Notes: generated from the sequence alone by a model not told the origin. Shown: positions 1-64,000, numbered from the stretch's first letter. The stretch is DNA of 64,000 nt from Candidatus Aenigmatarchaeota archaeon (GCA_016187395.1 JACPJV010000006.1:62345-126344); one strand, 5' to 3'. Translations and numbers: made by a program.

Positions 1-292
1 GGCAATCTCCCCCAGCCGCTATAATCTTCTCTTTCGCTTTTTGCGAAAAGGCAAAGGAGAAAACACGCACCGCTTTTGTAATCTCGCCGCTGCCTAGGAC
101 TTTCCAGGGCACGATGATGTTTGTACTTTCTTGGGCAGCGTGCTCCAAGGCGTGCAGGTTGACCTCCTCTTTTGCACGGCGCGGTTTCTGCAGTATTTTT
201 GCTATAGCTGCGTATTCCTTGACCTTGCTTTTCCTTAATTGCACTATGAGCTTCTTCAGCTCCGGGTTCGTAGGTCCTGTCGGATGGGGCAT
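1..292 (-). CDS. rpl18e: ribosomal protein L18e (partial; C-terminal end lies beyond window start)
   Basis: Reverse-strand translation from ATG at 292 gives MPHPTGPTNPELKKLIVQLRK...NIIVPWKVLGSGEITKAVRVFSFAFSQKAKEKIIAAGGDC, matching the archaeal L18e pattern (VLG.G.L...AF.FS..A..KI..AGG.C). Not in the supplied ORF track because it is truncated by the window edge. Confidence 0.7.
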   Translation of the reverse strand, partial: MPHPTGPTNPELKKLIVQLRKSKVKEYAAIAKILQKPRRAKEEVNLHALEHAAQESTNIIVPWKVLGSGEITKAVRVFSFAFSQKAKEKIIAAGGDC

Positions 293-337
293 GATATCAC
301 CGAATTACCTTTCAATTTCCTCAACAACTTATTAAAA

Positions 338-395
338 TGCCTTTTCTTCGCATTTATAGTGCTACAAGGAATAAATTATTTCCTTGTTTCACATT
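338..395. repeat. short palindromic repeat, copy A of 'tatagtgNtNcaaggaata...ttccttgtttcac' family
   Basis: tatagtgctacaaggaataaattatttccttgtttcac. Contains perfect hairpin caaggaata/tatttccttg. Related copies at 9476, 29364, 44921, 51511. Confidence 0.6.
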
Positions 396-795
396 ATTCT
401 ATTTCCAATGTGCCTTCCTTGAAGTTTATATGAAGATTGAAATTTTTCAGGAAAGACAGACCAAGCAATCCGTCCACATAACTTCTGGACGGCAGATCAT
501 GAACAATAGCTCTTATAGTCCTGGCTTCCTTATCAAGTACCCTTACTATTTCTAGATTCACAAGAGGGACTTTCTCAACACCGCTCGCCGTTACAGTTTC
601 AATTCTTTCCTTTGAAAGTTCCGGTTTTAATTCCAGAATTTCAGCCACTTCCCAAGGAATCATCACGTAAGTCGCTCCTGTGTCCAAGGCCATACGGATC
701 TTTTTACGGATACCTTTATTCCCAATGAATACATCCAAAACGATAACAGAAGAGTCTTTATCAAAAAGATATTTTGACATGAAAAGCCACCGCAT
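394..795 (-). CDS. retropepsin-like aspartic peptidase (clan AA)
   Basis: 133-aa ORF with ALDTGAT active-site motif and downstream G-rich flap-like segment typical of retroviral-type single-domain aspartyl proteases. Confidence 0.5.
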   Translation of the reverse strand: MRWLFMSKYLFDKDSSVIVLDVFIGNKGIRKKIRMALDTGATYVMIPWEVAEILELKPELSKERIETVTASGVEKVPLVNLEIVRVLDKEARTIRAIVHDLPSRSYVDGLLGLSFLKNFNLHINFKEGTLEIE

Positions 796-1024
796 ATCCC
801 TTTTTAGGAATCTCGCCTGTATAGAAATGGTATGTATATTTGGATCTCTCTTCTTTCATTGCTTTGTACGTTTCGTCCCTGTTCTTGCTGTGTGCAAGTA
901 CCTTAATTTCTACAGGCTCACCTTTTTCATTTTCCTTCAGAACTTCTGCCAGCACCCACTCGTCTTTGTACAGCTTTTTGACTTCTTCGGTTTTCATGAT
1001 ACCACAAAAAATCTTCTCCTGCAA
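761..1024 (-). CDS. hypothetical small protein (87 aa), overlaps 3' end of protease gene
   Basis: ORF only. Lys/Glu-rich, no recognised motif. Overlaps 394..795 by 35 nt on the same strand. Confidence 0.3.
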   Translation of the reverse strand: MQEKIFCGIMKTEEVKKLYKDEWVLAEVLKENEKGEPVEIKVLAHSKNRDETYKAMKEERSKYTYHFYTGEIPKKGYAVAFHVKISF

Positions 1025-1045
1025 CGTATTAAAAGTATTCTCCCG

Positions 1046-1507
1046 ATGAAAAGTATGGTCTTTTACAATCCGATGACAGCGGAAGTTGGCAGCAAGCCCA
1101 CGCTAGTTTATCCTAGCAAGAGTGCGGAGAAGGCATTTGACAGAAGAGACAGGGGATGCGTTGAGCGCCATCTTCAGGGGCTGGCCGACCTGCACAAAGG
1201 CCTGATAACTCCGGATACTGAATATCTATTGACAATAGCCTGGGAAAATTCTGGAGACAGGATGGTTGATTTGTGGATATATTCCAAAGTTGATAGCTAT
1301 GGCTTTGGCCCTCTTATAGACCAGAAAACTTTCAGGGAAAATGTAAGAGACAATGGCATAGGAGTGGCGTGCGGGAATTCTGTTGTTCTTCTCGGAAGGG
1401 AAGAGGAGCATAGGGTTGCCAGAGGTGACCTGAAAAAATATCTGCATGGCGAAAGACCTGAGCTTCCAGCGCGGTTAAGATTGAATGAGAATTTCTATTT
1501 AGAATAG
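1046..1507 (+). CDS. hypothetical protein (~153 aa)
   Basis: Internal ATG (MKSMVFYNPMTAEV...) of the 680..1507 frame. The upstream part of that frame overlaps two minus-strand genes and is rejected. Confidence 0.35.
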   Translation: MKSMVFYNPMTAEVGSKPTLVYPSKSAEKAFDRRDRGCVERHLQGLADLHKGLITPDTEYLLTIAWENSGDRMVDLWIYSKVDSYGFGPLIDQKTFRENVRDNGIGVACGNSVVLLGREEEHRVARGDLKKYLHGERPELPARLRLNENFYLE

Positions 1508-1555
1508 ATTGCTTTATAGCGGCTCTTTATAATCTTTCTTCGCAAACTATTCCTT

Positions 1556-1727
1556 GCAGGGGTGCCCGAGTCTGGAAAATTCACAGAAAAGGGGCAGGTG
1601 TTAAATGAAATTAACTGCCAAACTTAAGAATATCTTAAGTTTTGAGTTTGCTTTCATGCAAACTGTGATAATGAGATATCCTGTGGCTTAGTGCCTTCGA
1701 GGGTTCAAATCCCTTCCCCTGCACTCT
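1556..1727 (+). tRNA. intron-containing class-II tRNA, probably tRNA-Leu(UAA); ~72-nt intron after anticodon-loop position 37 and an over-long D-loop region (possible second small intron)
   Basis: 5' GCAGGGG-UG-CCCG-AGUCUGG... and 3' ...CCUGUGGCUUAGUGCCUUC-GAGGG-UUCAAAU-CCCUU-CCCCUGC-A form a perfect 7-bp acceptor stem, canonical T-arm (GTTCAAAT) and a Leu-like variable arm. The candidate anticodon loop is G-U-UAA-A + A flanking a ~72-nt insert. No CCA encoded. Confidence 0.55.
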
Positions 1728-1760
1728 TAAGATTTGTTCTGCTGATAGTTATCAGTTTAT

Positions 1761-2321
1761 ATGGCGAGTATTTTTTCAATTCGATTTATCAGGGACGCAG
1801 CGAGAGGCAGGAAAAGAATACTAGATGCTGGCTGCGGAAACGGGGTTCAGGCACTTTACCTGGCCAGACTCTATCCAGAAGCTTTGATTCATGGGTATGA
1901 CATTTCTCCCGAAGCAATTGAGAGGGCAAATAGGTATAAACAAAGCCGTGAAGTTCCTAACGCCTGTTTTTCAGTGTCCTCCCATGACAGTTTCGAGCCT
2001 CCCGACAAAATGGATATGATTTATGCAAGCGGCAGCCTTGTGGGAGAGCACGAGATACCTGGAACTGAAGAGCCTCTTTTAGAGGGAGAAGAAATTGTGA
2101 AACGGAGGCTTTCAAGGTTTAGAGAGATGCTTTCGCACGAAGGGATTTTGGCAATTTTGTGGTGCGCAGCTGACGATGCCAACAACAGGCTCAGAAAACT
2201 GGCCGAGGGTTGCGACTTGGCTTACAGAGATGCAAGGACAGGAGACGTGGTATCTTACAAAGAGGACAGCGGCAAAATTATATGCAGATATGCATTGGTT
2301 TTCTGGGCTCTGAATAAATAA
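1761..2321 (+). CDS. class I SAM-dependent methyltransferase
   Basis: Motif I ILDAGCGNG followed by acidic motif II (IHGYDIS). Confidence 0.7.
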   Translation: MASIFSIRFIRDAARGRKRILDAGCGNGVQALYLARLYPEALIHGYDISPEAIERANRYKQSREVPNACFSVSSHDSFEPPDKMDMIYASGSLVGEHEIPGTEEPLLEGEEIVKRRLSRFREMLSHEGILAILWCAADDANNRLRKLAEGCDLAYRDARTGDVVSYKEDSGKIICRYALVFWALNK

Positions 2322-2333
2322 TTATTGTCACCC

Positions 2334-2615
2334 TCACATCTCCCACTCCGGCTTTCTTGGCTTTCTGAGCTCCCTGCATTCCAGGAGGGCGTCGTAAGCG
2401 AAGGCAAGAGAAATGACAAGGCTCGGCATAAGGAGCAGGGTGCTGACCTGATTGACTGCCTCCTGCGGCACGGTAAGGCTCAATGCTGCCATGGAAATGG
2501 ATCCTGCGACAAGCAGGATTCCGAAGACGATGCGCTTGCCGTTGTATACGTAGCCAAGTCCCCAAACGAAGAAGTTGAGGATTGCAGCAATCAAAGGCCG
2601 CCTTTTGAATTTCAT
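2334..2615 (-). CDS. small membrane protein, TM2-domain-like
   Basis: Two hydrophobic helices. WGLGYVYNGK motif resembles the TM2/NINE small membrane protein family. Start taken at internal MKFKRR. Confidence 0.4.
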   Translation of the reverse strand: MKFKRRPLIAAILNFFVWGLGYVYNGKRIVFGILLVAGSISMAALSLTVPQEAVNQVSTLLLMPSLVISLAFAYDALLECRELRKPRKPEWEM

Positions 2616-2703
2616 GAAGGAATCTGGAGGGGAAATTTTAAATAAGAACAATCAGTATCTTGAATTTCGTCAGAGATTTATAGTTCTGAATCGTATATGT
2701 TAA

Positions 2704-3834
2704 ATGCCGCCTGCGCAGACCGATTCGCCGGAGCCTTATTTTGAAGAAAGGATGAGAGGATTCACGTTAGACGGTCGCGAGGTTAGGGATCGCTTTTACC
2801 CCAGCCGCATGTCTGCCTACGGCCTTGCGAAATCCCTCTGCGTTGGCTATGTGGAAAGAAGAGACATTTTTGAACAACGTCTTGCTGAAAGATTCTTTTC
2901 TTACATCGACGAGACGCTTAAGTTAAAAAGCCTTCAGGATAGGAAGCCGACAAAGGAGGAAAGAAAAAGGTACAAGGCATTTGCACAGGCATTCAAGGCG
3001 GTTTTTCAGGCTAATGTGGAGTCGCTTGCCCGCTCGGCTTTGAGGGACAACTATGTAGATGCAGAGTCATATTCAAGACCTGGCGTGTGTTATGAATTTA
3101 ATTTTGGTTATGTTACCGTGCCTCTTGCTGATAGTGAACGTCAGCTAAATTCCGCGATATTCAACAGGCGTGTGCAGAATATCATCAACAGGCTTGCAGA
3201 AAGCCCGGGGTTCAGGACTGTATGTGAAGATTTTATGCTGGTGCAGGAATTAAAGGACGACCCCGAACGCTTTGGAGAGCTTGAAAGGCTCTGCATTCCG
3301 GTTCTCCGGAGATTTGTTGCAACCCACCGCACCAGAGAGTTTGCTTCCAATGACCTGTATCAGGAAGGGTTGCTGGTTGTATGGAGGTCTGCGCAAAGCT
3401 ATGAGGGCAGGAACTTCGCCCGCTTCAGCACGATGGTAAAAGCAGGACTTCATAATAAGTTTTCTAATCTGATGGAGTATTCTATGGCTGACAAAAGAAG
3501 GATAAACCGCGTTGCCTTCAGAATCGGCTCAGGAAATCCTGACGATTCCTATATGGCGCAGAAATGCGACGAGGCTGCTTTCCGTGCCTGGGATATGGAA
3601 CAGAGAGAGCAAAGGGTAAACGGACATTTCGATCCCTTTGCAACCGCTCCATTATCGGATTTGTTCCATCTTCATCCTCGCGTAGAATATTTTGGCGGAG
3701 GGTCTGACTCGGAGTCAGATTGTGAGATTGAAGCGGTTTCCCTGGAGACGAATGAAGTAGTTACAGACGCAAATTTCCCTCATCTGAATGAATATCCGGT
3801 AAGCACGTGGGGAAAGAAGCTGGAGGCAGAATGA
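2704..3834 (+). CDS. hypothetical protein with sigma-70 region-2-like (ECF-like) segment
   Basis: Segment NDLYQEGLLVVWRSAQSYEGRNFARFSTMVKAGLHN matches the DLxQExFLxAWRxxxxFxGxSxFSTWLxxIARN pattern of sigma-70/ECF region 2. No recognisable region 4. Start uncertain. Confidence 0.45.
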   Translation: MPPAQTDSPEPYFEERMRGFTLDGREVRDRFYPSRMSAYGLAKSLCVGYVERRDIFEQRLAERFFSYIDETLKLKSLQDRKPTKEERKRYKAFAQAFKAVFQANVESLARSALRDNYVDAESYSRPGVCYEFNFGYVTVPLADSERQLNSAIFNRRVQNIINRLAESPGFRTVCEDFMLVQELKDDPERFGELERLCIPVLRRFVATHRTREFASNDLYQEGLLVVWRSAQSYEGRNFARFSTMVKAGLHNKFSNLMEYSMADKRRINRVAFRIGSGNPDDSYMAQKCDEAAFRAWDMEQREQRVNGHFDPFATAPLSDLFHLHPRVEYFGGGSDSESDCEIEAVSLETNEVVTDANFPHLNEYPVSTWGKKLEAE

Positions 3835-3885
3835 GCATAAGTCTTTGATACAAAGGTTTTAAATAATCTTCGGCTTCCTGTATTT

Positions 3886-4242
3886 TTGATGTCTATGTTA
3901 GCAAATGCCCAAAGATTTGAGCGCTTTTTGGCAAGAAGGGGAAGCTTCAGGGTACAATGCCCTCGACAAGAACGCGGACGTGTCTTCACAAGACGTAAGT
4001 ATGATGTGTTTTTGGATGGCGAGAAGATCGGCGTTTATACAGAGGTTGAAGGGAGATTTCTAAGCGGCGGGATGACATCCGAAGGCATAATTTCGCAGGT
4101 TTTTGAAGGGCGCGTACCGGGTTATGAATTTTCGACCCCTCAAATAGTTCTTGAATATTCACGGGATAAAGGTACGGGATTTCCTGCAGGAACAAGAACA
4201 TCTTCGCGGAAAGACGGGCATGCGTCAATACCATTTCCCTAA
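3886..4242 (+). CDS. hypothetical protein (118 aa)
   Basis: ORF only. Basic N-terminus. Confidence 0.3.
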   Translation: MMSMLANAQRFERFLARRGSFRVQCPRQERGRVFTRRKYDVFLDGEKIGVYTEVEGRFLSGGMTSEGIISQVFEGRVPGYEFSTPQIVLEYSRDKGTGFPAGTRTSSRKDGHASIPFP

Positions 4243-4857
4243 TCACAACTCCTTCCTGACTAATTTTGCGAATTCCTTTGCGCGCTCTTCTATGATATCT
4301 AAAGCGCGTATGAACACATCAGCCCCCGAAAGTCCTGTTGTTGACTCTATGTTGAATGTAAAACCACCGCCGCCTTTTGAATACCCTATTGTTGCTGCCT
4401 GATGCTTGGCGTGGTTTTTGCCTATTCCAAGCCTTGCAACTGCCACGAGATCGACATTTTGCCCTTCCAGAAGCTCTGCTATAGGTATTTTCATGTCATC
4501 CGGCTGCACGTGCTTGTCGTCGCTTTCCATGTCTCCGGAATAGACCGTGGAAGGGCCGTTCTTTTTCAGCCTCAGCTTTGCAGTGCAGTTGCTGCATCCC
4601 TTTCCTCCGCATTTGCACTCTTCTGAAAGCTGATAGCCGTTTGGCCATTTGAGCGGAATCATTGCAAGCCTGTGGGCCAGAATCTCGTCGACAAGCCCTG
4701 AATTGTTAACCGTGATATCGACGTAGTCGACAGCCATCACTGGAATTTCGCTGTAAGCTACGCGCCTTAGCGCATTCGCAAAGCCTGCGCTTATGTCCTT
4801 TACAGAAACCTTCAATATTTTTCCTTTATTCTTGACAACATTTACTTCCATGATCAT
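4243..4857 (-). CDS. rpoD: DNA-directed RNA polymerase subunit D (Rpo3), archaeal, with Fe-S cluster cysteines
   Basis: 204 aa. Rpb3/RpoA-insert fold signature (VDYVDITVNNSGLVDEILAHRLAMIPL). Cys cluster CKCGGKGCSNC typical of archaeal subunit D 4Fe-4S domain. Lies downstream of rps11 as in the archaeal operon. Confidence 0.85.
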   Translation of the reverse strand: MIMEVNVVKNKGKILKVSVKDISAGFANALRRVAYSEIPVMAVDYVDITVNNSGLVDEILAHRLAMIPLKWPNGYQLSEECKCGGKGCSNCTAKLRLKKNGPSTVYSGDMESDDKHVQPDDMKIPIAELLEGQNVDLVAVARLGIGKNHAKHQAATIGYSKGGGGFTFNIESTTGLSGADVFIRALDIIEERAKEFAKLVRKEL

Positions 4858-4937
4858 TACCTCAACCTCCTTTTTGCAGGATTATTATTAAAGGTTTCTG
4901 ATACCGCTCTTTTGATCTGCTGTTGTTTTGCCTTACT

Positions 4938-5327
4938 TTACACTCTTCTTCCTCTCCTGCCTCCCTTCTTTCTGCTGCTATCGTGTGAAATAGGGGTCGT
5001 CTCTTCTATCGAGATTATTTTAAAACCTGCTCGTGCAAGCGCCCTGACAGCGGGCTGTGCGCCCTGCCCGGGTATCCTGGACTTGTTATGGCCCGGAGCG
5101 CGTATCCTGATATGAAGGCCTGTTATTCCTGCGTTCTTTGCAGCGTCTGCCGCTTTTTGCGCGGCGCGCATTGCAACAAACGGCTTGCCTTTCATCATGT
5201 CGCGGTCTGTAACCATTCCCCCTGATATAATGCTTATCGTCTCGCAGCCTGTTATATCGGTTATATGTATTATTGTGTTATTAACAGACGAGTATATCCG
5301 CGCAACTCCGATCTTATCCTTCATCAT
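4938..5327 (-). CDS. rps11: 30S ribosomal protein S11 (uS11)
   Basis: 129 aa. [21 protein letters not shown]...[14 protein letters not shown] pattern. Confidence 0.9.
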
Positions 5328-5354
5328 CGTAACACACCTCGTTCACTTTCGATC

Positions 5355-5837
5355 TCACGATGCCTCCTTTTTAATTTCATATGCCCTGGAAGATTCCACG
5401 CTTCCTTCAAGCCCGGCAGGCACTATATAACCCGGCCATTCAACGACCTTTCCGCCCACTTTGACGTGGCCGTGCACGATCATTTGCCTTGCCTCTTTAA
5501 GGCTTTTCGCAACCCCTTTTTTATGGACAATTGTCTCCAGCCGGCGGGATAAAAGATCTTCAAGCTTAAGGCTGAGCACGTCCTCAGGATTGTTCACTGT
5601 TATTCCCATCTTCCTGAGCCTCTGCATCATCTCCTCTTTCAGCTTAGGGTTTGATTCTACCAAAAGATCGCGAGCCCTTTGCCTGAAGATTCTTACAACC
5701 GCTTCTGCCTTCCATATCTCCTTTTTTCTGCGAAGCCCGTATTTTTTCATCATGGATTTTTCATTCGTTATCCTATTCTTGTCATAAGGCTTCAGCGGCC
5801 TTGAATATTTCCTTCTATGCCTTCTTGGATGACCCAT
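5355..5837 (-). CDS. rps4: 30S ribosomal protein S4 (uS4)
   Basis: 160 aa. N-terminal GHPRRHRRKYSRP and S4 RNA-binding domain (RRLETIVHKKGVAKSLKEARQMIVHGHVKVGG). Confidence 0.85.
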   Translation of the reverse strand: MGHPRRHRRKYSRPLKPYDKNRITNEKSMMKKYGLRRKKEIWKAEAVVRIFRQRARDLLVESNPKLKEEMMQRLRKMGITVNNPEDVLSLKLEDLLSRRLETIVHKKGVAKSLKEARQMIVHGHVKVGGKVVEWPGYIVPAGLEGSVESSRAYEIKKEAS

Positions 5838-6124
5838 ATATCATTCACCATTGAACTGCCGCCCTCAGCTCGCCTCACTGCGGTCGAAGTGTAAATTTCT
5901 TCCTTGTTCGGCGGCTTCGCTTGGCGGATGACCCATACGAAACACACCTCACGTTTTGCCAATGCAAAATGATTTGCCAGAATGCAAACCGACGAACCTT
6001 CGGTTCGTCCATTCACTCGCAAATCCGTTCACTTTCAAACGTGCATACACTTTCGCCTTCTTGCATTTGCTTCTTTCAGATCCTCAGACTTCTTTCCTGC
6101 TTTATTTTTTCCCATGTTGCCCAG

Positions 6125-6685
6125 CTATTTTTTATCAGCAGGCTTTGGCGCAGGCTTGGCTTCGGCAGGCTTTGCTGCTGGCTGGGCGGCCTTCTTTACA
6201 ACGCCTACAGTGCGCCCGCCTCCTCCTGAGCGCGTCCTCTGCCCGCGCACAGGCAATCCCAGCTCGTGCCTTACTCCGCGGTATGCACGGATGCTTTTCA
6301 AAAAGTTAATATCGTTCATTTTCTGAAGCTTAAGCCTGTCTCCGTAAAAATGCATGTCTGCGCCTGTCTCAATGCTCTTGCGCCGGTTTAACATCCATCC
6401 CGGCAGTTGCGGATTTTGCAAAAAGGATTCTACGGCTTTGATCTCGTCCGGCGTAAGGTCGGATATTCTCTTGTTCGGATCAATGCCTGTTTTTGCGCAA
6501 AGTGCGCTTGAAAATGAATAGCCAATGCCCTTGATTCCCTTAAGGGCGTAGCGAACCCGCAGTGCGCTGTTGATATCTGTATTGGCAATTCTGAGATAAC
6601 TTCTCGTGTCCTTTTTCTCAATCTTCTTATGCTTCTGATCCTTTGCCTCATTTTTGTCAATCTCTGCCATCGCAACCAACCTCAC
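6125..6685 (-). CDS. rps13: 30S ribosomal protein S13 (uS13) with Lys/Ala/Pro-rich C-terminal tail
   Basis: LRIANTDINSALRVRYALKGIKGIGYSFSSALCAKTGIDPNKRISDLTPDE matches uS13. True start may be the internal MAEIDKNE (6670). Confidence 0.85.
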   Translation of the reverse strand: MRLVAMAEIDKNEAKDQKHKKIEKKDTRSYLRIANTDINSALRVRYALKGIKGIGYSFSSALCAKTGIDPNKRISDLTPDEIKAVESFLQNPQLPGWMLNRRKSIETGADMHFYGDRLKLQKMNDINFLKSIRAYRGVRHELGLPVRGQRTRSGGGGRTVGVVKKAAQPAAKPAEAKPAPKPADKK

Positions 6686-7197
6686 AATAACTTGAGAATA
6701 AAGGATTTAAATGTGGCGAAGTCATTAAGGCAAAGGATAAGGTTGTCGATTAGTTGTCGGTGAAAAGGCAGGATAAAGGTCGAATGAATTTGACTCCTTC
6801 CGTCCTTCAAGCCGTAGGTAAGACAAAAATCAGTAGAAATGGAATATGCCAAAAAAATAGCTTTCCTTTTCCATTTAATTTTTCCTGTAATCTCTATTTG
6901 CTATCTTCGGAAGCCTCCTCTTAAAGCCCACGGCTTTAGCCGTGGGATAAGATATGGAAGGCTTCCGAGATGCTTTGCTCCGAGAAACCCCCGACTTTAG
7001 GTGGGGGAGAATACAGAGCAAATCATCTCCTCGTCCACTTCAGTTTTTTTGCAGACGTGCCTCTGAGGGAAAAGGACTCGCATTTCCCGGAGCAGAACCA
7101 GAGCGGCTTTCCGTGCCCGCTGACGAAAAGCTTGCCTGTTCCCTGTTCTATGCTGGCTGAACAAAAGGAGCATTTTGGCATGGGTATCACGAGATGA

Positions 7198-7509
7198 ATG
7201 GATAGTAAGGCTTATAAAAATGCCGTGAAGATGAATTTCATGAAATCAATAAAGGAACTGAAGAATCCAGATATCATTGAGATAAATGGACAGAAGTTTC
7301 AGGTCGTTGAGAATACGAGTGTTCATTATGATACAAAGAAAAAAGAACTTGTCATGGCACTGTATCTTGTAAGGGAAGGAGAAAGGAAGATAACACCGAA
7401 ATACAGACTGGAATATTTTCATGACAGACCTGATGAAATCAGATTTTTCATTTTTGACGAGAATTCAAAGAACTGGAAGGAAGAGAAAATAGAATCTGTT
7501 AATTTCTGA
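7198..7509 (+). CDS. hypothetical protein (103 aa)
   Basis: ORF only. Lys/Glu-rich. Preceded by the conserved structured leader described in findings. Confidence 0.35.
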   Translation: MDSKAYKNAVKMNFMKSIKELKNPDIIEINGQKFQVVENTSVHYDTKKKELVMALYLVREGERKITPKYRLEYFHDRPDEIRFFIFDENSKNWKEEKIESVNF

Positions 7510-7516
7510 TCTTTGC

Positions 7517-7726
7517 TCATCTCCTTCCAAAACTGCCTGTGCTTTCCATCTCTGTCTCCCTGAGCATCAGGATATCGCCCAAACGCACAGGACCAATGAC
7601 ATTCCTGGTCAGTATCTTTCCTTCGTCCTTGCCCTGGCTAACCCTGCACTTAATGCGCGTAACGCCCTTTGCGCCCATTCTTCCTATAATATCAATGACT
7701 TCAGCCGGAGTTGCATCGTCTGGCAT
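7517..7726 (-). CDS. rps28e: 30S ribosomal protein S28e
   Basis: Internal start [59 protein letters not shown] matches S28e. Downstream of L7Ae as in the archaeal L7Ae-S28e-L24e operon. No L24e ORF was found. Confidence 0.8.
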
Positions 7727-7787
7727 AGAAACACACCTCACGATTTGCCGCATGCAAATCGTGCATTCATCCTGACACCTCAAAAAA

Positions 7788-8120
7788 CTAATTTCCTTTT
7801 TCGACAGCTGCCAACACTTCGTCGAGCTGCTTTTTGGCTTCTCCGGGCTTTGCGACTGCAATGGTTGAGCAGCCGACATCGATGCCGGCAGCACGGCCAA
7901 GCTCTGACTTCGTAGGCACCTTTACAAACGCGATCTTCTTTTCATTGCACAAAACCGGCAGATGCATCACAATCTCCGGCGGATCCACGTCATCTGCTGC
8001 GATCACAAGCTTTGCCTCGCCACGCTCTATCGACTTGGTAACTTCATTTACGCCGCGCCTTATCTTGCCCGTGTCTCTTGCTACCTCAACCACCTCCAGT
8101 ATGTCTTTGTCTTTCGTCAT
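7788..8120 (-). CDS. rpl7ae: 50S ribosomal protein L7Ae (K-turn binding)
   Basis: 110 aa. [25 protein letters not shown]...ELGRAAG matches the L7Ae/L30e family. Confidence 0.85.
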
Positions 8121-8181
8121 AGGTTCATCTCACTATTTCAGGGTTGCGAAGGTATTTAAATTTAGTTGCCATGCCTTATGC

Positions 8182-8367
8182 ATGAAACCAGGAAAAACAA
8201 AGTTCTGGAAGGTGAAATGCACGCAGTGCAGGAACGAGCAGGTAATATTCAGCAAGGCATCGATTCACGTGAAATGCCTTGTATGCGATTCTATCCTGGC
8301 GTACCCAAAGGGCGGCATTGCAGAATTAGCAAAGGGCAAGACAGAACTCCTGCAGGAGATGTCATAA
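8182..8367 (+). CDS. rps27e: 30S ribosomal protein S27e (C4 zinc finger)
   Basis: 61 aa. FWKVKCTQCRNEQVIF...HVKCLVCDSILAYPKGG matches S27e. Start at internal ATG 8182 of the 7834..8367 frame. Confidence 0.8.
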   Translation: MKPGKTKFWKVKCTQCRNEQVIFSKASIHVKCLVCDSILAYPKGGIAELAKGKTELLQEMS

Positions 8368-8597
8368 ATCCCTTTCTTTGGAAAGAAAGGTCTTTATTAA
8401 ACCCCAAAGAAATATTCGGAAGTATCTTCCGATGATTTGCTCCCTCTCGGAGAAGTTTGCAACCGCTGGAAGTAAGGGTGATTGATAAGTATTCTTCTTT
8501 TCATTAAACATCCATTGAGATTTTTCCTTTAATATTTTCCTTTGTTTTTCCCTCCTTTGTTTTTTATTTTAATACTCTTTTGCACCTATTTCTCGGT

Positions 8598-9347
8598 ATG
8601 CCGCATAAAAGAGGGGAGCCACGGATTGGGGAAATAGTGATATGCACTATAGGCAAGATCAACCCTAATTCTGCGTATTGCGAGCTGAAGGAATATGAAA
8701 AGAAGGAGGCGCTTATCCACATAAGCGAGGTCAGCAGCGGATGGATTCGGGATATAAGGCACTTCCTCAAAGAGGGGAAGGATGTTGCCGCTGTTGTCCT
8801 GAGGACGAGCCCTCTGGAGCTTTCTATAAAACGCGTGAACGTGAAGAAAAGGTCTGATAAAATAAAAGAATGGAATCTGGAAAAGCGCGCGGAAAAAATG
8901 CTTGCAAACATTGCAAAGGAGAAGGGAATTTCACTCGAGAAGGCTTACGAGGAAATAGGCTACAATCTTCAGGAGACTTTCGGCACTTTGTATGCTGCAT
9001 TCAAAGAGGCTGTGCAAAGGCCTGACAGGCTTAAAAGATACGCAGGGGACTGGTTCGAAGATATATGCAAAACTGCAAAAAAGGAGATAGGCGAAAAGCA
9101 GTATGAATTCAAGGCAGAACTTATCCTTCAATCATTAGATCCTGACGGGATTGCAAAGATAAAGGATGTCCTGCGCAAGGTTCAAAAGGAGGGATTTTCC
9201 GTCAAATACATAGCTGCCCCGAGATACATGGTCCTTATGAAATCCAAGGATCCCAAGAAAGCCAGGAAGGAAATGGAAGAGAAGCTGGCAAGGCTTTCAT
9301 CCAATGCCAACGGGTTGAAATTCAAATTTAATATTTTGAATCAATAA
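8598..9347 (+). CDS. eif2a: translation initiation factor 2 subunit alpha (aIF2-alpha)
   Basis: N-terminal S1 domain (PRIGEIVICTIGKINPNSAYCELKEY...ALIHISEVSSGWIRDIRHF). Canonical S27e-aIF2alpha-Nop10 gene order. Confidence 0.85.
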   Translation: MPHKRGEPRIGEIVICTIGKINPNSAYCELKEYEKKEALIHISEVSSGWIRDIRHFLKEGKDVAAVVLRTSPLELSIKRVNVKKRSDKIKEWNLEKRAEKMLANIAKEKGISLEKAYEEIGYNLQETFGTLYAAFKEAVQRPDRLKRYAGDWFEDICKTAKKEIGEKQYEFKAELILQSLDPDGIAKIKDVLRKVQKEGFSVKYIAAPRYMVLMKSKDPKKARKEMEEKLARLSSNANGLKFKFNILNQ

Positions 9348-9360
9348 TTAGGCTGGTTTT

Positions 9361-9474
9361 ATGATACTGCGTTATTGTTCCAAATGCAAGGATTACTGCA
9401 TATCATTCGTATGCCCGAGATGCGGATTAAGCACCCGCAGCGCGCATCCGACGAAGTTCAGGATGAAAGTTTGA
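9361..9474 (+). CDS. nop10: H/ACA ribonucleoprotein complex subunit Nop10
   Basis: 37-aa zinc-ribbon MILRYCSKCKDYCISFVCPRCGLSTRSAHPTKFRMKV. Typical position after aIF2-alpha. Below the ORF-track length cutoff. Confidence 0.75.
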   Translation: MILRYCSKCKDYCISFVCPRCGLSTRSAHPTKFRMKV

Positions 9475-9475
9475 T

Positions 9476-9626
9476 TATAGTGATGCAAGGAATACAAGAA
9501 TGAGCAAAGCTCATTCTGTACAGCAGGAACTTCGTTCCTGCTTGTAAATCAGGATATAATATTTCCTTGCTCACTATATGTGAACCAACAAGTATCATAT
9601 CGGGATTATTTTGTTGCTTCACTATA
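9476..9626. repeat. MITE-like palindromic repeat element, copy B (~150 nt)
   Basis: Bounded by tatagtgatgcaaggaata ... tccttgctcactata and gtgaaccaa...ttg.ttcactata inverted repeats. ~85% identical over ~85 nt to 51529-51609. Contains nested hairpins aatgagcaaagctcatt and caggaacttcgttcctg. Confidence 0.65.
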
Positions 9627-10130
9627 TTCCAGATTCAGAACCCAGCAGTTCAAGCTTTCATCAAATCTGAAGCCGCTTCTTTTTGCTGTCACATCATATC
9701 TCATTCTTAATCTTTCCTGTCTTTTGCCGCTATAATCATCCCAATATCTGTTGTCCTCTGCCTTCTGAACCCTTATCTGCTTGAAACTGTTTGCAGATGT
9801 CCAATCTACCGCAATTCTCAGAAGCATCCTTTCCCATCGAATTTGTTTGAGGTCTTCCATCTCTCCAAACGCTCCCTGTATCTGCCTTATGATAATATAA
9901 TCATTTTCTGCATCGAATGCAAGGAAGGCTATAGAACGGTTTCCATTCCTCTTCAGTACAAAGCCGTAGGGCGCATCCATATGCATAAATGTTGCGTGAC
10001 CGTTTGGTCCGTGAAACCTAAGGGAATACCTCGATGGATTCAGATCCCTGCTCCTTGAAAATTCCGCCAAATAACTTGCTGCCTCTGCAAAAGACCTTCC
10101 ATCAAAATCCGATAAAACTCTTGACAGCAC
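9606..10130 (-). CDS. hypothetical protein (174 aa)
   Basis: ORF only. Its 3' end abuts repeat copy B. Confidence 0.4.
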   Translation of the reverse strand: MLSRVLSDFDGRSFAEAASYLAEFSRSRDLNPSRYSLRFHGPNGHATFMHMDAPYGFVLKRNGNRSIAFLAFDAENDYIIIRQIQGAFGEMEDLKQIRWERMLLRIAVDWTSANSFKQIRVQKAEDNRYWDDYSGKRQERLRMRYDVTAKRSGFRFDESLNCWVLNLEYSEATK

Positions 10131-10182
10131 AATGAATCTTATTCAAAAAATCTTTAATAGTGCGCAAACAAAAGAATAATTA

Positions 10183-10950
10183 ATGAAAACCAACATCAAG
10201 GTTCTTGAAAAGGTAAAATTTAAAAACCCCATACTGGTTGAAGGGCTTCCTGGCATAGGCAATGTTGGAAGGGTTGCAGCAGGCTATATGATTTCGCAGC
10301 TGAAGATGAAAAAATTTGCAGAGCTGTACTCCCCTCACTTCCTTCCGCTTGTCATAATGCAGCCGAACGGCGTGGCTGTCTCGTTGAAAAACGAGTTCTA
10401 CTACGTGAAAAACAAGAAGAACGACATAATCGTCCTGACAGGCGACACGCAAAGCATATCTCCGGAAGGCCACTATGATGTCTGCGAGAATATCCTTGAC
10501 TTTTCGCAGTCGCTTGGCGTAAAAACCGTGATCGCCCTTGGCGGTTTTGCAGAAGGAAAACCGGTAAGCGATCCTAAAATCATCGGCGCAGTCAATGACA
10601 AAGCATTGCTGAAAAAATACAACAAGTACGACATAAAGTTTGCCAAAGACCAGATGGTCGGCACAATCATAGGAGCTTCCGGGCTTTTGCTGGGCCTCGG
10701 GGCTGCGAGAGGGATGGAGGGCATAGCGCTTCTCGGCCAGACCATGGGATTCCCGCTTGTTACAGATCCCAAGGCGGCTGACCGCATATTGCAGGTTATT
10801 TCAAGGATACTCAAGGTAACCATAGACCTTTCAAAGCTCGAGAATATAATATCAGAGATGGATGACCACCTGAAGAAAACGGACATTATCCACAGGCAGA
10901 CTTTGGATCAATTAACAAAACAGAAAGAGGACGTGAGATACATAGGTTGA
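10183..10950 (+). CDS. PAC2-family proteasome assembly chaperone (PbaA/PbaB-like)
   Basis: N-terminal LVEGLPGIGNVGRVA motif and length/architecture of archaeal PAC2 (ATP-grasp-like) proteins. Confidence 0.6.
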   Translation: MKTNIKVLEKVKFKNPILVEGLPGIGNVGRVAAGYMISQLKMKKFAELYSPHFLPLVIMQPNGVAVSLKNEFYYVKNKKNDIIVLTGDTQSISPEGHYDVCENILDFSQSLGVKTVIALGGFAEGKPVSDPKIIGAVNDKALLKKYNKYDIKFAKDQMVGTIIGASGLLLGLGAARGMEGIALLGQTMGFPLVTDPKAADRILQVISRILKVTIDLSKLENIISEMDDHLKKTDIIHRQTLDQLTKQKEDVRYIG

Positions 10951-11010
10951 AGATTTTTGCGCATTATCCTTCCCACCGACGGCTTTTATTCTTTCCTCTG
11001 AAGTTTATTT

Positions 11011-13146
11011 ATGGGATTGCCCGGGAACGCAAGAATGCATGGATCATTGCTGCGCAACGCCAGGTCTGCGCTTCTGGCCGGGACTGCGCTTCTGGCCGGG
11101 CATGCGCAGGGACAGGAAATCAAGCCTGTCTACGCGCTGAAACAACCAAAGGGCTGCATTTCACTGGAAAGGGAGCTGGGAAACTTTCCAAAAAGCCCTG
11201 CTACTCTGGAAGAGATGAATCTTGCATACAGGAGGCTGGAAAATTCTCATGCTGGCAGAGAAGTCAGGTACGAAGCCGGAGACGGAGAACTGGTGGTGAG
11301 AAGAAACGGAAATGGCGCATTCGACAACTGGGCAGTTATTGGAGATGACCAAAGAAGACTGCGGGGAGAGGCGAATTACTTTGAAGGCGGGAATGCAGTA
11401 AAATGCAGTTCGACGGGGGAAAGCTGCACTCCCATGGGATCGGAAAAATTTCCGCTAAGCGATAAAATTCCTTTAAACCAGCCTGCGGATTCTATTATAT
11501 TCGGCAGGCTTGCAGAGGAAATAGAGGGGTTTGCAGAAATAATGAAAACAGAAGGCGATGGACGTAGCTATGCAGAATTTTGGAAAGGAACGGCGGCTTA
11601 CAAAGGACGTGCTGCGGATGTGTTTGAATTCAAGGCAGGCTCGAGGTTTGATCCTGCCAGGGATTCTTTTTACTACGAGAGACTGGGACTGGAAACGCTT
11701 GACCAATGCGCATGGGTCTATCTGGACAGGGAAACCGGGGTTCCTCTTGTAATTTCTGCGCGCATTATGTCTTTCGGAACAGACACAAGGACTACTGGTG
11801 TAAGACCGTACAAGGAAGCACTGAATTCTGCTGAATCTTCCCGGCCTGCTGAAGGCGAAAAGAAAGAATGCATTCCTGACGGCACAATCGCCTGGCTTGA
11901 ATACCTGTCTCCTGAGCAGAGGTTTGGGGCAGGGGTAAGGGGATTCATAAAAGGGATAAAAGGGCTGTTCGACTGGGGCGATGAAAGCACCGGCGCTCCC
12001 ATGACGCGCGTTGAGGCGCCGGACGGAAGATCGTGGTCTTTTGAAGGTGTGGCGCCGCTTGGCTTCTCGCCTGACGGTTCCAATCTTTATGCAATCAGTG
12101 CCCGTTATGACGAGCGCAATCCCGGAGATAATAACCCGCAGCTGTTTCTTGCAGAGCTTGACAGGAATGCAGGCGTGAGGGAAATCCAGATGCCTGTGGA
12201 CTATGTGCTTGCCATAGGATATGGTCACCAAACTCATAACAGCCAGATTGGAAGAAATCTTGTTACAAGGTCAGGGTGCCTTGTGGTAAAGGCAGAGGAG
12301 GGTCACGGCAGGACAGACCTGCTTTCGTACAAGCATGACGAACCTGACGGCGAGGCGAAATGGAAAAGGCTTACCGAGCGCGGTATAGTTACAAACTTCT
12401 CTGTTGCAGAAAATTCAGATAAAGTATGCTACCTTCTCCAGGAAGAAAGGCAGAGGGTTTTCTGCGCAGACCTTGACGGGGAATGCAGGGCAAACTTCGC
12501 CAGCACGTATCGCCTGATCCTTCCTAAAGGCTATGAAATCAGTGAATATGCCAATATCACAATCTCTCCTGACGGAAGCATGGGTGCTATTACTGCATTC
12601 ACCACGCCTGTCAGTGGCGGTGAACTTATAGGCGATGAGGATATATTCACATTTTCTTTGCCTGACGACCCGCGCGTTTTTGTTCCGACACGTACAAGAA
12701 CCGAACCAGCAGGGCATCTTTTCGACCGCATTTCGACAGGCAGGATACCTCTAAGCATAAACGAGACTGGAAGAAGAGTTCTGGAAGAAGCAACGTACAA
12801 CCAGAATGCATGGCGCGGAAGGCCTATGCAAATGACGGATTCCGGGGAAATTATTTTTACTGACGACGGGCAGATATATGCTGCTGATGCCTTTCATGGC
12901 GACGCACCCCGTGCGGTCGCGCCATCGCCGGCAAAAATGCTCTCCTACCCGTTTGTTTCGGAAGAAGGCATATTTTTCCATTCCATTGACAAGCCTGTCG
13001 GCCTTGCAGTGAAAGCAATGGAAGAGGATTATTCCTTTGAATTTCCGGGGAGTATCAGGTACATCAGCGTTTCAGGCAACAGAGAAACAGAGGTCAGGAA
13101 GATACGCGGGATATCCCCTCTTTTCATCGTATTTGACGGAAAATGA
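11011..13146 (+). CDS. secreted/lipoprotein-like protein with PD40/TolB-like beta-propeller repeats (711 aa)
   Basis: Hydrophobic N-terminus (ALLAGTALLAGHAQG). Repeated SPDGS-type motifs (SPDGSNLYAIS, SPDGSMGAIT). Start uncertain (overlapping 10947..11348 frame rejected). Confidence 0.45.
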   Translation: MGLPGNARMHGSLLRNARSALLAGTALLAGHAQGQEIKPVYALKQPKGCISLERELGNFPKSPATLEEMNLAYRRLENSHAGREVRYEAGDGELVVRRNGNGAFDNWAVIGDDQRRLRGEANYFEGGNAVKCSSTGESCTPMGSEKFPLSDKIPLNQPADSIIFGRLAEEIEGFAEIMKTEGDGRSYAEFWKGTAAYKGRAADVFEFKAGSRFDPARDSFYYERLGLETLDQCAWVYLDRETGVPLVISARIMSFGTDTRTTGVRPYKEALNSAESSRPAEGEKKECIPDGTIAWLEYLSPEQRFGAGVRGFIKGIKGLFDWGDESTGAPMTRVEAPDGRSWSFEGVAPLGFSPDGSNLYAISARYDERNPGDNNPQLFLAELDRNAGVREIQMPVDYVLAIGYGHQTHNSQIGRNLVTRSGCLVVKAEEGHGRTDLLSYKHDEPDGEAKWKRLTERGIVTNFSVAENSDKVCYLLQEERQRVFCADLDGECRANFASTYRLILPKGYEISEYANITISPDGSMGAITAFTTPVSGGELIGDEDIFTFSLPDDPRVFVPTRTRTEPAGHLFDRISTGRIPLSINETGRRVLEEATYNQNAWRGRPMQMTDSGEIIFTDDGQIYAADAFHGDAPRAVAPSPAKMLSYPFVSEEGIFFHSIDKPVGLAVKAMEEDYSFEFPGSIRYISVSGNRETEVRKIRGISPLFIVFDGK

Positions 13147-13188
13147 TGCATGCAGCAGATTTATTTGACCGAGAATCTTCTTTAGTGC

Positions 13189-14160
13189 ATGGACGACTAT
13201 GGAAATCTGAGCGTTGTTTTTGCTGTTATTATGTCCGTGATAATTCTGATAATCGCGGTTCCTGTGTTCTTGCGCGCCTCAAGCGCCGGCCTGAATGAAA
13301 CGAGAACAGACGTGGAACTGCCTGAAGCAGGACTTATAGAAATGAAGGGCAGGGATTCAAAGGTTACTTACACTATGAACGAGAATAACATAAAATACAG
13401 GGTTGATGCTGACCTGCAATTAAAATCTGAAAGGAACGAGCAGATAATTTTTGTTATAAGATTCAAGGGAATGGAGATTGCAGCTCCGTGCATATCCGCG
13501 GGGGGCTTTGCGGAAATCCCGTGCAGCCTTCCTTCAGATGGATCTGCCCACGATTTTCGAATAACAGCGGACTTTGAAGGCTCCTATTCCAGCATTCCTC
13601 CGATAATCAATCTTTCTGCCTACTCATCTACAAGCGAATGGCCAAAGGCTGCAGGCACGCAGGGCGTCCTGAATTTCGAGCCAGAGGGGCAGCAGTTTAT
13701 CGTCGGCCACTATTCTGCGTTTGTGGTTGAGAGGGCTCTGGCTGAAATAGAGACCAGAGTCATTGACGTACCGACCGGCCTGGCGAAATACAAGGTCACG
13801 GTGAAGTGCGTGAATGACTTTTCCAAGATAATCAAGATGGATATAGGCGAAAAGCAGAGGGTGCCTTTTTACTGCAACGGAGAGATAAGCGTAGAAATAC
13901 CAGGGGAAAACAAGATAAGAATAGCGACGAGGAACGGAGACGAATGGCATGGAACAGGGGAGAAGATAGACGTATACGCATGGAGGGTTTTTGACGGATT
14001 TGACTGCGGAGGATTCACTGATGCATACTCACCGTTTTCAGTCTCAGCTGCGCTGAGGGATGAGCAGTGCCTGAATCACTTTATAGACACGGAGATCATC
14101 CAGTCTCCTTTAGGAGATGGGTATGACAGCAATCTGGATTTGCTTCCACTGGTGGGATAG
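13189..14160 (+). CDS. membrane-anchored secreted protein (N-terminal TM helix; 323 aa)
   Basis: N-terminal hydrophobic helix VVFAVIMSVIILIIAVPVFL, then Cys-containing extracytoplasmic region. No known domain recognised. Confidence 0.4.
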   Translation: MDDYGNLSVVFAVIMSVIILIIAVPVFLRASSAGLNETRTDVELPEAGLIEMKGRDSKVTYTMNENNIKYRVDADLQLKSERNEQIIFVIRFKGMEIAAPCISAGGFAEIPCSLPSDGSAHDFRITADFEGSYSSIPPIINLSAYSSTSEWPKAAGTQGVLNFEPEGQQFIVGHYSAFVVERALAEIETRVIDVPTGLAKYKVTVKCVNDFSKIIKMDIGEKQRVPFYCNGEISVEIPGENKIRIATRNGDEWHGTGEKIDVYAWRVFDGFDCGGFTDAYSPFSVSAALRDEQCLNHFIDTEIIQSPLGDGYDSNLDLLPLVG

Positions 14161-14721
14161 ATGCAGCTAAACATGGCTTATAGTGCTATATTGTTTGTTG
14201 TTCTGGCAGCGATAGCGTTTGTTATAATGAGCAACACCTCCGTTTTAGCCAAGGACAAGCCTGACATTTACGGCAGCGGCATAGCGACTGTGCACGCATC
14301 ATTCCTGGCTTCAGAGCTGCCTCAATGCAGCAAAACCCCAAGCGGAGCTCTTTACAGGCTTTCAATAACAGTTGATGCGACGATAGAAGACCCCGGGAAA
14401 AGATCCGGAGATATAGTAATGCTTGCAGAGTATCCGGAGCTTAACGAAATAAAAATCCAGCCTCTTGCCGATTCAGTCAGCATGAACGACGGATTTATGC
14501 AGGGAATATTTCGGATAAATCTTGGCGGAAGCAACACTCCTGAAGAAGGCAACAGGATAAACGTGGCGTTCTTTTTTAGCGAGCCCTGCACGTATACTGA
14601 TACAGGCGTTTCAACTGGAGGGGGTTTTCCAGCGATAAGCCTCGGCAACTTCATAAATACCTGTCGCGACTCGTTTTTGGGAATGCAAAGAATAGATTTG
14701 CCTGCTATCAGCTGCCCTTGA
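14161..14721 (+). CDS. membrane-anchored secreted protein (186 aa)
   Basis: N-terminal TM helix (AILFVVLAAIAFVIMS). Start codon abuts stop of previous gene. Confidence 0.4.
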   Translation: MQLNMAYSAILFVVLAAIAFVIMSNTSVLAKDKPDIYGSGIATVHASFLASELPQCSKTPSGALYRLSITVDATIEDPGKRSGDIVMLAEYPELNEIKIQPLADSVSMNDGFMQGIFRINLGGSNTPEEGNRINVAFFFSEPCTYTDTGVSTGGGFPAISLGNFINTCRDSFLGMQRIDLPAISCP

Positions 14722-14733
14722 CGGTGAATATCT

Positions 14734-14904
14734 ATGGGAATCAAAGAGATGGCTGCAGGAAGGCCTGCGGAAATAGCGCTGATAATACTGGTTTTGCTGA
14801 TAATCATAGTGATAGTTACGGGCCTGATAACTTCTCCGGGAGGCGCAACTGACATACGCGATTTTATCGTGTCGATAACCCGCGGTGCGACTAACTTTGG
14901 CTGA
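14734..14904 (+). CDS. small single-pass membrane protein (~56 aa)
   Basis: MGIKEMAAGRPAEIALIILVLLIIIVIVTGL... Below the ORF-track cutoff. Confidence 0.3.
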   Translation: MGIKEMAAGRPAEIALIILVLLIIIVIVTGLITSPGGATDIRDFIVSITRGATNFG

Positions 14905-15170
14905 ATGAAATGGAATTTATAGCTCTGTAGAAAACCTTGTCGAAATGATGATCACCTATACTCCCCGCCTACAATGCGAATCGAAGATTCGCATGTACAG
15001 TGAAGAGCGGAATTCTTCTCGTACAGAAGAAATCTTTGATTCCTTCCTGTAAAGGCAGAGTTTTTATGGGGAGGCTTCCGACGATAAGATAGAGGGAACA
15101 GAATATACTTTTCCATCAGAAAAAGAAAGTTTTCAGACAACATTACATTGAAGGCTTGATTCTTCTGGAA

Positions 15171-15314
15171 TCATCTGATTCCAGAAACGAATTCTTTGAA
15201 CCTGTCGATCACCGAATCTACTCCAGGAACTATCCCTCCAAGAAGCATGAGCGCTATTGCAAGAACTATGACGAATATGACAATTGCAACCAGTACCGAG
15301 GTTACCTGAACCAT
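15171..15314 (-). CDS. small single-pass membrane protein (~47 aa)
   Basis: Internal start MVQVTSVLVAIVIFVIVLAIALMLLGG. The longer 92-aa frame has an implausible N-terminus. Confidence 0.3.
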   Translation of the reverse strand: MVQVTSVLVAIVIFVIVLAIALMLLGGIVPGVDSVIDRFKEFVSGIR

Positions 15315-15677
15315 TGACAGTAGAATGGATTGCCGGATTAAAATGCTTTTTGCTGTTTCGGTTGGTTGTATTAACCTAAGGTATGAACAAATAGGAAGCC
15401 TCCTGCAAACTGGTGAGGCTTGGAAGATGAATGGACGGTTGCTTCGCAACCGTCAATCTGCATCCCGGCTGTTTCAACCCCCGAAATTACCTTCTGGCAA
15501 GGAAACAGCCAAGAGGCAACCGGACTGATGAGCAATCGTATAAATTCACTCATCAGTCATTCTGCATCGTGAGGCGGCATTTACAAAATGCCTCCCTACT
15601 TTTTGATTCAATGAAATCATACGCTAAGTTAACAGAACCCTAACACCAAGATCGAAGGCTTATTGTTTCATCTCGCG

Positions 15678-16082
15678 TCAGCATTCACAGGAGCCGTAGG
15701 TTTCTCTTGTTGCAGGATGCTCCCTGACTTTTCTGCAGAAGTCAAGCCAGTTATCTATCACTGGCCTGAATGATTGCAAGTAATCGCAGGCATTGCCGCG
15801 AACTACGCAGCCGCCGCCGCAGTTTTCCAGGCATACCAGGTACGCGCCTTCCTCAACGCCATAAAGATTCTCGCAGGCATTAAGCCATGAAGGATATTCC
15901 CTTGCAAGGTTTATACTTGCACGATCCGGATTGCTGCATATGGCTGCGCAGCCGCTCCGGAATTCCTTCTCAAGAGTGGCGCGGTCGAAGAAAGACAGGC
16001 CGCTGAGAAGGAAATAGGTCAAGACCGCTATCACCAGCGCTGCCATTACAATTATGACCACTCCTTTTATTGCCAATGCCAT
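15678..16082 (-). CDS. Cys-rich secreted protein with archaeal class-III (type IV pilin-like) signal-peptide candidate
   Basis: Internal start MALAIKG|VVIIVMAALVIAVLTYFLL: K-G followed by ~20 hydrophobic residues fits the prepilin-peptidase pattern. Mature part has 11 Cys. Immediately downstream of the giant gene. Confidence 0.4.
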   Translation of the reverse strand: MALAIKGVVIIVMAALVIAVLTYFLLSGLSFFDRATLEKEFRSGCAAICSNPDRASINLAREYPSWLNACENLYGVEEGAYLVCLENCGGGCVVRGNACDYLQSFRPVIDNWLDFCRKVREHPATRETYGSCEC

Positions 16083-16120
16083 CGAAACACACCTCCCGAT
16101 TCGCTGCATCCACTTGCACG

Positions 16121-19100
16121 CTAGCTTCTCTTATATTCAATCCACAGCCTTATTTTTTCGCGGTTGATTAATATTACTATCACCACGATGATCACTATTG
16201 CAATCACTGCTGCTAATGCCCATGGAAACTCTCCCTGCGCAGCTCCTCCTGCGCCCTGATCTCCTGCCAGCCCTATCCTGGTGCCGTATACGCGGAGCTC
16301 AAATATCTTCACTATGCTCCTGTCTGCACGCTCTGCCTCATCTATGTTTATGCGCACCCATCTTGCGGTTGCAGGCCCGAAGTATGTGACGTTCCAGTCA
16401 CGCTCGTATTGAGCATTATCTACGTCAGCGACCTCGAGGTATGTGCTGTCGTCTTTGCTGACCTCTATTGAAAAGGACCTGGGCCTGTCTATCTGGGAGT
16501 ATATTCCTATACCATTCACAGACATTTCCTGCGACAGGTCAACCTTTATCCATGCCGGAAGGGGAGATTCCCAGAACGTGGAAGGGTCGCTGTCTATCGC
16601 AAGCGTAGGCCCAAAGCCTGCTGCAGATGACTTGGCAAAGGCATTTGCTATTGAAAGCGAAAGACCTGCAGGCTCATAAAAATCTTGGGCTCCGCCGCAT
16701 ATGATTGTTCCCGTCTCTGAGCATATCAGAGGCTCGCTGTACGTGCTTCCGTAAACGCCTATTGAAATAGATTTTGGATCTGAATCTGAAAAGTCTGCCT
16801 GATATGACATGCTTTCTGCATAGAGCCTTTGAGACTGCACGCCGCTTACAGATATTACAGTATAATTTCCTCCTGTCCTGACTGCCTGGACGCTTGCAAC
16901 ATACTTCTGTTTCACAGGATCAAATACGCACGTGGATTTTTCTATGGTTATGCCGCATCCTTCCTGTGAAGGCGTGCATGCAGGCATCGTGTTTTCCCTG
17001 CAGCATACTGTTCCTGCAGTGCACGTGCCTTCTCTCTGCTCTCTGTCCAGGCACAGCTGTACATTGTCCGTGCATGACGGCAGGCATGTATATGCGCAGC
17101 CGCCTCCTGGGGGTGTAACGACAAGCTGCTGCACAGCGCTGGTGGATGAGGAGCCTGCGCTATCCCGGGCAGACACGTACCATGTATACGATCCCGGGTT
17201 CTTGCCAACCGCAGCTGTGCAGGAATATCCTGCTCCGTCACGCGACATTGTACACAGCTTTTCACTGCATATTGAGTCAAGGCACGCTTCTGCGCGGGTT
17301 ATGTTGTCTGATTCCGCATCCCTAAGCTCTGCGTAGAATTTCACGCTGCCTCCCTGCTGAACAGAAGAAGGCTCTGCCCTTGCGTTTGCTATCGCAGGTG
17401 CCAGGTTTCCCTGCCCTTCTGTGATTATTAAAATGCTCTGCTTCTGTTCGCTCTGGTTGTTTATAACTGTAAGCGTCGTGAGCGAGGTTCTCTTTGGCAG
17501 GGATATCTTTGCAACAAGGGAATTTCCTGTCTGGATTGATGCCTGAATCTGCCCTGCACCGCACTGCTTTGTTGAAGATCCTGCCTGCAAGGTTGCAGAT
17601 GCGTTGCTTGTGCAGGATATTGAATATGAATCTGAGAAGCCTGTGTTTGTTATTGTAATCTCATGATCGACTGGCGCTGACACGGTTTTCTGCTCTGATG
17701 ATGGCTGCAACAGAAAGTCGTAGTTGTTTACAGCAACAAAAACAGATCCCAGGAATGTGCTGGTGGTTCCTGCTTTTGCTATGACACATAGCCAGTAGCT
17801 CTTGTCAGCAAAGCTGGCGGTGTTCCAGGCTGCTGTGTAGGTTTTTTTGTCTCCGGATCCTTCAGCCTGCATGGAGAACAGAGGTGCGCCTGCGCACTGC
17901 CGGGAGTTTGCAGAAACAGAGAAGTCAATTTCATCAAAGGTTCCGCGTATGACTGCTTCCACCGAGGCTGTGCCTGAAAGAACTGCCCCTTCCCGGGGCG
18001 ACACTATGCTGGTTTCAGGCGCTGTTACTGTGAAGCTCATTCCTACATTCTTTGATGAAAACTCAGGAGCCTGTTCGCATTCCTGCTCAGAGATTGCCGA
18101 GGCAAGGTCGCCGTGAACCGTGCATGAATTGATTGTCCACGTCCCTGCGCTGTCGAGGAATATTGGTATTTCTACTGGTGTTTCACCTGATCTGAACAGT
18201 GTGCAGGAGGATTTTGGCTCGACCATTGTCCCATCACTTCGCGCAACCTCGCATGAAGCGAAACCGCGGTAATCCTCTCCAAACGAATTTGCCACAGACA
18301 TGGATATCTTTGCTGTTTCACCGACGAATGTACCGGGCGGTACTATGCCCAATATCTCCAGCCCTGGAATGCCTATGCAGCTTGTCGCGATGCGCGCCTG
18401 TATCCTTTCTTCTAACGACTCAGTGTCTTCAAGCAGACTTTCAATTGAGCTCTTTGACGGATTCAGCAAGGCTGCGTCCAGCAATTGCAAATGATCTTCG
18501 CGCCATGCGCAGGCTTCCTTCAGTATGTCCGCGCACACGCGCTCGCCTTCGCTGATCCTTCTTGCGACAACAGACGGGCAGTTTTGCACAATAGAGCTCC
18601 AGCGGCTTGCTGCAGATGCCAGCCTTTCTAAGTTATAGAACGGGCACGCGAAGCTGTAATTTACAGATCTATACGACTGTATATTTGTTCCTGTTACGTC
18701 CTCGCCTCTTATGTAGAAATATATATCATCTTCTACGTCTGTCGGGCACGCGACTTCATTATTATAATTGTCCCCGAACACTCCCCTTCCTGTCGGATCT
18801 AATTCAGCAGCACAATCCTTCAAAGTTCCTGAAATGCCTGTTCTCGTTATGCCGCACTGCGACGCAAGGCACTGCTCGGGGGTTGCGCCGCGCCTGCACG
18901 CCCTTACCTCCTGGCCAAAAAGCGTCTGCTCCAGTGCAATATCAACAGACATTTCTGTGGTATTGTCCTTTGGCTGCATGCATGTATAATAGTCAAAACC
19001 GGCGCCGCTTCCAAAGACCGGGCATTTGAATATGCCTGCGTTAAAGCTGCAGTCTGCTGCGCAGCTCTGGCTAGTCTCGCCACGCTCAGGCTCGCACACG

Positions 19101-22100
19101 TAATTGCCGCACCCTTTCACTGGTATGGTTATTTCTGCAACGCCCCGGACTCCTCCGCCAAGCTCTGCTACTACAAACACCTTATGATCGCCGTCAACTG
19201 CAGTGCGCGACGGCGTTATGAAGAGCTCCATCTGCAAAGATTCCTGCGGCCCGAACTCTGCATTTATCTCCTGCAGAAAGTCGTTGCCGAATACAAACTC
19301 AGCTTCCCATCCGTCAGGAACATCAAATTCGACGTTCACGGGGCTTTGTGCCGCGAACTCCGGCGGATTTTCATTCTTCACGGTTATATCAAAGGCGACA
19401 GGCACACGCGGCCTTGCAGGAAGCGAATACCCTTCTGCAAGCTGCCAGCTAACAGAAGGGCGCAGGCTCTGGCTTATCACGTAGGATGAGCAGGCTTGCC
19501 CGCTTATTCCTGTGGTTTTTGCTGTAACGCACCAGTTTATTGAATCGCTTATCTGCGCGCCTGGCGGGGACGCAACTTCTACTTTGAACGACTGGCTGTC
19601 TCCTGAGGCTCCCTTTCTCTGCAACGATACTTCACTGGTATCTGCAGATATGCTCCATCCTGCAGGAATTTCTGACAGGCTTATATCCAATGTCAATGCC
19701 GTGTCTGCCAGGTTGTCTATGCGCACGTCATATTCTGCAGCTTCGCCTGCAGGGGCAAGCATGCGGCCGGGCACGATGGTTATGAGAGGAGCTCCTGGCT
19801 GGTATGCGTAGACCAGAGCTTCATAGTCTGATATCTGCGACAGCGATGAGGAATAAATAGCTCCGGATTCCGACCAGTATATGCGATTTGAATAAACTGC
19901 AATTGAGCTGATATGAGGCCTTCCTATTGCGATTGGAACATCTCCATTACTGCCGCCAGAAAGCGGGTCTGCCGGAGTGCCGTCGCCCGCTATCTTCACG
20001 ATTTTTCCCTTGCCTGTGCCTCCGTTAACTGCTGCGTAAATATCATCGCCAGCCACAAACACGTCATTTATTCCAGCCTTGTTTTTGTATAGAATTTCCT
20101 CAGAGCCGCCGTCTTTGGGGATGCGCTTTACTGAATCGTCCTCGGTATAATATACGAAACGGCTGTCCAGCGCAAGGCCTTTTGCTGACGCACTTGCAAA
20201 CAGGCAATTTGCACCCGCACAGTTCTGTGCGTTGGCATTCAAAACAACGCGCTTTATCTTTCCTCCGTCCAGCCAATATGCATTCTGGTTATCAACTGCC
20301 ACGTGGGTTGCATTGCCGATTCCTCTTGCCATGTCAGAGGGCGTGAATGCATTTTTTGCAGTCTTGCTTATTGCCCCGGCTGCTGCGAAGTATATATTAC
20401 CTGAATCAAGAGCTATGCCGCCCGGCAAGCTGCCTATTGAATAGTCTATCCCTGTTGCTCCGCCAGTGCTTACAGAGCGGAGCCTTCCTTCAGTTGTTGT
20501 GTAATATATGAAATTGTTCTGATCTGTTGCGATGAACAGCGCGTCTGCGGCTATCTCGCTGCTTACAGGTTCAGGCAGCGATTCTGATATCATCGCATAG
20601 CCTGTGTACGTGCCTATGGAGCCGCCTGTCGGGAATACGTTCATGATAAGCTCTTGCTGACCCTTGCTCAGGTCTACGGCGCCAACAGGCTCGCCTGCAG
20701 GCGTTTCAAAGTCAGACGTCCACCCTGAGCCAGGGGCTTCGCCTTGCAGCGCAAATAAATATGGCGCGCAGCCTTGCGGCACAGAGCTGTTTACAACAAG
20801 CGGGTATCCCCATTCGCGGAGCGAGGACTGACTGGCCGATGAAATCTTTGCGCGTATGTCTACGTCCGCATTATTCAGTGACTGGTGGTTCGTCTGCTTC
20901 ACTGTGGAGAATCCCTTGTTGTTAGTTATCCTCACAGATATAGGCCCTGGAGACGAGGACTGCATTGGAACCGCGACGGTGCTGTCAGGATTGACGACCA
21001 CGCTGGCAGCAGGCTCTATGGAAGCGCCTTCTCCTGATATTGCAACGAATCCTGCGCCTGCCTGCGGAGAAAGAACTTCAAGCAGGTATTCAGTAGAGCT
21101 GCTCTGGATTGCAGGCTCTGTGATTGTCAATGCAAACTCAGCTGGCACGCCTTCCGGTGAGCATACCGCGCTTTGGCTAGTAATTGCAGGAGGAGGCCTG
21201 TCCTGCGCTGAAATAACCTCAAGCCCGGGAGAGCTTACTTCAGAGGCAGGCTTTGCCAGGACAAGGTAATTGCCTGGCATTGGCACGACAAACCTGTGCG
21301 TGAACACTCCCTCTGCTCCTGTGAAGTTTGCCTGAATCGTGGAATTCTCAACTACTGTGCCGTTCTGGTCAATGACAATAATGTCAACGTCAGCAGTCTC
21401 AGGCACGATCGCGCCTTCAATTGTGTGGTATTCTGAAGGCAGGGGAAGCACGTGATCTAATTTGCCGACAAGCACCTGCCTTGTGCGGTCGTGCACGCCC
21501 AGAGAGCCGACAGTGTCAAGCTGCTCGCATTTGCCTTCAAAACCTGCGCCAAGCCCGGGCTGCCTGACTGACGAGCGCCGATATATGCTTTCGCCGCGCG
21601 TCAGCAGTTCGCGCATCTGGAAGAAGAACTGGGTCTGGTAGGAGCGCGCAAGCATCTCGTAAGGCCTTGCCCGCGTATCGCGAGTGCCGTAAACAGGCTG
21701 AGGCGGCAGCGGAGAGCCGGCAGGATAGCGCGTGCCGAACTGCAGCTCTGCTTTGTTCTGTAGCAGAGGGTCGAATGTCGCGGGCGTGTCTACAGACGGG
21801 TCGTATGCTAAAGGTTCGTCGGAGAATGAAACTTCAGAAGGCGCTGCAGAAATTGCGTAGAATACCGCAGCAGCTGTTCCTATTGCTATAAGTTCTCCAC
21901 TGCTGTCGTACGCAAACAGAGCTGCTTCTGCAGTTTCAGGGACGAATCCTGGCGGAGAAGTTCCTGAACATGTATTGCTCGTTTCATCTCCAAACAGTTC
22001 TTGAAAACATGCCTCTACTACGGTTTCGTCCTGCACCATTATGGCCTGGTATGAATAACTATCTACGCCAGTCACAGGCAGCCATTCTGCACGTATGGAG

Positions 22101-25100
22101 ACCGTTTCTTCACTTGTTCTGATATCGCGAAAAGCGCTAAGCCTTGTTATTTCTATTTTGCCTAAAGTTTCTTCGCCTAATATTGTCTTCGGAATTCCAT
22201 ACGGCATTGGGTCTACGCTAAAACTTGCCGCAGGCTCGCTCTGTCCGTCCGGAATGATATCTACCATGATCATCGTTGGATTTGATGTCTCGCCTGTTTC
22301 GATTACAGCAGTATTCTCTTCATCAGACATGTATATCGTTTCCGAATACCACTGATACCCCCCGGGATCGTTATAGTATACAACTGCGCTTGCTCCGCCT
22401 GGCTGGCCCCAGTAGAGATTTCTTATGATTATCCTGTCGCTGCCTTCCTCTGTGAATTCAACGCTTCCTAAAACTGAATTATACTTCCTATGAGCTTTTC
22501 CTGTATCCATTCCCAGCCTTGTTGTGGCTAATCTCTCATTTCCGCGCAGCGCGGTTATTTCTATGAGAAGCCTCTCAGGATCGCCGAGCGGAAGCTCCTC
22601 CAGAATTAACTGACCCTGTATCCATCTTTCATTCACGATCTGCGTATAATCCCGATGAATCCCTTTCGGTGTGCTCGTGCTCCATGAAAGATAGTGAACC
22701 TCGTAGCTGTCTGCCTGAGGGTGCGCTCCCCATTTGAAATCCAAATCATACCATTTTCCTGTTAGATCTCTGATAGTAATTCCTTTTTCATAGGTAATCT
22801 TGGTGATTTCAACATTTGGCCACTGCAATCCAGGAGGTGCTGGTTTGGCTGGCGGTACAGGTGGTGACGCAAGGCATGACTTCCACGCATCCCAGTAAGA
22901 CATTATGCCAGGAACGTATTCGCGGGTTTCTGCAGGAGCATCAGCACCTGTCCAGTCACATCCTCCGGAATTGTATCCTGCCAGGGAATTCCGAACGCTG
23001 CCTTCGCAGGCTTCCTTGCCGCTGACAGCTCCGCTAATCAGGGCATCAAAATATCTTACGCCGCATTTTATGTTATCTGCCGGTTCTCCCGGAAAAACGC
23101 CAATATCCTTGCAATACGTATCCCATGTAAGAGATATGGCCGGGTCATTGACTATCTGCATCAGGCCGTGTGCGTTTTTCGGGCTAATTGCATACGGGTT
23201 CCAGCTGCTTTCCCAGCTTATGATGGCTGCTATCAATGCTTTCTGTTCTGTCTCGTTTGTCACAACTTCTTTTAGATTATTCGCATTTTTCAATGCCTCT
23301 TCAATTGCTGTCTCGTAATTATTATAATCACCCCTCTGTTTTGTGCATACCTGCGAAGCAGGAACCCTACTGACTGGCGTGCCGCTGACCTGCGTAAGCT
23401 CCAATTCTGCTGCCCTGCACGTGCGTGTATCCGCTCCTTTGCCTGTAAGGAACGTGTCCATTTCGCCTGCAATCTGCTTTACTTTCTGGTTGTCCAGCGC
23501 TTCAGCAGCTGCGTTGCACTGGTCTACTTTGCCTGACAATGCTCTCCAGTCAGCCCTGTCCTTAAGCCGGTTTATGCATGAATTGAACTGGGTGCATTTT
23601 ATCTTCAGCTCGCTTATTGCGACGCTTTTGAGGTCCCTGGTGCAGTAATACGGATCTGTCAAGGGCTTTGTTGTGCTTACATGGTTTAGGTCGTCGCAGG
23701 AGATGCGGCATTCTCCTTTCACTTCATTTTCTTCTACCTTAAGGCATAACCGCGTATTGTGATCTCTCTGAAAGTCAGGGCTCAGGCATACTTCACACGT
23801 AAGCGTTCCTTCCTGCTCCAGATCTGCAAAAACCTTGTTTTTCTCTATTCCAGTCTGCGTTTCTACCTTAATCCTTTCTCTAACAACAGCAGTGTCTGAT
23901 ATTATCTTTGCGATCTCGCAGCGCTCCCTGTCTCCTCCTGTCACGACTTTCTCTGCCTTGCCTTTGCCTTCTACTGTCTGTCCTTCTCTAGGTGATTGAT
24001 CCAAAGGCACGCATTCCCTGACAACCCTTCCGTCGCTTTTCCAGACCACGTGCGTGCCCCTTGCTTCGACGCATTTCAGGCAATCGCTGCCGAGCTTTGC
24101 AAATTCAGCAGCACTCCACTGCTTTGACAACTCAGACTGGCTTAATCCGCATGAGTTGGCAGAAGAATATTGCTCTGTCGTGATCTCGACCTCGCCGGCA
24201 CTGCATGAATCTGATGACAAGACGCATCTTCCCAGGCCTGTTTTTGGAATGTTTCCACCGCCTGGCAGAGGAACGTAGACGCCGCTGACTCCGGATATCT
24301 GGCCGTTCAATTCCTTGATCGGCGTTGCGCACCACTTGCCCGGAACGATCGGGAATGTAGATGAACACTGCTCTCTGGACGTGACTGATGATTTTCCTTG
24401 CGGGCATATCGGATCTGTCCTTACTGTCTGACCATTTTCAATATACTCACATTTTTTATTGAGAATTGATCCGTCATCGTCTCTGTCGCATATCGGAGTT
24501 GTTACTCTCCTGTCTGTATTATCCACACACGCTATTCCGAACTTATCGACGCTGCTTAGGCACGATGCCAAGGCTCTTGCATTATCCGGGCTTCTTGTCA
24601 GGCATTCGTCGCATGTCTGGGATTGCGACGCTATGGCGCGCTGCGCTGCAGTCCTTCTTTGCGCAGCTTCGTCCTGGATCTGCTCGACCATGCCTGCCAT
24701 TGTGTCCATGAATGACCAGAAGCCTGCGTTTGCCCAGTAAATGTCAAACTTAGACGGCTTCTGGCACGATTCTGCCGCAAGGCTGTAATCTGCAAGGTCG
24801 TAAAGCTGAGTGCTGTGAGCCATTGGCAGGGAGTCGAAGGTCCACCACGTGAATATAATGAACCTGATCTTGCAGAACTGGAAATTGATTCCAAAGAATT
24901 CCTTGATAGGAGTGTTGGCTGTGCAATATTGGGTAGGCACGAGGTCTTTCTGCTCTTGCTGGATCTCTCCTACCGCTACTTTTTTATCCAATTCAAGGTT
25001 ATGGTTTCGCTGCGCGTCTTCTATGGCCTGTATGTAGAGGAAACCGAAAACGCCCTGGAACAGCCTTTGCATGGCTCCGCCGCCACCGAATGCTTCTGTG

Positions 25101-27037
25101 AGCCATCCGTGCACAGAAGATGCGAGAATCGTGGCAAATAATTCATTCTGGTTTATAGATGCAGGGACGTACATATCAACAGTAGGTGGTGCCGGCACAA
25201 CTCCCAGCTTGTCCCTGGACCAGTTGTTCACGCTGTCCAGCGCTTTTGAAAAGCCTTCCAGCATCGTGCCTGATGCAGGCAGCAGCGCCCACGTAGGCTT
25301 GTTGCTGCAGTCATTTCCGATGCAGGGCTCGCACGTGCCGTCTATCTGGTATATGCATAAAGGCTTTGTGCCGCCGCTGCTTTTGAATGTGCGCCTGCTG
25401 ATCGCGCCCTTGACTTCAATTTCCTCGCCTGCGAATGTTGCTGTTGGGGTTACGTTGAAATCTGCTATGAGCATCGTATCAGGAAACGGGTCTATTTCCC
25501 TTAGAACAGGCGAGCCTGTGTAATTGAATTCCAGCCGCAGGACGCGCGCATTCACAGGCACAGACGAGAAATCAAAATATTGCACAAACTCCTTTTGCCC
25601 TGTGCCAAGCTTCTTGTTTACTTCGAATGTCTTGAGTCCTGCGGTAATCTTTGTCAGCGTGATATTATCATTCCTATCCCATGTTTCTAATGAAAGGCCG
25701 AAATGCGGATAATCCTGATCAAATTCTATTGTGCAAAATGCCTGCTTTGCTTTGGCAGACGTTGCGTTAGGCTGCTGATCTGCTTCCTGACCAGATGCCT
25801 CTCTTCCTGGCGGAGCTGTTCCTGGCTGGCCTGTGCCAGGGTTTGGTATAAGGGAGGGTGTTGCAAACTGCGGTAGTGGTGCAGATTCATCGGACGGTGC
25901 AAACTGGAAATAGGAATCCCTGTCCAGGTCAACCAAATGCCACGGGTTCTGGAATGAAATTCCCTGCTGCCTGGAGCGCGGCTCTGCAGGCGGCGCACAC
26001 TGTATGCTCCTGATGCTGATGGGTTTCGGCCCTTCTGTTGGCGGGGAGAATTGCGGCGGCTCGGGCAACAAAGGCTGCTCGCATCTCAGCGTGTCAGGCA
26101 TTGTATAGAATCTGGATAATGTATCATAGGACTGCAGGGATGGCTGGGGTATATATCCCGGCGTGCCCGGATAAAGAGGAGGGTAACTGCTTCCCAACGT
26201 CTGCTGCAAAACCCCGAATATGCGAAGCTGGCTCGGGTAGGGAACAATCCTGTACTCTATCGGAAGCGTGAAATCATTTTGTTCAATTACACTTTTTGGT
26301 ATGAATACGTTTGCTGAAAAAGGGCCTTCGCCGAACGCGGTTGTGCCGCTCACAGAGCCTGGCTGGCCAAATCCCGCGCTGCCAAGCCCGAAGCCGCTGA
26401 GACCTGACTGGGCCGCGCCCAGCTGTCCTGATCCCCTTACATTAACCTGCAATGCCTGCCCTCCGAACCACAGGCCGCGCACTGTTGCAATGTAATAATT
26501 CTGCCCTCCGACCGGCCTGCATTCTTTTTCCACAGGAAGGATGAAGAATAGTCCGAGATCGCGTATGTCATTCCATATGTCGTCTTCAAATTTGTAGCAA
26601 GCGCAAACCAGGGAGGATGTTCCGCACGCCACCTCTGGAAACGGCTCGGCATCTGTGACATACCCTCCGCTGCTGACCTGGTTCGCAGGCGTGCACGTCC
26701 CTCCTCCCTGCGGATAAACGTTTTTCTTGCAGAAGGAGTTGCACGCCAGGTCGCGGCTTATCTCGCAGTAACAGAAAGGCTTTTCCCTTGCGCACAGGGT
26801 AGCATCAGGGTGAAGCTGCTTTGCACCCACGTAATCCCTGGCATCGCTGCAGGAGCCGCCAACACCATAGAGCTGCTGGCAGCCTGTGCCGCACTTTTCG
26901 TCTCCAGGCGGCTGGGCGGCTGGCTGGGCGTATATTGGGGTGCCTAGAAGGAAAAATGCTAATATGACTAACAGCAGCGCTTTTGCAAAACGCATAGTAT
27001 TATTAGAAACCGGGTATAAAAATAGGTTTTCAGACAA
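16121..27037 (-). CDS. giant cell-surface protein (3,638 aa) with SLT lytic-transglycosylase domain, YWTD-like beta-propeller, CARDB/Ig-like repeats, discoidin (F5/8 type C) domain and C-terminal TM anchor
   Basis: Uninterrupted 10.9-kb ORF. N-terminal signal peptide (MRFAKALLLVILAFFLLGTPIYA). Cys-rich N-terminal modules. SLT signature ES-x-WNPYAIS-x5-GLMQ near aa 1275-1295 (nt ~22870-23290). Repeated YWTD/NHL-like blades ending RIYWSE (aa ~2165-2400). FGPTLAIDSDPSTFWESP discoidin domain (aa ~3460-3586). C-terminal hydrophobic helix then basic tail REKIRLWIEYKRS. Confidence 0.85.
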   Translation of the reverse strand: MSENLFLYPVSNNTMRFAKALLLVILAFFLLGTPIYAQPAAQPPGDEKCGTGCQQLYGVGGSCSDARDYVGAKQLHPDATLCAREKPFCYCEISRDLACNSFCKKNVYPQGGGTCTPANQVSSGGYVTDAEPFPEVACGTSSLVCACYKFEDDIWNDIRDLGLFFILPVEKECRPVGGQNYYIATVRGLWFGGQALQVNVRGSGQLGAAQSGLSGFGLGSAGFGQPGSVSGTTAFGEGPFSANVFIPKSVIEQNDFTLPIEYRIVPYPSQLRIFGVLQQTLGSSYPPLYPGTPGYIPQPSLQSYDTLSRFYTMPDTLRCEQPLLPEPPQFSPPTEGPKPISIRSIQCAPPAEPRSRQQGISFQNPWHLVDLDRDSYFQFAPSDESAPLPQFATPSLIPNPGTGQPGTAPPGREASGQEADQQPNATSAKAKQAFCTIEFDQDYPHFGLSLETWDRNDNITLTKITAGLKTFEVNKKLGTGQKEFVQYFDFSSVPVNARVLRLEFNYTGSPVLREIDPFPDTMLIADFNVTPTATFAGEEIEVKGAISRRTFKSSGGTKPLCIYQIDGTCEPCIGNDCSNKPTWALLPASGTMLEGFSKALDSVNNWSRDKLGVVPAPPTVDMYVPASINQNELFATILASSVHGWLTEAFGGGGAMQRLFQGVFGFLYIQAIEDAQRNHNLELDKKVAVGEIQQEQKDLVPTQYCTANTPIKEFFGINFQFCKIRFIIFTWWTFDSLPMAHSTQLYDLADYSLAAESCQKPSKFDIYWANAGFWSFMDTMAGMVEQIQDEAAQRRTAAQRAIASQSQTCDECLTRSPDNARALASCLSSVDKFGIACVDNTDRRVTTPICDRDDDGSILNKKCEYIENGQTVRTDPICPQGKSSVTSREQCSSTFPIVPGKWCATPIKELNGQISGVSGVYVPLPGGGNIPKTGLGRCVLSSDSCSAGEVEITTEQYSSANSCGLSQSELSKQWSAAEFAKLGSDCLKCVEARGTHVVWKSDGRVVRECVPLDQSPREGQTVEGKGKAEKVVTGGDRERCEIAKIISDTAVVRERIKVETQTGIEKNKVFADLEQEGTLTCEVCLSPDFQRDHNTRLCLKVEENEVKGECRISCDDLNHVSTTKPLTDPYYCTRDLKSVAISELKIKCTQFNSCINRLKDRADWRALSGKVDQCNAAAEALDNQKVKQIAGEMDTFLTGKGADTRTCRAAELELTQVSGTPVSRVPASQVCTKQRGDYNNYETAIEEALKNANNLKEVVTNETEQKALIAAIISWESSWNPYAISPKNAHGLMQIVNDPAISLTWDTYCKDIGVFPGEPADNIKCGVRYFDALISGAVSGKEACEGSVRNSLAGYNSGGCDWTGADAPAETREYVPGIMSYWDAWKSCLASPPVPPAKPAPPGLQWPNVEITKITYEKGITIRDLTGKWYDLDFKWGAHPQADSYEVHYLSWSTSTPKGIHRDYTQIVNERWIQGQLILEELPLGDPERLLIEITALRGNERLATTRLGMDTGKAHRKYNSVLGSVEFTEEGSDRIIIRNLYWGQPGGASAVVYYNDPGGYQWYSETIYMSDEENTAVIETGETSNPTMIMVDIIPDGQSEPAASFSVDPMPYGIPKTILGEETLGKIEITRLSAFRDIRTSEETVSIRAEWLPVTGVDSYSYQAIMVQDETVVEACFQELFGDETSNTCSGTSPPGFVPETAEAALFAYDSSGELIAIGTAAAVFYAISAAPSEVSFSDEPLAYDPSVDTPATFDPLLQNKAELQFGTRYPAGSPLPPQPVYGTRDTRARPYEMLARSYQTQFFFQMRELLTRGESIYRRSSVRQPGLGAGFEGKCEQLDTVGSLGVHDRTRQVLVGKLDHVLPLPSEYHTIEGAIVPETADVDIIVIDQNGTVVENSTIQANFTGAEGVFTHRFVVPMPGNYLVLAKPASEVSSPGLEVISAQDRPPPAITSQSAVCSPEGVPAEFALTITEPAIQSSSTEYLLEVLSPQAGAGFVAISGEGASIEPAASVVVNPDSTVAVPMQSSSPGPISVRITNNKGFSTVKQTNHQSLNNADVDIRAKISSASQSSLREWGYPLVVNSSVPQGCAPYLFALQGEAPGSGWTSDFETPAGEPVGAVDLSKGQQELIMNVFPTGGSIGTYTGYAMISESLPEPVSSEIAADALFIATDQNNFIYYTTTEGRLRSVSTGGATGIDYSIGSLPGGIALDSGNIYFAAAGAISKTAKNAFTPSDMARGIGNATHVAVDNQNAYWLDGGKIKRVVLNANAQNCAGANCLFASASAKGLALDSRFVYYTEDDSVKRIPKDGGSEEILYKNKAGINDVFVAGDDIYAAVNGGTGKGKIVKIAGDGTPADPLSGGSNGDVPIAIGRPHISSIAVYSNRIYWSESGAIYSSSLSQISDYEALVYAYQPGAPLITIVPGRMLAPAGEAAEYDVRIDNLADTALTLDISLSEIPAGWSISADTSEVSLQRKGASGDSQSFKVEVASPPGAQISDSINWCVTAKTTGISGQACSSYVISQSLRPSVSWQLAEGYSLPARPRVPVAFDITVKNENPPEFAAQSPVNVEFDVPDGWEAEFVFGNDFLQEINAEFGPQESLQMELFITPSRTAVDGDHKVFVVAELGGGVRGVAEITIPVKGCGNYVCEPERGETSQSCAADCSFNAGIFKCPVFGSGAGFDYYTCMQPKDNTTEMSVDIALEQTLFGQEVRACRRGATPEQCLASQCGITRTGISGTLKDCAAELDPTGRGVFGDNYNNEVACPTDVEDDIYFYIRGEDVTGTNIQSYRSVNYSFACPFYNLERLASAASRWSSIVQNCPSVVARRISEGERVCADILKEACAWREDHLQLLDAALLNPSKSSIESLLEDTESLEERIQARIATSCIGIPGLEILGIVPPGTFVGETAKISMSVANSFGEDYRGFASCEVARSDGTMVEPKSSCTLFRSGETPVEIPIFLDSAGTWTINSCTVHGDLASAISEQECEQAPEFSSKNVGMSFTVTAPETSIVSPREGAVLSGTASVEAVIRGTFDEIDFSVSANSRQCAGAPLFSMQAEGSGDKKTYTAAWNTASFADKSYWLCVIAKAGTTSTFLGSVFVAVNNYDFLLQPSSEQKTVSAPVDHEITITNTGFSDSYSISCTSNASATLQAGSSTKQCGAGQIQASIQTGNSLVAKISLPKRTSLTTLTVINNQSEQKQSILIITEGQGNLAPAIANARAEPSSVQQGGSVKFYAELRDAESDNITRAEACLDSICSEKLCTMSRDGAGYSCTAAVGKNPGSYTWYVSARDSAGSSSTSAVQQLVVTPPGGGCAYTCLPSCTDNVQLCLDREQREGTCTAGTVCCRENTMPACTPSQEGCGITIEKSTCVFDPVKQKYVASVQAVRTGGNYTVISVSGVQSQRLYAESMSYQADFSDSDPKSISIGVYGSTYSEPLICSETGTIICGGAQDFYEPAGLSLSIANAFAKSSAAGFGPTLAIDSDPSTFWESPLPAWIKVDLSQEMSVNGIGIYSQIDRPRSFSIEVSKDDSTYLEVADVDNAQYERDWNVTYFGPATARWVRINIDEAERADRSIVKIFELRVYGTRIGLAGDQGAGGAAQGEFPWALAAVIAIVIIVVIVILINREKIRLWIEYKRS

Positions 27038-27105
27038 TCTTCTTTTCAGACCACCGTGGGCTCAAAGATAGAATTTTTCAGTCTGGATTACTGATTTGGT
27101 TCACA

Positions 27106-28041
27106 TTATCTGGCGTCATGGAGTCTTGCTTGCGATGTTGAATCATCAGAATAGCTGTCCCATATTTCACGGTATGGGTTGTATAGAATGCTGAACTTGT
27201 GCGGAAGCTCTCCGCCACATGGATTTGAGGTTCTTTCACTGTATGGGATTTGCGGCATGACAAACCAGCATTCATTGCTTAAAGCTTCTATTTCTTCAAG
27301 TTTCAGATAGTCTTCGGCAGAAAATACCCCTCTGCCGGGGTCGAAGACCTTGTCCTTGTATCTCACAATTCCATGATTATAAGCAGGGACATCTGGTTCG
27401 CCCACCGCTACTCTAACTCTCACACCACAAAAAAGCGGGACTGGGAAATATTTCCTAAAATTTTCCCGCCTTTTTTCCATAGGATCGCTCATGGAAGAAT
27501 ATTCTACTTCCATGGCGCTTGGAAACGGATAGACATACGCAAAAGTTCCCTCGGGGTAAAATTTAAGTCCATCATACCCAAGCATATCCAGGCATACCTG
27601 GCCGCAGATCCCTCTATTTCCCTGGGAGCGATGTTGAATATGAAAATTCCTGGCTGCTGCCATCTCTAGCTGGAGTTCAGCATGCTCCACAGCTTCCTTT
27701 ACCTCTTTTGAGGTAAGTGCTTCGTAAAGATTCCCTTCGGATAATGCTTCTGGAAAAAGTCTTTCTCTATGAATGAGTGCACTGGAGAATTCATCTATCA
27801 CTATATCAGCACATTCAAAATGCTGCCTGGCTTCGGCAACTTCAGGCACGCTATCCGCGGTTTCCATTGCAGGGAGCGCAGGCGGCGGTGTTCTATTCCT
27901 GCGCCAGCCGCTATAAATCTCGCTGGCAAATCCTGCCGTCCATAGCGCTGCTACTACTGCCGCTGCGCCCAGAAGAATCCTTCTTCCACGGAACCTTTCA
28001 GGCTCTATTCTTTCAACGTGCATAAAATTATGAAGCCGCAA
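27106..28041 (-). CDS. type-II membrane-anchored protein (311 aa), hypothetical
   Basis: N-terminal TM helix (ILLGAAAVVAALWTAGFAS), then soluble domain. Sits between the pilin-like genes and the giant gene. Confidence 0.4.
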   Translation of the reverse strand: MRLHNFMHVERIEPERFRGRRILLGAAAVVAALWTAGFASEIYSGWRRNRTPPPALPAMETADSVPEVAEARQHFECADIVIDEFSSALIHRERLFPEALSEGNLYEALTSKEVKEAVEHAELQLEMAAARNFHIQHRSQGNRGICGQVCLDMLGYDGLKFYPEGTFAYVYPFPSAMEVEYSSMSDPMEKRRENFRKYFPVPLFCGVRVRVAVGEPDVPAYNHGIVRYKDKVFDPGRGVFSAEDYLKLEEIEALSNECWFVMPQIPYSERTSNPCGGELPHKFSILYNPYREIWDSYSDDSTSQARLHDAR

Positions 28042-28057
28042 AGGATAAAAAGATCAA

Positions 28058-28216
28058 TCACCCCCAGATGTTGGTCAGCCAGTCAAAATTGGCGCCTGAG
28101 AATCCTCCCGGATTTATTATGCCTGAACTGTAGAGAAAGTAAACCATCAGTATGACAAGCACGAATATTAACACTGCAAGAAGCCAGTCAAATTCAAGAA
28201 TGCTTCCCTTTGCCAT
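28058..28216 (-). CDS. small membrane protein, pilin-like candidate (~52 aa)
   Basis: MAKGSILEFDWLLAVLIFVLVILMVYFLYSS: short charged N-terminus with K-G, then a hydrophobic helix. Below the ORF cutoff. Confidence 0.3.
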   Translation of the reverse strand: MAKGSILEFDWLLAVLIFVLVILMVYFLYSSGIINPGGFSGANFDWLTNIWG

Positions 28217-28224
28217 TTTAGCAC

Positions 28225-28344
28225 CTATACAATCAAGCCAGGAACGCTTTGCTTTGCGCTTATGACAAGCGATATCCCTATGACTATAAATATCGCTATT
28301 ATGAAAAGCAGCAAGATTATCAGAAATCCCGTGGCGCCTTTCAT
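28225..28344 (-). CDS. small pilin-like protein with class-III signal-peptide candidate (~39 aa)
   Basis: MKGATGFLIILLLFIIAIFIVIGISLVISAKQSVPGLIV: K-G-A-T then a hydrophobic stretch, matching the [KR][GA][ALIFQMVED][ILMVTAS] prepilin pattern. Confidence 0.35.
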   Translation of the reverse strand: MKGATGFLIILLLFIIAIFIVIGISLVISAKQSVPGLIV

Positions 28345-28438
28345 GATATTACTTAGATGCGTTTGTTATAAATGATTTTAGTGAGGCTCAAGGCATTGTT
28401 CCTTGCGTGCTGTAAAGGAATGACGAATCATCGTGCGG

Positions 28439-28834
28439 TCACAACATCTCTTTTATTTCCTCCCTGCTCAGGAGGTTGCGGTGCTTCTGGTCGTCCCAGA
28501 ACTTGCGGACCGCAAAATAGAAGTATTCGTAGAGTGCAGGAATGTCCTTTGCGAGAATTACCACGCCCCTGTCCATGATTTCCGCGCGGATGTAGAGCGG
28601 CAGGTTTTCAAAAATACGCACATCGTACTTTCCGCCAAGCCTCTGCCACACCCTGCTCAGGAGCGCATTCCTGTCTTTGCACTCCGGCGCAACTATCGTG
28701 ACATCTATGTCGCTTCTGGGAGTCGCCTCTCCTGTTGCGTGCGAGCCGAAAAGCATCACTGCCATGATTTCCCTATCCTTTTCCAGAAACGCGAAATCCT
28801 TCTTCAGGATACTCACAATCTTTTTTTCAGCCAT
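28439..28834 (-). CDS. minimal nucleotidyltransferase (MNT, MntA-like antitoxin)
   Basis: GSHATGEATPRSDIDV (GS...D.D) nucleotidyltransferase motif. Overlaps the HEPN gene by 22 nt. Confidence 0.7.
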   Translation of the reverse strand: MAEKKIVSILKKDFAFLEKDREIMAVMLFGSHATGEATPRSDIDVTIVAPECKDRNALLSRVWQRLGGKYDVRIFENLPLYIRAEIMDRGVVILAKDIPALYEYFYFAVRKFWDDQKHRNLLSREEIKEML

Positions 28835-29244
28835 GACTTCACCTCTTTTTCGAACGATTTGAACTCCGGTGAGATTTTTTTGATGGAGCTGAAAGCAGTT
28901 TCCTCGTCAACTGTATTGTACCTGTGAATGAGCACATTCCTCAGGCCATTGGAATCCCTCAGTATGGCCGCTGTTTTTCCTCCTGCAATATTCTTCTCCT
29001 TAAGAAATGTTATGTTGCTGTAGTCGTCCTTTGGAAACGCGCCTTCATCTTTTACAATCATGGCGCAGATGTCTATAGCAGCTTCTGAAAGCTCCTGGAA
29101 TGCCTTGAATATTGCCAGCCGCGTCTTCTCGTTAGCCTCGTCCTTTAGCCATTCTGAAATCTCTGAATACCTCTTTTCCATAAGCTCCAGTTTCTCTTTG
29201 TACCTCGTTGCCCTTGCAGCATCCATGCTATCAATAGTAGCCAT
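28813..29244 (-). CDS. HEPN-domain protein (HepT-like toxin; DUF86)
   Basis: R-x4-H-R-Y motif (RNVLIHRY) near C-terminus. Paired with the MNT gene. Confidence 0.65.
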   Translation of the reverse strand: MATIDSMDAARATRYKEKLELMEKRYSEISEWLKDEANEKTRLAIFKAFQELSEAAIDICAMIVKDEGAFPKDDYSNITFLKEKNIAGGKTAAILRDSNGLRNVLIHRYNTVDEETAFSSIKKISPEFKSFEKEVKSWLKKRL

Positions 29245-29363
29245 GCTTTTTAATATACTAAGGTGGCACTCTATAACAATTCTTTTCAGGCTCTAATTAC
29301 AGGAGGAACTTCGTTCCTCCTTGTATGGGAAAGCACAAATATCATGTTCCGTTTTATTTGTGG

Positions 29364-29410
29364 TTTCACTATATAGTGCTGCAAGGAATAATCATTTTCT
29401 TGTTTCACTC
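29364..29410. repeat. short palindromic repeat, copy C of the 'cactatatagtgctgcaaggaata...ttcttgtttcac' family
   Basis: tttcactatatagtgctgcaaggaataatcattttcttgtttcac immediately 3' of the TadC-like gene. Preceded at 29299-29321 by hairpin caggaggaacttcgttcctcc. Confidence 0.55.
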
Positions 29411-31428
29411 TAGACGTTGAACTGGGTGAGGGGACCGAAGATCAGCAGCGATATCACGGATATGGCTGCGTAGACTATGGGCGATACAAAGAACATGCCT
29501 GAGAGGATTTCAGAACGCCTTATCGGATCTTCGCCTACCTCTACTCCTGAGAGAAGATATCCGTACAAGAACAAGGACTGCGCCACGAAAATAGATACTA
29601 CGACAATAAACTGGAACGGCGTAATGACCAGCTCGCCGAATGCAAAAGAGCCTCCTACAGGCAGCGATGCAAAGCCTGATATCGCGCTTTGCTGGAGCTG
29701 CAGCTGGCCAAGTATTCTTATTATGACGATGGCCATGGTTGCTATAACGCCTGATATAAGAGGCGTGAGGACATATGCCTGAAACTTTATAGAGTTTGTA
29801 ACGCCATGCATTGACCTTTGCACGTATTCCTGCGTATTATGAAGGTCTTTCAAATAGCGCGATATGGACAGCATTGCCGTTCCTGCGTTTGCAGGGCCTT
29901 TTTTGGCTGCCTCTGTTATAGCCTTCATCACAGATTCGATAAGCGTGGATGGGTAGAATCTTATCGCGCCCTGCTCTTTGTCGAAGAATGCCTGCTCAAA
30001 CGTCATCGAGAATTTCTGCATGTTCTGTGCTGCGCGAAGGAACAATTCCCTTATCTTGAGCCCCTCCATCCTTTGTATAGACTCTATCATGGCTTTTTCT
30101 ATAGGCACTCCCGACCTGATTCGCGTGCCCAGCTGGAACAAAGCCTCCTTGAACTCATCTTCTATGGATCTTATGTCTTCCCGCAGCTTCGAACGGCCGC
30201 GGCTTATCAGGAGAAAATAGGTTCCCGGCGCAAGCGTTATTGCCAGCGTGAACAAGAGCGCTGAAAGAACAGAGAAACTGAGGACTGATGTCCCGCCAGC
30301 TTCGACAAAGCCGGCGGTTTCGCTTTCCTGGCATACAATTTTTCCAGCCTGCTCTGTGCACGCAAGGCCTGCACTATAAAGAAATAACGCAAGTGCTGCA
30401 AGAATTATCCCGACCAGAAAAGCCACGGCTGCTGCAGATACAAGCCTTTTGCCCATGTAGAATTTTCCGGGAGGCGGCAGCCTGGGGTGCCTGCTGACAT
30501 CTATCTTGCTGAATGTCACGGGCCTTTTTTCCAGGATGCTTGCCATGAGGAAGAAAAGCATTATCGGCAGGAGTATGTCGTACATCACAAGAAGGGGGAC
30601 AGGCCCTACGGAAAGGAATATTGATATCACAGGAAAAAGAACGAGCCCCATCACAGGCAATATGAGGCCCATTGCGTTCACAGCCATCAGCGGCATGCGC
30701 AGGTTTGATATGTAATTCTGGGATGTCTCCTTGTTTCCGCTAAGGACTATCCTGACAGCCTCGTCCAGCAATGAGTGGAATCTTGCCCCGCTCTGCCTGG
30801 TTGAATTTATGATAAGGCCCACGGCCTCCCCGAACTCCCTGTTCCCTTTCCATTTTTCAGAGTAATCCAGCAGCGCATCCTCAACGCTGAGATAATTTCC
30901 AACACGCACATCCCACAGGAGTTTTGCAAGCTCTACCTGCATTCCGGCTGTTGTGTTTCTCGCTGCAAATTCTACAGCACCTTCCAGGCTTGGCGTGTTT
31001 CGCATGTAGATTACCATGTACAGGATTGCGGAAATCATGTCTGCTCCCACTGTCATTTCGTACCTCTTCTTGAGCCTCCTGGGCGCTGTATAGAAATAAT
31101 AAGCAGCTGCAATGCCTGCCAGCGATATGGACGTTACAAAAAGGATGTCCAGCGCCATTCCAGCAAAGGCTGCAATTATGTAGATTATCACGGGCACAAA
31201 GGAAAGGATTGCAGTAAGTGCTGTGAGAGACGCAACGTCCCTGGGCTTTATGTTAAGATGGGCGAATTCTATCGCTCCCTCCAACCGCTTGTTTTTTGTA
31301 TCTATTTTGAGAAAACTTCCCGCCCTTCTTGCAAGCCTTTCATAAAACGTGTCTTCCCTTATCTTAACAGGGCTGCGAAACTCCCTGTAAGACTCTGAAA
31401 TTATATCCTGCTCCGGCACCGGAATCAA
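29410..31428 (-). CDS. type IV pilus/archaellum-family membrane platform protein (TadC/FlaJ/GspF-like)
   Basis: 672-aa polytopic protein with two GspF-like cytoplasmic helical domains, each followed by TM segments. Directly downstream of the secretion ATPase. Confidence 0.65.
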   Translation of the reverse strand: MIPVPEQDIISESYREFRSPVKIREDTFYERLARRAGSFLKIDTKNKRLEGAIEFAHLNIKPRDVASLTALTAILSFVPVIIYIIAAFAGMALDILFVTSISLAGIAAAYYFYTAPRRLKKRYEMTVGADMISAILYMVIYMRNTPSLEGAVEFAARNTTAGMQVELAKLLWDVRVGNYLSVEDALLDYSEKWKGNREFGEAVGLIINSTRQSGARFHSLLDEAVRIVLSGNKETSQNYISNLRMPLMAVNAMGLILPVMGLVLFPVISIFLSVGPVPLLVMYDILLPIMLFFLMASILEKRPVTFSKIDVSRHPRLPPPGKFYMGKRLVSAAAVAFLVGIILAALALFLYSAGLACTEQAGKIVCQESETAGFVEAGGTSVLSFSVLSALLFTLAITLAPGTYFLLISRGRSKLREDIRSIEDEFKEALFQLGTRIRSGVPIEKAMIESIQRMEGLKIRELFLRAAQNMQKFSMTFEQAFFDKEQGAIRFYPSTLIESVMKAITEAAKKGPANAGTAMLSISRYLKDLHNTQEYVQRSMHGVTNSIKFQAYVLTPLISGVIATMAIVIIRILGQLQLQQSAISGFASLPVGGSFAFGELVITPFQFIVVVSIFVAQSLFLYGYLLSGVEVGEDPIRRSEILSGMFFVSPIVYAAISVISLLIFGPLTQFNV

Positions 31429-31501
31429 CCTTAATAATAATTGATTTTGGGGGTATATAGATTGTCTGGCAGAAATATACTATTCGAATTTCCATCCTCT
31501 C

Positions 31502-34500
31502 TTATACCCTAATCATATAATCCTTCAGCCAGACACTCCACCTCTTGTATATCTCTGGGCTGTCCAAAGTTCCGGATTCCCTCAGAACTTCATCCATTGC
31601 AGTATGAAAGGCGGAATTGCTTTTCACCATTGATTCTGCCTCGATCAGCTCAGGCTTGCGCTTTCCTTCCTCAGCAAGCGTATGCAAGATGCGGGAACGT
31701 AAATTCACGTTGTCCCAGACTGCTTCCCAGTTCAGGCTCCACTCCTTGACTCTTGATGCAATATTGTTCAGCACTTCGGATTCTCCTGTCAGCAGGGTCT
31801 GCGTGGGTTTTAGCTTGTCTTCAGCTGCATTGTACTGCATCAGAGGCACGAATCCATTCTCCTGCAGAGGATCCTTTTGCCAGTGCTTCCGGACTTCGGT
31901 TATCTCGACGATCCTCCGGAACGTTCTCAGGCCATCCGGAGACCGCAGGGTGTTTGCGATTATCACTATGTCCGTTGCCTTGAACGAGGTGGGAGGAACG
32001 CCCAGATCATTAACAACGCGGTCAAAGACGCCGTATGCAGACTCGCCGTGTATGGTTCCTGCCACCACGTTTGCCAGAGCTCCTATCCTCATTGCCTCAT
32101 ATAACGCAAGCGCCTCGCGGCTGCGGACCTCACCTACTATCAGGGCTGAATCTCCCAGACGCAGCGCTGTGCGCAATGCCTCTTCTGCAGGCAGCTCTGT
32201 TTCTATGCGCGTTATAACCGATCGAGACTTCAATCTTTCAACGTTGAATCCTATATCGCGAAGAGAGTTGACAGGCAGCTCTAGAGTGTCTTCCACCGTA
32301 ATCACCCTCACGTTGGGCATTATCTGCACCATGCAGCTGCCCAGGAAGGATGTATTATGCGCTATTATGCCGTTTGCCACAAAATTCGGGCTGCCCTCCA
32401 CTTCGATATCATAGACAAACTCCTCTTCGGGTTTAATGTGCTCTATCTTTGCTATCTTGTCCCAGAATATATCAGAATCCGCAAGCTGCTTTATCATTTT
32501 TATGTTCCTTTCGGCCTCGCTGATTTCTCTGCATATTATTTCCAGTCCTTTGCATATGCCCTCCACAATCTTCAGCCGTGGCCGTCTGTATCTGCCTCTT
32601 GCTATTCCGGAAATAGTTCCTACGCTTATTCCTGATGCCTCTCCCATGCGCTTATGCGATATTAATTGCACGGCATGCCTGAGTGAGTTGAGCATTTTTG
32701 TTTCGTCGGAAATTTCTGCTCTCATACCGAAATATCCGAGAATTTTTCCCGATGTTTCGGGTCGCGGATCCGGACATCCTTTCTTGTATTTTTTGAATAT
32801 TCGTGCGCTTATCCCTGCTCTTCCGGCAGCTTCTGCAAGATTTGCGGGCAAAGGATTGTCTTTAACAAGATTTGCGAGCATCCTGGTTTTGCGCGCATAC
32901 TCGGTTAAATCATAATGCAAACTATAAATCAGGCTTAAATTATGCAGCCTTCTTTCCGCAAGAGATACGAATTTTCCCAGCTTTTTTCTTCCAAAAGAAC
33001 AAGTTTCGTTGCAATATACCCAAAACTCCCCGTGGGTTTCTATCTCCAGTGCCTTTATTGTTTTCTTCACAACAGCGCCTACGCCGGGCACTGTATCCAC
33101 GTTTGTGTAATGTCCCTTTCTGATTTTCCCGATTTTGGACTGCAATATAGCATGCTTTCTCGGGTGCAAAAATCCTATTTCCCGCGCGAAAATGTCAATG
33201 TTTTCGCCTGTAATCATGATTCTATGATATTCCTTTCCCTTCACAATCTTAGGTTTCAGAAAGCTTATTATTCCGAATTTTAGAAGCATAAGCTGCATTT
33301 TCTGTGCAACATCGCGGCTTGCTGTAGCGAATTCTATGCCCCTGTCTCCTACGCTACCGTCGCAATCGAAATATGCGCGTATGAATCTGCTTGTATTTTC
33401 TTTGCTCATTCCCAGCGTCCATGATGGCAATACGAAGTTTTCTGACTTCTTTCCGATGGGGAAGCCAAAAACCGATCTGAAAACCTTTGCCAAAGCATTC
33501 GACCGTATGACAACCATAGGCGAACGCTTTTTCGGGAAATTTGTACTTGGATCATGCCCGAAACATTTTTTCATCAGTAATCCAGCCCTGTTTCTCATTT
33601 CTTCCACGGTATTGAAGAATGCCACTTCTGCCATATCCACATGGCCATCACCTGCCAGATAACCAAGGAGCTCTGCGAGTTCGGGGGTAATCTTCTTAGG
33701 CACTTTGACTGCAAAGCCGGCTGTCTTGCTTTTTATCCACAATTCTTCCGGAGAAGCTTTCAGCAGGCTTAGAGGCACTGCCTTTGCTTTCTCATCCATT
33801 TTGACATAAATGCCTTCTTCGTGCTGCAAGGGCGCTAAATCGAAATTCTCAAAACTGTTGGCGTGGGGGAGCATCCTCGCAGCGGCTATGCAGCTTCCTT
33901 CGCAAAGCATTTCGGCTCTGATTTCCTTTATTCCGTTATCAACAGTAAAATAGATGTGTTCCGGGGTTGTTGTTATTGTCCTTCCAGAAGCTGTTTTTAT
34001 CCTAATAAGTTTTTTCGGCGCTCTTCTCTTATATAATGCCTTTACCTTATGCTTTTTCATTCTCATATCCTCTCCAAGAGAAGTTACGTGCAAATCATCT
34101 GGAGTGCAAAGAAAACCATCCTCGGTGTTGATTGCCTTTTCCTTTATTTGGTATTCTACTATATCCTTAATCTTAACAAGCTCGCCGTTTCCCATAGAGA
34201 TTATGCTGTTTCCCTCTACACACTTTCCGCTGCTGCGCGTACCTGCCACGAGGATGGTCCGTGCGCCGTCAATCAGAAACCATATAAGCCCTGCGCTGAA
34301 GGCATCAAGCATCTTTGTATTTATGAAAAGGGGCAGTGTCCAGGGTTTTTGCCTGAACCGCCTAAGTGCGAAGGCAATGCCGTCCGGCGACAGCGGCCTT
34401 GTTATCGCAGCTACTCTGGCGCGACCTCCCTTCACTTCTATTTCTGTATCCAGGACAGGGTTTGCCTCGTCCAGCGGCCTTCCGCTCTGTATCCTGAAAC

Positions 34501-35641
34501 GCGTTGCCCATGCCTCTGCATCACTGGCGCTCGGATAAATGTTTGTTATACAGTCTCCAAATTCTGCGTGACGGATGAATACAGGAATTGCACCGACAGG
34601 GGAGTTTATGAGGATGTCCTGGATATTTTCATCTGCCAGCAATATTTCTATTATGCCCATTCCTGCTGTGTACCTTGCAAGTATGTTAGCAAGCCTCTGC
34701 ATCCCCTGCTCATCAATATCCTTGTTCTCGGTCTGGGATATGTCCCTGATAAGATCCACGGCAAGGTTGAACATGTTTTTGCGGAAAAGATCGGGCTCTG
34801 CTAATTCTGCTTCAGACGGCTCGTGCGCCCCTATGTACCTTCTGGCTCTTTCCAGAATTTCATATTCCTCGTAATTCATATTGAACTCTCCTGCTGACAG
34901 GTGATAGAATCTCTCCACCTTTCCTGCGATGCGAAATATTGAAATTATGGCGTCGCCGACCCTGTAGCGGTCGATGAGCTCTGCGTTTTCCGGAAAGCTT
35001 GTCTCCAGCCTCGTATACATGAAAGTAGGCCTCGTTGAGGGTCGGAACAGCTTTCTATAGATCGTCCTTCCCCTTATTTTCAGCTCCCTTGCGCGCTTTA
35101 TCATTGCGGTTTCCTCGAACATCTTTCGAAGGGGCATGAGGACTTTCAGCAAATAGTGAGTAAAACAGACGCGACATGCGTTCTTGTCGCCACCCTTTGT
35201 TTCCTCTATATCTTCGCCTTCTTTCAGCTTTTTGATTTTATGCTTTATCATCCTCGTTTCTCTTACAACTGTGAGGTATGCAGAAACAGGGTCGTATTTT
35301 ATGTTTTCTATTGCTGCCCTGATCTTTGCAAAGGCGTTGGGAAGATAATCCTCGCAATACGAGCCTTTCAGTATGTTTTTCAGCGAGATGAAATTCTGCT
35401 TTCTTATTTCCTCTATCAGGCCGGCTATTTCGAAGAGCATCCTGCACTCTTCATCGCTATACGTGTATTCGCGTGCCTCTGCGACAACGGTTATCCTCGG
35501 CTCTGCCTTTATTTCCAGGATTTTACTTATGAGAGCGCCCATGCTGGGAGCGTAATCCTCGAAGCTTTGCCCGTACGGCACGTTGATTACAAGCCTTTTC
35601 GAATAAGGATCGTAGTCTATGCTGAATCTGCCCAATGCCAT
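31502..35641 (-). CDS. FlaI/VirB11/TadA-family secretion ATPase interrupted by a LAGLIDADG intein in the Walker A loop
   Basis: N-extein ends ...ILVAGTRSSGK and C-extein starts TSFLGSCMVQIMP..., reconstituting the P-loop GTRSSGKT. Intervening 624 aa begin with Cys and end ...VANGIIAHN, with two LAGLIDADG motifs (LLGYLAGDGHV; FIRAYFDCDGSV). Confidence 0.8.
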   Translation of the reverse strand: MALGRFSIDYDPYSKRLVINVPYGQSFEDYAPSMGALISKILEIKAEPRITVVAEAREYTYSDEECRMLFEIAGLIEEIRKQNFISLKNILKGSYCEDYLPNAFAKIRAAIENIKYDPVSAYLTVVRETRMIKHKIKKLKEGEDIEETKGGDKNACRVCFTHYLLKVLMPLRKMFEETAMIKRARELKIRGRTIYRKLFRPSTRPTFMYTRLETSFPENAELIDRYRVGDAIISIFRIAGKVERFYHLSAGEFNMNYEEYEILERARRYIGAHEPSEAELAEPDLFRKNMFNLAVDLIRDISQTENKDIDEQGMQRLANILARYTAGMGIIEILLADENIQDILINSPVGAIPVFIRHAEFGDCITNIYPSASDAEAWATRFRIQSGRPLDEANPVLDTEIEVKGGRARVAAITRPLSPDGIAFALRRFRQKPWTLPLFINTKMLDAFSAGLIWFLIDGARTILVAGTRSSGKCVEGNSIISMGNGELVKIKDIVEYQIKEKAINTEDGFLCTPDDLHVTSLGEDMRMKKHKVKALYKRRAPKKLIRIKTASGRTITTTPEHIYFTVDNGIKEIRAEMLCEGSCIAAARMLPHANSFENFDLAPLQHEEGIYVKMDEKAKAVPLSLLKASPEELWIKSKTAGFAVKVPKKITPELAELLGYLAGDGHVDMAEVAFFNTVEEMRNRAGLLMKKCFGHDPSTNFPKKRSPMVVIRSNALAKVFRSVFGFPIGKKSENFVLPSWTLGMSKENTSRFIRAYFDCDGSVGDRGIEFATASRDVAQKMQLMLLKFGIISFLKPKIVKGKEYHRIMITGENIDIFAREIGFLHPRKHAILQSKIGKIRKGHYTNVDTVPGVGAVVKKTIKALEIETHGEFWVYCNETCSFGRKKLGKFVSLAERRLHNLSLIYSLHYDLTEYARKTRMLANLVKDNPLPANLAEAAGRAGISARIFKKYKKGCPDPRPETSGKILGYFGMRAEISDETKMLNSLRHAVQLISHKRMGEASGISVGTISGIARGRYRRPRLKIVEGICKGLEIICREISEAERNIKMIKQLADSDIFWDKIAKIEHIKPEEEFVYDIEVEGSPNFVANGIIAHNTSFLGSCMVQIMPNVRVITVEDTLELPVNSLRDIGFNVERLKSRSVITRIETELPAEEALRTALRLGDSALIVGEVRSREALALYEAMRIGALANVVAGTIHGESAYGVFDRVVNDLGVPPTSFKATDIVIIANTLRSPDGLRTFRRIVEITEVRKHWQKDPLQENGFVPLMQYNAAEDKLKPTQTLLTGESEVLNNIASRVKEWSLNWEAVWDNVNLRSRILHTLAEEGKRKPELIEAESMVKSNSAFHTAMDEVLRESGTLDSPEIYKRWSVWLKDYMIRV
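32354..34225 (-). other. intein (624 aa) with LAGLIDADG homing-endonuclease domain, inserted in the ATPase P-loop
   Basis: Codon boundaries checked on the nucleotide sequence: Cys codon tgt at 34223-34225 (minus strand), terminal Asn codon at 32354-32356, followed by Thr (+1 nucleophile). Confidence 0.75.
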
Positions 35642-35712
35642 AATTTAATTATGCAAAGGCGGTATAAAATTGTTTTAAAACGACTTTTATGATCCTAATC
35701 TATAGTTTTTAC

Positions 35713-36438
35713 ATGGTTCTGAAACGCACGGCAGTTATAACAGGCGGCAGCGAAGGGATAGGACTTGCCACAGCCTTTGCATTCATGCAAGAGGGTTGCA
35801 GAGTAGCTATATGCGCCAGAAATCAGAAGAGGTTACGAGCTGCAAAGGAACGGCTTGCAAGAACCGGTGATGTTCTTGCGGTAAGGTGCGATGTCGGGAA
35901 AAGCGGTGAAGTGAAAAAATTTATTTCTACAGTAAAGGAAAACTTTGGCAAAATAGACTTTTTAATCAACAATGCTGGCGTGCTGCTTGTAAAGGAATTT
36001 GCGAGAACAAGCGAGGAAGAATGGAACTCTGTCTTAGACACTAACCTTAACGGGATTTTCCTCGTGACAAAGCATGCGCTTCCGATTATGCAGAAGAACG
36101 GGGTTATTGTCAATGTATCATCAGGCGCCGGGAAGCGCGGCTTTGCGCATCTGACAGCTTACTGCGCGTCAAAGTTTGCAGTCATAGGACTCACAGAATC
36201 CCTTGCAGATGAATTAAAAGACAGGATAAAGGTTTATGCCGTATGCCCGGGAGGCGTTAATACAAAGATGTATCACTCTGCCTGGCCTGGAACGAATCCG
36301 CATAGCCTTTTGCAGCCTGAACATATAGCGGCAAAAATTCTGCAATTGTGCCTGAAGCAAAAAGCCAGAAGCGGATCAGCTATTGAGATTTACAATATTC
36401 GCGATGCCGTGGAGTACGTGAAAGAACGCTGGCTGTAG
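35713..36438 (+). CDS. SDR-family oxidoreductase (3-oxoacyl-ACP reductase-like)
   Basis: TGGSEGIG Rossmann motif, NNAG, and catalytic S...YxxxK (YCASK). Confidence 0.8.
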   Translation: MVLKRTAVITGGSEGIGLATAFAFMQEGCRVAICARNQKRLRAAKERLARTGDVLAVRCDVGKSGEVKKFISTVKENFGKIDFLINNAGVLLVKEFARTSEEEWNSVLDTNLNGIFLVTKHALPIMQKNGVIVNVSSGAGKRGFAHLTAYCASKFAVIGLTESLADELKDRIKVYAVCPGGVNTKMYHSAWPGTNPHSLLQPEHIAAKILQLCLKQKARSGSAIEIYNIRDAVEYVKERWL

Positions 36439-36478
36439 CGTGAATCTGTATTTATATTAATGCCCCAAGATTTTACTC

Positions 36479-37072
36479 ATGATGCCCAAAGAGAATGACC
36501 CTAATGCTGTCAGGGAAGCTGTGCTTTGCCTGAAAAGAGGCGGCGTTGTGATTTATCCCACTGAAACAGCGTACGGCATGGGCGTGGATGCAACCAATGC
36601 GAGAGCAAGAAGAAAAATCTACAGAATAAAAAGGCGTTTTGCATGGAAGAAACTTTCGCTGATAGTTGCAAGCAACGCAATGGCGTCCCGATACATACGC
36701 CTGGACAGCGCGGCCAAGAAGCTGATGAGAAGTTTCATGCCAGGCCCTCTCACAATAATTTGCGATGCGAAGCGCTCCGGCAATATTGGAAAGGATGTGG
36801 CTTTTCGCATACCGCGCCAGAAATTCGCCCTGCGCATGGTTCGCGCGTTTGGAAAACCCGTGACCGCAACAAGCGCTAACCTGTCTGGAAAAAGCCCTGT
36901 ATATGAAATGAATAAAATAAAGCGCATTTTCCTGAACAAGGCTGACCTCATCGTGGATGGGGGTAATTTGCCCCGCAGGGCTGTCTCCACAATCTATGAC
37001 GTACGCAGGGGCAGGATCTTGCGAAAGGGGCCTATAAGCAGGAAGGACATAGCTAGGGCGCTGGAAAGGTGA
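36479..37072 (+). CDS. tsaC: L-threonylcarbamoyladenylate synthase (YrdC/TsaC/Sua5 family)
   Basis: VIYPTETAYGMGVDATN and SANLSGK motifs of the YrdC fold. Confidence 0.75.
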   Translation: MMPKENDPNAVREAVLCLKRGGVVIYPTETAYGMGVDATNARARRKIYRIKRRFAWKKLSLIVASNAMASRYIRLDSAAKKLMRSFMPGPLTIICDAKRSGNIGKDVAFRIPRQKFALRMVRAFGKPVTATSANLSGKSPVYEMNKIKRIFLNKADLIVDGGNLPRRAVSTIYDVRRGRILRKGPISRKDIARALER

Positions 37073-37097
37073 AAATTCAAAGGAAAAACAGAAAAAC

Positions 37098-37832
37098 TTA
37101 TTTCTTCTGCGTCAGAGCGAGAATCCCGCCGATAATACCGAGGATGCTTCCTATCACTAAGCCGCCGCCTCCAAGGAGCCCTACGATGGAGAAGACAAGC
37201 ACTATTATACCGCCTGTCCTCATGTCTCCCTTGTTCATCTTCCAGGCGCCGAACAGCACAAGCAAGGCAAATATTATGACAACTGCTGACAGCGCTCCGA
37301 GAAGACCTGTGACTGCCCCTGCTCCGGGCACTGCTGAAGCCAGCGTTGCCCCGATTGCCAGCGTGGCAAGCCCCTGCACCAAAATTAGCAGGCCCCCTAT
37401 CAGCGACAGGATAAATGGTGCGTTTGCCATTGAATCACTCCGATTATTTGGGTTGCCGGATTTATATAGCAATTCTGATGTGCTGTAATTCCCGTGCCTT
37501 GCTATTTTTATGACCTTTATCTTGTGCTTCTTTGCATAACCAACGCAGTCTTCCGGCAAAATCTGATCATATCCTAATGCGATAATCTGCGGCTTCTCTT
37601 CCTTTACTGTGGCAACAAAGCTGTCCGGCTTGCCAATAATCACTTTATCCGCTATATGCAGCTCTTCCACGGCTTTTTTCCTGTCTCCCTGCGGGCGCGC
37701 GTAGGGCTTCTTGTTGTGGCTGTCGTTTGCAATCACAACAACCAATTCGCCAAGTTTCTTTGCCTCCCTGAGGAAAAACAAATGTCCTTTGTGAATCAAA
37801 TTAAACTTTCCGCCGCAGAGGACTTTGATCAT
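37098..37832 (-). CDS. cytidylyltransferase-fold nucleotidyltransferase (RibL/FAD-synthetase-like) fused in-frame to a Gly-rich polytopic membrane domain
   Basis: N-terminal CGGKFNLIHKGHL (HxGH) nucleotidyltransferase motif over ~135 aa. From MANAPFILSLIGGLL onward, ~110 aa of glycine-zipper TM helices with no intervening stop. These may be two genes (second start 37427). Confidence 0.5.
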   Translation of the reverse strand: MIKVLCGGKFNLIHKGHLFFLREAKKLGELVVVIANDSHNKKPYARPQGDRKKAVEELHIADKVIIGKPDSFVATVKEEKPQIIALGYDQILPEDCVGYAKKHKIKVIKIARHGNYSTSELLYKSGNPNNRSDSMANAPFILSLIGGLLILVQGLATLAIGATLASAVPGAGAVTGLLGALSAVVIIFALLVLFGAWKMNKGDMRTGGIIVLVFSIVGLLGGGGLVIGSILGIIGGILALTQKK

Positions 37833-37862
37833 AAACTACAATTGAAAGAAGCGATTAAAAGC

Positions 37863-38048
37863 CTATTTTCTTACCACCATGTTTATTATTGTGCCGCATT
37901 TCTTGCATACAACCATTTCATGGTACAGCAACCCCGTTGATACCAATTCCAAGTCTGTTCCTTTCAGCATTTTCTTGCATGAAGGACATTTCCCCACTTC
38001 TTTATCTTTAAAGCTAAGCCCGAGCAATCCTTTGGACATATGAGTCAT
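37863..38048 (-). CDS. zinc-ribbon small protein
   Basis: CPSC...CKKCG four-Cys arrangement in 61 aa. Confidence 0.35.
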   Translation of the reverse strand: MTHMSKGLLGLSFKDKEVGKCPSCKKMLKGTDLELVSTGLLYHEMVVCKKCGTIINMVVRK

Positions 38049-38078
38049 CTATTAATGGCCTATGGGAGTTTTTATTTG

Positions 38079-38474
38079 TCACTGTTCAGGCGGCCTGAAA
38101 AGCCTCTCAGGCACAGGCTCCTCAAAGCACGTGACATTCTCAAAGGAATTCCCGAGGGCGCCTTCCCGGATGGATCCTCCTATTATCGGTGGTATAGTCG
38201 TGACTTTCTGCGAGTTGTTAAACCAAACATAGGCGCTGTCGTCCTTTGTTATTATTGAGTACGATGTTGACTCCTGCGAGGCTATCTCAGTTCTTATGTT
38301 TTCATCTGCTATGTAATAATTCACAATGACATTGCCTTCAGTCTTCTCGCAGTGCAGGCTTAGTCCTGACTCAAACGCGTCGCGCATTGTTTCGAATTTC
38401 AATGGCGCAACCTGGCCTATGCAACCTGATGCCAATATGGCGATAATAATTGCGGCAGCAATCGATGATTTCAT
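38079..38474 (-). CDS. secreted lipoprotein-like protein (131 aa)
   Basis: Signal peptide MKSSIAAAIIIAILASGC with lipobox-like Cys. Confidence 0.4.
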   Translation of the reverse strand: MKSSIAAAIIIAILASGCIGQVAPLKFETMRDAFESGLSLHCEKTEGNVIVNYYIADENIRTEIASQESTSYSIITKDDSAYVWFNNSQKVTTIPPIIGGSIREGALGNSFENVTCFEEPVPERLFRPPEQ

Positions 38475-38503
38475 AGAATGGTAGAATACCGAGAATATTT
38501 AAA

Positions 38504-40165
38504 TTATCTGTGGGTGAAGACTGCTGTCACTTTTGATTTTGATATTCTTTCCAGCCTGCAGAATCCAAAGCGTTCGAACTGTATAACTTCATTTTTCTTT
38601 GCAAGCTTTGCTATGCCAGGCTCCCCAAAGCCGCTTAGCGTCCCTTCTGGCATTATCACGTTCACTTTTATATTATCCCCTGCAGGCACCCAGTGGATTC
38701 TCTGGATGCTCTTGTTCTCTGTTCCGGTGACCTTTGCTCTCTCTTCAAGAACAACATTGCAGAATCCCATTAACCTCACTTCGCTGCCCGAGAACCTTTC
38801 AAGATCGCCTTTTTCAACAAAAATTTTGCCCTCTGCCTTGATTTTCCTGAAGCCCATGTCTACCTCCGGATGCAGCCTTAGCTTTGCTTCCCTTACAGGC
38901 ACTTTGTCGAGAGTTATTTTTGCAGGATTTTCGATGAAAAAGAAACGCTTTGCCTCAGCATCTATAATCTTGCGGTTGTAGGCAGCAAGATTCTCAAAAG
39001 CAACAGCGCTGTCCGATGACGTTGCTCCGATGCTTACTATAAGCCGCCGCAGAGCGTCGGGCTGAAAGCCGCGTCTTCGCAGCGACTGCAATGTTGCCAA
39101 GCGCGGGTCATCCCACCCTGCAAAATTTTTCTGCAGTATGCCCTCTCTGATAAGGGACTTGCTCATGACCATGCCCTGCAATGAAAGACGACCCAGGATC
39201 TTTACGTGGGGGTAATGCCATCCAAAGGCCTTGTAGAGATAGCGCTGCTTCGCTTCGTTGGTCGCATGCTCCTGGCCGCGGATTATATGCGTTATGCCAA
39301 GCAGATGATCATCTATAGCAGAAGCGAAATTGAACAAAGGCCATATCTTTGCTTTTGAGAAAGGATGCGCCGGCTTGTCCACGATGCGAAAAGCAGGCCA
39401 ATCCCGCACAGCAGGGTTCTTGTCCTGCATGTCTGTTTTTACGCGTAAAACAGCCTTGCCCTCTTTGTAAGAGCCTTTTTTCATCTTGTTCCAACGTTCT
39501 GCATTGCTTTTCTTTGCCAAATCCCTGCACCCGCACGCCTCTCCTTCGTCCCTCTTTTTTTTCCAGCTTTCTCCGCTGCACGTGCATACATACGCCGCTC
39601 CAATCTTCACAGCCTCATCCGCGTATTTTTCATAAATCTTCAGCCGCTTCGATGCTATGAACTCTCTTTGAATTATTATTCCGAGCCACTTCAGGTCTTC
39701 CCTAATCCATTTGTAGAATCTCTTTTCAGGCACCTTTACCTTCGGGTCTGTGTCGTCGAAACGCAGGATTAATTTCCCGCCATAGCGCTTGGCATATTCG
39801 TCGCTTATGATTGCGGGGCGTGCGTTGCCCAGATGCAATGCTCCGTCCGGGTTAGGGGCAAAGCGCAGGATTACCTTTTTCCTTTCAGCGCTTGGCAGCG
39901 ATGGCAGCCCCTCCTTCTCTTTTTTTTCAGGCACAAGGGGCTCCTCAAGCTTTTCAAGAAGCTTTTTCTGTTCCTCCACGCTGAGGGCATTCACTTCATC
40001 AACAACCTCGTCCACGACGCCGCGCGCCTCCTGAACTTTTTTTCGCAGCTCTGGCTCTGCTGCAAGCATCTTGCCTAAAACGCTGTCAGCGCGCGCCTCG
40101 CCGCCGTGATGGACGGCGTTCTGGAGGGCGTATCTTTTGGCAAGGGTCTGCAGATCTTTTGGCAT
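38504..40165 (-). CDS. gltX: glutamyl-tRNA synthetase, archaeal type
   Basis: HLGNARPA (HIGH-class motif) and VMSKSL (KMSKS) motifs. 553 aa. Confidence 0.9.
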   Translation of the reverse strand: MPKDLQTLAKRYALQNAVHHGGEARADSVLGKMLAAEPELRKKVQEARGVVDEVVDEVNALSVEEQKKLLEKLEEPLVPEKKEKEGLPSLPSAERKKVILRFAPNPDGALHLGNARPAIISDEYAKRYGGKLILRFDDTDPKVKVPEKRFYKWIREDLKWLGIIIQREFIASKRLKIYEKYADEAVKIGAAYVCTCSGESWKKKRDEGEACGCRDLAKKSNAERWNKMKKGSYKEGKAVLRVKTDMQDKNPAVRDWPAFRIVDKPAHPFSKAKIWPLFNFASAIDDHLLGITHIIRGQEHATNEAKQRYLYKAFGWHYPHVKILGRLSLQGMVMSKSLIREGILQKNFAGWDDPRLATLQSLRRRGFQPDALRRLIVSIGATSSDSAVAFENLAAYNRKIIDAEAKRFFFIENPAKITLDKVPVREAKLRLHPEVDMGFRKIKAEGKIFVEKGDLERFSGSEVRLMGFCNVVLEERAKVTGTENKSIQRIHWVPAGDNIKVNVIMPEGTLSGFGEPGIAKLAKKNEVIQFERFGFCRLERISKSKVTAVFTHR

Positions 40166-40239
40166 AAGTTATCCTTGGGATTGGAAGATTAAAATGGCTA
40201 TTTATTTGTTTGGTTCGTATATGGATATAGGATGATAGC

Positions 40240-40392
40240 ATGAAAAGTAAAAACGGGTTCAAAGATGAAGAAGAATTCAAAAAGGCGACGGGTATGACGC
40301 CAGTAGAGTTTGCTAGATTTATCAGGGAAAAGTCTATCAAGGATGTAGAAGCTGAGATTAAGCGGTTAAAGCGAAGAAAGAAATTTTATTAG
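40240..40392 (+). CDS. hypothetical small basic protein (50 aa), convergent with and overlapping the PIN gene
   Basis: MKSKNGFKDEEEFKKATGMTPVEFARFIREKSIKDVEAEIKRLKRRKKFY. Below the ORF cutoff. Possible RHH/antitoxin-like but on the opposite strand. Confidence 0.25.
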   Translation: MKSKNGFKDEEEFKKATGMTPVEFARFIREKSIKDVEAEIKRLKRRKKFY

Positions 40393-40860
40393 CACTGCTT
40401 TTTCTTTGATGAATCCAGGGGTTCTTAATTTATGTTTCTCATTAATTTCTTTGTAGATCCTTACGATATATTCATTTGCCATGGTCTTTCTGTTGAATGT
40501 CCCGATAGCTGAAAGAGCAGCTGCCGATGAGCCAGCTACTATTCGGAAATCGTCAATCATTTTCTTTGCCCTCTTCTTTCCAAACTGCCTTCCAACTGCG
40601 TCGAAGTATTCTGTTGTCAATGACGATACAAATGGGGTCAGACCTATTTTTCCTCCTGCAGAAAGGTTATAGAGTTCCTTCAGCCTTTCAGCATCTTCCT
40701 TCTTGCCGATTCTCCTGAGATGAAATGCAGCACTGTCAATTTCTTTTTCAATTACCAAGGAAGACATCATGACAGCCTTCTTCGCAGCCTCTCTAATTTC
40801 ATCTTCAAGCTCTTTGTCTGCAATGGCATTTATGTAAACAGAAGTGTCTATTAGTATCAT
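40366..40860 (-). CDS. PIN-domain protein (VapC-like)
   Basis: N-terminal MILIDTSVYINAI with conserved Asp. 164 aa. Confidence 0.5.
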   Translation of the reverse strand: MILIDTSVYINAIADKELEDEIREAAKKAVMMSSLVIEKEIDSAAFHLRRIGKKEDAERLKELYNLSAGGKIGLTPFVSSLTTEYFDAVGRQFGKKRAKKMIDDFRIVAGSSAAALSAIGTFNRKTMANEYIVRIYKEINEKHKLRTPGFIKEKAVLIKFLSSL

Positions 40861-41020
40861 GGAATTATTCTTGGAATGAGGGGATTAAAATGACTATCGT
40901 GCAAACAGATGTGTCCTTCAATTGGTTGGACTGAGATGATACAAAATTGGAAAAGAATAGATGCCTTCTTCCTTTACTTCCGGACATGCAAATTTTAATC
41001 TTACGGTGCCAATTCATATC

Positions 41021-41827
41021 ATGCCTGTAAACGCAACAATCGAATATTTCAAGGCAGAAGAGAGGTACCTGAACGCCAGAACAATTGAGGAAAGGATATC
41101 AGCACTAGAAGAGATGATACGTCTTCTGCCGAAGCACAAAGGCACGTCCAATGTGCTAGCACAGCTAAATGCAAGGATGTCGAAGCTGAAAAAAGAGGCT
41201 GTTAAAAAGAGAAAAAAAGGCGGCCGTGCTGCAGGCGTGCAGAAGGAGGGAGAGGCGCAGGTGTGCCTTATCGGAAAAACAATGACAGGTAAATCTTTGA
41301 TTCTAAGAAAGATAACGAACGCAAAACCAGAATTAGCTACGCATCCGTACACAACTACAAAGCCTGAGGTCGGAATGATGAACTGGTTTGGAGTCCAGAT
41401 ACAGATAGTCGAGCTGCCTTCAACAATGGAGCACAGGTTTCTTTCCATCGCAAAAACAGCGGAATTAATTTTGATCGTTGCCAGCGATGAAGAGGGAGAA
41501 GAGGATATCAGGAAAATTTTGAAGGATAATTTCATTCGCACAAAGACTGTTACGGCAAATCCCGGCGAGGATGAGGATAAAATAAAAGAAAAATTGTGGT
41601 CCGCACTTGACATGATTCTCGTTTATACAAAGAAGACCAACACTCCGATGGCACTGCAGAAAGGAAGCACTGTACGCGATTTCTGCAGTCGCATACACAA
41701 GGATTTCCTGAGAAACTTCCGGTTTGCAATCGTTCTGCGGAATGTCGGGAGCAGAAAACGGAGAATAAAAGCCGGGCTTCATTACAAACTTCAAGAAGGT
41801 GATGCGGTGGAAGTTTATGCAAAATAG
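41021..41827 (+). CDS. DRG/Obg-family GTP-binding protein with C-terminal TGS domain
   Basis: G1 motif VCLIGKTMTGKS. C-terminal TVRDFCSRIHKDFLRNFRFAIV...GDAVEV resembles the DRG TGS domain. N-terminal helical segment. Confidence 0.6.
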   Translation: MPVNATIEYFKAEERYLNARTIEERISALEEMIRLLPKHKGTSNVLAQLNARMSKLKKEAVKKRKKGGRAAGVQKEGEAQVCLIGKTMTGKSLILRKITNAKPELATHPYTTTKPEVGMMNWFGVQIQIVELPSTMEHRFLSIAKTAELILIVASDEEGEEDIRKILKDNFIRTKTVTANPGEDEDKIKEKLWSALDMILVYTKKTNTPMALQKGSTVRDFCSRIHKDFLRNFRFAIVLRNVGSRKRRIKAGLHYKLQEGDAVEVYAK

Positions 41828-41848
41828 AAGACAGGGTGTAATATGTAA

Positions 41849-42454
41849 ATGATGGCGCAAAAATTTTACTACAAGGGTCTTGTTTTGAACATACCTGAAG
41901 GCGTATACGCTCCTTCAGAGGACTCGCTTCTTTTTGCAGAGACATTGGAAAATATGCAGCTAAAAGGCATTAAGGTGTTGGAAATTGGAACAGGCTCTGG
42001 ATTTCTTGCAATCTTGGCTGCGAGAAAAAATGCGAAGGTAGATGCATGCGATATCAACCCTATAGCTGTGAAAGCTGCAAGAAAGAATGCGGAAGCAAAC
42101 GGAGCTGTATTTCGTGCATTTGTTTCAGACCTTTTCAAGAACGTGAAAGGACGATATGAGATTATAATATTCAATCCGCCCTACCTTCCTGAAGATGAGG
42201 AAGATGAAATTGCCGGCAGAAGCATGCAATATTCTGGCGGCAGGCACGGAAATAAAATCATAAAGAAATTTCTGGATGGCGCGAAAAGGCACCTGAATAA
42301 GGATGGAAGAATATTGATCGTTATTTCATCCTTGACAAAGCACGTTGGAATGAAAAAATATGGATTTGAAACCAGGGTTATTGGAAAAAGGAAAATGTGG
42401 TTCGAGGAGCTGCTTTTGATGGAATTGACTATAAAAAGAAATATGCCGATTTAA
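41849..42454 (+). CDS. HemK-related N5-glutamine methyltransferase (Mtq2-like)
   Basis: VLEIGTGSGFLAI SAM motif and NPPY motif (IIFNPPYLP). Confidence 0.7.
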   Translation: MMAQKFYYKGLVLNIPEGVYAPSEDSLLFAETLENMQLKGIKVLEIGTGSGFLAILAARKNAKVDACDINPIAVKAARKNAEANGAVFRAFVSDLFKNVKGRYEIIIFNPPYLPEDEEDEIAGRSMQYSGGRHGNKIIKKFLDGAKRHLNKDGRILIVISSLTKHVGMKKYGFETRVIGKRKMWFEELLLMELTIKRNMPI

Positions 42455-42457
42455 TTC

Positions 42458-42757
42458 ATGGTTGATCTTCCGATAGATATAACAGGACTGTTCCCTGCCG
42501 GCGTTGGCATAGCACCGGTCGCACTTATCATAGGATTCATAGCGTTCATACTTGTTTTCAAGACAATACTCGGCTTTCTGAAGAATATACTTATCGTGGC
42601 TGTTGCATCTGCTGCATTTCCTTTTGTTCTTGTTTACATCGGGTACTCGATGCCAATAACCTTCTCTTCAATAACAGGATTTGTGATCCTCGGCATTTTG
42701 TTGTACGCAGCGCTTTCGGTTTTTAAATTTGCAGCGCGCATTGCAGGTAAAAAATAG
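42458..42757 (+). CDS. small polytopic membrane protein (99 aa)
   Basis: Three predicted TM helices. ORF only. Confidence 0.4.
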   Translation: MVDLPIDITGLFPAGVGIAPVALIIGFIAFILVFKTILGFLKNILIVAVASAAFPFVLVYIGYSMPITFSSITGFVILGILLYAALSVFKFAARIAGKK

Positions 42758-42769
42758 TTTTAAATAGCG

Positions 42770-43957
42770 ATGATTTTTATTATTGAAAGATGGTTTTTTA
42801 TGTTCGTAGCATTGCAGCAGGATGTTTTTGGAGCTATAATCTGGATGGTAGTGCTCTTCGGATTCTTCATAATGTACCCGCGACTGATGCTCTCGCAGGC
42901 GATATGGCAACTGGAGCAGTCTGCCCGAAAATTAGAGGCTATGTCCGACAGGGCGAACGTACTGGCCACGAAGAAAAGCGGAAACAGAAATGCAAAGAAG
43001 GACATAGACAGATTCACTGAGTTTTTCGTGATAGAGCCGAGCTCCCTGGATCCTTTTGGCATCGTGAGAAAGATAGACCAGCTCATAAGGCAGACAGAAA
43101 ACAGGTTCCATGAATTTACTGACTCTATAGCAAAAGGGAAAAGCTGGCAGGAAAAGCGCGAGCTTGATTATGCCCTGCGCGCTGCGATAGGCCTGAAGCA
43201 GCTTGCAAAGATCGTGAGGCATTTCGTGGAGATGAGCAAGAAGTTCAAGAACTGGCAGCTTGCACTGCTGATACGCATGCAGATGCCTCTGATTGAAAAG
43301 ATTGCAGAAGGCGAATTCAAGGGTGCACAGGCTTTCATGAATGGCTGGCCTGTAGGCGATTCCATAGGGCCTCTTATCGCTGTTTCGTTCCTTAAAAAAT
43401 CAAAGCCGATTGCAGAGGATGTCGTTGCCGGAGAAGAGACTATAGAAGGGAGAAGATGCGTGATCTTGAAGGCATCGGGTCCTGTACCATCCCTTGGAAG
43501 GATAGATGAAGCTATTGAGCGGATTTTCAAAAAGCACAAGATCGCGCATGTTGTGACCATAGACGCAGCGCAGAAGCTCGAAGGCGAAAAAAGCGGCTCT
43601 GTTGCAGAAGGCGTTGGCTTTGCAATGGGAGGCATAGGACAGAGGGAGATAATAGAAAACACACTTCTGCCGAAGAAGATGCCCATAGATTCTATCGCCA
43701 TAAAGGTTGGGATGGAAGAAGCCATAATGCCGATGCTGATGGGCATTTATAATGCGGTTCAAGAGGGACAGGAGGCCGTGAAGCGCTCTGTTCGCCGTGT
43801 GCCTAAAGGAAAGAAGATTCTTGTCATAGGCGTTGGCAACTCTTGCGGCATACCGAACGACAATAAAAACCTCGATAGCGTGAAAAAGATAGTGCAGAAA
43901 TTAAATGCAAAGATGATCAAAGAGGAAAAAGAATCCAAGAAAGGAGGCTGGTTCTAG
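42770..43957 (+). CDS. membrane-associated protein, possibly DUF1512 family
   Basis: N-terminal TM helices then ~330-aa soluble region. Family assignment from memory of archaeal DUF1512 architecture; weak. Confidence 0.35.
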   Translation: MIFIIERWFFMFVALQQDVFGAIIWMVVLFGFFIMYPRLMLSQAIWQLEQSARKLEAMSDRANVLATKKSGNRNAKKDIDRFTEFFVIEPSSLDPFGIVRKIDQLIRQTENRFHEFTDSIAKGKSWQEKRELDYALRAAIGLKQLAKIVRHFVEMSKKFKNWQLALLIRMQMPLIEKIAEGEFKGAQAFMNGWPVGDSIGPLIAVSFLKKSKPIAEDVVAGEETIEGRRCVILKASGPVPSLGRIDEAIERIFKKHKIAHVVTIDAAQKLEGEKSGSVAEGVGFAMGGIGQREIIENTLLPKKMPIDSIAIKVGMEEAIMPMLMGIYNAVQEGQEAVKRSVRRVPKGKKILVIGVGNSCGIPNDNKNLDSVKKIVQKLNAKMIKEEKESKKGGWF

Positions 43958-43974
43958 ATTTAATTTATTCAGTT

Positions 43975-44170
43975 CTATAGAAATCCTTGCCGAAATTATT
44001 AGGAAGCCACCTTCGAAATCTTAGCGTGGCTTGGAAGGCGAATGGACGTTAGTGAATGGACGGTGGATGAATGGACATTCCTGCAGGAATGTCAGTTTGT
44101 GTTCGCTGCAGAAAGTGTCGTTTGCCTCCGCTGCAGGAACGTCAGTTTGTAGCTCGAAGCTGCCGGGCTA
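43975..44170. repeat. intergenic direct repeats (gaatggac x3; ctgcaggaaYgtcagtttgt x2)
   Basis: cgaatggacgttagtgaatggacggtggatgaatggac and two copies of ctgcaggaa[t/c]gtcagtttgt within 120 nt. Confidence 0.6.
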
Positions 44171-44200
44171 ATGAAGCAACATTCCCCTAACCGGGCATTT

Positions 44201-44822
44201 CTACAAAGCCAAAATAACATCATGGATTTTCAAGATGTCATAGGCCAGCATGGACAAGTCTGCGAAGAAGGCGTGGTATTCCATTTCTCCCTGCATACCC
44301 GCTTCTGGCAGCTGCCTCTGCCTGTCCAGCAACCTCTCCAGCTCCTTCAGGAACGTATGTTCCGGAATGTATGCTTCCTTCATCTGCACGGCCGTTGCCA
44401 TCGGCTTTTGGCCTAAAAACATAGTTAGGGTCTCCATCATCAAAGGTTACATACGGTTCGCCAAGCCGTATCGGCTTGTCTCCTTGTCCACGGCGAACTA
44501 CAAGAAGCTGTTGAACCTCGTATATACGAACCATTCCGTCTCCTAAAGGAAACTCCCCAATGTCTCTGGAACTCTGTTCAAATCTTTCTATTTCATGGCC
44601 TTCATATCCGTCTTCTACGTCCCCGAAGCATGTGATGTAATAATCGCCATCAGGCGCTTCTATATGTATAACCTCTTCAAGAAAACGTCCATACTTCAGC
44701 TCGTCAAGTATCCCAACCAGTCTTCCCCCGGAAATTCTCAGAGGAACTACCCTGGGTAAGCCTCCAAATACCGCATCAGGAATTCCGCGAACCCTGTGTA
44801 TGCTAGGTTTAACTAGTCTCAT
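44201..44822 (-). pseudogene. hypothetical protein gene split by a +/-1 frameshift at a T5 run (~44415)
   Basis: The 194-aa frame turns into Gly/Ala/Arg low-complexity after ...DPNYVFRPK. The overlapping 80-aa frame continues as a plausible C-terminus (...KEAYIPEHTFLKELERLL...). The switch is at gttttt (44415-44419). Confidence 0.4.
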
Positions 44823-44987
44823 TTTAATTACCTGCTTCTTGTAACTCGCGGCACGTTAAGTACTTTTTGTTAATCCAGCAACTATTTTGCAGATTTTCGT
44901 TTGTAGGTTACTGAGTAGGTTATAGTGATGCAAGGAGAACAAACCTAGATAGTAAAATTATATACCGCCCCAAACCTTCTATTTACC

Positions 44988-45686
44988 ATGGCTGAAGTTT
45001 TTGTGCCATTGGCAATATCGCTTTTATTAGGAATAATAAGCCTTTTCAGCGACAGGCTTGTGAATAGATTCGAGAAATATCATGAAGAGCTGATGAGCCT
45101 CTCTGCAGGCATATTGATTACAATAATACTCATGGCTTTCATCGGCGTCATAGCCGGCGGAGCAGACATCTTTGGCAGCATCGTCTATCTCTATCTTGCC
45201 ATGGGGTTTGTGATATTCCACACAGCAGAAAAATACGTTTACAAGCACGTGCCAAGCAGCATGATGAAGCACATAAGGAAAGAATTGAATCAAATGCACC
45301 TGTTCGGCTTTGCCGTGGATCACATCATCATGGGGATGTTCCTTGTAATGTTGTGGTTCCTGCATTCCTTAACAGTTCTGTATATTCTGGTCGTGCCGTT
45401 TATAATCCACGTGGTCGCATCTGCCCACCCAATAAGGCATCTGGGAATGAAGCTGCATGAGTTATGGACTAACATTACGCTTGCGCTGTCAATACCGTTT
45501 GGATCGCTTGTTGCGCTGTTCCTTTTGGGGCATCAGGAGGCGTTGTACAGTGTTTTTGCTCTGATAACAGGCACGCTTCTTTACATAGTTGTGAGGGACG
45601 TAACGCCTAAATACAGAAAAGGGAACATCTACTGGTTCTTGATTGGTTTTCTCATAACTGCAGCAGTTCAGGTTATTCTGGTTTAA
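44988..45686 (+). CDS. ZIP-family (ZupT-like) metal-ion transporter candidate
   Basis: 8 predicted TM helices with conserved His/Glu in helices (HTAEKY, GFAVDHIIMG, HVVASAHP). Confidence 0.45.
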   Translation: MAEVFVPLAISLLLGIISLFSDRLVNRFEKYHEELMSLSAGILITIILMAFIGVIAGGADIFGSIVYLYLAMGFVIFHTAEKYVYKHVPSSMMKHIRKELNQMHLFGFAVDHIIMGMFLVMLWFLHSLTVLYILVVPFIIHVVASAHPIRHLGMKLHELWTNITLALSIPFGSLVALFLLGHQEALYSVFALITGTLLYIVVRDVTPKYRKGNIYWFLIGFLITAAVQVILV

Positions 45687-46059
45687 GGCTGGTAAGCAGA
45701 ACTACATAGGTTTTCATCAGAATAAATTCAAAAAGTTTATAGAAAAGAATACTTCGTCTGGCTCCAGAGAGTGCATATCTAGCCCTTGCTCGACAGCTTG
45801 TGCTTTTTCACAAAGGTCCAGATCCTCTTTGTCATTTCGCTAGGCGCGATAGGATGGCTGCCGAAAATTTCCTCAGCTGTCTCGGTTCGTCCCTTGAAGC
45901 TTATCTGATATCCACCAAATGCTTTCTTTGCCATGCGAAAACTTGCAAAGAAGCGTATAAAAAGGCTTCAGGGGATCGTGAATTATGAGCTTTCAGTAGG
46001 CACAAGATACAGAATCCAAGTCCCATTAGGTATTTAAATTCTAGGCTTCTAAAACTGAA

Positions 46060-46191
46060 TATGGGAATGATTACCATATCAAAAGAGGAGTATGAACATC
46101 TAAAGAAAATCGAAGAATTAGACAGAGAGCTCTTGGAGGACATAGCCCACGGAATAAAGGACATTCTTTCTGGTAAAGTAAAAGAAGTTTA
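46060..46191 (+). CDS. small helical protein (43 aa), antitoxin-like
   Basis: MGMITISKEEYEHLKKIEELDRELLEDIAHGIKDILSGKVKEV. Convergent with the RelE-like gene. Below the cutoff. Confidence 0.25.
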
Positions 46192-46521
46192 AAGTTCCCT
46201 TAGAATTTTATCTATTTCCTCTTTGTAAACTTTTAGATTCGAAACAATAAAATCTATGTCCCGCTGCTGTGCTTTCTTGTCCGTTATGGTGACTAGGAAT
46301 ACAACAAAATGCTCCTCGTAAACCAAGAACAAAAGCCTGCGTCCATCAAATTTCTTCTCCCTGAAAAATCTATAGCCCAAGGGCTTCCCGCTGAAAGGCT
46401 CACTCTTGAGGTGCTGCTCAAATTTCTCGATTCTCGCAATTTCTGATTTGTCAAGTTTCCGGAGTTTCCTGTCGTACCATTCAGAGCGAAAAACACGACA
46501 ATCCATAATACTTTCATTCAT
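46189..46521 (-). CDS. RelE/ParE-superfamily toxin-like protein
   Basis: 110 aa. ...GYRFFREKKFDGRRLLFLVYEEHFVVFLVTITDKKAQQ resembles the RelE/ParE fold C-terminal pattern. Confidence 0.4.
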   Translation of the reverse strand: MNESIMDCRVFRSEWYDRKLRKLDKSEIARIEKFEQHLKSEPFSGKPLGYRFFREKKFDGRRLLFLVYEEHFVVFLVTITDKKAQQRDIDFIVSNLKVYKEEIDKILREL

Positions 46522-46558
46522 AAGCGTCTTTTAATTCATCTTTTCCTGCCTGACTCCA

Positions 46559-46777
46559 TCAACCCCTGGCAGTCAGGAAGTCCTTGATTATAAGTATTAC
46601 AGCCACCAGCAGAAGCAGCCATCCCAGCATCGTGGTTACGTCATTCCTTATGCCGAATATCAGCGACAGCGAAACAATGACTACAGCAGCGTTGAACGCG
46701 AACCATTGTATCATACCATTTTCCAGAGCAATCCAGCGGATTAAAAGCTCCCCTTCAACCTTATCCATGCTTTTCAA
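46559..46777 (-). CDS. small two-helix membrane protein (72 aa)
   Basis: Hydrophobic segments. Overlaps start of the glycosylase gene by ~10 nt. Confidence 0.3.
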   Translation of the reverse strand: MKSMDKVEGELLIRWIALENGMIQWFAFNAAVVIVSLSLIFGIRNDVTTMLGWLLLLVAVILIIKDFLTARG

Positions 46778-47519
46778 TATTTACCGCTCCTTGCTTTCAC
46801 ATTTCGGCCCCCAGAACTGGTGGCCAGCGGAAGGAGGCTTTCAGCCAAGGGAATGGGAAATCTGCATAGGCGCTATTCTCACCCAGAACACGAACTGGAA
46901 GAACGTTGAGAAGGCATTGGCAAACCTGAAAGAGGCAAAGGCATTGTCTCCAGAAGGCATAGCACAAATGAATGTTGCGAAAATTGCGAAGCTCATACGG
47001 CCAAGTGGATATTTCCGGCAGAAAGCCAAGCGTCTTAAAGAATTTGCAAAATTTGTGCTTTCTTTCCCCGGCTTTAATGAATTTTTAGATAGTATAACTC
47101 GTGAGCAACTTCTACAAGCCAATGGCATAGGCAGGGAAACAGCAGACAGCATTTTACTTTATGCTTGCAACCGCCCTGTATTTGTCATAGATGCGTACAC
47201 AAGAAGAATTTTATCCAGAATAGGAATGATAGACGAAAGCCTGGATTACGACGACATCCGCCTTTATCTTGAATATCAGCTAGGCTCTGCTGACGATGCG
47301 AGAAGGTTTTCAGCGCTTAAGGAAAAGGAAATTGTGCAATTATACAACGAATTCCACGCCCTGCTTGTCGCGCTTGGAAAAAACATCTGCACAAAGAGCG
47401 AGCCTGCTTGCGGCGAATGCCCTATCAGCGATCACTGCAGGCATGGCGCAAAGGCTTTGGGCAAGCCCGCTCCTTCCTTTGACAGCCGCGGCTCGCTGGC
47501 GGTTCTGGGAGGGCATTGA
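46767..47519 (+). CDS. nth: HhH-GPD DNA glycosylase (endonuclease III-like) with C-terminal 4Fe-4S cluster
   Basis: Helix-hairpin-helix LQANGIGRETADSILLYA with catalytic Asp (VIDAYTRRIL), and C-x6-C-x2-C-x5-C (CTKSEPACGECPISDHC). Confidence 0.7.
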   Translation: MLFNIYRSLLSHFGPQNWWPAEGGFQPREWEICIGAILTQNTNWKNVEKALANLKEAKALSPEGIAQMNVAKIAKLIRPSGYFRQKAKRLKEFAKFVLSFPGFNEFLDSITREQLLQANGIGRETADSILLYACNRPVFVIDAYTRRILSRIGMIDESLDYDDIRLYLEYQLGSADDARRFSALKEKEIVQLYNEFHALLVALGKNICTKSEPACGECPISDHCRHGAKALGKPAPSFDSRGSLAVLGGH

Positions 47520-47733
47520 AGAAGCAGAAATCAACAAATCAAAGAAAAATGAGGAAAGCAAAGGATGCAACGTTCAATTCTCCGCTCTATGGTATTACCA
47601 TATCATACCAACATTTTCCATACTAATCTCGTCTATACTGAACTGCTTTTGTATATTATCCAATTAGGAAATAATATGATGCCTATTTAAGGATGCGTGT
47701 AATGTTATTTCCCATCTTATGGGGTAATTAGAT

Positions 47734-48189
47734 ATGACAGAAAAGAAAAAGTTGAAGGAAAGAATAGCAGAGGAAATGTTGGAAGACTACGGCGGCGCCT
47801 TGGAGCGGAACTTTGAACTGGCACAGAAAGTCATGCGGCTCACCCGCGACGGGAGGGTCCATATAACCATTGACAAATCGAAGCTTACGGGCAAGGAGCT
47901 AATCCAGCTCTACCTCATCGGAAAACTGTACGCCAAGGAAGGCGGCATAGTGGAAAGCGCCGCCGTTTCCAACAAGGAGCTGATGGAGGAGCTTGGGATT
48001 GTGCAGGGCTCTGTATTACCATGGACAAAGGAGCTTCGCGATGCTGGCAGGATAAAACCTACAGCAAGCGGCGTCCACGAAATACATCTCCATGTGGTCG
48101 AGGGCTTCCTGAAGAGCATCCTTTCAAAACTGAAGAGCATCCTTTCAAAACTTGGGGGTAGTGATCATGTCACAGACAGTCGAGGATAG
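47734..48189 (+). CDS. hypothetical protein (151 aa) with internal exact 21-nt tandem duplication
   Basis: LKSILSKLKSILSKL encoded by ctgaagagcatcctttcaaaa x2 (48108-48149). wHTH-like middle region. Confidence 0.4.
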   Translation: MTEKKKLKERIAEEMLEDYGGALERNFELAQKVMRLTRDGRVHITIDKSKLTGKELIQLYLIGKLYAKEGGIVESAAVSNKELMEELGIVQGSVLPWTKELRDAGRIKPTASGVHEIHLHVVEGFLKSILSKLKSILSKLGGSDHVTDSRG

Positions 48190-48571
48190 ACTCAATCATT
48201 TAGAAGAGCGTGTACAGAAGCTTGAGGCTATGCTTCAGCAAAAGCCCCCTGTTGGGGCTGCAGTCGAGAGGAAACTTTCTCTGACTGAGTTTCTGAGATC
48301 CAAGAATCCCAAGAACCATGTGGAGACGATAGTTTGCATGAGTTATTATCTGGAAAAGTTTCGAAACAAGGCTGCATTCACACGCAAGGATATTGACGCA
48401 TGCTACTCCGAAGCCCGTCAGACGAAGCCAAAGAATATATCGGACCTGATAGGCAAAGCAGCGCAGCGGGGGCTTGTAATGATGGCCGATGATGCGCCAT
48501 CCGGAGTTGCAAAAGCGTGGGTTCTGACTACCAGCGGCCTTGATTTCGTCGAAGGTCTGAAGGCAACATAA
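48167..48571 (+). CDS. hypothetical coiled-coil/wHTH-like protein (~134 aa)
   Basis: N-terminal heptad region (RLNHLEERVQKLEAMLQQ). Start at MSQTV. Confidence 0.4.
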   Translation: MSQTVEDRLNHLEERVQKLEAMLQQKPPVGAAVERKLSLTEFLRSKNPKNHVETIVCMSYYLEKFRNKAAFTRKDIDACYSEARQTKPKNISDLIGKAAQRGLVMMADDAPSGVAKAWVLTTSGLDFVEGLKAT

Positions 48572-48585
48572 CAAAAGGTGTTGAT

Positions 48586-49386
48586 ATGGAACTTTCAATT
48601 GAGATCGTTAAAGCTCTGCACGAAAGTGGCTTAGACAGACAGACCGTCGAGAACATGCTATCACACTATAGGAAGATGCGATGGGAATACGCGATGGCGG
48701 ACCACGAAGCCGTCGGGATGCATGCAGGTAAATTCTGCGAAAATGCATCCAACCTAGTACTTTCAATACTTACTGGCCAAATGGAAGAAAGGCCACAGTT
48801 GGGCAATGTTCTAACCAAAATAGACAAGGCGCAACCCAATACTCAGGTCGATGATATGATACGAGTAACAATACCGAGGATGCTTCGTGCCGTGTACGAG
48901 CTACGAAGCAAACGTGGAACTGTTCATGTCAATCTCAGAATGAAAGTCAATGAAATTGATTCCAAGCTAACCCTCGATATCTGCAGCTGGATTCTAGCCG
49001 AGTTCCTGAGAGTTTACCACTCCTCTGATATGGACATAGCCTGGAAGCTTATTGATAGAGTGTCCAAAGTTCAGCTTCCATTCATAGATGAATATAGAGG
49101 AAAGAAGCTGATAATGAACGCCAAATTATCTGTTCCAGAAGAGGTCCTGCTTCACCTCATAAATGCGGGCGTCGAGGTACCGGTTGATGAACTTATCAAA
49201 TGGATACCCAATGCCGATAGGAACCACGTCCTAACGGTTCTTCGACAGCTACACGACAAGCGATTGGTTCACTACGATGAAGGATTTGCAAAGATAACGC
49301 CTCTTGGTGCTACAGAGGCCGGTAGACTGATTTCGGAACTCCAGCCCACCCCTACTGATCTTAAAGAACTGAACTCAAATAAATAA
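48586..49386 (+). CDS. hypothetical protein (266 aa) with C-terminal winged-helix-like region
   Basis: ...NHVLTVLRQLHDKRLVHYDEGFAKITPLGATEAGRL. No catalytic motif recognised. Confidence 0.4.
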   Translation: MELSIEIVKALHESGLDRQTVENMLSHYRKMRWEYAMADHEAVGMHAGKFCENASNLVLSILTGQMEERPQLGNVLTKIDKAQPNTQVDDMIRVTIPRMLRAVYELRSKRGTVHVNLRMKVNEIDSKLTLDICSWILAEFLRVYHSSDMDIAWKLIDRVSKVQLPFIDEYRGKKLIMNAKLSVPEEVLLHLINAGVEVPVDELIKWIPNADRNHVLTVLRQLHDKRLVHYDEGFAKITPLGATEAGRLISELQPTPTDLKELNSNK

Positions 49387-49400
49387 TTCGAGGTATTCAC

Positions 49401-49637
49401 ATGTCCCGCCTTCCAACCGTTTCCGGCAAAGAGATGATAAAATTTCTCTGCAATAAAAGAGGATTTCGCCTTGACAGGCAGAGAGGCAGCCATGCTATTG
49501 TGAAGGGCATGATTGGAGGGAAGGAAGTAGCCATACCAGTTCCGCTATACGATGAAATTTCCATTGGCGTGAGGAAAGATATTATTGCATGTGCAGGGAT
49601 GAGTGAGGAAGAATTTATCAGAGAATTCAGGCGATAG
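49401..49637 (+). CDS. hicA: HicA-family toxin (mRNA interferase)
   Basis: KEMIKFLCNKRGFRLDRQRGSHAIV matches the HicA/YcfA pattern (..GW.....GSHH). Confidence 0.7.
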   Translation: MSRLPTVSGKEMIKFLCNKRGFRLDRQRGSHAIVKGMIGGKEVAIPVPLYDEISIGVRKDIIACAGMSEEEFIREFRR

Positions 49638-49854
49638 TTTTCTTGCGCGCTTCTACATCAATCCAGCCATAGTGGAGATCTTTCACTTCCTCGACATTCT
49701 CATTCGTCGCCTCCAGATAAAGCTCCACAGCCTCTTCAAGCATTTTTACCGCTTCCTCTTCTGTCTTGCCCTGCGTAGTAACAGGCAATGTAAGGCATCT
49801 GATGGTAAACCACCTGCCTTCCCTTACAATTGCATAGGGAATTTTTGCTTTCAT
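49627..49854 (-). CDS. hicB: HicB-family antitoxin (UPF0150 N-terminal domain)
   Basis: MKAKIPYAIVREGRWFTIRCLTLPVTTQGKTEEEAVKMLEEAVELYLE matches the HicB N-domain. Internal start used because the longer 102-aa frame reads through the tRNA-Lys 3' end. Confidence 0.7.
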   Translation of the reverse strand: MKAKIPYAIVREGRWFTIRCLTLPVTTQGKTEEEAVKMLEEAVELYLEATNENVEEVKDLHYGWIDVEARKKTIA

Positions 49855-49888
49855 AATAATCGTTGTTTTAGCAAAATATATAAGCTTA

Positions 49889-50035
49889 GTGGGCCTGACG
49901 GGATTTGAACCCGCAACATCTTGCTTAAGAGGCAAGCGCTCTATTCCCTCCGTTCCCTTCCATCCCTTTCTTTGGGGTTCTCCAAGACCTTTCTTTCGGG
50001 AAAGAAAGGGATTGGACCAGGTTGAGCTACAGGCC
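49889..50035 (-). tRNA. tRNA-Lys(CUU) with a ~73-nt intron in the D-loop (non-canonical position ~20/21)
   Basis: Minus-strand read GGGCCUG-UA-GCUC-AACCUGGU[intron]A-GAGC-G-CUUGC-CUCUUAA-GCAAG-AUGUU-GCGGG-UUCAAAU-CCCGU-CAGGCCC-A. All four stems pair (one G-U in T-stem), U33 present, anticodon CUU. Intron contains hairpin CCUUUCUUUCCCGAAAGAAAGG. No CCA encoded. Confidence 0.8.
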
Positions 50036-50104
50036 CTTGGATGGAGAATAGGGAATTAGAAGATATTAAAATCATAGAGGTGATTTTCTATTCAGTGTGA
50101 TTTC

Positions 50105-50824
50105 ATGAAGCTGAAAGAAGAATTGATGAATTTTGAATACAGAGAAATAATACTGCCTTTGCAGGAAATTTTCCCCCAAATCAATATAGAAAAAATAAAG
50201 AGGCAATTTTTACCTCTTAAATATTACAACCCTTACAAAACTATTTTTGCAGTTGCATGCGAACTATGGAACGGTGGATATCAATCTATATTTACAAGTT
50301 CTGGTTTTTACGATACTAAGTTTGAGGTATTTTCAGGCCACTGTCACCAGTGCACCCCGGCATTAGGATTGGTTCTTAAGGCGCTTGGATTTGAAAGAGT
50401 CTCTTACCTAGAATGTTTCCGTGTCAGAGAACATTTTCCAAAAACAGGAATAATAGAGCAGGTACCGCCAACAGAGGAACCCAACCAAGAAGTGCGTGAA
50501 GAGTTCTGCAGCATAGGCCGCATTCCTTATTGCTGTCTTGAGGTTGTTATAGACGGCCAGCCACACTATCTGACAGGCAAGCACTTTAAGTCACAAAGCA
50601 GCGGAGCAATTGCCCTGCTTACACCGGTATGCTATAGGGATTTTGTTGGAGTGTTCAGACATCAGGACGATCCGAGTAAAAGCGGCATTTACCTAAAACC
50701 GATAGTCCCAGAAAACAATCCAGATGAAATAGATTTTTCTAGGCGCATCGTGTGGATGAAACAGACTGCAAAAGACCCTGCGCCGGAATATTTTGCAACA
50801 TTCCTGCGCATGCATCTTCAATGA
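50105..50824 (+). CDS. hypothetical protein, possible transglutaminase-like cysteine peptidase core
   Basis: FSGHCHQCTPALGLVLKALGFERVSY resembles the G.C....A.....L[RK]A.G[IF] motif of transglutaminase-like domains. Weak. Confidence 0.3.
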   Translation: MKLKEELMNFEYREIILPLQEIFPQINIEKIKRQFLPLKYYNPYKTIFAVACELWNGGYQSIFTSSGFYDTKFEVFSGHCHQCTPALGLVLKALGFERVSYLECFRVREHFPKTGIIEQVPPTEEPNQEVREEFCSIGRIPYCCLEVVIDGQPHYLTGKHFKSQSSGAIALLTPVCYRDFVGVFRHQDDPSKSGIYLKPIVPENNPDEIDFSRRIVWMKQTAKDPAPEYFATFLRMHLQ

Positions 50825-51492
50825 TTTCTCCTGAAATGGTGCATGTATTTGTGCCTGAATGCGTAGAGAACATAAGCAACGCATATGATGATGCTTACAG
50901 CTATGATATTTTCCAAAATATTCAGTTGGGTTGCAAAGCTGGTGTAAGTTGAACCTAAACTCCATCCCATAAATGCCAGGATAAACGTCCTTGGTATAGA
51001 GCCTATTAGCGTAGAAAGAGCATACTTCCACTTGTTGAGCCTGAGAACGCCTGACGTAAGCGAGACCAGTGCTATGGGGAAAAACGGTATTGCCCTTAGT
51101 ACTGTTATTGTTATCCAGGTTTTTCTCGTGTCCTTGAACCTTTTCTCTGTTTTCTCCACATCCTTCCAGCCAAATCCAAGGAATTTTTCAAATCTGGTTA
51201 CAGTCGCCTTGCCGCCGTAATACCCGATAAAGTAGACGAAGAACGACCCTATGGTTGAAGCTATCGAGGCAGGTATCACGATGAGAAAAAATATCTGAGT
51301 CAGAGCCTCGCCGATGCTTATGCCGGCGGGGATCAGGATGAAGCTGGCTCCCATTATCACAAGCGGAGAAGGTATGGGAACAAACACCTCTTCTATAATG
51401 ACTGCAACAAACACGCTCAAAGGGCCGTAAGTCTGGACTAATAAAAATATCCATTGCATTATACCTTCGAAGTATTCCAGAACCATTAGCAT
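50818..51492 (-). CDS. DedA/VTT-domain membrane protein
   Basis: GYYGGKATV...FGW... and RAIPFFPIALVSLTSG motifs of the DedA family. 5-6 TM helices. Confidence 0.7.
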   Translation of the reverse strand: MLMVLEYFEGIMQWIFLLVQTYGPLSVFVAVIIEEVFVPIPSPLVIMGASFILIPAGISIGEALTQIFFLIVIPASIASTIGSFFVYFIGYYGGKATVTRFEKFLGFGWKDVEKTEKRFKDTRKTWITITVLRAIPFFPIALVSLTSGVLRLNKWKYALSTLIGSIPRTFILAFMGWSLGSTYTSFATQLNILENIIAVSIIICVAYVLYAFRHKYMHHFRRNH

Positions 51493-51510
51493 AATTGAAA
51501 AAGCAAGTTA

Positions 51511-51609
51511 TATAGTCATGCAAGGAATAAATCAGGATATAATACTTCCTTGCTGACTATATGTGAACCAAATAGTATCATATCCTGATTATTTATTTGG
51601 TTCACTATA
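51511..51609. repeat. MITE-like palindromic repeat element, copy E (~100 nt)
   Basis: tatagtcatgcaaggaata...ttccttgctgactatatgtgaaccaaatagtatcatatcctgattatttatttggttcactata. Homologous to 9548-9626. Lies immediately 3' of gene 51626..52444. Confidence 0.65.
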
Positions 51610-51625
51610 AGTACATATGACGATG

Positions 51626-52444
51626 CTAAGAAGCGCCTTCATCGTTTCTTGCTATAGGATGATACCGTGCATCGCGCTTCTTCATCTTTTCTGTGGCAAT
51701 TCTGAAGAAATCCCCGTATGCCATTATGGGATCATTAAACTCGCCAAGCAAAAACATTGCGTTCACAATGCAGTTTCCAAGGGCAACCAAAACTCTATAT
51801 TGTGGAAAACTCATGAATTCTCTTTCAGAATAATCAAATTTCAGATGATCGTCGATTGCATCAAGTTCTTCTTCAATGTTATGATCTGTCCTCGTAAGAA
51901 GCAGGAACCTTCTTGCATGCGTCCTGGTAGGATCGTGTCCCTTCGTTTTTTCTCTATGCGTCTGGTTAATAGCTTCTATTTCCCTCAGCCATGTTGCAAA
52001 AAGTTTCTTCTGGTCATGTGATCTTGATGGGTCATGGATAAATACAGGCCGGGTCCTGTATTCAAGGGACCTGTAATAGATGCTAAGAAGCATTATTTCG
52101 AGGGGTATACGACCGTCAAAGATATCCGAGTCATCCTCTACAAATTGCGGGCACATAATAAGCGCCATATTTGCAAAATCCCCTATTTCAGTGATGGCTT
52201 CTTCCGCGTAACGCTGAAGATGTTCTCTCCTTATTACGCGGAAATACCTGTTCAGAGCTCTTTTGGCTTCTAAATATTCTGATGCCATCTTGTCTTTAAG
52301 CTCGTTTGCTGTATACCTATCTCTCGCTCTCACTCCCTGATCATAAGCAGTTCTCTCCCATTCAGAAAACAGCGGATAAAGCCTGTCTACAGCAGGATCA
52401 TCAAGTATCCTGAGAACTCTTCTTCTTAGCTGTCGCTGTTCCAT
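51626..52444 (-). CDS. hypothetical protein (272 aa)
   Basis: ORF only. Helical, Arg/Glu-rich. Confidence 0.4.
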   Translation of the reverse strand: MEQRQLRRRVLRILDDPAVDRLYPLFSEWERTAYDQGVRARDRYTANELKDKMASEYLEAKRALNRYFRVIRREHLQRYAEEAITEIGDFANMALIMCPQFVEDDSDIFDGRIPLEIMLLSIYYRSLEYRTRPVFIHDPSRSHDQKKLFATWLREIEAINQTHREKTKGHDPTRTHARRFLLLTRTDHNIEEELDAIDDHLKFDYSEREFMSFPQYRVLVALGNCIVNAMFLLGEFNDPIMAYGDFFRIATEKMKKRDARYHPIARNDEGAS

Positions 52445-52477
52445 TATCCATCTTTCAGAAGAAAATTATTAAACCCT

Positions 52478-52810
52478 TTGAATGCTCTTGCTCCAAGAAA
52501 GGCATTTAAGTGCAGCAAGCATAAACTGGTTATGATAGAAGAAATAGTAAAGAACCCTGAAATCAGCGGAGGCCGCGCCATAATAAAAGACACGAGAATC
52601 TGCGTCATGGATGTGGTTGAAGCGCATTATGTTTTAGGTTACGCTCCAGAAAAGATAGCTAAAGAATTTGGCACAGGCGTTTCCAAAGTTTTTTCAGCTC
52701 TGGCTTATTACCATGAACACCGAGAGGAGATAGAGAAGGACATAAGAGAGAACAAGAAGATTCTGCTAGAGAAACTTCATTCAAGCAAACTTCTAGAAAT
52801 AACAAGGTAG
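52478..52810 (+). CDS. DUF433-family protein (antitoxin-like partner of DUF5615)
   Basis: ISGGRAIIKDTRICVMDVVE matches the DUF433 core. Confidence 0.55.
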   Translation: MNALAPRKAFKCSKHKLVMIEEIVKNPEISGGRAIIKDTRICVMDVVEAHYVLGYAPEKIAKEFGTGVSKVFSALAYYHEHREEIEKDIRENKKILLEKLHSSKLLEITR

Positions 52811-52815
52811 ATATA

Positions 52816-53142
52816 GTGAAAACAAAATTCCTTGCCGATGAGCATATCTTTCTTTCATCTGTTGAGCATCTCAAAGTTCTCGGAGTCGACATCAGATCCG
52901 TTCAGGAGGCAGACCTGAGGGCCAAGAGTGACAGGGAAGTTCTGCAGGCAGCCGCTAGTGATGGCAGGGTCCTCGTGACCAACGATTCCGATTTTCTCAA
53001 TATAGCTGAGGAAATACAACATGCAGGAATAATTTTCCTGACGCGTCCAATGAACACAGGCGAGTTAATCAGAGAAATTCATAAGATTTCACTTATCTAC
53101 TCAGCCGAAGATCTGAAGAATGGAATTATCTATATGTCTTAA
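52816..53142 (+). CDS. DUF5615-family PIN-like (Mut7-C-like) nuclease candidate
   Basis: FLADEHIF...VLVTNDSDF pattern. Immediately downstream of the DUF433 gene (classic pairing). Confidence 0.55.
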   Translation: MKTKFLADEHIFLSSVEHLKVLGVDIRSVQEADLRAKSDREVLQAAASDGRVLVTNDSDFLNIAEEIQHAGIIFLTRPMNTGELIREIHKISLIYSAEDLKNGIIYMS

Positions 53143-54370
53143 CAAGAATCTGTTTCATCAGCCTGCTTTCTTTCCGGTAGCGCCACATCGGTAGCTGTAG
53201 CCTGTTTTCCAGGTAATTTAATGCGCTCTGCACATCCGCGAATTCTTTCGGCCGTGATTCCAAAGCGCGCCTCGCGCTCTCCCTCACCAGCCAGACGCCT
53301 GTAGGCACGTAGCCGGAATAACTCTCCCTGAACACAATCGCACCCGCCTGCCTCTGCATCTGCTGCAATTTTTCAGCCACAGCGAGGCGGCACGCATAGT
53401 AGCAGCCGCCTATCTGCGCGTAGTTCTTTCGGCCTTCATGCTTTTCATAATCAGAAAATAACATCTGTTCGTTGCCAAAAATGCCCAAAAACGCCTCAAG
53501 AAATTCATACTGCCATGTGGCAGGCGTGAGAAGAATTGCAAAATAGTTCTTGAAGCCGTAGAATTCATATAATTGGAATGCATCCAGAACGCTATTTTGT
53601 TTTATTTCCGCAATTAATCTTTTGCCAATCGTATCATCCACTGCCGTAATCGACCATCTGGTCGGCACAAGCCTGCGGCGCTTCGCCGTGCCAAATGCGC
53701 CCGTGCTGAACGCCTTCTGGATTGTACTAATCATCAAGCCTTTTTCATACAAATTGGTAACAGCATCCGCAGCCTTCAGATCCGTGTCGTAATGCATTTT
53801 TCCCAATTGCACATCCATTTTAGCATTTGTGAAATCCACTTCCTTTATCGGAGCGCTAGGCCCGAAAGGCTGCATTTCTTCATTGAAAAAAGTGCCGCGA
53901 GGTTTTTTTGTGAAAGATGCCTGCATTTCCACTGAGTTTTTCGCTAGCGCGACTTCACGCATCTGTTCCACAAAGGAATCCTGTACATCTGTGATTTCAG
54001 CAACATGCATGCCGCGAACCAGTTGCATGCGGAATGATATTACATCAGCAACGCTGCTGGCATTTTGCAGCCATGCCTCAGGAGTATCCATAGCAGCAGT
54101 ATCCCCGTGAATAGGCGGCAGCAATGGGCCTAAAAAAACCTTTGGATAACCGAACCTGCCTACAAAAATGGAAGGAGGCGAGGCGCCTTCTATATGCTCT
54201 CCAAACTCCTGTTTCGCATAGAATTTCGGCGTGAGCCTTTCCAGATAGCGCGCCTTGCCGCGGAACATGGCCATACCCCAGAAGAAAGTGCTTTCTAAGA
54301 ATAAATAGAATTCGCTCATAGAAAATAGAGCATCAGAAAATAGTATTGCAATTCTTGCTTTCAAGTACAA
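53126..54370 (-). CDS. Nre-family (DUF650/DUF651) DNA-repair-associated protein candidate
   Basis: Architecture and PSIFVGRFGYPKVFLGPL motif recalled from archaeal NreA. Start uncertain. Confidence 0.4.
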   Translation of the reverse strand: MYLKARIAILFSDALFSMSEFYLFLESTFFWGMAMFRGKARYLERLTPKFYAKQEFGEHIEGASPPSIFVGRFGYPKVFLGPLLPPIHGDTAAMDTPEAWLQNASSVADVISFRMQLVRGMHVAEITDVQDSFVEQMREVALAKNSVEMQASFTKKPRGTFFNEEMQPFGPSAPIKEVDFTNAKMDVQLGKMHYDTDLKAADAVTNLYEKGLMISTIQKAFSTGAFGTAKRRRLVPTRWSITAVDDTIGKRLIAEIKQNSVLDAFQLYEFYGFKNYFAILLTPATWQYEFLEAFLGIFGNEQMLFSDYEKHEGRKNYAQIGGCYYACRLAVAEKLQQMQRQAGAIVFRESYSGYVPTGVWLVRESARRALESRPKEFADVQSALNYLENRLQLPMWRYRKESRLMKQILVKTYR

Positions 54371-54518
54371 AGATGAAATGCAATTACTTTTTCAGTTTCT
54401 CCTTGACGAAGTCATCCCACTTTCTAACTCTGCCTTCCTTTATGGCTTTTTCACTTTCCTTTATCTGTTCCATGAGATCCTTATCGCTAAGAACCTCTAT
54501 ATATAAATTTACTTCGAG

Positions 54519-55016
54519 CTATGCAAATATCATTCTGCCGCTTTCTAAGTCATAGTCAAACGGCGTGCGTGTTTCAAGGAAAAGAAAATTTAGATGCACA
54601 AAACCGCTTATGTGCACATTACCATCTTCCAGAAATCGCAGGAAATTCTGGGCTTCAACATCAGTCATAGGTATCTGCACAGTCCTTTCTATCCTCTGGC
54701 TAGGTTCCAATGAAAGGCTTTTGATGAGCGTAGATCCCGTCGAATTTGTGAAGGTAAGAACAACGTCAAAATTTTGTACCGTGATCCTTCTCTCTGTTGG
54801 ATTCTGGGCAGAGTATTCCACAGAGATAAAAACCTCATCCTCTCCGCTGTTTGATAGCCTCCATTTTCCAAAGCCGAACTCAGCAGAAGCAAAGTCGCTT
54901 TTCTGCGAATTATATTGGTTGTATCCGTAGATAATTCCTGCAACCAATATGATTACAATAAAAGCAACAAGTGCCTTGTCGAAGCTTTTCATAAACATGC
55001 CTCTTGCAGAAATCAT
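54519..55016 (-). CDS. membrane-anchored hypothetical protein (165 aa)
   Basis: N-terminal TM helix, then beta-rich region. 4-nt overlap (ATGA) with the upstream L37e gene. Confidence 0.4.
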
Positions 55017-55246
55017 ATCTTCTTTGCGTGGACAGTTTTCACCTTCTTATGACCAGGAGTCAAGAACTTTCTTTTACTTCTGTTAACAGGCTTCCATTTC
55101 CATGCGTGTTTATACATGCGCGCGCTTTTGCCAAAGCCGCACGCGCTGCACTTCTTGTGCTGGATATGGTAAGAATGCCTTCCGCACCTCCGGCAGCGTA
55201 TATGGCTTATTTTATTATGCCTTCCGAAGCTTGGGGTGCCTTTCAT
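55013..55246 (-). CDS. rpl37e: 50S ribosomal protein L37e (C4 zinc ribbon) with C-terminal extension
   Basis: [38 protein letters not shown] matches L37e (GT.SFGKR.NKTH..CRRCG...YH.QK..C..CG). Confidence 0.75.
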
Positions 55247-55590
55247 GAAAATCACCTTCAGACTCTAAGATTTCATATTCAAAGGTTTTTATAGGCGGAA
55301 GCCTCCACATAAAACCTCCGCTTTTAATGCAAACCAACTTAATAAACGGCATATGATATGTTGGTTTGCAGTATGCTGAACAACTAAACCATATGGCGAT
55401 TATTTAGTTGTTCAAGCATAAGCGGAGGATACAAGGAGGAACAACGTTCCTCCTGTACAGCAGGAGCTATGCTCCTGCTTGTATGCTACAGAAGGCTTCC
55501 GACATGCTTTGCAAGCATGAATCGAAGATTCATGCTGCACCGCAAGAGCTTCGCTCTTGCTTGTGCTCAAAGAAACCCACGCCTTTAGGC

Positions 55591-56463
55591 ATGGGAGTAT
55601 ACGGAGCAAATCATATGGATATGCAAAAGGAAGGCGCAACAGAAGCGCATCGCGAAAGAAGCGCGAAAACAGCAGCTGCTTCAAAGGCTTATAACATTTA
55701 TAAACTTTTCGGTGATAACAATTTAGTGACAGTTATGACAACAGCTACTTTGCCTGAACTGACCGGGAATCTTGTCGTGCCAGCTGCCGCAGGCAGCTAT
55801 CCTGCATTGGGCGCAGCCTACAGGCACGAAGGTTCTTCCATCGATTACTCACCATGGCTTGTAAGAACAGGCAAAAACTATTATGGCTCCAAAGCAGAAA
55901 TCCCGGAAGGCATAAGGATGTCCACGGCAGCTGAAGAGCTTGCTCTGCAGCTTGCCCTGGAGAAAGCAGGCAACGACCCAAGAAATGCAGAAGTTTTCAA
56001 CGACCTTTTCGCCAGAAATGAAGAGAAATATTACGCATGGCAATGGACAGAAACAGGGCTCCGCGTGCCAAAGGGCCGCAAGCCTGATGCTTATGAAACT
56101 GATGCGCAGGGCAGAAAATACTGGCAGCGAATATTGCTTATTGGCGACCAGGAAATAGGCGACTTCCCTGTTCCAGAAGGCAATGGAATGGTAATTGTCG
56201 AATGGGACGAGGTTTCCGGACTGCCCAGAGTAACAGAGCAAATAGCTTATCCTCACGAGCCATACACAACACATTTCTGGTTTAATCCTAATCCTGATAA
56301 AGACAAATTATCAGGTCACTACGACGTTGCCATCGGGCGCAGGGGCGCCTGGCCTCACGGTGTGGACGCCAGGTGCCTGAGCGTCGATGCGTCCTACGGG
56401 CGCTGGGATGCGGATTCCGACGGCGGGCTTCCGCCCTGTTCGGGGGTCGCTTCCGCAGATTGA
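55591..56463 (+). CDS. DGR target protein (variable C-terminus; CLec-like VR ending ...GRW.A.SDGG)
   Basis: The last ~40 codons contain the variable repeat (56326-56435). Start uncertain (ATG at 55591 or 55615/55621). The longer frame from 55408 is rejected because it spans an intergenic hairpin array. Confidence 0.6.
   Translation: MGVYGANHMDMQKEGATEAHRERSAKTAAASKAYNIYKLFGDNNLVTVMTTATLPELTGNLVVPAAAGSYPALGAAYRHEGSSIDYSPWLVRTGKNYYGSKAEIPEGIRMSTAAEELALQLALEKAGNDPRNAEVFNDLFARNEEKYYAWQWTETGLRVPKGRKPDAYETDAQGRKYWQRILLIGDQEIGDFPVPEGNGMVIVEWDEVSGLPRVTEQIAYPHEPYTTHFWFNPNPDKDKLSGHYDVAIGRRGAWPHGVDARCLSVDASYGRWDADSDGGLPPCSGVASAD
56326..56435 (+). repeat. DGR variable repeat (VR) followed by GC hairpin (IMH-like)
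   Basis: Aligns to the TR with 12/12 cleanly alignable substitutions at TR adenines. Immediately followed by GGCGG-gctt-CCGCC hairpin absent from the TR. Confidence 0.75.
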
Positions 56464-56846
56464 GAAAGAGCTTGCAAGAATAAATCCAAAGGAAGTTGAG
56501 GAAGCGCTCCTGCAAAGAATGAGAAAGGATTTCAGAGAAACGCCTTTTCCGGAATTTCTGGCGAAGTATAAATTATAAATACTGAAGTTTGTTCTAATTT
56601 ATTGTCTTGGCCAACGCCGGTTGCATATCAAAAGATTGGCGCCAAAAAAGCCTGTCCCAAAGCACCAGTCGCATGTGCATCGGCGACCCCGAACTACATG
56701 CCTGTTCGTAGATGAAGCTGTGTTTTGGCATAGCTTATGACATGAAATACAGCAGCGATAGCTGGTAAAGGCAGAAGTTGATTTTGCCTCGAACGCTAAA
56801 GCTGCAGTGGGGCAGGCATTTGCTGCCTTTGGCGGGCAGGCTACAA

Positions 56847-57042
56847 GTTGCCATCGGGCGCAGGAGCAACTGGCATCACGGTGAGGATAGCAATTGGGTT
56901 TCAATTGCCAGCATATACGCCAGGTGCCTGAACGTCAATCTGCTGAAGGTTCTCGATTTTCAGCAGAGCGCAGATGCGAACTACGGGCGCTGGAATGCGA
57001 AATCGTTTCAAAACGACGCAAATTCCAACGACGGCTTCCGCC
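56847..57042 (+). repeat. DGR template repeat (TR), adenine-rich (many AAC/AAT codons in frame)
   Basis: gttgccatcgggcgcaggAgcAActggcAtcacggtgAgga...cgccaggtgcctgaAcgtcAat...gcgAActacgggcgctggAatgcgAaAtc... Contains three in-frame blocks (30, 36, ~18 nt) absent from the VR. Confidence 0.75.
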
Positions 57043-57069
57043 AATAGTTCTGGCTGGCCAAGACTCATA

Positions 57070-58131
57070 ATGAAATCTTACAGCAATCTGTATGGTCAGC
57101 TATGCTCTATGGAGAATCTGAAGCTGGCGTACAAAAAGGCGCGGAAAAGCAAAGTCTCCAGGTGGTATGTTAAGGAATTTGAAACGGATTTAAGCCGGAA
57201 TCTGTTGCAGTTGCAAAAAGAATTGCAGGAGATGAGCTATGAGCCAAGACCGCTAACACAATTTGTAATCAAAGACCCGAAAACGCGGATAATCTCCGCC
57301 TCCAATTTCCGCGACAGAGTTGTTCATCACGCTTTATGCAACATTATAGAACCAATTTTCGATAAAATATTCATATACGATTCTTATGCCAACAGAAAAG
57401 GCAAAGGCACGCACGCAGCGTTGAAGAGATTTGATTGTTTCAGGCGAAAGGTTTCTCAGAATGGCAGATTATTGCCAAACGCCAGAGACAACAACCAAGT
57501 TTTTGGTTATGCATTGAAGGCAGACGTAAAGCACTATTTCGATTCAGTGGACCACGAGGTAATGATGCAGATAATAAGAAGGAAAATCAAGGATGAGAGC
57601 GTCCTCTGGCTGATAAGGAAAATTCTGGATAATCACAATTGCAAAACACCGGGCAAAGGCATGCCCATAGGCAATTTGACAAGCCAGTTCTTTGCAAACG
57701 TGTATCTGAATGAACTGGATTATTTTGTAAAGCATCATCTCAATGCCAAATACTATGTTCGTTACGTTGACGATTTTGTCATACTGGATGCCCCAAAGCA
57801 GCGCCTTGAATTCTATAATGCACAAATAAAGGAATTCCTAAAATCAATAAAGCTTGAACTTCACCCGGAAAAATCCAAGGTTATGCCGCTGCATGCCGGA
57901 GTCAAGCTCCTTGGATTCAGGGTTTTCTACAGATACAAACTGCCAAAGAAAAGCAATCTGAGAAGAATAACGAACAGAATAAACGGTTTTATTGATTTGT
58001 ACAGAGAGGGCATTATGGACAAGGCAGAAATTCTTGAACGAGTGGAGGGATGGAATGCCTATGCGATTCATGCAAATACCTATAAGCTAAGAAAGCAGAT
58101 GATGAAAAATTTACGAAAATCTTTGCGATAG
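57070..58131 (+). CDS. DGR-type reverse transcriptase
   Basis: RT motifs: RVVHHALCNIIEPIF, YALKADVKHYFDSVDH (motif A), YVRYVDDFVIL (YxDD), and the DGR-specific IGNLTSQ motif (MPIGNLTSQFFANVYLN). Confidence 0.85.
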   Translation: MKSYSNLYGQLCSMENLKLAYKKARKSKVSRWYVKEFETDLSRNLLQLQKELQEMSYEPRPLTQFVIKDPKTRIISASNFRDRVVHHALCNIIEPIFDKIFIYDSYANRKGKGTHAALKRFDCFRRKVSQNGRLLPNARDNNQVFGYALKADVKHYFDSVDHEVMMQIIRRKIKDESVLWLIRKILDNHNCKTPGKGMPIGNLTSQFFANVYLNELDYFVKHHLNAKYYVRYVDDFVILDAPKQRLEFYNAQIKEFLKSIKLELHPEKSKVMPLHAGVKLLGFRVFYRYKLPKKSNLRRITNRINGFIDLYREGIMDKAEILERVEGWNAYAIHANTYKLRKQMMKNLRKSLR

Positions 58132-58189
58132 TTCTCGTCATCTCATTTTCTTACTCTCCCTTCTCGCCCTTTCTCTGGCGAGAATGCAA

Positions 58190-58468
58190 CTACGCAAGGC
58201 GCTTTTCAATATATTCATCTATTTCCTTTTTCTTGCGCGAGTTGAGGGAAAGCTCAAGCCCGTAGTGCGTAGGCTTCGTAATTACCCATTCGAGTCTGGA
58301 AAGCTCGCTTATCACGTCTTTGAGCACAGACGTGTCGCGTTCATGAGGAGGCAAGCCGCCAACCAGATGGTTGATATTCATGTGTTTATGAGTCCAGCAC
58401 GCGCGGTCATACATTCTTTTTAAGACAGGAAGCTTCATTTTCTCATGCAGGCTTGCCATGCAGACCAA
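58190..58468 (-). CDS. hypothetical protein (92 aa)
   Basis: ORF only. Confidence 0.3.
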   Translation of the reverse strand: MVCMASLHEKMKLPVLKRMYDRACWTHKHMNINHLVGGLPPHERDTSVLKDVISELSRLEWVITKPTHYGLELSLNSRKKKEIDEYIEKRLA

Positions 58469-58528
58469 CTACAAATATATAACTACAAATCGTTAATTCA
58501 AATTAATGAATTGTAGTCTTTAAATAGT

Positions 58529-58891
58529 TTGCATGACAATGGAAAAATGATAGGCATGAAAGACAGCATCTTTGTGAACTATTTTGGCGACAGCCCCCTT
58601 GTGCGTATCCTGAACTTCCTTATCATAAGCAAGGATTTCGACTATTCCATGACTGACATAGCCAAAGGAGCGGGAGTTGGTTGGACCTCTTTCACGCGTG
58701 CATGGAAAATACTCGAGAAGAAAAACGCAATCGTGCAGACTCGTACAATAGGGCGTGCAAAATTGTACAAATTAAACACGGCTGACCCTACCGTGCAAAA
58801 GCTTGTAAAATTGCACTGGGAGATTATAAAGTCCGAGACAGACAAGATTTTTGGGAAGAAGCTTCCGGTAATGGTGCCGGGTAGGGTGTAG
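58529..58891 (+). CDS. winged helix-turn-helix transcriptional regulator candidate
   Basis: SPLVRILNFLI...DYSMTDIAKGAGVGWTSFTRAWKILEKKNAIVQTRTIGRAKLYKLN resembles an archaeal wHTH DNA-binding domain. Confidence 0.45.
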   Translation: MHDNGKMIGMKDSIFVNYFGDSPLVRILNFLIISKDFDYSMTDIAKGAGVGWTSFTRAWKILEKKNAIVQTRTIGRAKLYKLNTADPTVQKLVKLHWEIIKSETDKIFGKKLPVMVPGRV

Positions 58892-59005
58892 AAAAAATTG
58901 GTTCGGAAATTTCACTCCCCCTTCTCAGGCGAGACGTAAGAATGTTATCCCCCGCGCATGAGCAGCATGCCTAATTTAATTGTTTAAAAAGCCAACGAGA
59001 AGTTC

Positions 59006-59449
59006 TCATCTTTTCCCGAAAGGGTCCACGGCATGTATCCACGGGACTTTGATGTCCTTTACGTTTTCCGTGTATAGATTCAGAACGCCATTTTGCTTCA
59101 TCGTCGCAGCCAGAAGCGAATCCCAGTAAGGCATGTTGTATTCATCTGAGATTCTTGCCGCCTCAACAACCGTCTTATGGCTGAAGTCTATCTTCACCCA
59201 TCCGGAAAAATCGACAATGTCGCTAATGAAGTTCAGGGCTTCTTTTTTGGTCAGAAGTTTTTTTGTCGTGGTCACTGAAAAGAACTCTGAGAGATTCTGT
59301 GATGATACAGCAAATATTTCATCACGGGAAAAGCACCTGTCAATGAGCCTCTTTGCTATTGCATGCTTTACGGAGTCTGCAGCGTCGTGGTAGTAAACCA
59401 CAATATTTGTGTCAATTAGAAATAGCTCACCCTCTGTCATAGAGTTCAT
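59006..59449 (-). CDS. vapC: PIN-domain toxin (VapC)
   Basis: LFLIDTNIVVYY N-terminal PIN signature. 147 aa. Confidence 0.65.
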   Translation of the reverse strand: MNSMTEGELFLIDTNIVVYYHDAADSVKHAIAKRLIDRCFSRDEIFAVSSQNLSEFFSVTTTKKLLTKKEALNFISDIVDFSGWVKIDFSHKTVVEAARISDEYNMPYWDSLLAATMKQNGVLNLYTENVKDIKVPWIHAVDPFGKR

Positions 59450-59669
59450 CCCTTTTGAACTTCCAGTTTTTCGGCAGTTTGTACAGGCCTTTTTCGCTTA
59501 GTTTCATCTGTCTTTCTGCTATCTCCTTCTGCTTCTTCTCTTCAGCCCATTTTTCCATGGCCTCTGTGATAGCTCTGCCTAAATCGCCCTTCCTTCCGCC
59601 CTGCTCTTTGACAATTTCCCTGAATTCCTTTTCCACCCTGTCTTCCACTGTTATGGTTATAGTACCCAT
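59427..59669 (-). CDS. vapB: VapB-like antitoxin
   Basis: MGTITITVEDRVEKEFREIV... small DNA-binding-like N-terminus. Overlaps the vapC start by 23 nt. Confidence 0.5.
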   Translation of the reverse strand: MGTITITVEDRVEKEFREIVKEQGGRKGDLGRAITEAMEKWAEEKKQKEIAERQMKLSEKGLYKLPKNWKFKRDELYDRG

Positions 59670-59766
59670 ACGAATCACAGATATACGTAGAAAATGAAAA
59701 TATTTAAAGGTTTCTAAGATGTAAGTTTTTTGGAGAGTTCGCTAACTTTACAGCTCGCAAATGTTT

Positions 59767-60000
59767 TTATCCTTTCTCCCCCTTTTCAGGCGAGACGTAG
59801 AGGATATTGTCCCCGCGAACAAGCAGAGTGCCCAGCTTTATCGTGGATCCGTCTTCATTTGTCTGTTCTGCGCTTTCAAGCCACATATTCAGATGCAGGT
59901 CCAGTGCCTGGAGGATTCCTGATATCTCGGCCCCTTTCTTCAGCTTTATGAGCACCCTCCTTCCCTTCGCGTTGTTCAGAACGTCTATTGGTCTCTCCAT
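59767..60000 (-). CDS. archaeal Sm-like protein (SmAP/LSm)
   Basis: Sm1/Sm2 motifs: VLIKLKKGAEISGILQALDLHLNMWL and KLGTLLVRGDNILYVS. Confidence 0.75.
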   Translation of the reverse strand: MERPIDVLNNAKGRRVLIKLKKGAEISGILQALDLHLNMWLESAEQTNEDGSTIKLGTLLVRGDNILYVSPEKGEKG

Positions 60001-60340
60001 TCAAACCACAAACAAAAATTTCTTATTGCTCTGATGCATATGCATGCTTAAATAAGTTTATGCATACGTGGCTATGTGCCAAAACTAACCTTTCTATATT
60101 TTACAAAACATTAAGGCGGAAAATCGAAGCCTTCTGCTTGTTTGTCGAACCTTGATATGGCTAACAAACGCATTTGATATCGTTTCTAAATAGGAATGAG
60201 TTTTTACATAATCTGCTACTGGATATATCTTTCGAAGTATAGGGTTCTGTCAACTTAGCGCATGATTTCATTGAATCAAGAAGCAGGGAAGCATTTTGTA
60301 GAGGCTTCTATCTATCATACCCTAAGTAAACGCATTCGTC

Positions 60341-60847
60341 CTACTTCATTTTCTTGTAAGCCAGTCCTATTATCGCTACAACCACGATCACTGCGATTAT
60401 ACCAATCAGGGAATCAGCGCTTAATCCCGGCGCAATCCCGCTCAAAAACGGCTGGAAATACTGCCAGCTGGCGTATGCGGCTATGAGAAGAACAGCCAGC
60501 GCAACCATCGCAGGCCATACATCAGTTGTTTGTCCTTCCTTCTTCTTTCCGGGCGAGAATATCTTGTAGATGAACACAACAAAGAACAGTAGGATAAGCA
60601 CTATCGTTACTATCGGCAGCGCCGTCTGCAAAAACGAAAGAAACGGAGAATAACTTGCTGATATCAAGCCGATTACTAATGCGATTAGCGCAAGGATGCG
60701 GCGGTCCGCTTTTTCAACTGCATTCCCCTGTTTATCCTTTTTTACAAACATCCCTGAATAAGAAAGCAGCGCAAAAACCACGGCAAACACGAGCAGAAAC
60801 GCCGACAAGAAAAGCGTCTCTCCGGCAAAAGCAGCATGAAACGGCAT
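60341..60847 (-). CDS. polytopic membrane protein (168 aa), hypothetical
   Basis: 4-5 predicted TM helices. Confidence 0.4.
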   Translation of the reverse strand: MPFHAAFAGETLFLSAFLLVFAVVFALLSYSGMFVKKDKQGNAVEKADRRILALIALVIGLISASYSPFLSFLQTALPIVTIVLILLFFVVFIYKIFSPGKKKEGQTTDVWPAMVALAVLLIAAYASWQYFQPFLSGIAPGLSADSLIGIIAVIVVVAIIGLAYKKMK

Positions 60848-60889
60848 TCAACACACCTCATTCGCTATATCGTCTTGCATATCGTACAC

Positions 60890-61504
60890 CTACATGAATC
60901 TCCTGGCATTGAGAAGCCTTTTCCTCTCACCTTTCAATTCAATCAGCAGTTTTCTAAGCGTATCTGCTTCGTCCTTGCTGCCTGCAGCTCGTGCGCTGAT
61001 CAAATCAGCCTCTGTTTCCCTGATCTCCTCATTTAGTTCCTTCATCCTTCTGTTCGATTCCACATCCAGCCTCGCCTCCAGTCCTGTAGGTATAGGATGC
61101 TCGCCCCTTCTATGCCTATGGCTTAGCTGCAGGGGAAATCCCTGGGCCCTTTCCTGTCTTGGCGCACCGCCTTCACCGCGCCTGAAGTGGCTTGGAATGA
61201 AGTAGAGCAGTCCCAGGACGATTATCAGGAAGAGGAAGTAAGGCCCTGCGAACAGTGCAAAGGCAGCGAACCAGCTGTTTATGACCATGTAGAGGAATAT
61301 TGCCAGGCCAAAGAGCAGCCTTAGCCAGGGCGCGCCGTGCAAGGGCATGCGACCGAGCAGTTGGTAGATGAAGAAAATTATGAATACCATGGGTATGAAG
61401 AAAAACTGCACCACGTCCTGCACAGGGTTGCCTGTGAAGGGCGAGCCCGGGTATTGCTGTATCTGCAGCACTTCCCTGAACAGGATGTACAGGAAATCAG
61501 CCAT
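60890..61504 (-). CDS. membrane protein with C-terminal coiled-coil (204 aa), hypothetical
   Basis: Three TM helices, then a charged heptad-like C-terminus. Confidence 0.4.
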   Translation of the reverse strand: MADFLYILFREVLQIQQYPGSPFTGNPVQDVVQFFFIPMVFIIFFIYQLLGRMPLHGAPWLRLLFGLAIFLYMVINSWFAAFALFAGPYFLFLIIVLGLLYFIPSHFRRGEGGAPRQERAQGFPLQLSHRHRRGEHPIPTGLEARLDVESNRRMKELNEEIRETEADLISARAAGSKDEADTLRKLLIELKGERKRLLNARRFM

Positions 61505-61642
61505 GACTATGCATTGCCTAGGACAATAAAAAGAATATGGATAGTGAACTGATCAAAAAAGCCCCAATAGAAACCTTTAAATACTTGTCGCCTTATCAAT
61601 AAGGTTGGCATTAAAAAGTCACTATTATATAGTAATCAAGAA

Positions 61643-62443
61643 ATGGTGAGAAAAATGGACAAAAAGAACAATGGACCAAAAAGGAGAGAGCCTATAGACG
61701 TCTACCTGGCAGAGCTTGAGGTACATATAGGGGTAAGAGGGCTCGATGAAGACCCGACGTTCGATTCAAGCTGGAGACGTGTCAAAGAGGAAATAGAATC
61801 ATTAAAAGCAAGGGCATTGGGAGACGGTCTTCTGGGATTCGGGCCGCGCAGGGTTTTGGACGCAGACCTTGCAAGGGAAATACCCAGAGCAGTAAGAACA
61901 GGAAGCCCCCTGGCACTAGGTTTCGTAGACGTAGACAAATTTGGAGATTTTAACAACAGATACGGTCACGAAGTAGGCGATCAAGTATTGATAGCAGTGG
62001 GCATGGCAATCAGAAATTCCACACGACCAGAAGACTACCTCTTCAGGCCTGGAGGCGACGAATTGGCATACCTTCTGCCAAGGGCTGACCTGAAAGGAGC
62101 AGAAGTAGTGGCACGAAGAATAAAGGATCATATGGAAGATTATCCGGTGAAGGTTGGAGACAAGAGAATTCCAATTACTCTAAGCCAGGGCGTGACTTAT
62201 TGGGATCCGAAAATACTCCGCACATCCGTATATCCTGGTGAACTTACCCCGGAAATTGTTGAAGGGGTTTCTTCCAGAATCCTCACGCAGGCTGATTTAG
62301 CCGCGTATGCATGCAAGGAAAACGGAAGAGACGGAATATACGCCTGGATAGGCGGAGAGCCTCCAAGGAACAAGGAACTTTTTGATGCCTTGATGAGGGA
62401 AAGACCGGATTTAATGCAAAGCTTCCTCAGGAGGGTTGTATGA
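61643..62443 (+). CDS. GGDEF-domain (diguanylate-cyclase-like) protein with GGDEL variant motif
   Basis: LALGFVDVDKFGDFNNRYGHEVGDQVLIAVGMAI...RPGGDELAYLL follows the GGDEF-domain pattern (D.D.FK.INDTYGH..GD.VL......RYGG[DE]EF). Confidence 0.5.
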   Translation: MVRKMDKKNNGPKRREPIDVYLAELEVHIGVRGLDEDPTFDSSWRRVKEEIESLKARALGDGLLGFGPRRVLDADLAREIPRAVRTGSPLALGFVDVDKFGDFNNRYGHEVGDQVLIAVGMAIRNSTRPEDYLFRPGGDELAYLLPRADLKGAEVVARRIKDHMEDYPVKVGDKRIPITLSQGVTYWDPKILRTSVYPGELTPEIVEGVSSRILTQADLAAYACKENGRDGIYAWIGGEPPRNKELFDALMRERPDLMQSFLRRVV

Positions 62444-62459
62444 AGATTTTAAATAGATT

Positions 62460-62885
62460 TTGGAGTTTGAATTGTATGGGTGTGGTGATATGACTGATGC
62501 AGATAGGGCAGAAGACGCAAGAAAATACGCTGAAAGAGCGTCCGCAGTACTAGAAGAGGATGTTATAGCACATCCATTATATTCTGGAAGGTTTCCTGGG
62601 GAAACAGTGGTAATCAGGGGGTATGAGAGTCTTGATGAAGTTCCCCACGAAGTTGTGTTACAAAAACCGTACGTTATTGCTGATCTGCCAGTTCCTCCAG
62701 GCGAAGTATATGCAGGAACAGCATATACGTACAGGCAGATAGTTGATCTTCTGCTTGACAGACTGGATGAAGAACGGGAATCTATACCGCCAGAGGAAAA
62801 AGTACTGAGAATGAAAGTTTCGGTGATCAAAGCAAAAGAACCCGGAGAAAAGGAAAACCCTGCAGTAGCTGGTGTAAGGGATTAA
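62460..62885 (+). CDS. hypothetical acidic protein (141 aa)
   Basis: ORF only. Confidence 0.3.
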   Translation: MEFELYGCGDMTDADRAEDARKYAERASAVLEEDVIAHPLYSGRFPGETVVIRGYESLDEVPHEVVLQKPYVIADLPVPPGEVYAGTAYTYRQIVDLLLDRLDEERESIPPEEKVLRMKVSVIKAKEPGEKENPAVAGVRD

Positions 62886-62930
62886 TTCATCCCAACACAT
62901 TCCCGCAACCCGCTCTGCGCCATAAGGCTT

Positions 62931-63350
62931 TCATCCAGGCACGCGGAATTTTTCCAAGCTTATGCGCTTTATGCCTCTCACATTGCCAAAATCCGGATCT
63001 TCGGTAAGGATTTCATGGATTCCATGGTTGCGCATCGTTGCCATGTGTATCGAATCCCTTGGCTTCATCTTTTCGTGGCGCATTATTTCCAGCGCATCCA
63101 GAAATATCCCGCGCGTGGCGTTGTAGATTTCAAGGTCAGGAAGAAGAAAGAAACTTTGCGTGGCTATCAGTGCGGATTCCATGCCTATTTGTTTGCGGAG
63201 TTCCCATACAACCTCATCGAAGGTCAGAACAGAGGATGCAGCCTGCAGCTTGCCGCTCTGTACAGCCTGGATCACTTCCCGTGCCCTTTCGCCCTTGGCT
63301 GTGCCTGCACCTGCAGCATATATGAAAACATTCGCATCCAGATAAATCAT
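62931..63350 (-). CDS. vapC: PIN-domain toxin (VapC)
   Basis: Internal start MIYLDANVFIYAAG. Conserved Asp residues. Confidence 0.6.
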   Translation of the reverse strand: MIYLDANVFIYAAGAGTAKGERAREVIQAVQSGKLQAASSVLTFDEVVWELRKQIGMESALIATQSFFLLPDLEIYNATRGIFLDALEIMRHEKMKPRDSIHMATMRNHGIHEILTEDPDFGNVRGIKRISLEKFRVPG

Positions 63351-63426
63351 GACACACCTCATTGCCGCCGAAGGCAGTGAATCGCTATGACCCGCCACCT
63401 CATCAGCTGCTTCGCCTGTTGGCGGT

Positions 63427-63687
63427 TCATCGCACTCCGATTCCTGCCCTTTTTAGTCTTTCCCTGATTTCCTCCTCGTAGGATTCGTCAGGCCTGAGAA
63501 CAAAAGGTTTTTTCGGAAGTTTTCGGAGTATGCCAACTACGTCCACACGCGGCTTTGCAATGACCAGTTTTCCTTCTTCCTCGCGGAAAACCACGCTCGA
63601 CCCTGAATTTATATTGTATTCGTTTCTGAAGACCTTTGGTATCACAACCTGGCCCTTGATGCCCACCTTTGTCCTGATTTCAACCAT
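63427..63687 (-). CDS. vapB: AbrB/MazE/SpoVT-family antitoxin (VapB)
   Basis: GIKGQVVIPKVFR swapped-hairpin motif. Upstream partner of the PIN gene. Confidence 0.6.
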   Translation of the reverse strand: MVEIRTKVGIKGQVVIPKVFRNEYNINSGSSVVFREEEGKLVIAKPRVDVVGILRKLPKKPFVLRPDESYEEEIRERLKRAGIGVR

Positions 63688-63872
63688 CGTTCACACACCT
63701 CACGGTTGCTTGCAGCGGAGGCGAAATGCACGTTGCCGCAGCAACGTGCCATTCACTCGCCGTGCATACGCTTTCATACCTGAGTTATACCAAGTAATAC
63801 TCATGTATCCTTAAATGCTTTTCGGCTAGAATGCAAACTGACGCTCCTGCAGGAGCGTCCATTCTCGCATAC

Positions 63873-64000
63873 TCACCCCATCACGTTCTTCACAATCTCC
63901 TCAGCATCGAATTCCTTCAGGTCTTCGTAGTTTTGTCCAACGCCCAAAAAAAGCACAGGCTTCTTTATCGTGAATGCCGCGCTTATGGCAGCACCGCCTT
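63873..64000 (-). CDS. SRP-family GTPase (FtsY/SRP54) C-terminal fragment; gene continues beyond window end
   Basis: Reverse-strand read ...AFTIKKPVLFLGVGQNYEDLKEFDAEEIVKNVMG* matches the conserved C-terminus of FtsY/SRP54 (P[IV].FIG.GE...DL..FD.E.FV). Confidence 0.5.
   Translation of the reverse strand, partial: GGAAISAAFTIKKPVLFLGVGQNYEDLKEFDAEEIVKNVMG

Follow-up and report, generated by a model that had tools for sequence, protein, structure and literature searches.

How can a template repeat (TR) that is interrupted by three blocks of extra sequence correspond, base for base outside those blocks, to a variable repeat (VR) that contains none of them? This question is raised by a DGR in the 64-kb window of archaeal DNA analysed here, by which we mean the whole stretch of 64,000 nucleotides. 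A first-pass annotation of the window, made from its sequence, had noted the blocks and offered three explanations: deletions fixed in the VR, a second target elsewhere, or structured elements internal to the TR. We compared the TR with the VR, surveyed related and unrelated DGRs for similar blocks, and used the VRs to locate the exact boundaries of the sequence that is missing from them.

An archaeal DGR whose template is not colinear with its VR

The region is a DGR in an archaeal genome (Table 1). It encodes a reverse transcriptase (RT) of the DGR clade, its TR and VR differ at TR adenines, and the VR lies at the 3' end of the target gene. Colinearity of TR and VR, which is also expected of a DGR, is absent from the genomic TR and returns only after the three blocks are removed. 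Two DGR-type motifs are present in the RT, IGNLTSQ (residue 200) and YVDD (residue 232). The protein is the same as NCBI HYW25_01125, which belongs to a Candidatus Aenigmarchaeota MAG, and it has hundreds of close homologues from DPANN archaea. The host is archaeal, on the basis of an archaeal Nre gene in the window and of the DPANN labels on the RT, the target, and all of the relatives. Between the target and the RT, we saw no ORF with a Pfam match and no avd gene.

The 282-aa target protein is identical to NCBI HYW25_01115 and 99% identical to P0121, and the VR forms the C-terminal region of its ORF, ending in GFRPV. One extra G in the VR frameshifts the gene in this assembly. The true C-terminus lies in another frame and runs to position 56578, as judged from the ORF and from the alignment of homologues. 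When one G is removed, a 320-aa target results, and the targets of relatives align through its C-terminal extension, reaching residue 320 with L001 and L081 and residue 305 with L004. Target homologues finish ...GFRPVRGSLPEIEKE...KYKL in a single frame.

Table 1. Features of the DGR locus, in window coordinates; introns and their cuts are predicted
Feature	Position	Strand	Description
DGR target gene	55615..56463	+	282 aa as read; from ORF listing
VR	56326..56435	+	110 nt, near target 3' end, colinear with spliced TR
GGG run holding one extra G relative to TR	56425..56427	+	frameshifts target just before conserved GFRPV motif
Candidate long-range closing helix P0, 5' strand	56604..56620	+	GUCUUGGCCA, then AC, then GCCGG; pairs with 57050-57064
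RT-16 RNA motif, Rfam RF03019	56679..56849	+	structured 5' leader adjoining TR
TR including three putative introns	56847..57047	+	repeat match to VR covers 56847-57042, 196 nt
Putative TR intron 1, 30 nt	56887..56916	+	predicted cuts 56886/56887 and 56916/56917
Intron 1 parts			H GUGA 56881-84; 5' bulge GGA 56885-87; hairpin 56888-56910; H' GCAU 56911-14; 3' bulge AUA 56915-17
Putative TR intron 2, 36 nt	56938..56973	+	predicted cuts 56937/56938 and 56973/56974
Intron 2 parts			H ACGU 56932-35; 5' bulge CAA 56936-38; 29-nt hairpin 56939-56967; H' GCGC 56968-71; 3' bulge AGA 56972-74
Putative TR intron 3, 21 nt	57002..57022	+	near-canonical BHB; predicted cuts 57001/57002 and 57022/57023
Intron 3 parts			H UGCG 56996-99; 5' bulge AAA 57000-02; hairpin UCGUU-UCAA-AACGA 57003-16; H' CGCA 57017-20; 3' bulge AA(U) 57021-23
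Candidate helix P0, 3' strand	57050..57064	+	CUGGC followed by UGGCCAAGAC; between TR end and RT start codon
DGR-type reverse transcriptase	57070..58131	+	353 aa, Pfam RVT_1 E = 5.7e-22

Using a repeat search and an adenine-tolerant affine alignment, we found that TR and VR share four colinear segments, between which the TR carries three blocks of its own, 30, 36, and 21 nt long. The TR is thus longer than the VR by a net 86 nt (30 + 36 + 21 - 1, the last term coming from the extra G of the VR), which bears out the roughly 85 nt of the first-pass annotation. Its sizes for the first two blocks were also right, and its value of about 18 nt for the third has to be corrected to 21 nt. Each block contains a hairpin, as had been proposed: GCAATTG/CAATTGC in the first, a 13-bp stem starting TCTGCTGAAGG in the second, and TCGTT/AACGA in the third. 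All three lengths are multiples of three and free of stop codons in the VR frame, and the ORF 56778..57047 runs through all three blocks, in agreement with the small frame that had been noticed there. Removing 56887-56916, 56938-56973, and 57002-57022 leaves a TR of 114 nt, referred to below as the spliced form, that aligns to the VR without gaps up to the extra G. Outside the blocks there are 13 mismatches over about 100 nt, every one of them at a TR adenine. At the first junction, the spliced TR reads GGTGAGG^ACGCCAGG and the corresponding VR reads GGTGTGGACGCC. No second VR and no other copy of a block was found in the 64-kb window.

The spliced TR encodes VAIGRRSNWHHGEDARCLNVNANYGRWNANSNDGFRQ followed by a stop codon, a product typical of an asparagine-codon-rich DGR template.

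TR-only blocks recur in related archaeal DGRs

Next, we examined how widespread such blocks are. The DPANN sample comprised 80 loci with homologous RTs from genome assemblies and 80 from metagenomes, to which the four closest relatives were added; 80 viral DGR loci served as a control. All loci passed through one TR/VR pipeline, in which a block was defined as an internal, TR-only segment of at least 10 nt. Among the DPANN loci with a TR/VR pair, 23 of 75 had one or more TR-only blocks, and the four close relatives contributed ten further blocks, for a total of 27 loci and 49 blocks. The blocks are 13 to 57 nt long. No VR-only block of at least 10 nt was found in these 27 loci, and none of the 73 viral loci with a TR/VR pair had an internal TR-only block, which supports the view that TR and VR are normally colinear. 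The restriction of blocks to archaeal DGRs holds within the sampled loci. Because blocks recur in 27 related loci and are absent from 73 viral control loci, those of the window are not a chance feature. Three kinds of candidate were rejected during the survey: TR-only hits in the viral loci L200 and L207, whose alignments overran the TR end; an 11-nt block in L060, which was a repeat misalignment; and L129 as the locus of the long-VR protein P0145, its 169-nt "block" being an alignment artefact.

Thirty-nine blocks were studied in detail, and the length of 12 of them is not a multiple of three (13, 17, 20, 22, 26, 31, 38, and 44 nt). The VRs stay in frame despite these lengths. Removal between TR and VR must therefore be exact. 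On either side of every block the VRs carry only adenine substitutions, the pattern that recent copying from a template lacking the blocks would give, and over the relatives as a whole, adenine mismatches far exceed all others.

The three sites of the window are shared with relatives. Homologues of site 1 occur in L001, L081, L004, L008, L089, L242, L243, and L244; of site 2 in L001, L002, L081, L086, L003, L005, L242, L243, and L244; and of site 3 in L001, L002, L004, L081, L089, and L242 to L245. All three are occupied in the window, L001, L081, and L242 to L244, while L002 lacks site 1, L004 and L089 lack site 2, and L245 has site 3 only. Where a TR has no block at a given site (L004, L245), its sequence matches the spliced form completely, with the junction at precisely that point. 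The hairpins at the three sites have wholly different sequences in different relatives with pairing kept. At site 1 the differences compensate each other, the two strands being UAGCAAUUG/CAAUUGCCA in the window, UAGCAUCUG/CAGGUGUUA in L001, UGGUGGUUG/CAAUCACCA in L081, and UAGCG/CGCUA in L004. The TR introns, as we call the blocks from here on, are inherited and widespread in the DGRs of this archaeal clade.

These data bear on the possibility that the blocks are ancestral coding sequence that VRs have lost in frame or that is still present in a second, full-length VR elsewhere in the genome. The triplet lengths and stop-free reading of the window blocks would fit such a history, as would the damage done to the window VR by its 1-nt insertion and a homologue of block 1 within the VR of the relative L241. 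The non-triplet lengths of related blocks argue against it. So does the spacing of the target proteins: in 97 homologous targets with a recognisable VR, the short spacing is exact in 79 and at most 4 residues off in 17, and only one target is clearly longer (+7 aa). Furthermore, homing rewrites the whole VR, so that adenine-only differences flanking all blocks exclude old deletions, and the intron-less TRs of L004 and L245 match the spliced form at the very same junctions. For a hidden VR in particular, neither a second VR nor a block copy turned up within the window, and no VR carries the blocks in the 27 loci. We consider both versions of this explanation, fixed deletions and a second target, highly improbable.

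The blocks have the anatomy of BHB introns

A BHB motif is defined by a helix of 4 bp that has a 3-nt bulge on each side (PMC6379350). Nearly all of the blocks fit the following order: four exon nucleotides (H), a 3-nt bulge, a hairpin (h') of 6 to 50 nt, the pairing partner of H (H'), and a second bulge that begins with A. The removed block consists of nucleotide 3 of the 5' bulge, the hairpin, H', and the first two nucleotides of the 3' bulge, and in every fitted case its length equals that of the hairpin plus 7 nt. Of the 30 blocks in a discovery set, 29 showed this geometry at a register that the VR permits, and 17 had all four H pairs and at least three of the four hairpin-closing pairs. 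At other TR positions, the same test succeeded with a frequency of 0.0025 (strict) or 0.034 (relaxed), giving binomial P values for the discovery set of 2e-25 and 2e-22, respectively; on average, 4.7 registers per block were compatible with the VR and open to choice, which somewhat inflates the fit and for which the null model allowed. An independent validation set was fetched after the geometry rule had been formulated, and there 9 of 13 blocks fit. The four misfits were three alignment over-extensions and one 13-nt intron of the hBH type, which has an outer helix of 6 bp and lacks an inner stem.

To look at pairing, we built a register-fixed alignment of 38 introns, with loops trimmed and non-repetitive artificial anchors added for MAFFT. 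H was paired in 93.4% of cells and the hairpin base, whose pairs directly follow the 3-nt gap at the 5' splice site, in 92.8%. All four H pairs covary, and every pair in the alignment changes on both sides. The covariation score was 0.917 as opposed to 0.204 in shuffles, none of 500 of which reached it, and it was 0.08 to 0.18 in controls in which the partners were slid by one to three columns. The outer exon-exon helix beside the 3' bulge is less regular, the two pairs next to the bulge forming in only 52.6% of cells.

In MFE folds, all four H pairs were present in 23 of 39 introns and the strict hBHBh' form in only 1 of 39; the 3' side appeared as a bulge of 2 to 5 nt or as an internal loop. 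These modelled folds are consistent with motifs that are mostly relaxed and of the HBh' type, with non-canonical 3' sites. In the window itself, three of the four H pairs form in introns 1 and 2, with one A.G mismatch in the former and one A.C mismatch in the latter. Intron 3 has all four H pairs and an outer helix, UGGAA/UUCCA, of 5 bp with a 2-nt bulge. A structure prediction of the TR had been suggested as a check of the hairpins, and the MFE fold contains the entire motif of intron 3. Structured elements internal to the TR thus came closest to the mark among the earlier explanations, and the blocks more specifically show BHB anatomy and excision points.

A blind BHB scan of TRs was unspecific: it gave 346 hits, shuffles gave 308, and the reverse strand yielded more. 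The case for BHB introns therefore rests on the coincidence of the motif with blocks that are defined by the VRs. As for a tRNA from the window to set beside the TR introns, ARAGORN found none and Rfam found one, which is intron-less.

The neighbouring RNA elements were examined in the same way. RT-16 matches its Rfam model over the full length with 67 bits (gathering score, 50). It is placed immediately 5' of the TR, as it also is in 16 of 20 relatives. No clear BHB was seen in the extra sequence that the RT-16 matches contain in L081 and L008. A GUCC.../...GGAC helix resembling P0, with compensatory distal changes, was seen in about 10 of 16 relatives, a count for which the simple shuffle control is weak. 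A BHB flanking the whole unit of RT-16 and TR, as for its excision or circularisation, was considered and rejected, because P0 does not have BHB geometry.

The VRs place both cuts between bulge nucleotides 2 and 3

The archaeal splicing endonuclease, EndA, cuts between nucleotides 2 and 3 of the bulge on both strands. When both cuts were shifted together, only offsets of 0 and +1 from this rule fit all 39 VRs. In the 21 introns in which nucleotide 3 of the 3' bulge is C, G, or U, the VR carries the same base in 21. Under an offset of +1 the junction base would copy an adenine, and TR adenines are unchanged at only 46% of 583 aligned positions; the 21 exact matches therefore exclude that offset. 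Read in this way from DNA, the predicted 5' exon finishes at bulge nucleotide 2 and the predicted 3' exon begins at bulge nucleotide 3. For all 39 introns, H loses its 3' strand, and the 5' strand is retained. This asymmetry, together with the symmetric 2/3 position of the deduced cuts, is the signature of EndA.

The same features allow us to weigh a mechanism in which the unspliced TR is copied and the RT skips the hairpins by jumping across the stem base (template switching). Reverse transcriptases are known to skip structured regions, each window block holds a stable hairpin, and block 2 is surrounded by short, imperfect direct repeats (GAACGUCAAU / GAGCGCAGAU). A jump should remove a stem symmetrically, and here the 5' strand of H stays and its partner goes. 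All 39 junctions lie at one and the same point, after bulge nucleotide 2 and before nucleotide 3, and a jump would make no use of either the conserved 4-bp H helix or the 3-nt bulge. Direct repeats are missing from the flanks of most introns, as in CUCG AAA ... CGAG ACC, and the repeat around block 2 of the window follows from its near-palindromic H. Finally, five introns are nearly stem-less, with an 8-nt insert AUGUGUGU or a 6-nt UAAAAA in place of the hairpin, and they are removed just as precisely. With this evidence in hand, skipping by the RT seems quite unlikely.

Two positions are conserved in sequence, with A in all 39 introns: nucleotide 3 of the 5' bulge and nucleotide 1 of the 3' bulge. 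In addition, the hairpin mostly begins with U and ends with A. Because an invariant A at two bulge positions is more conservation than a generic BHB needs, and because the hairpin ends are biased and the 3' sites are non-canonical, one could suppose that the blocks are functional RNA modules, such as protein-binding hairpins, that are removed or bypassed by a dedicated activity other than the tRNA-splicing machinery. The cut geometry is nonetheless exactly that of EndA. No extra conserved gene lies beside the RT, the neighbours varying from locus to locus; pairing alone is conserved in the hairpins, and their sequence and length (6 to 50 nt) are not; and introns are present or absent among close relatives with no visible consequence. 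A dedicated activity therefore strikes us as improbable, and we return to removal by the host splicing machinery.

A proposed model of DGR template splicing

Taken together, these results argue that the TR-only blocks are probably BHB introns that are removed before reverse transcription. The host EndA and a ligase would most likely splice the TR RNA ahead of mutagenic reverse transcription. In the pathway that we propose, the RT-16 leader and the TR would first be transcribed with the introns in place. The host tRNA-splicing endonuclease EndA would then cut each intron between nucleotides 2 and 3 of both bulges, and a host RtcB-type RNA ligase would join the exons; this step is modelled on the established archaeal pathway, and the positions of the cuts come from comparing TR with VR. 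Finally, the DGR RT would make cDNA from the spliced TR of 114 nt, introducing errors specifically at adenines, and this cDNA would replace the VR. The outcome of this last step is what we observed, namely, a VR that is colinear with the spliced TR and differs from it only at adenines. Excision at the level of RNA, and EndA as its agent, are thus what we infer from genomic comparison. Archaea have EndA and RtcB, and this host presumably has them as well.

Published work on EndA bears on this model. EndA was found in the DPANN lineages examined, where it is diverse in architecture (α4, (αβ)2, and ε2), and an inserted L3 loop in DPANN EndAs accompanies a marked rise in disrupted tRNA genes; the authors interpreted this as a broader substrate specificity (PMC5829648). 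Efficient cleavage of relaxed BHB motifs requires an EndA of broad specificity (PMC6379350). That a DGR can use a spliced template has been seen in the Bordetella phage DGR, whose TR was engineered to contain a self-splicing td intron; the intron was removed, and the spliced RNA was the template (PMC5703328).

The introns may be tolerated passengers in a segment of DNA that is never itself overwritten.

An in-frame bias and a possible case of intron retention

Intron length and reading frame were examined next. Lengths that are multiples of three were found in 27 of 39 introns, for which P = 5e-6 if the introns are independent, which they are not fully. Of the triplet introns with a known frame, 25 of 26 are stop-free in the VR frame, compared to 14.3 expected from shuffles; the counts in the other two frames were 15 and 12. 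The in-frame nature of the blocks that the first-pass annotation had remarked on therefore applies to all three window blocks and to the family as a bias, and as a rule it fails, given the non-triplet introns of relatives.

The one clearly longer target, P0145, has its seven additional residues exactly at intron site 1. The VR of its locus, L241, holds a 21-nt in-frame homologue of intron 1 that is still BHB-like. The TR of L241 is without that intron and poor in adenines, and seven of its differences from the VR are at positions other than adenine. In this single case, the simplest reading is that an unspliced template occasionally homed into the VR and that the TR was overwritten by spliced, mutagenised cDNA in that lineage.

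A more far-reaching idea, which we raise as possible and rather doubtful, is that the introns act as optional in-frame cassettes that lengthen hypervariable ligand-binding loops and that DGR homing carries BHB introns into coding genes. Splicing would sometimes be incomplete, and the DGR would then copy an intron-containing template into the target. The bias towards triplet lengths, the scarcity of stop codons, and the L241 locus are hints in this direction. BHB introns in coding genes would afterwards be respliced from the mRNA or translated through. If this were true, length would be a new axis of DGR diversification, and one could see how protein-coding BHB introns might originate.

Significance and comparison with known systems

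On this reading, the DGR has a template interrupted by host-spliced introns, and the retroelement template would be a new class of BHB substrate. In the literature searched, which did not cover Paul et al. 2017 (PMC5436926), we found no earlier report of BHB introns or of a spliced template in DGRs. If our reading is true, it adds a substrate class for the archaeal splicing endonuclease and ties host housekeeping RNA processing to a retroelement. The locus would be a natural counterpart of the classic "intron-loss" experiment, with the precise absence of introns from VRs as genomic proof of an RNA intermediate and of recent activity in uncultivated DPANN DGRs. There is also a practical side, in that programs for finding DGRs that expect colinear TR and VR would truncate such loci, miss them, or call slippage indels. 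Non-colinear TR/VR pairs of this kind concern about 30% of the clade's loci.

Length differences between TR and VR have been described before. Wu et al. 2018 reported them in about 7% of DGRs and attributed them to RT slippage at AAC repeats; they also noted that the CPR/DPANN set was unusual and figured an "extreme example" (PMC5758913). Slippage indels are small and lie beside AAC repeats, whereas the blocks described here are 13 to 57 nt long, always TR-only, structured, and bounded by BHB geometry and not by repeats. The Rfam family RT-16 (RF03019) covers the leader only; its model does not extend to the introns, which are further downstream, in the TR.

BHB introns are known from tRNA, rRNA, the crenarchaeal cbf5 mRNA, and one haloarchaeal 5'UTR (HVO_1309) (PMC7714728). 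The TR introns share with archaeal BHB introns processed by EndA and RtcB the 4-bp central helix flanked by bulges, the 2/3 cuts on both strands, and the fate of the helix, whose 5' strand stays in the exon and whose 3' strand leaves with the intron. They also share a short and variable size (here 13 to 57 nt), the presence of several introns per RNA, an archaeal host, and relaxed HBh' and hBH variants such as occur in other DPANN and crenarchaeal substrates (PMC6379350, PMC5829648, PMC7714728). They differ in that the substrate here is the non-coding template RNA of a retroelement, outside the known classes, in that two bulge positions are invariantly A, and in that the outcome of the presumed splicing is written back into DNA as the VR.

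Compared to the canonical DGR of Bordetella phage BPP-1, the archaeal locus has the same RT motifs (IGxxxSQ and YxDD), a TR beside the RT, a VR at the 3' end of the target that ends in GFR, and adenine-only differences between TR and VR. In canonical DGRs, natural TRs are colinear with their VRs, as in all 73 viral controls, none of which has an internal block. The spacer of BPP-1 lies 3' of the TR, whereas the structured RNA element here, RT-16, lies 5' of it. Lastly, the td intron of the BPP-1 experiments was artificial and self-splicing, whereas the introns described here are natural, multiple, inherited, and of the BHB type, and their removal would depend on proteins.

Length, frame, and bulge sequence of the introns

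The introns that we fitted in the template repeat (TR) and in related DGR loci have the geometry of bulge-helix-bulge (BHB) elements: a 5' bulge, a hairpin, and a 3' bulge. Across the 39 introns of the window and of loci L001 to L134, lengths that are multiples of three were enriched (27/39), and 25 of 26 in-frame introns were free of stop codons in the reading frame of the variable repeat (VR), compared with 14.3 expected. The in-frame lengths and the absence of stops together suggest selection for tolerated read-through or retention. The bulges were constrained in sequence as well. Nucleotide 3 of the 5' bulge, which is the first base of the intron, was A in all 39 introns (window positions 56887, 56938, and 57002), as was nucleotide 1 of the 3' bulge (56915, 56972, and 57021), and the hairpin usually began with U and finished with A (29 of 39).

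The related locus L241 presents the reverse case. There, a 21-nt, BHB-like sequence homologous to intron 1 sits in frame in the VR (3600-3726) and gives the target protein, P0145, seven additional amino acids (SEIAIMS). The L241 TR (4191-4296) is without this sequence and poor in adenines, and the two repeats disagree at seven non-adenine positions. The L241 TR itself looks as if it had been overwritten by spliced, mutagenised cDNA.

An extra G in the VR of the target gene

In the window, the VR has one G more than the TR (56425-56427, within the region 56387-56578), which puts the target gene out of frame shortly 5' of the conserved GFRPV motif. Without this G, the gene encodes 320 amino acids, and the C-terminal extension of the product (…GFRPVRGSLPQIEKELARINP…KYKL) can be aligned with homologues; with L081 and L001, the alignment reaches the end. 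There are two readings of the extra G: a freshly broken target gene, perhaps the result of an RT indel, or a mistake in the assembly of a hypervariable region.

RNA elements flanking the TR

In nearly every locus (the window and 16/20 related loci), the Rfam motif RT-16 (RF03019) had its 3' end at most ~4 nt from where the TR begins, and therefore RT-16 is the 5' leader of this archaeal DGR RNA. The matches in L081 (734-954) and L008 (3623-3853) exceed the model length by 60 to 70 nt because extra hairpins are inserted in the leader; inspected by eye only, these hairpins had no clear BHB geometry.

We also observed a candidate long-range helix that would enclose RT-16 and the TR (window strands GUCUUGGCCA/UGGCCAAGAC). 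It was also found in L081, L089, L004, L009, L012, L116, L039, L086, and L014. Its 5' strand is located where RT-16 begins or upstream of that point, and its 3' strand lies 7 to 13 nt past the TR and 3 to 8 nt ahead of the RT start codon. A GUCC/GGAC core recurred, with compensatory distal changes. In some loci, the helix and the first RT-16 hairpin are competing structures. A simple control by shuffling was weak, with a mean stem of 9.1 bp versus 7.6 bp.

Other features in the window

The tRNA called by Rfam is intron-free and was not reported by ARAGORN in bacterial mode. The PIN-domain gene is likely the toxin of a toxin-antitoxin pair; a link to the DGR is not evident.

Coordinates of RNA elements and neighboring genes in the window
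Feature	Position	Strand	Remark
tRNA	49890-49957	(-)	Rfam, 33 bits, just above gathering score
Candidate helix, 5' strand	56604-56620		Paired with 57050-57064
RT-16	56679-56849		Directly 5' of TR
Candidate helix, 3' strand	57050-57064		Paired with 56604-56620
Small unannotated ORF	58529-58891	(+)	Adjoins PIN-domain gene
PIN-domain gene	59006-59449	(-)	Just downstream of DGR, opposite strand

Comparison with known systems

The generic BHB definition requires less sequence constraint than these introns show. The Bordetella phage DGR has its structured element (the spacer) 3' of the TR, whereas here such an element lies 5' of the TR, as RT-16, and the gap from the TR to the RT start codon is only ~23 nt. 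The candidate long-range helix recalls the a1/a2 stem of retrons.
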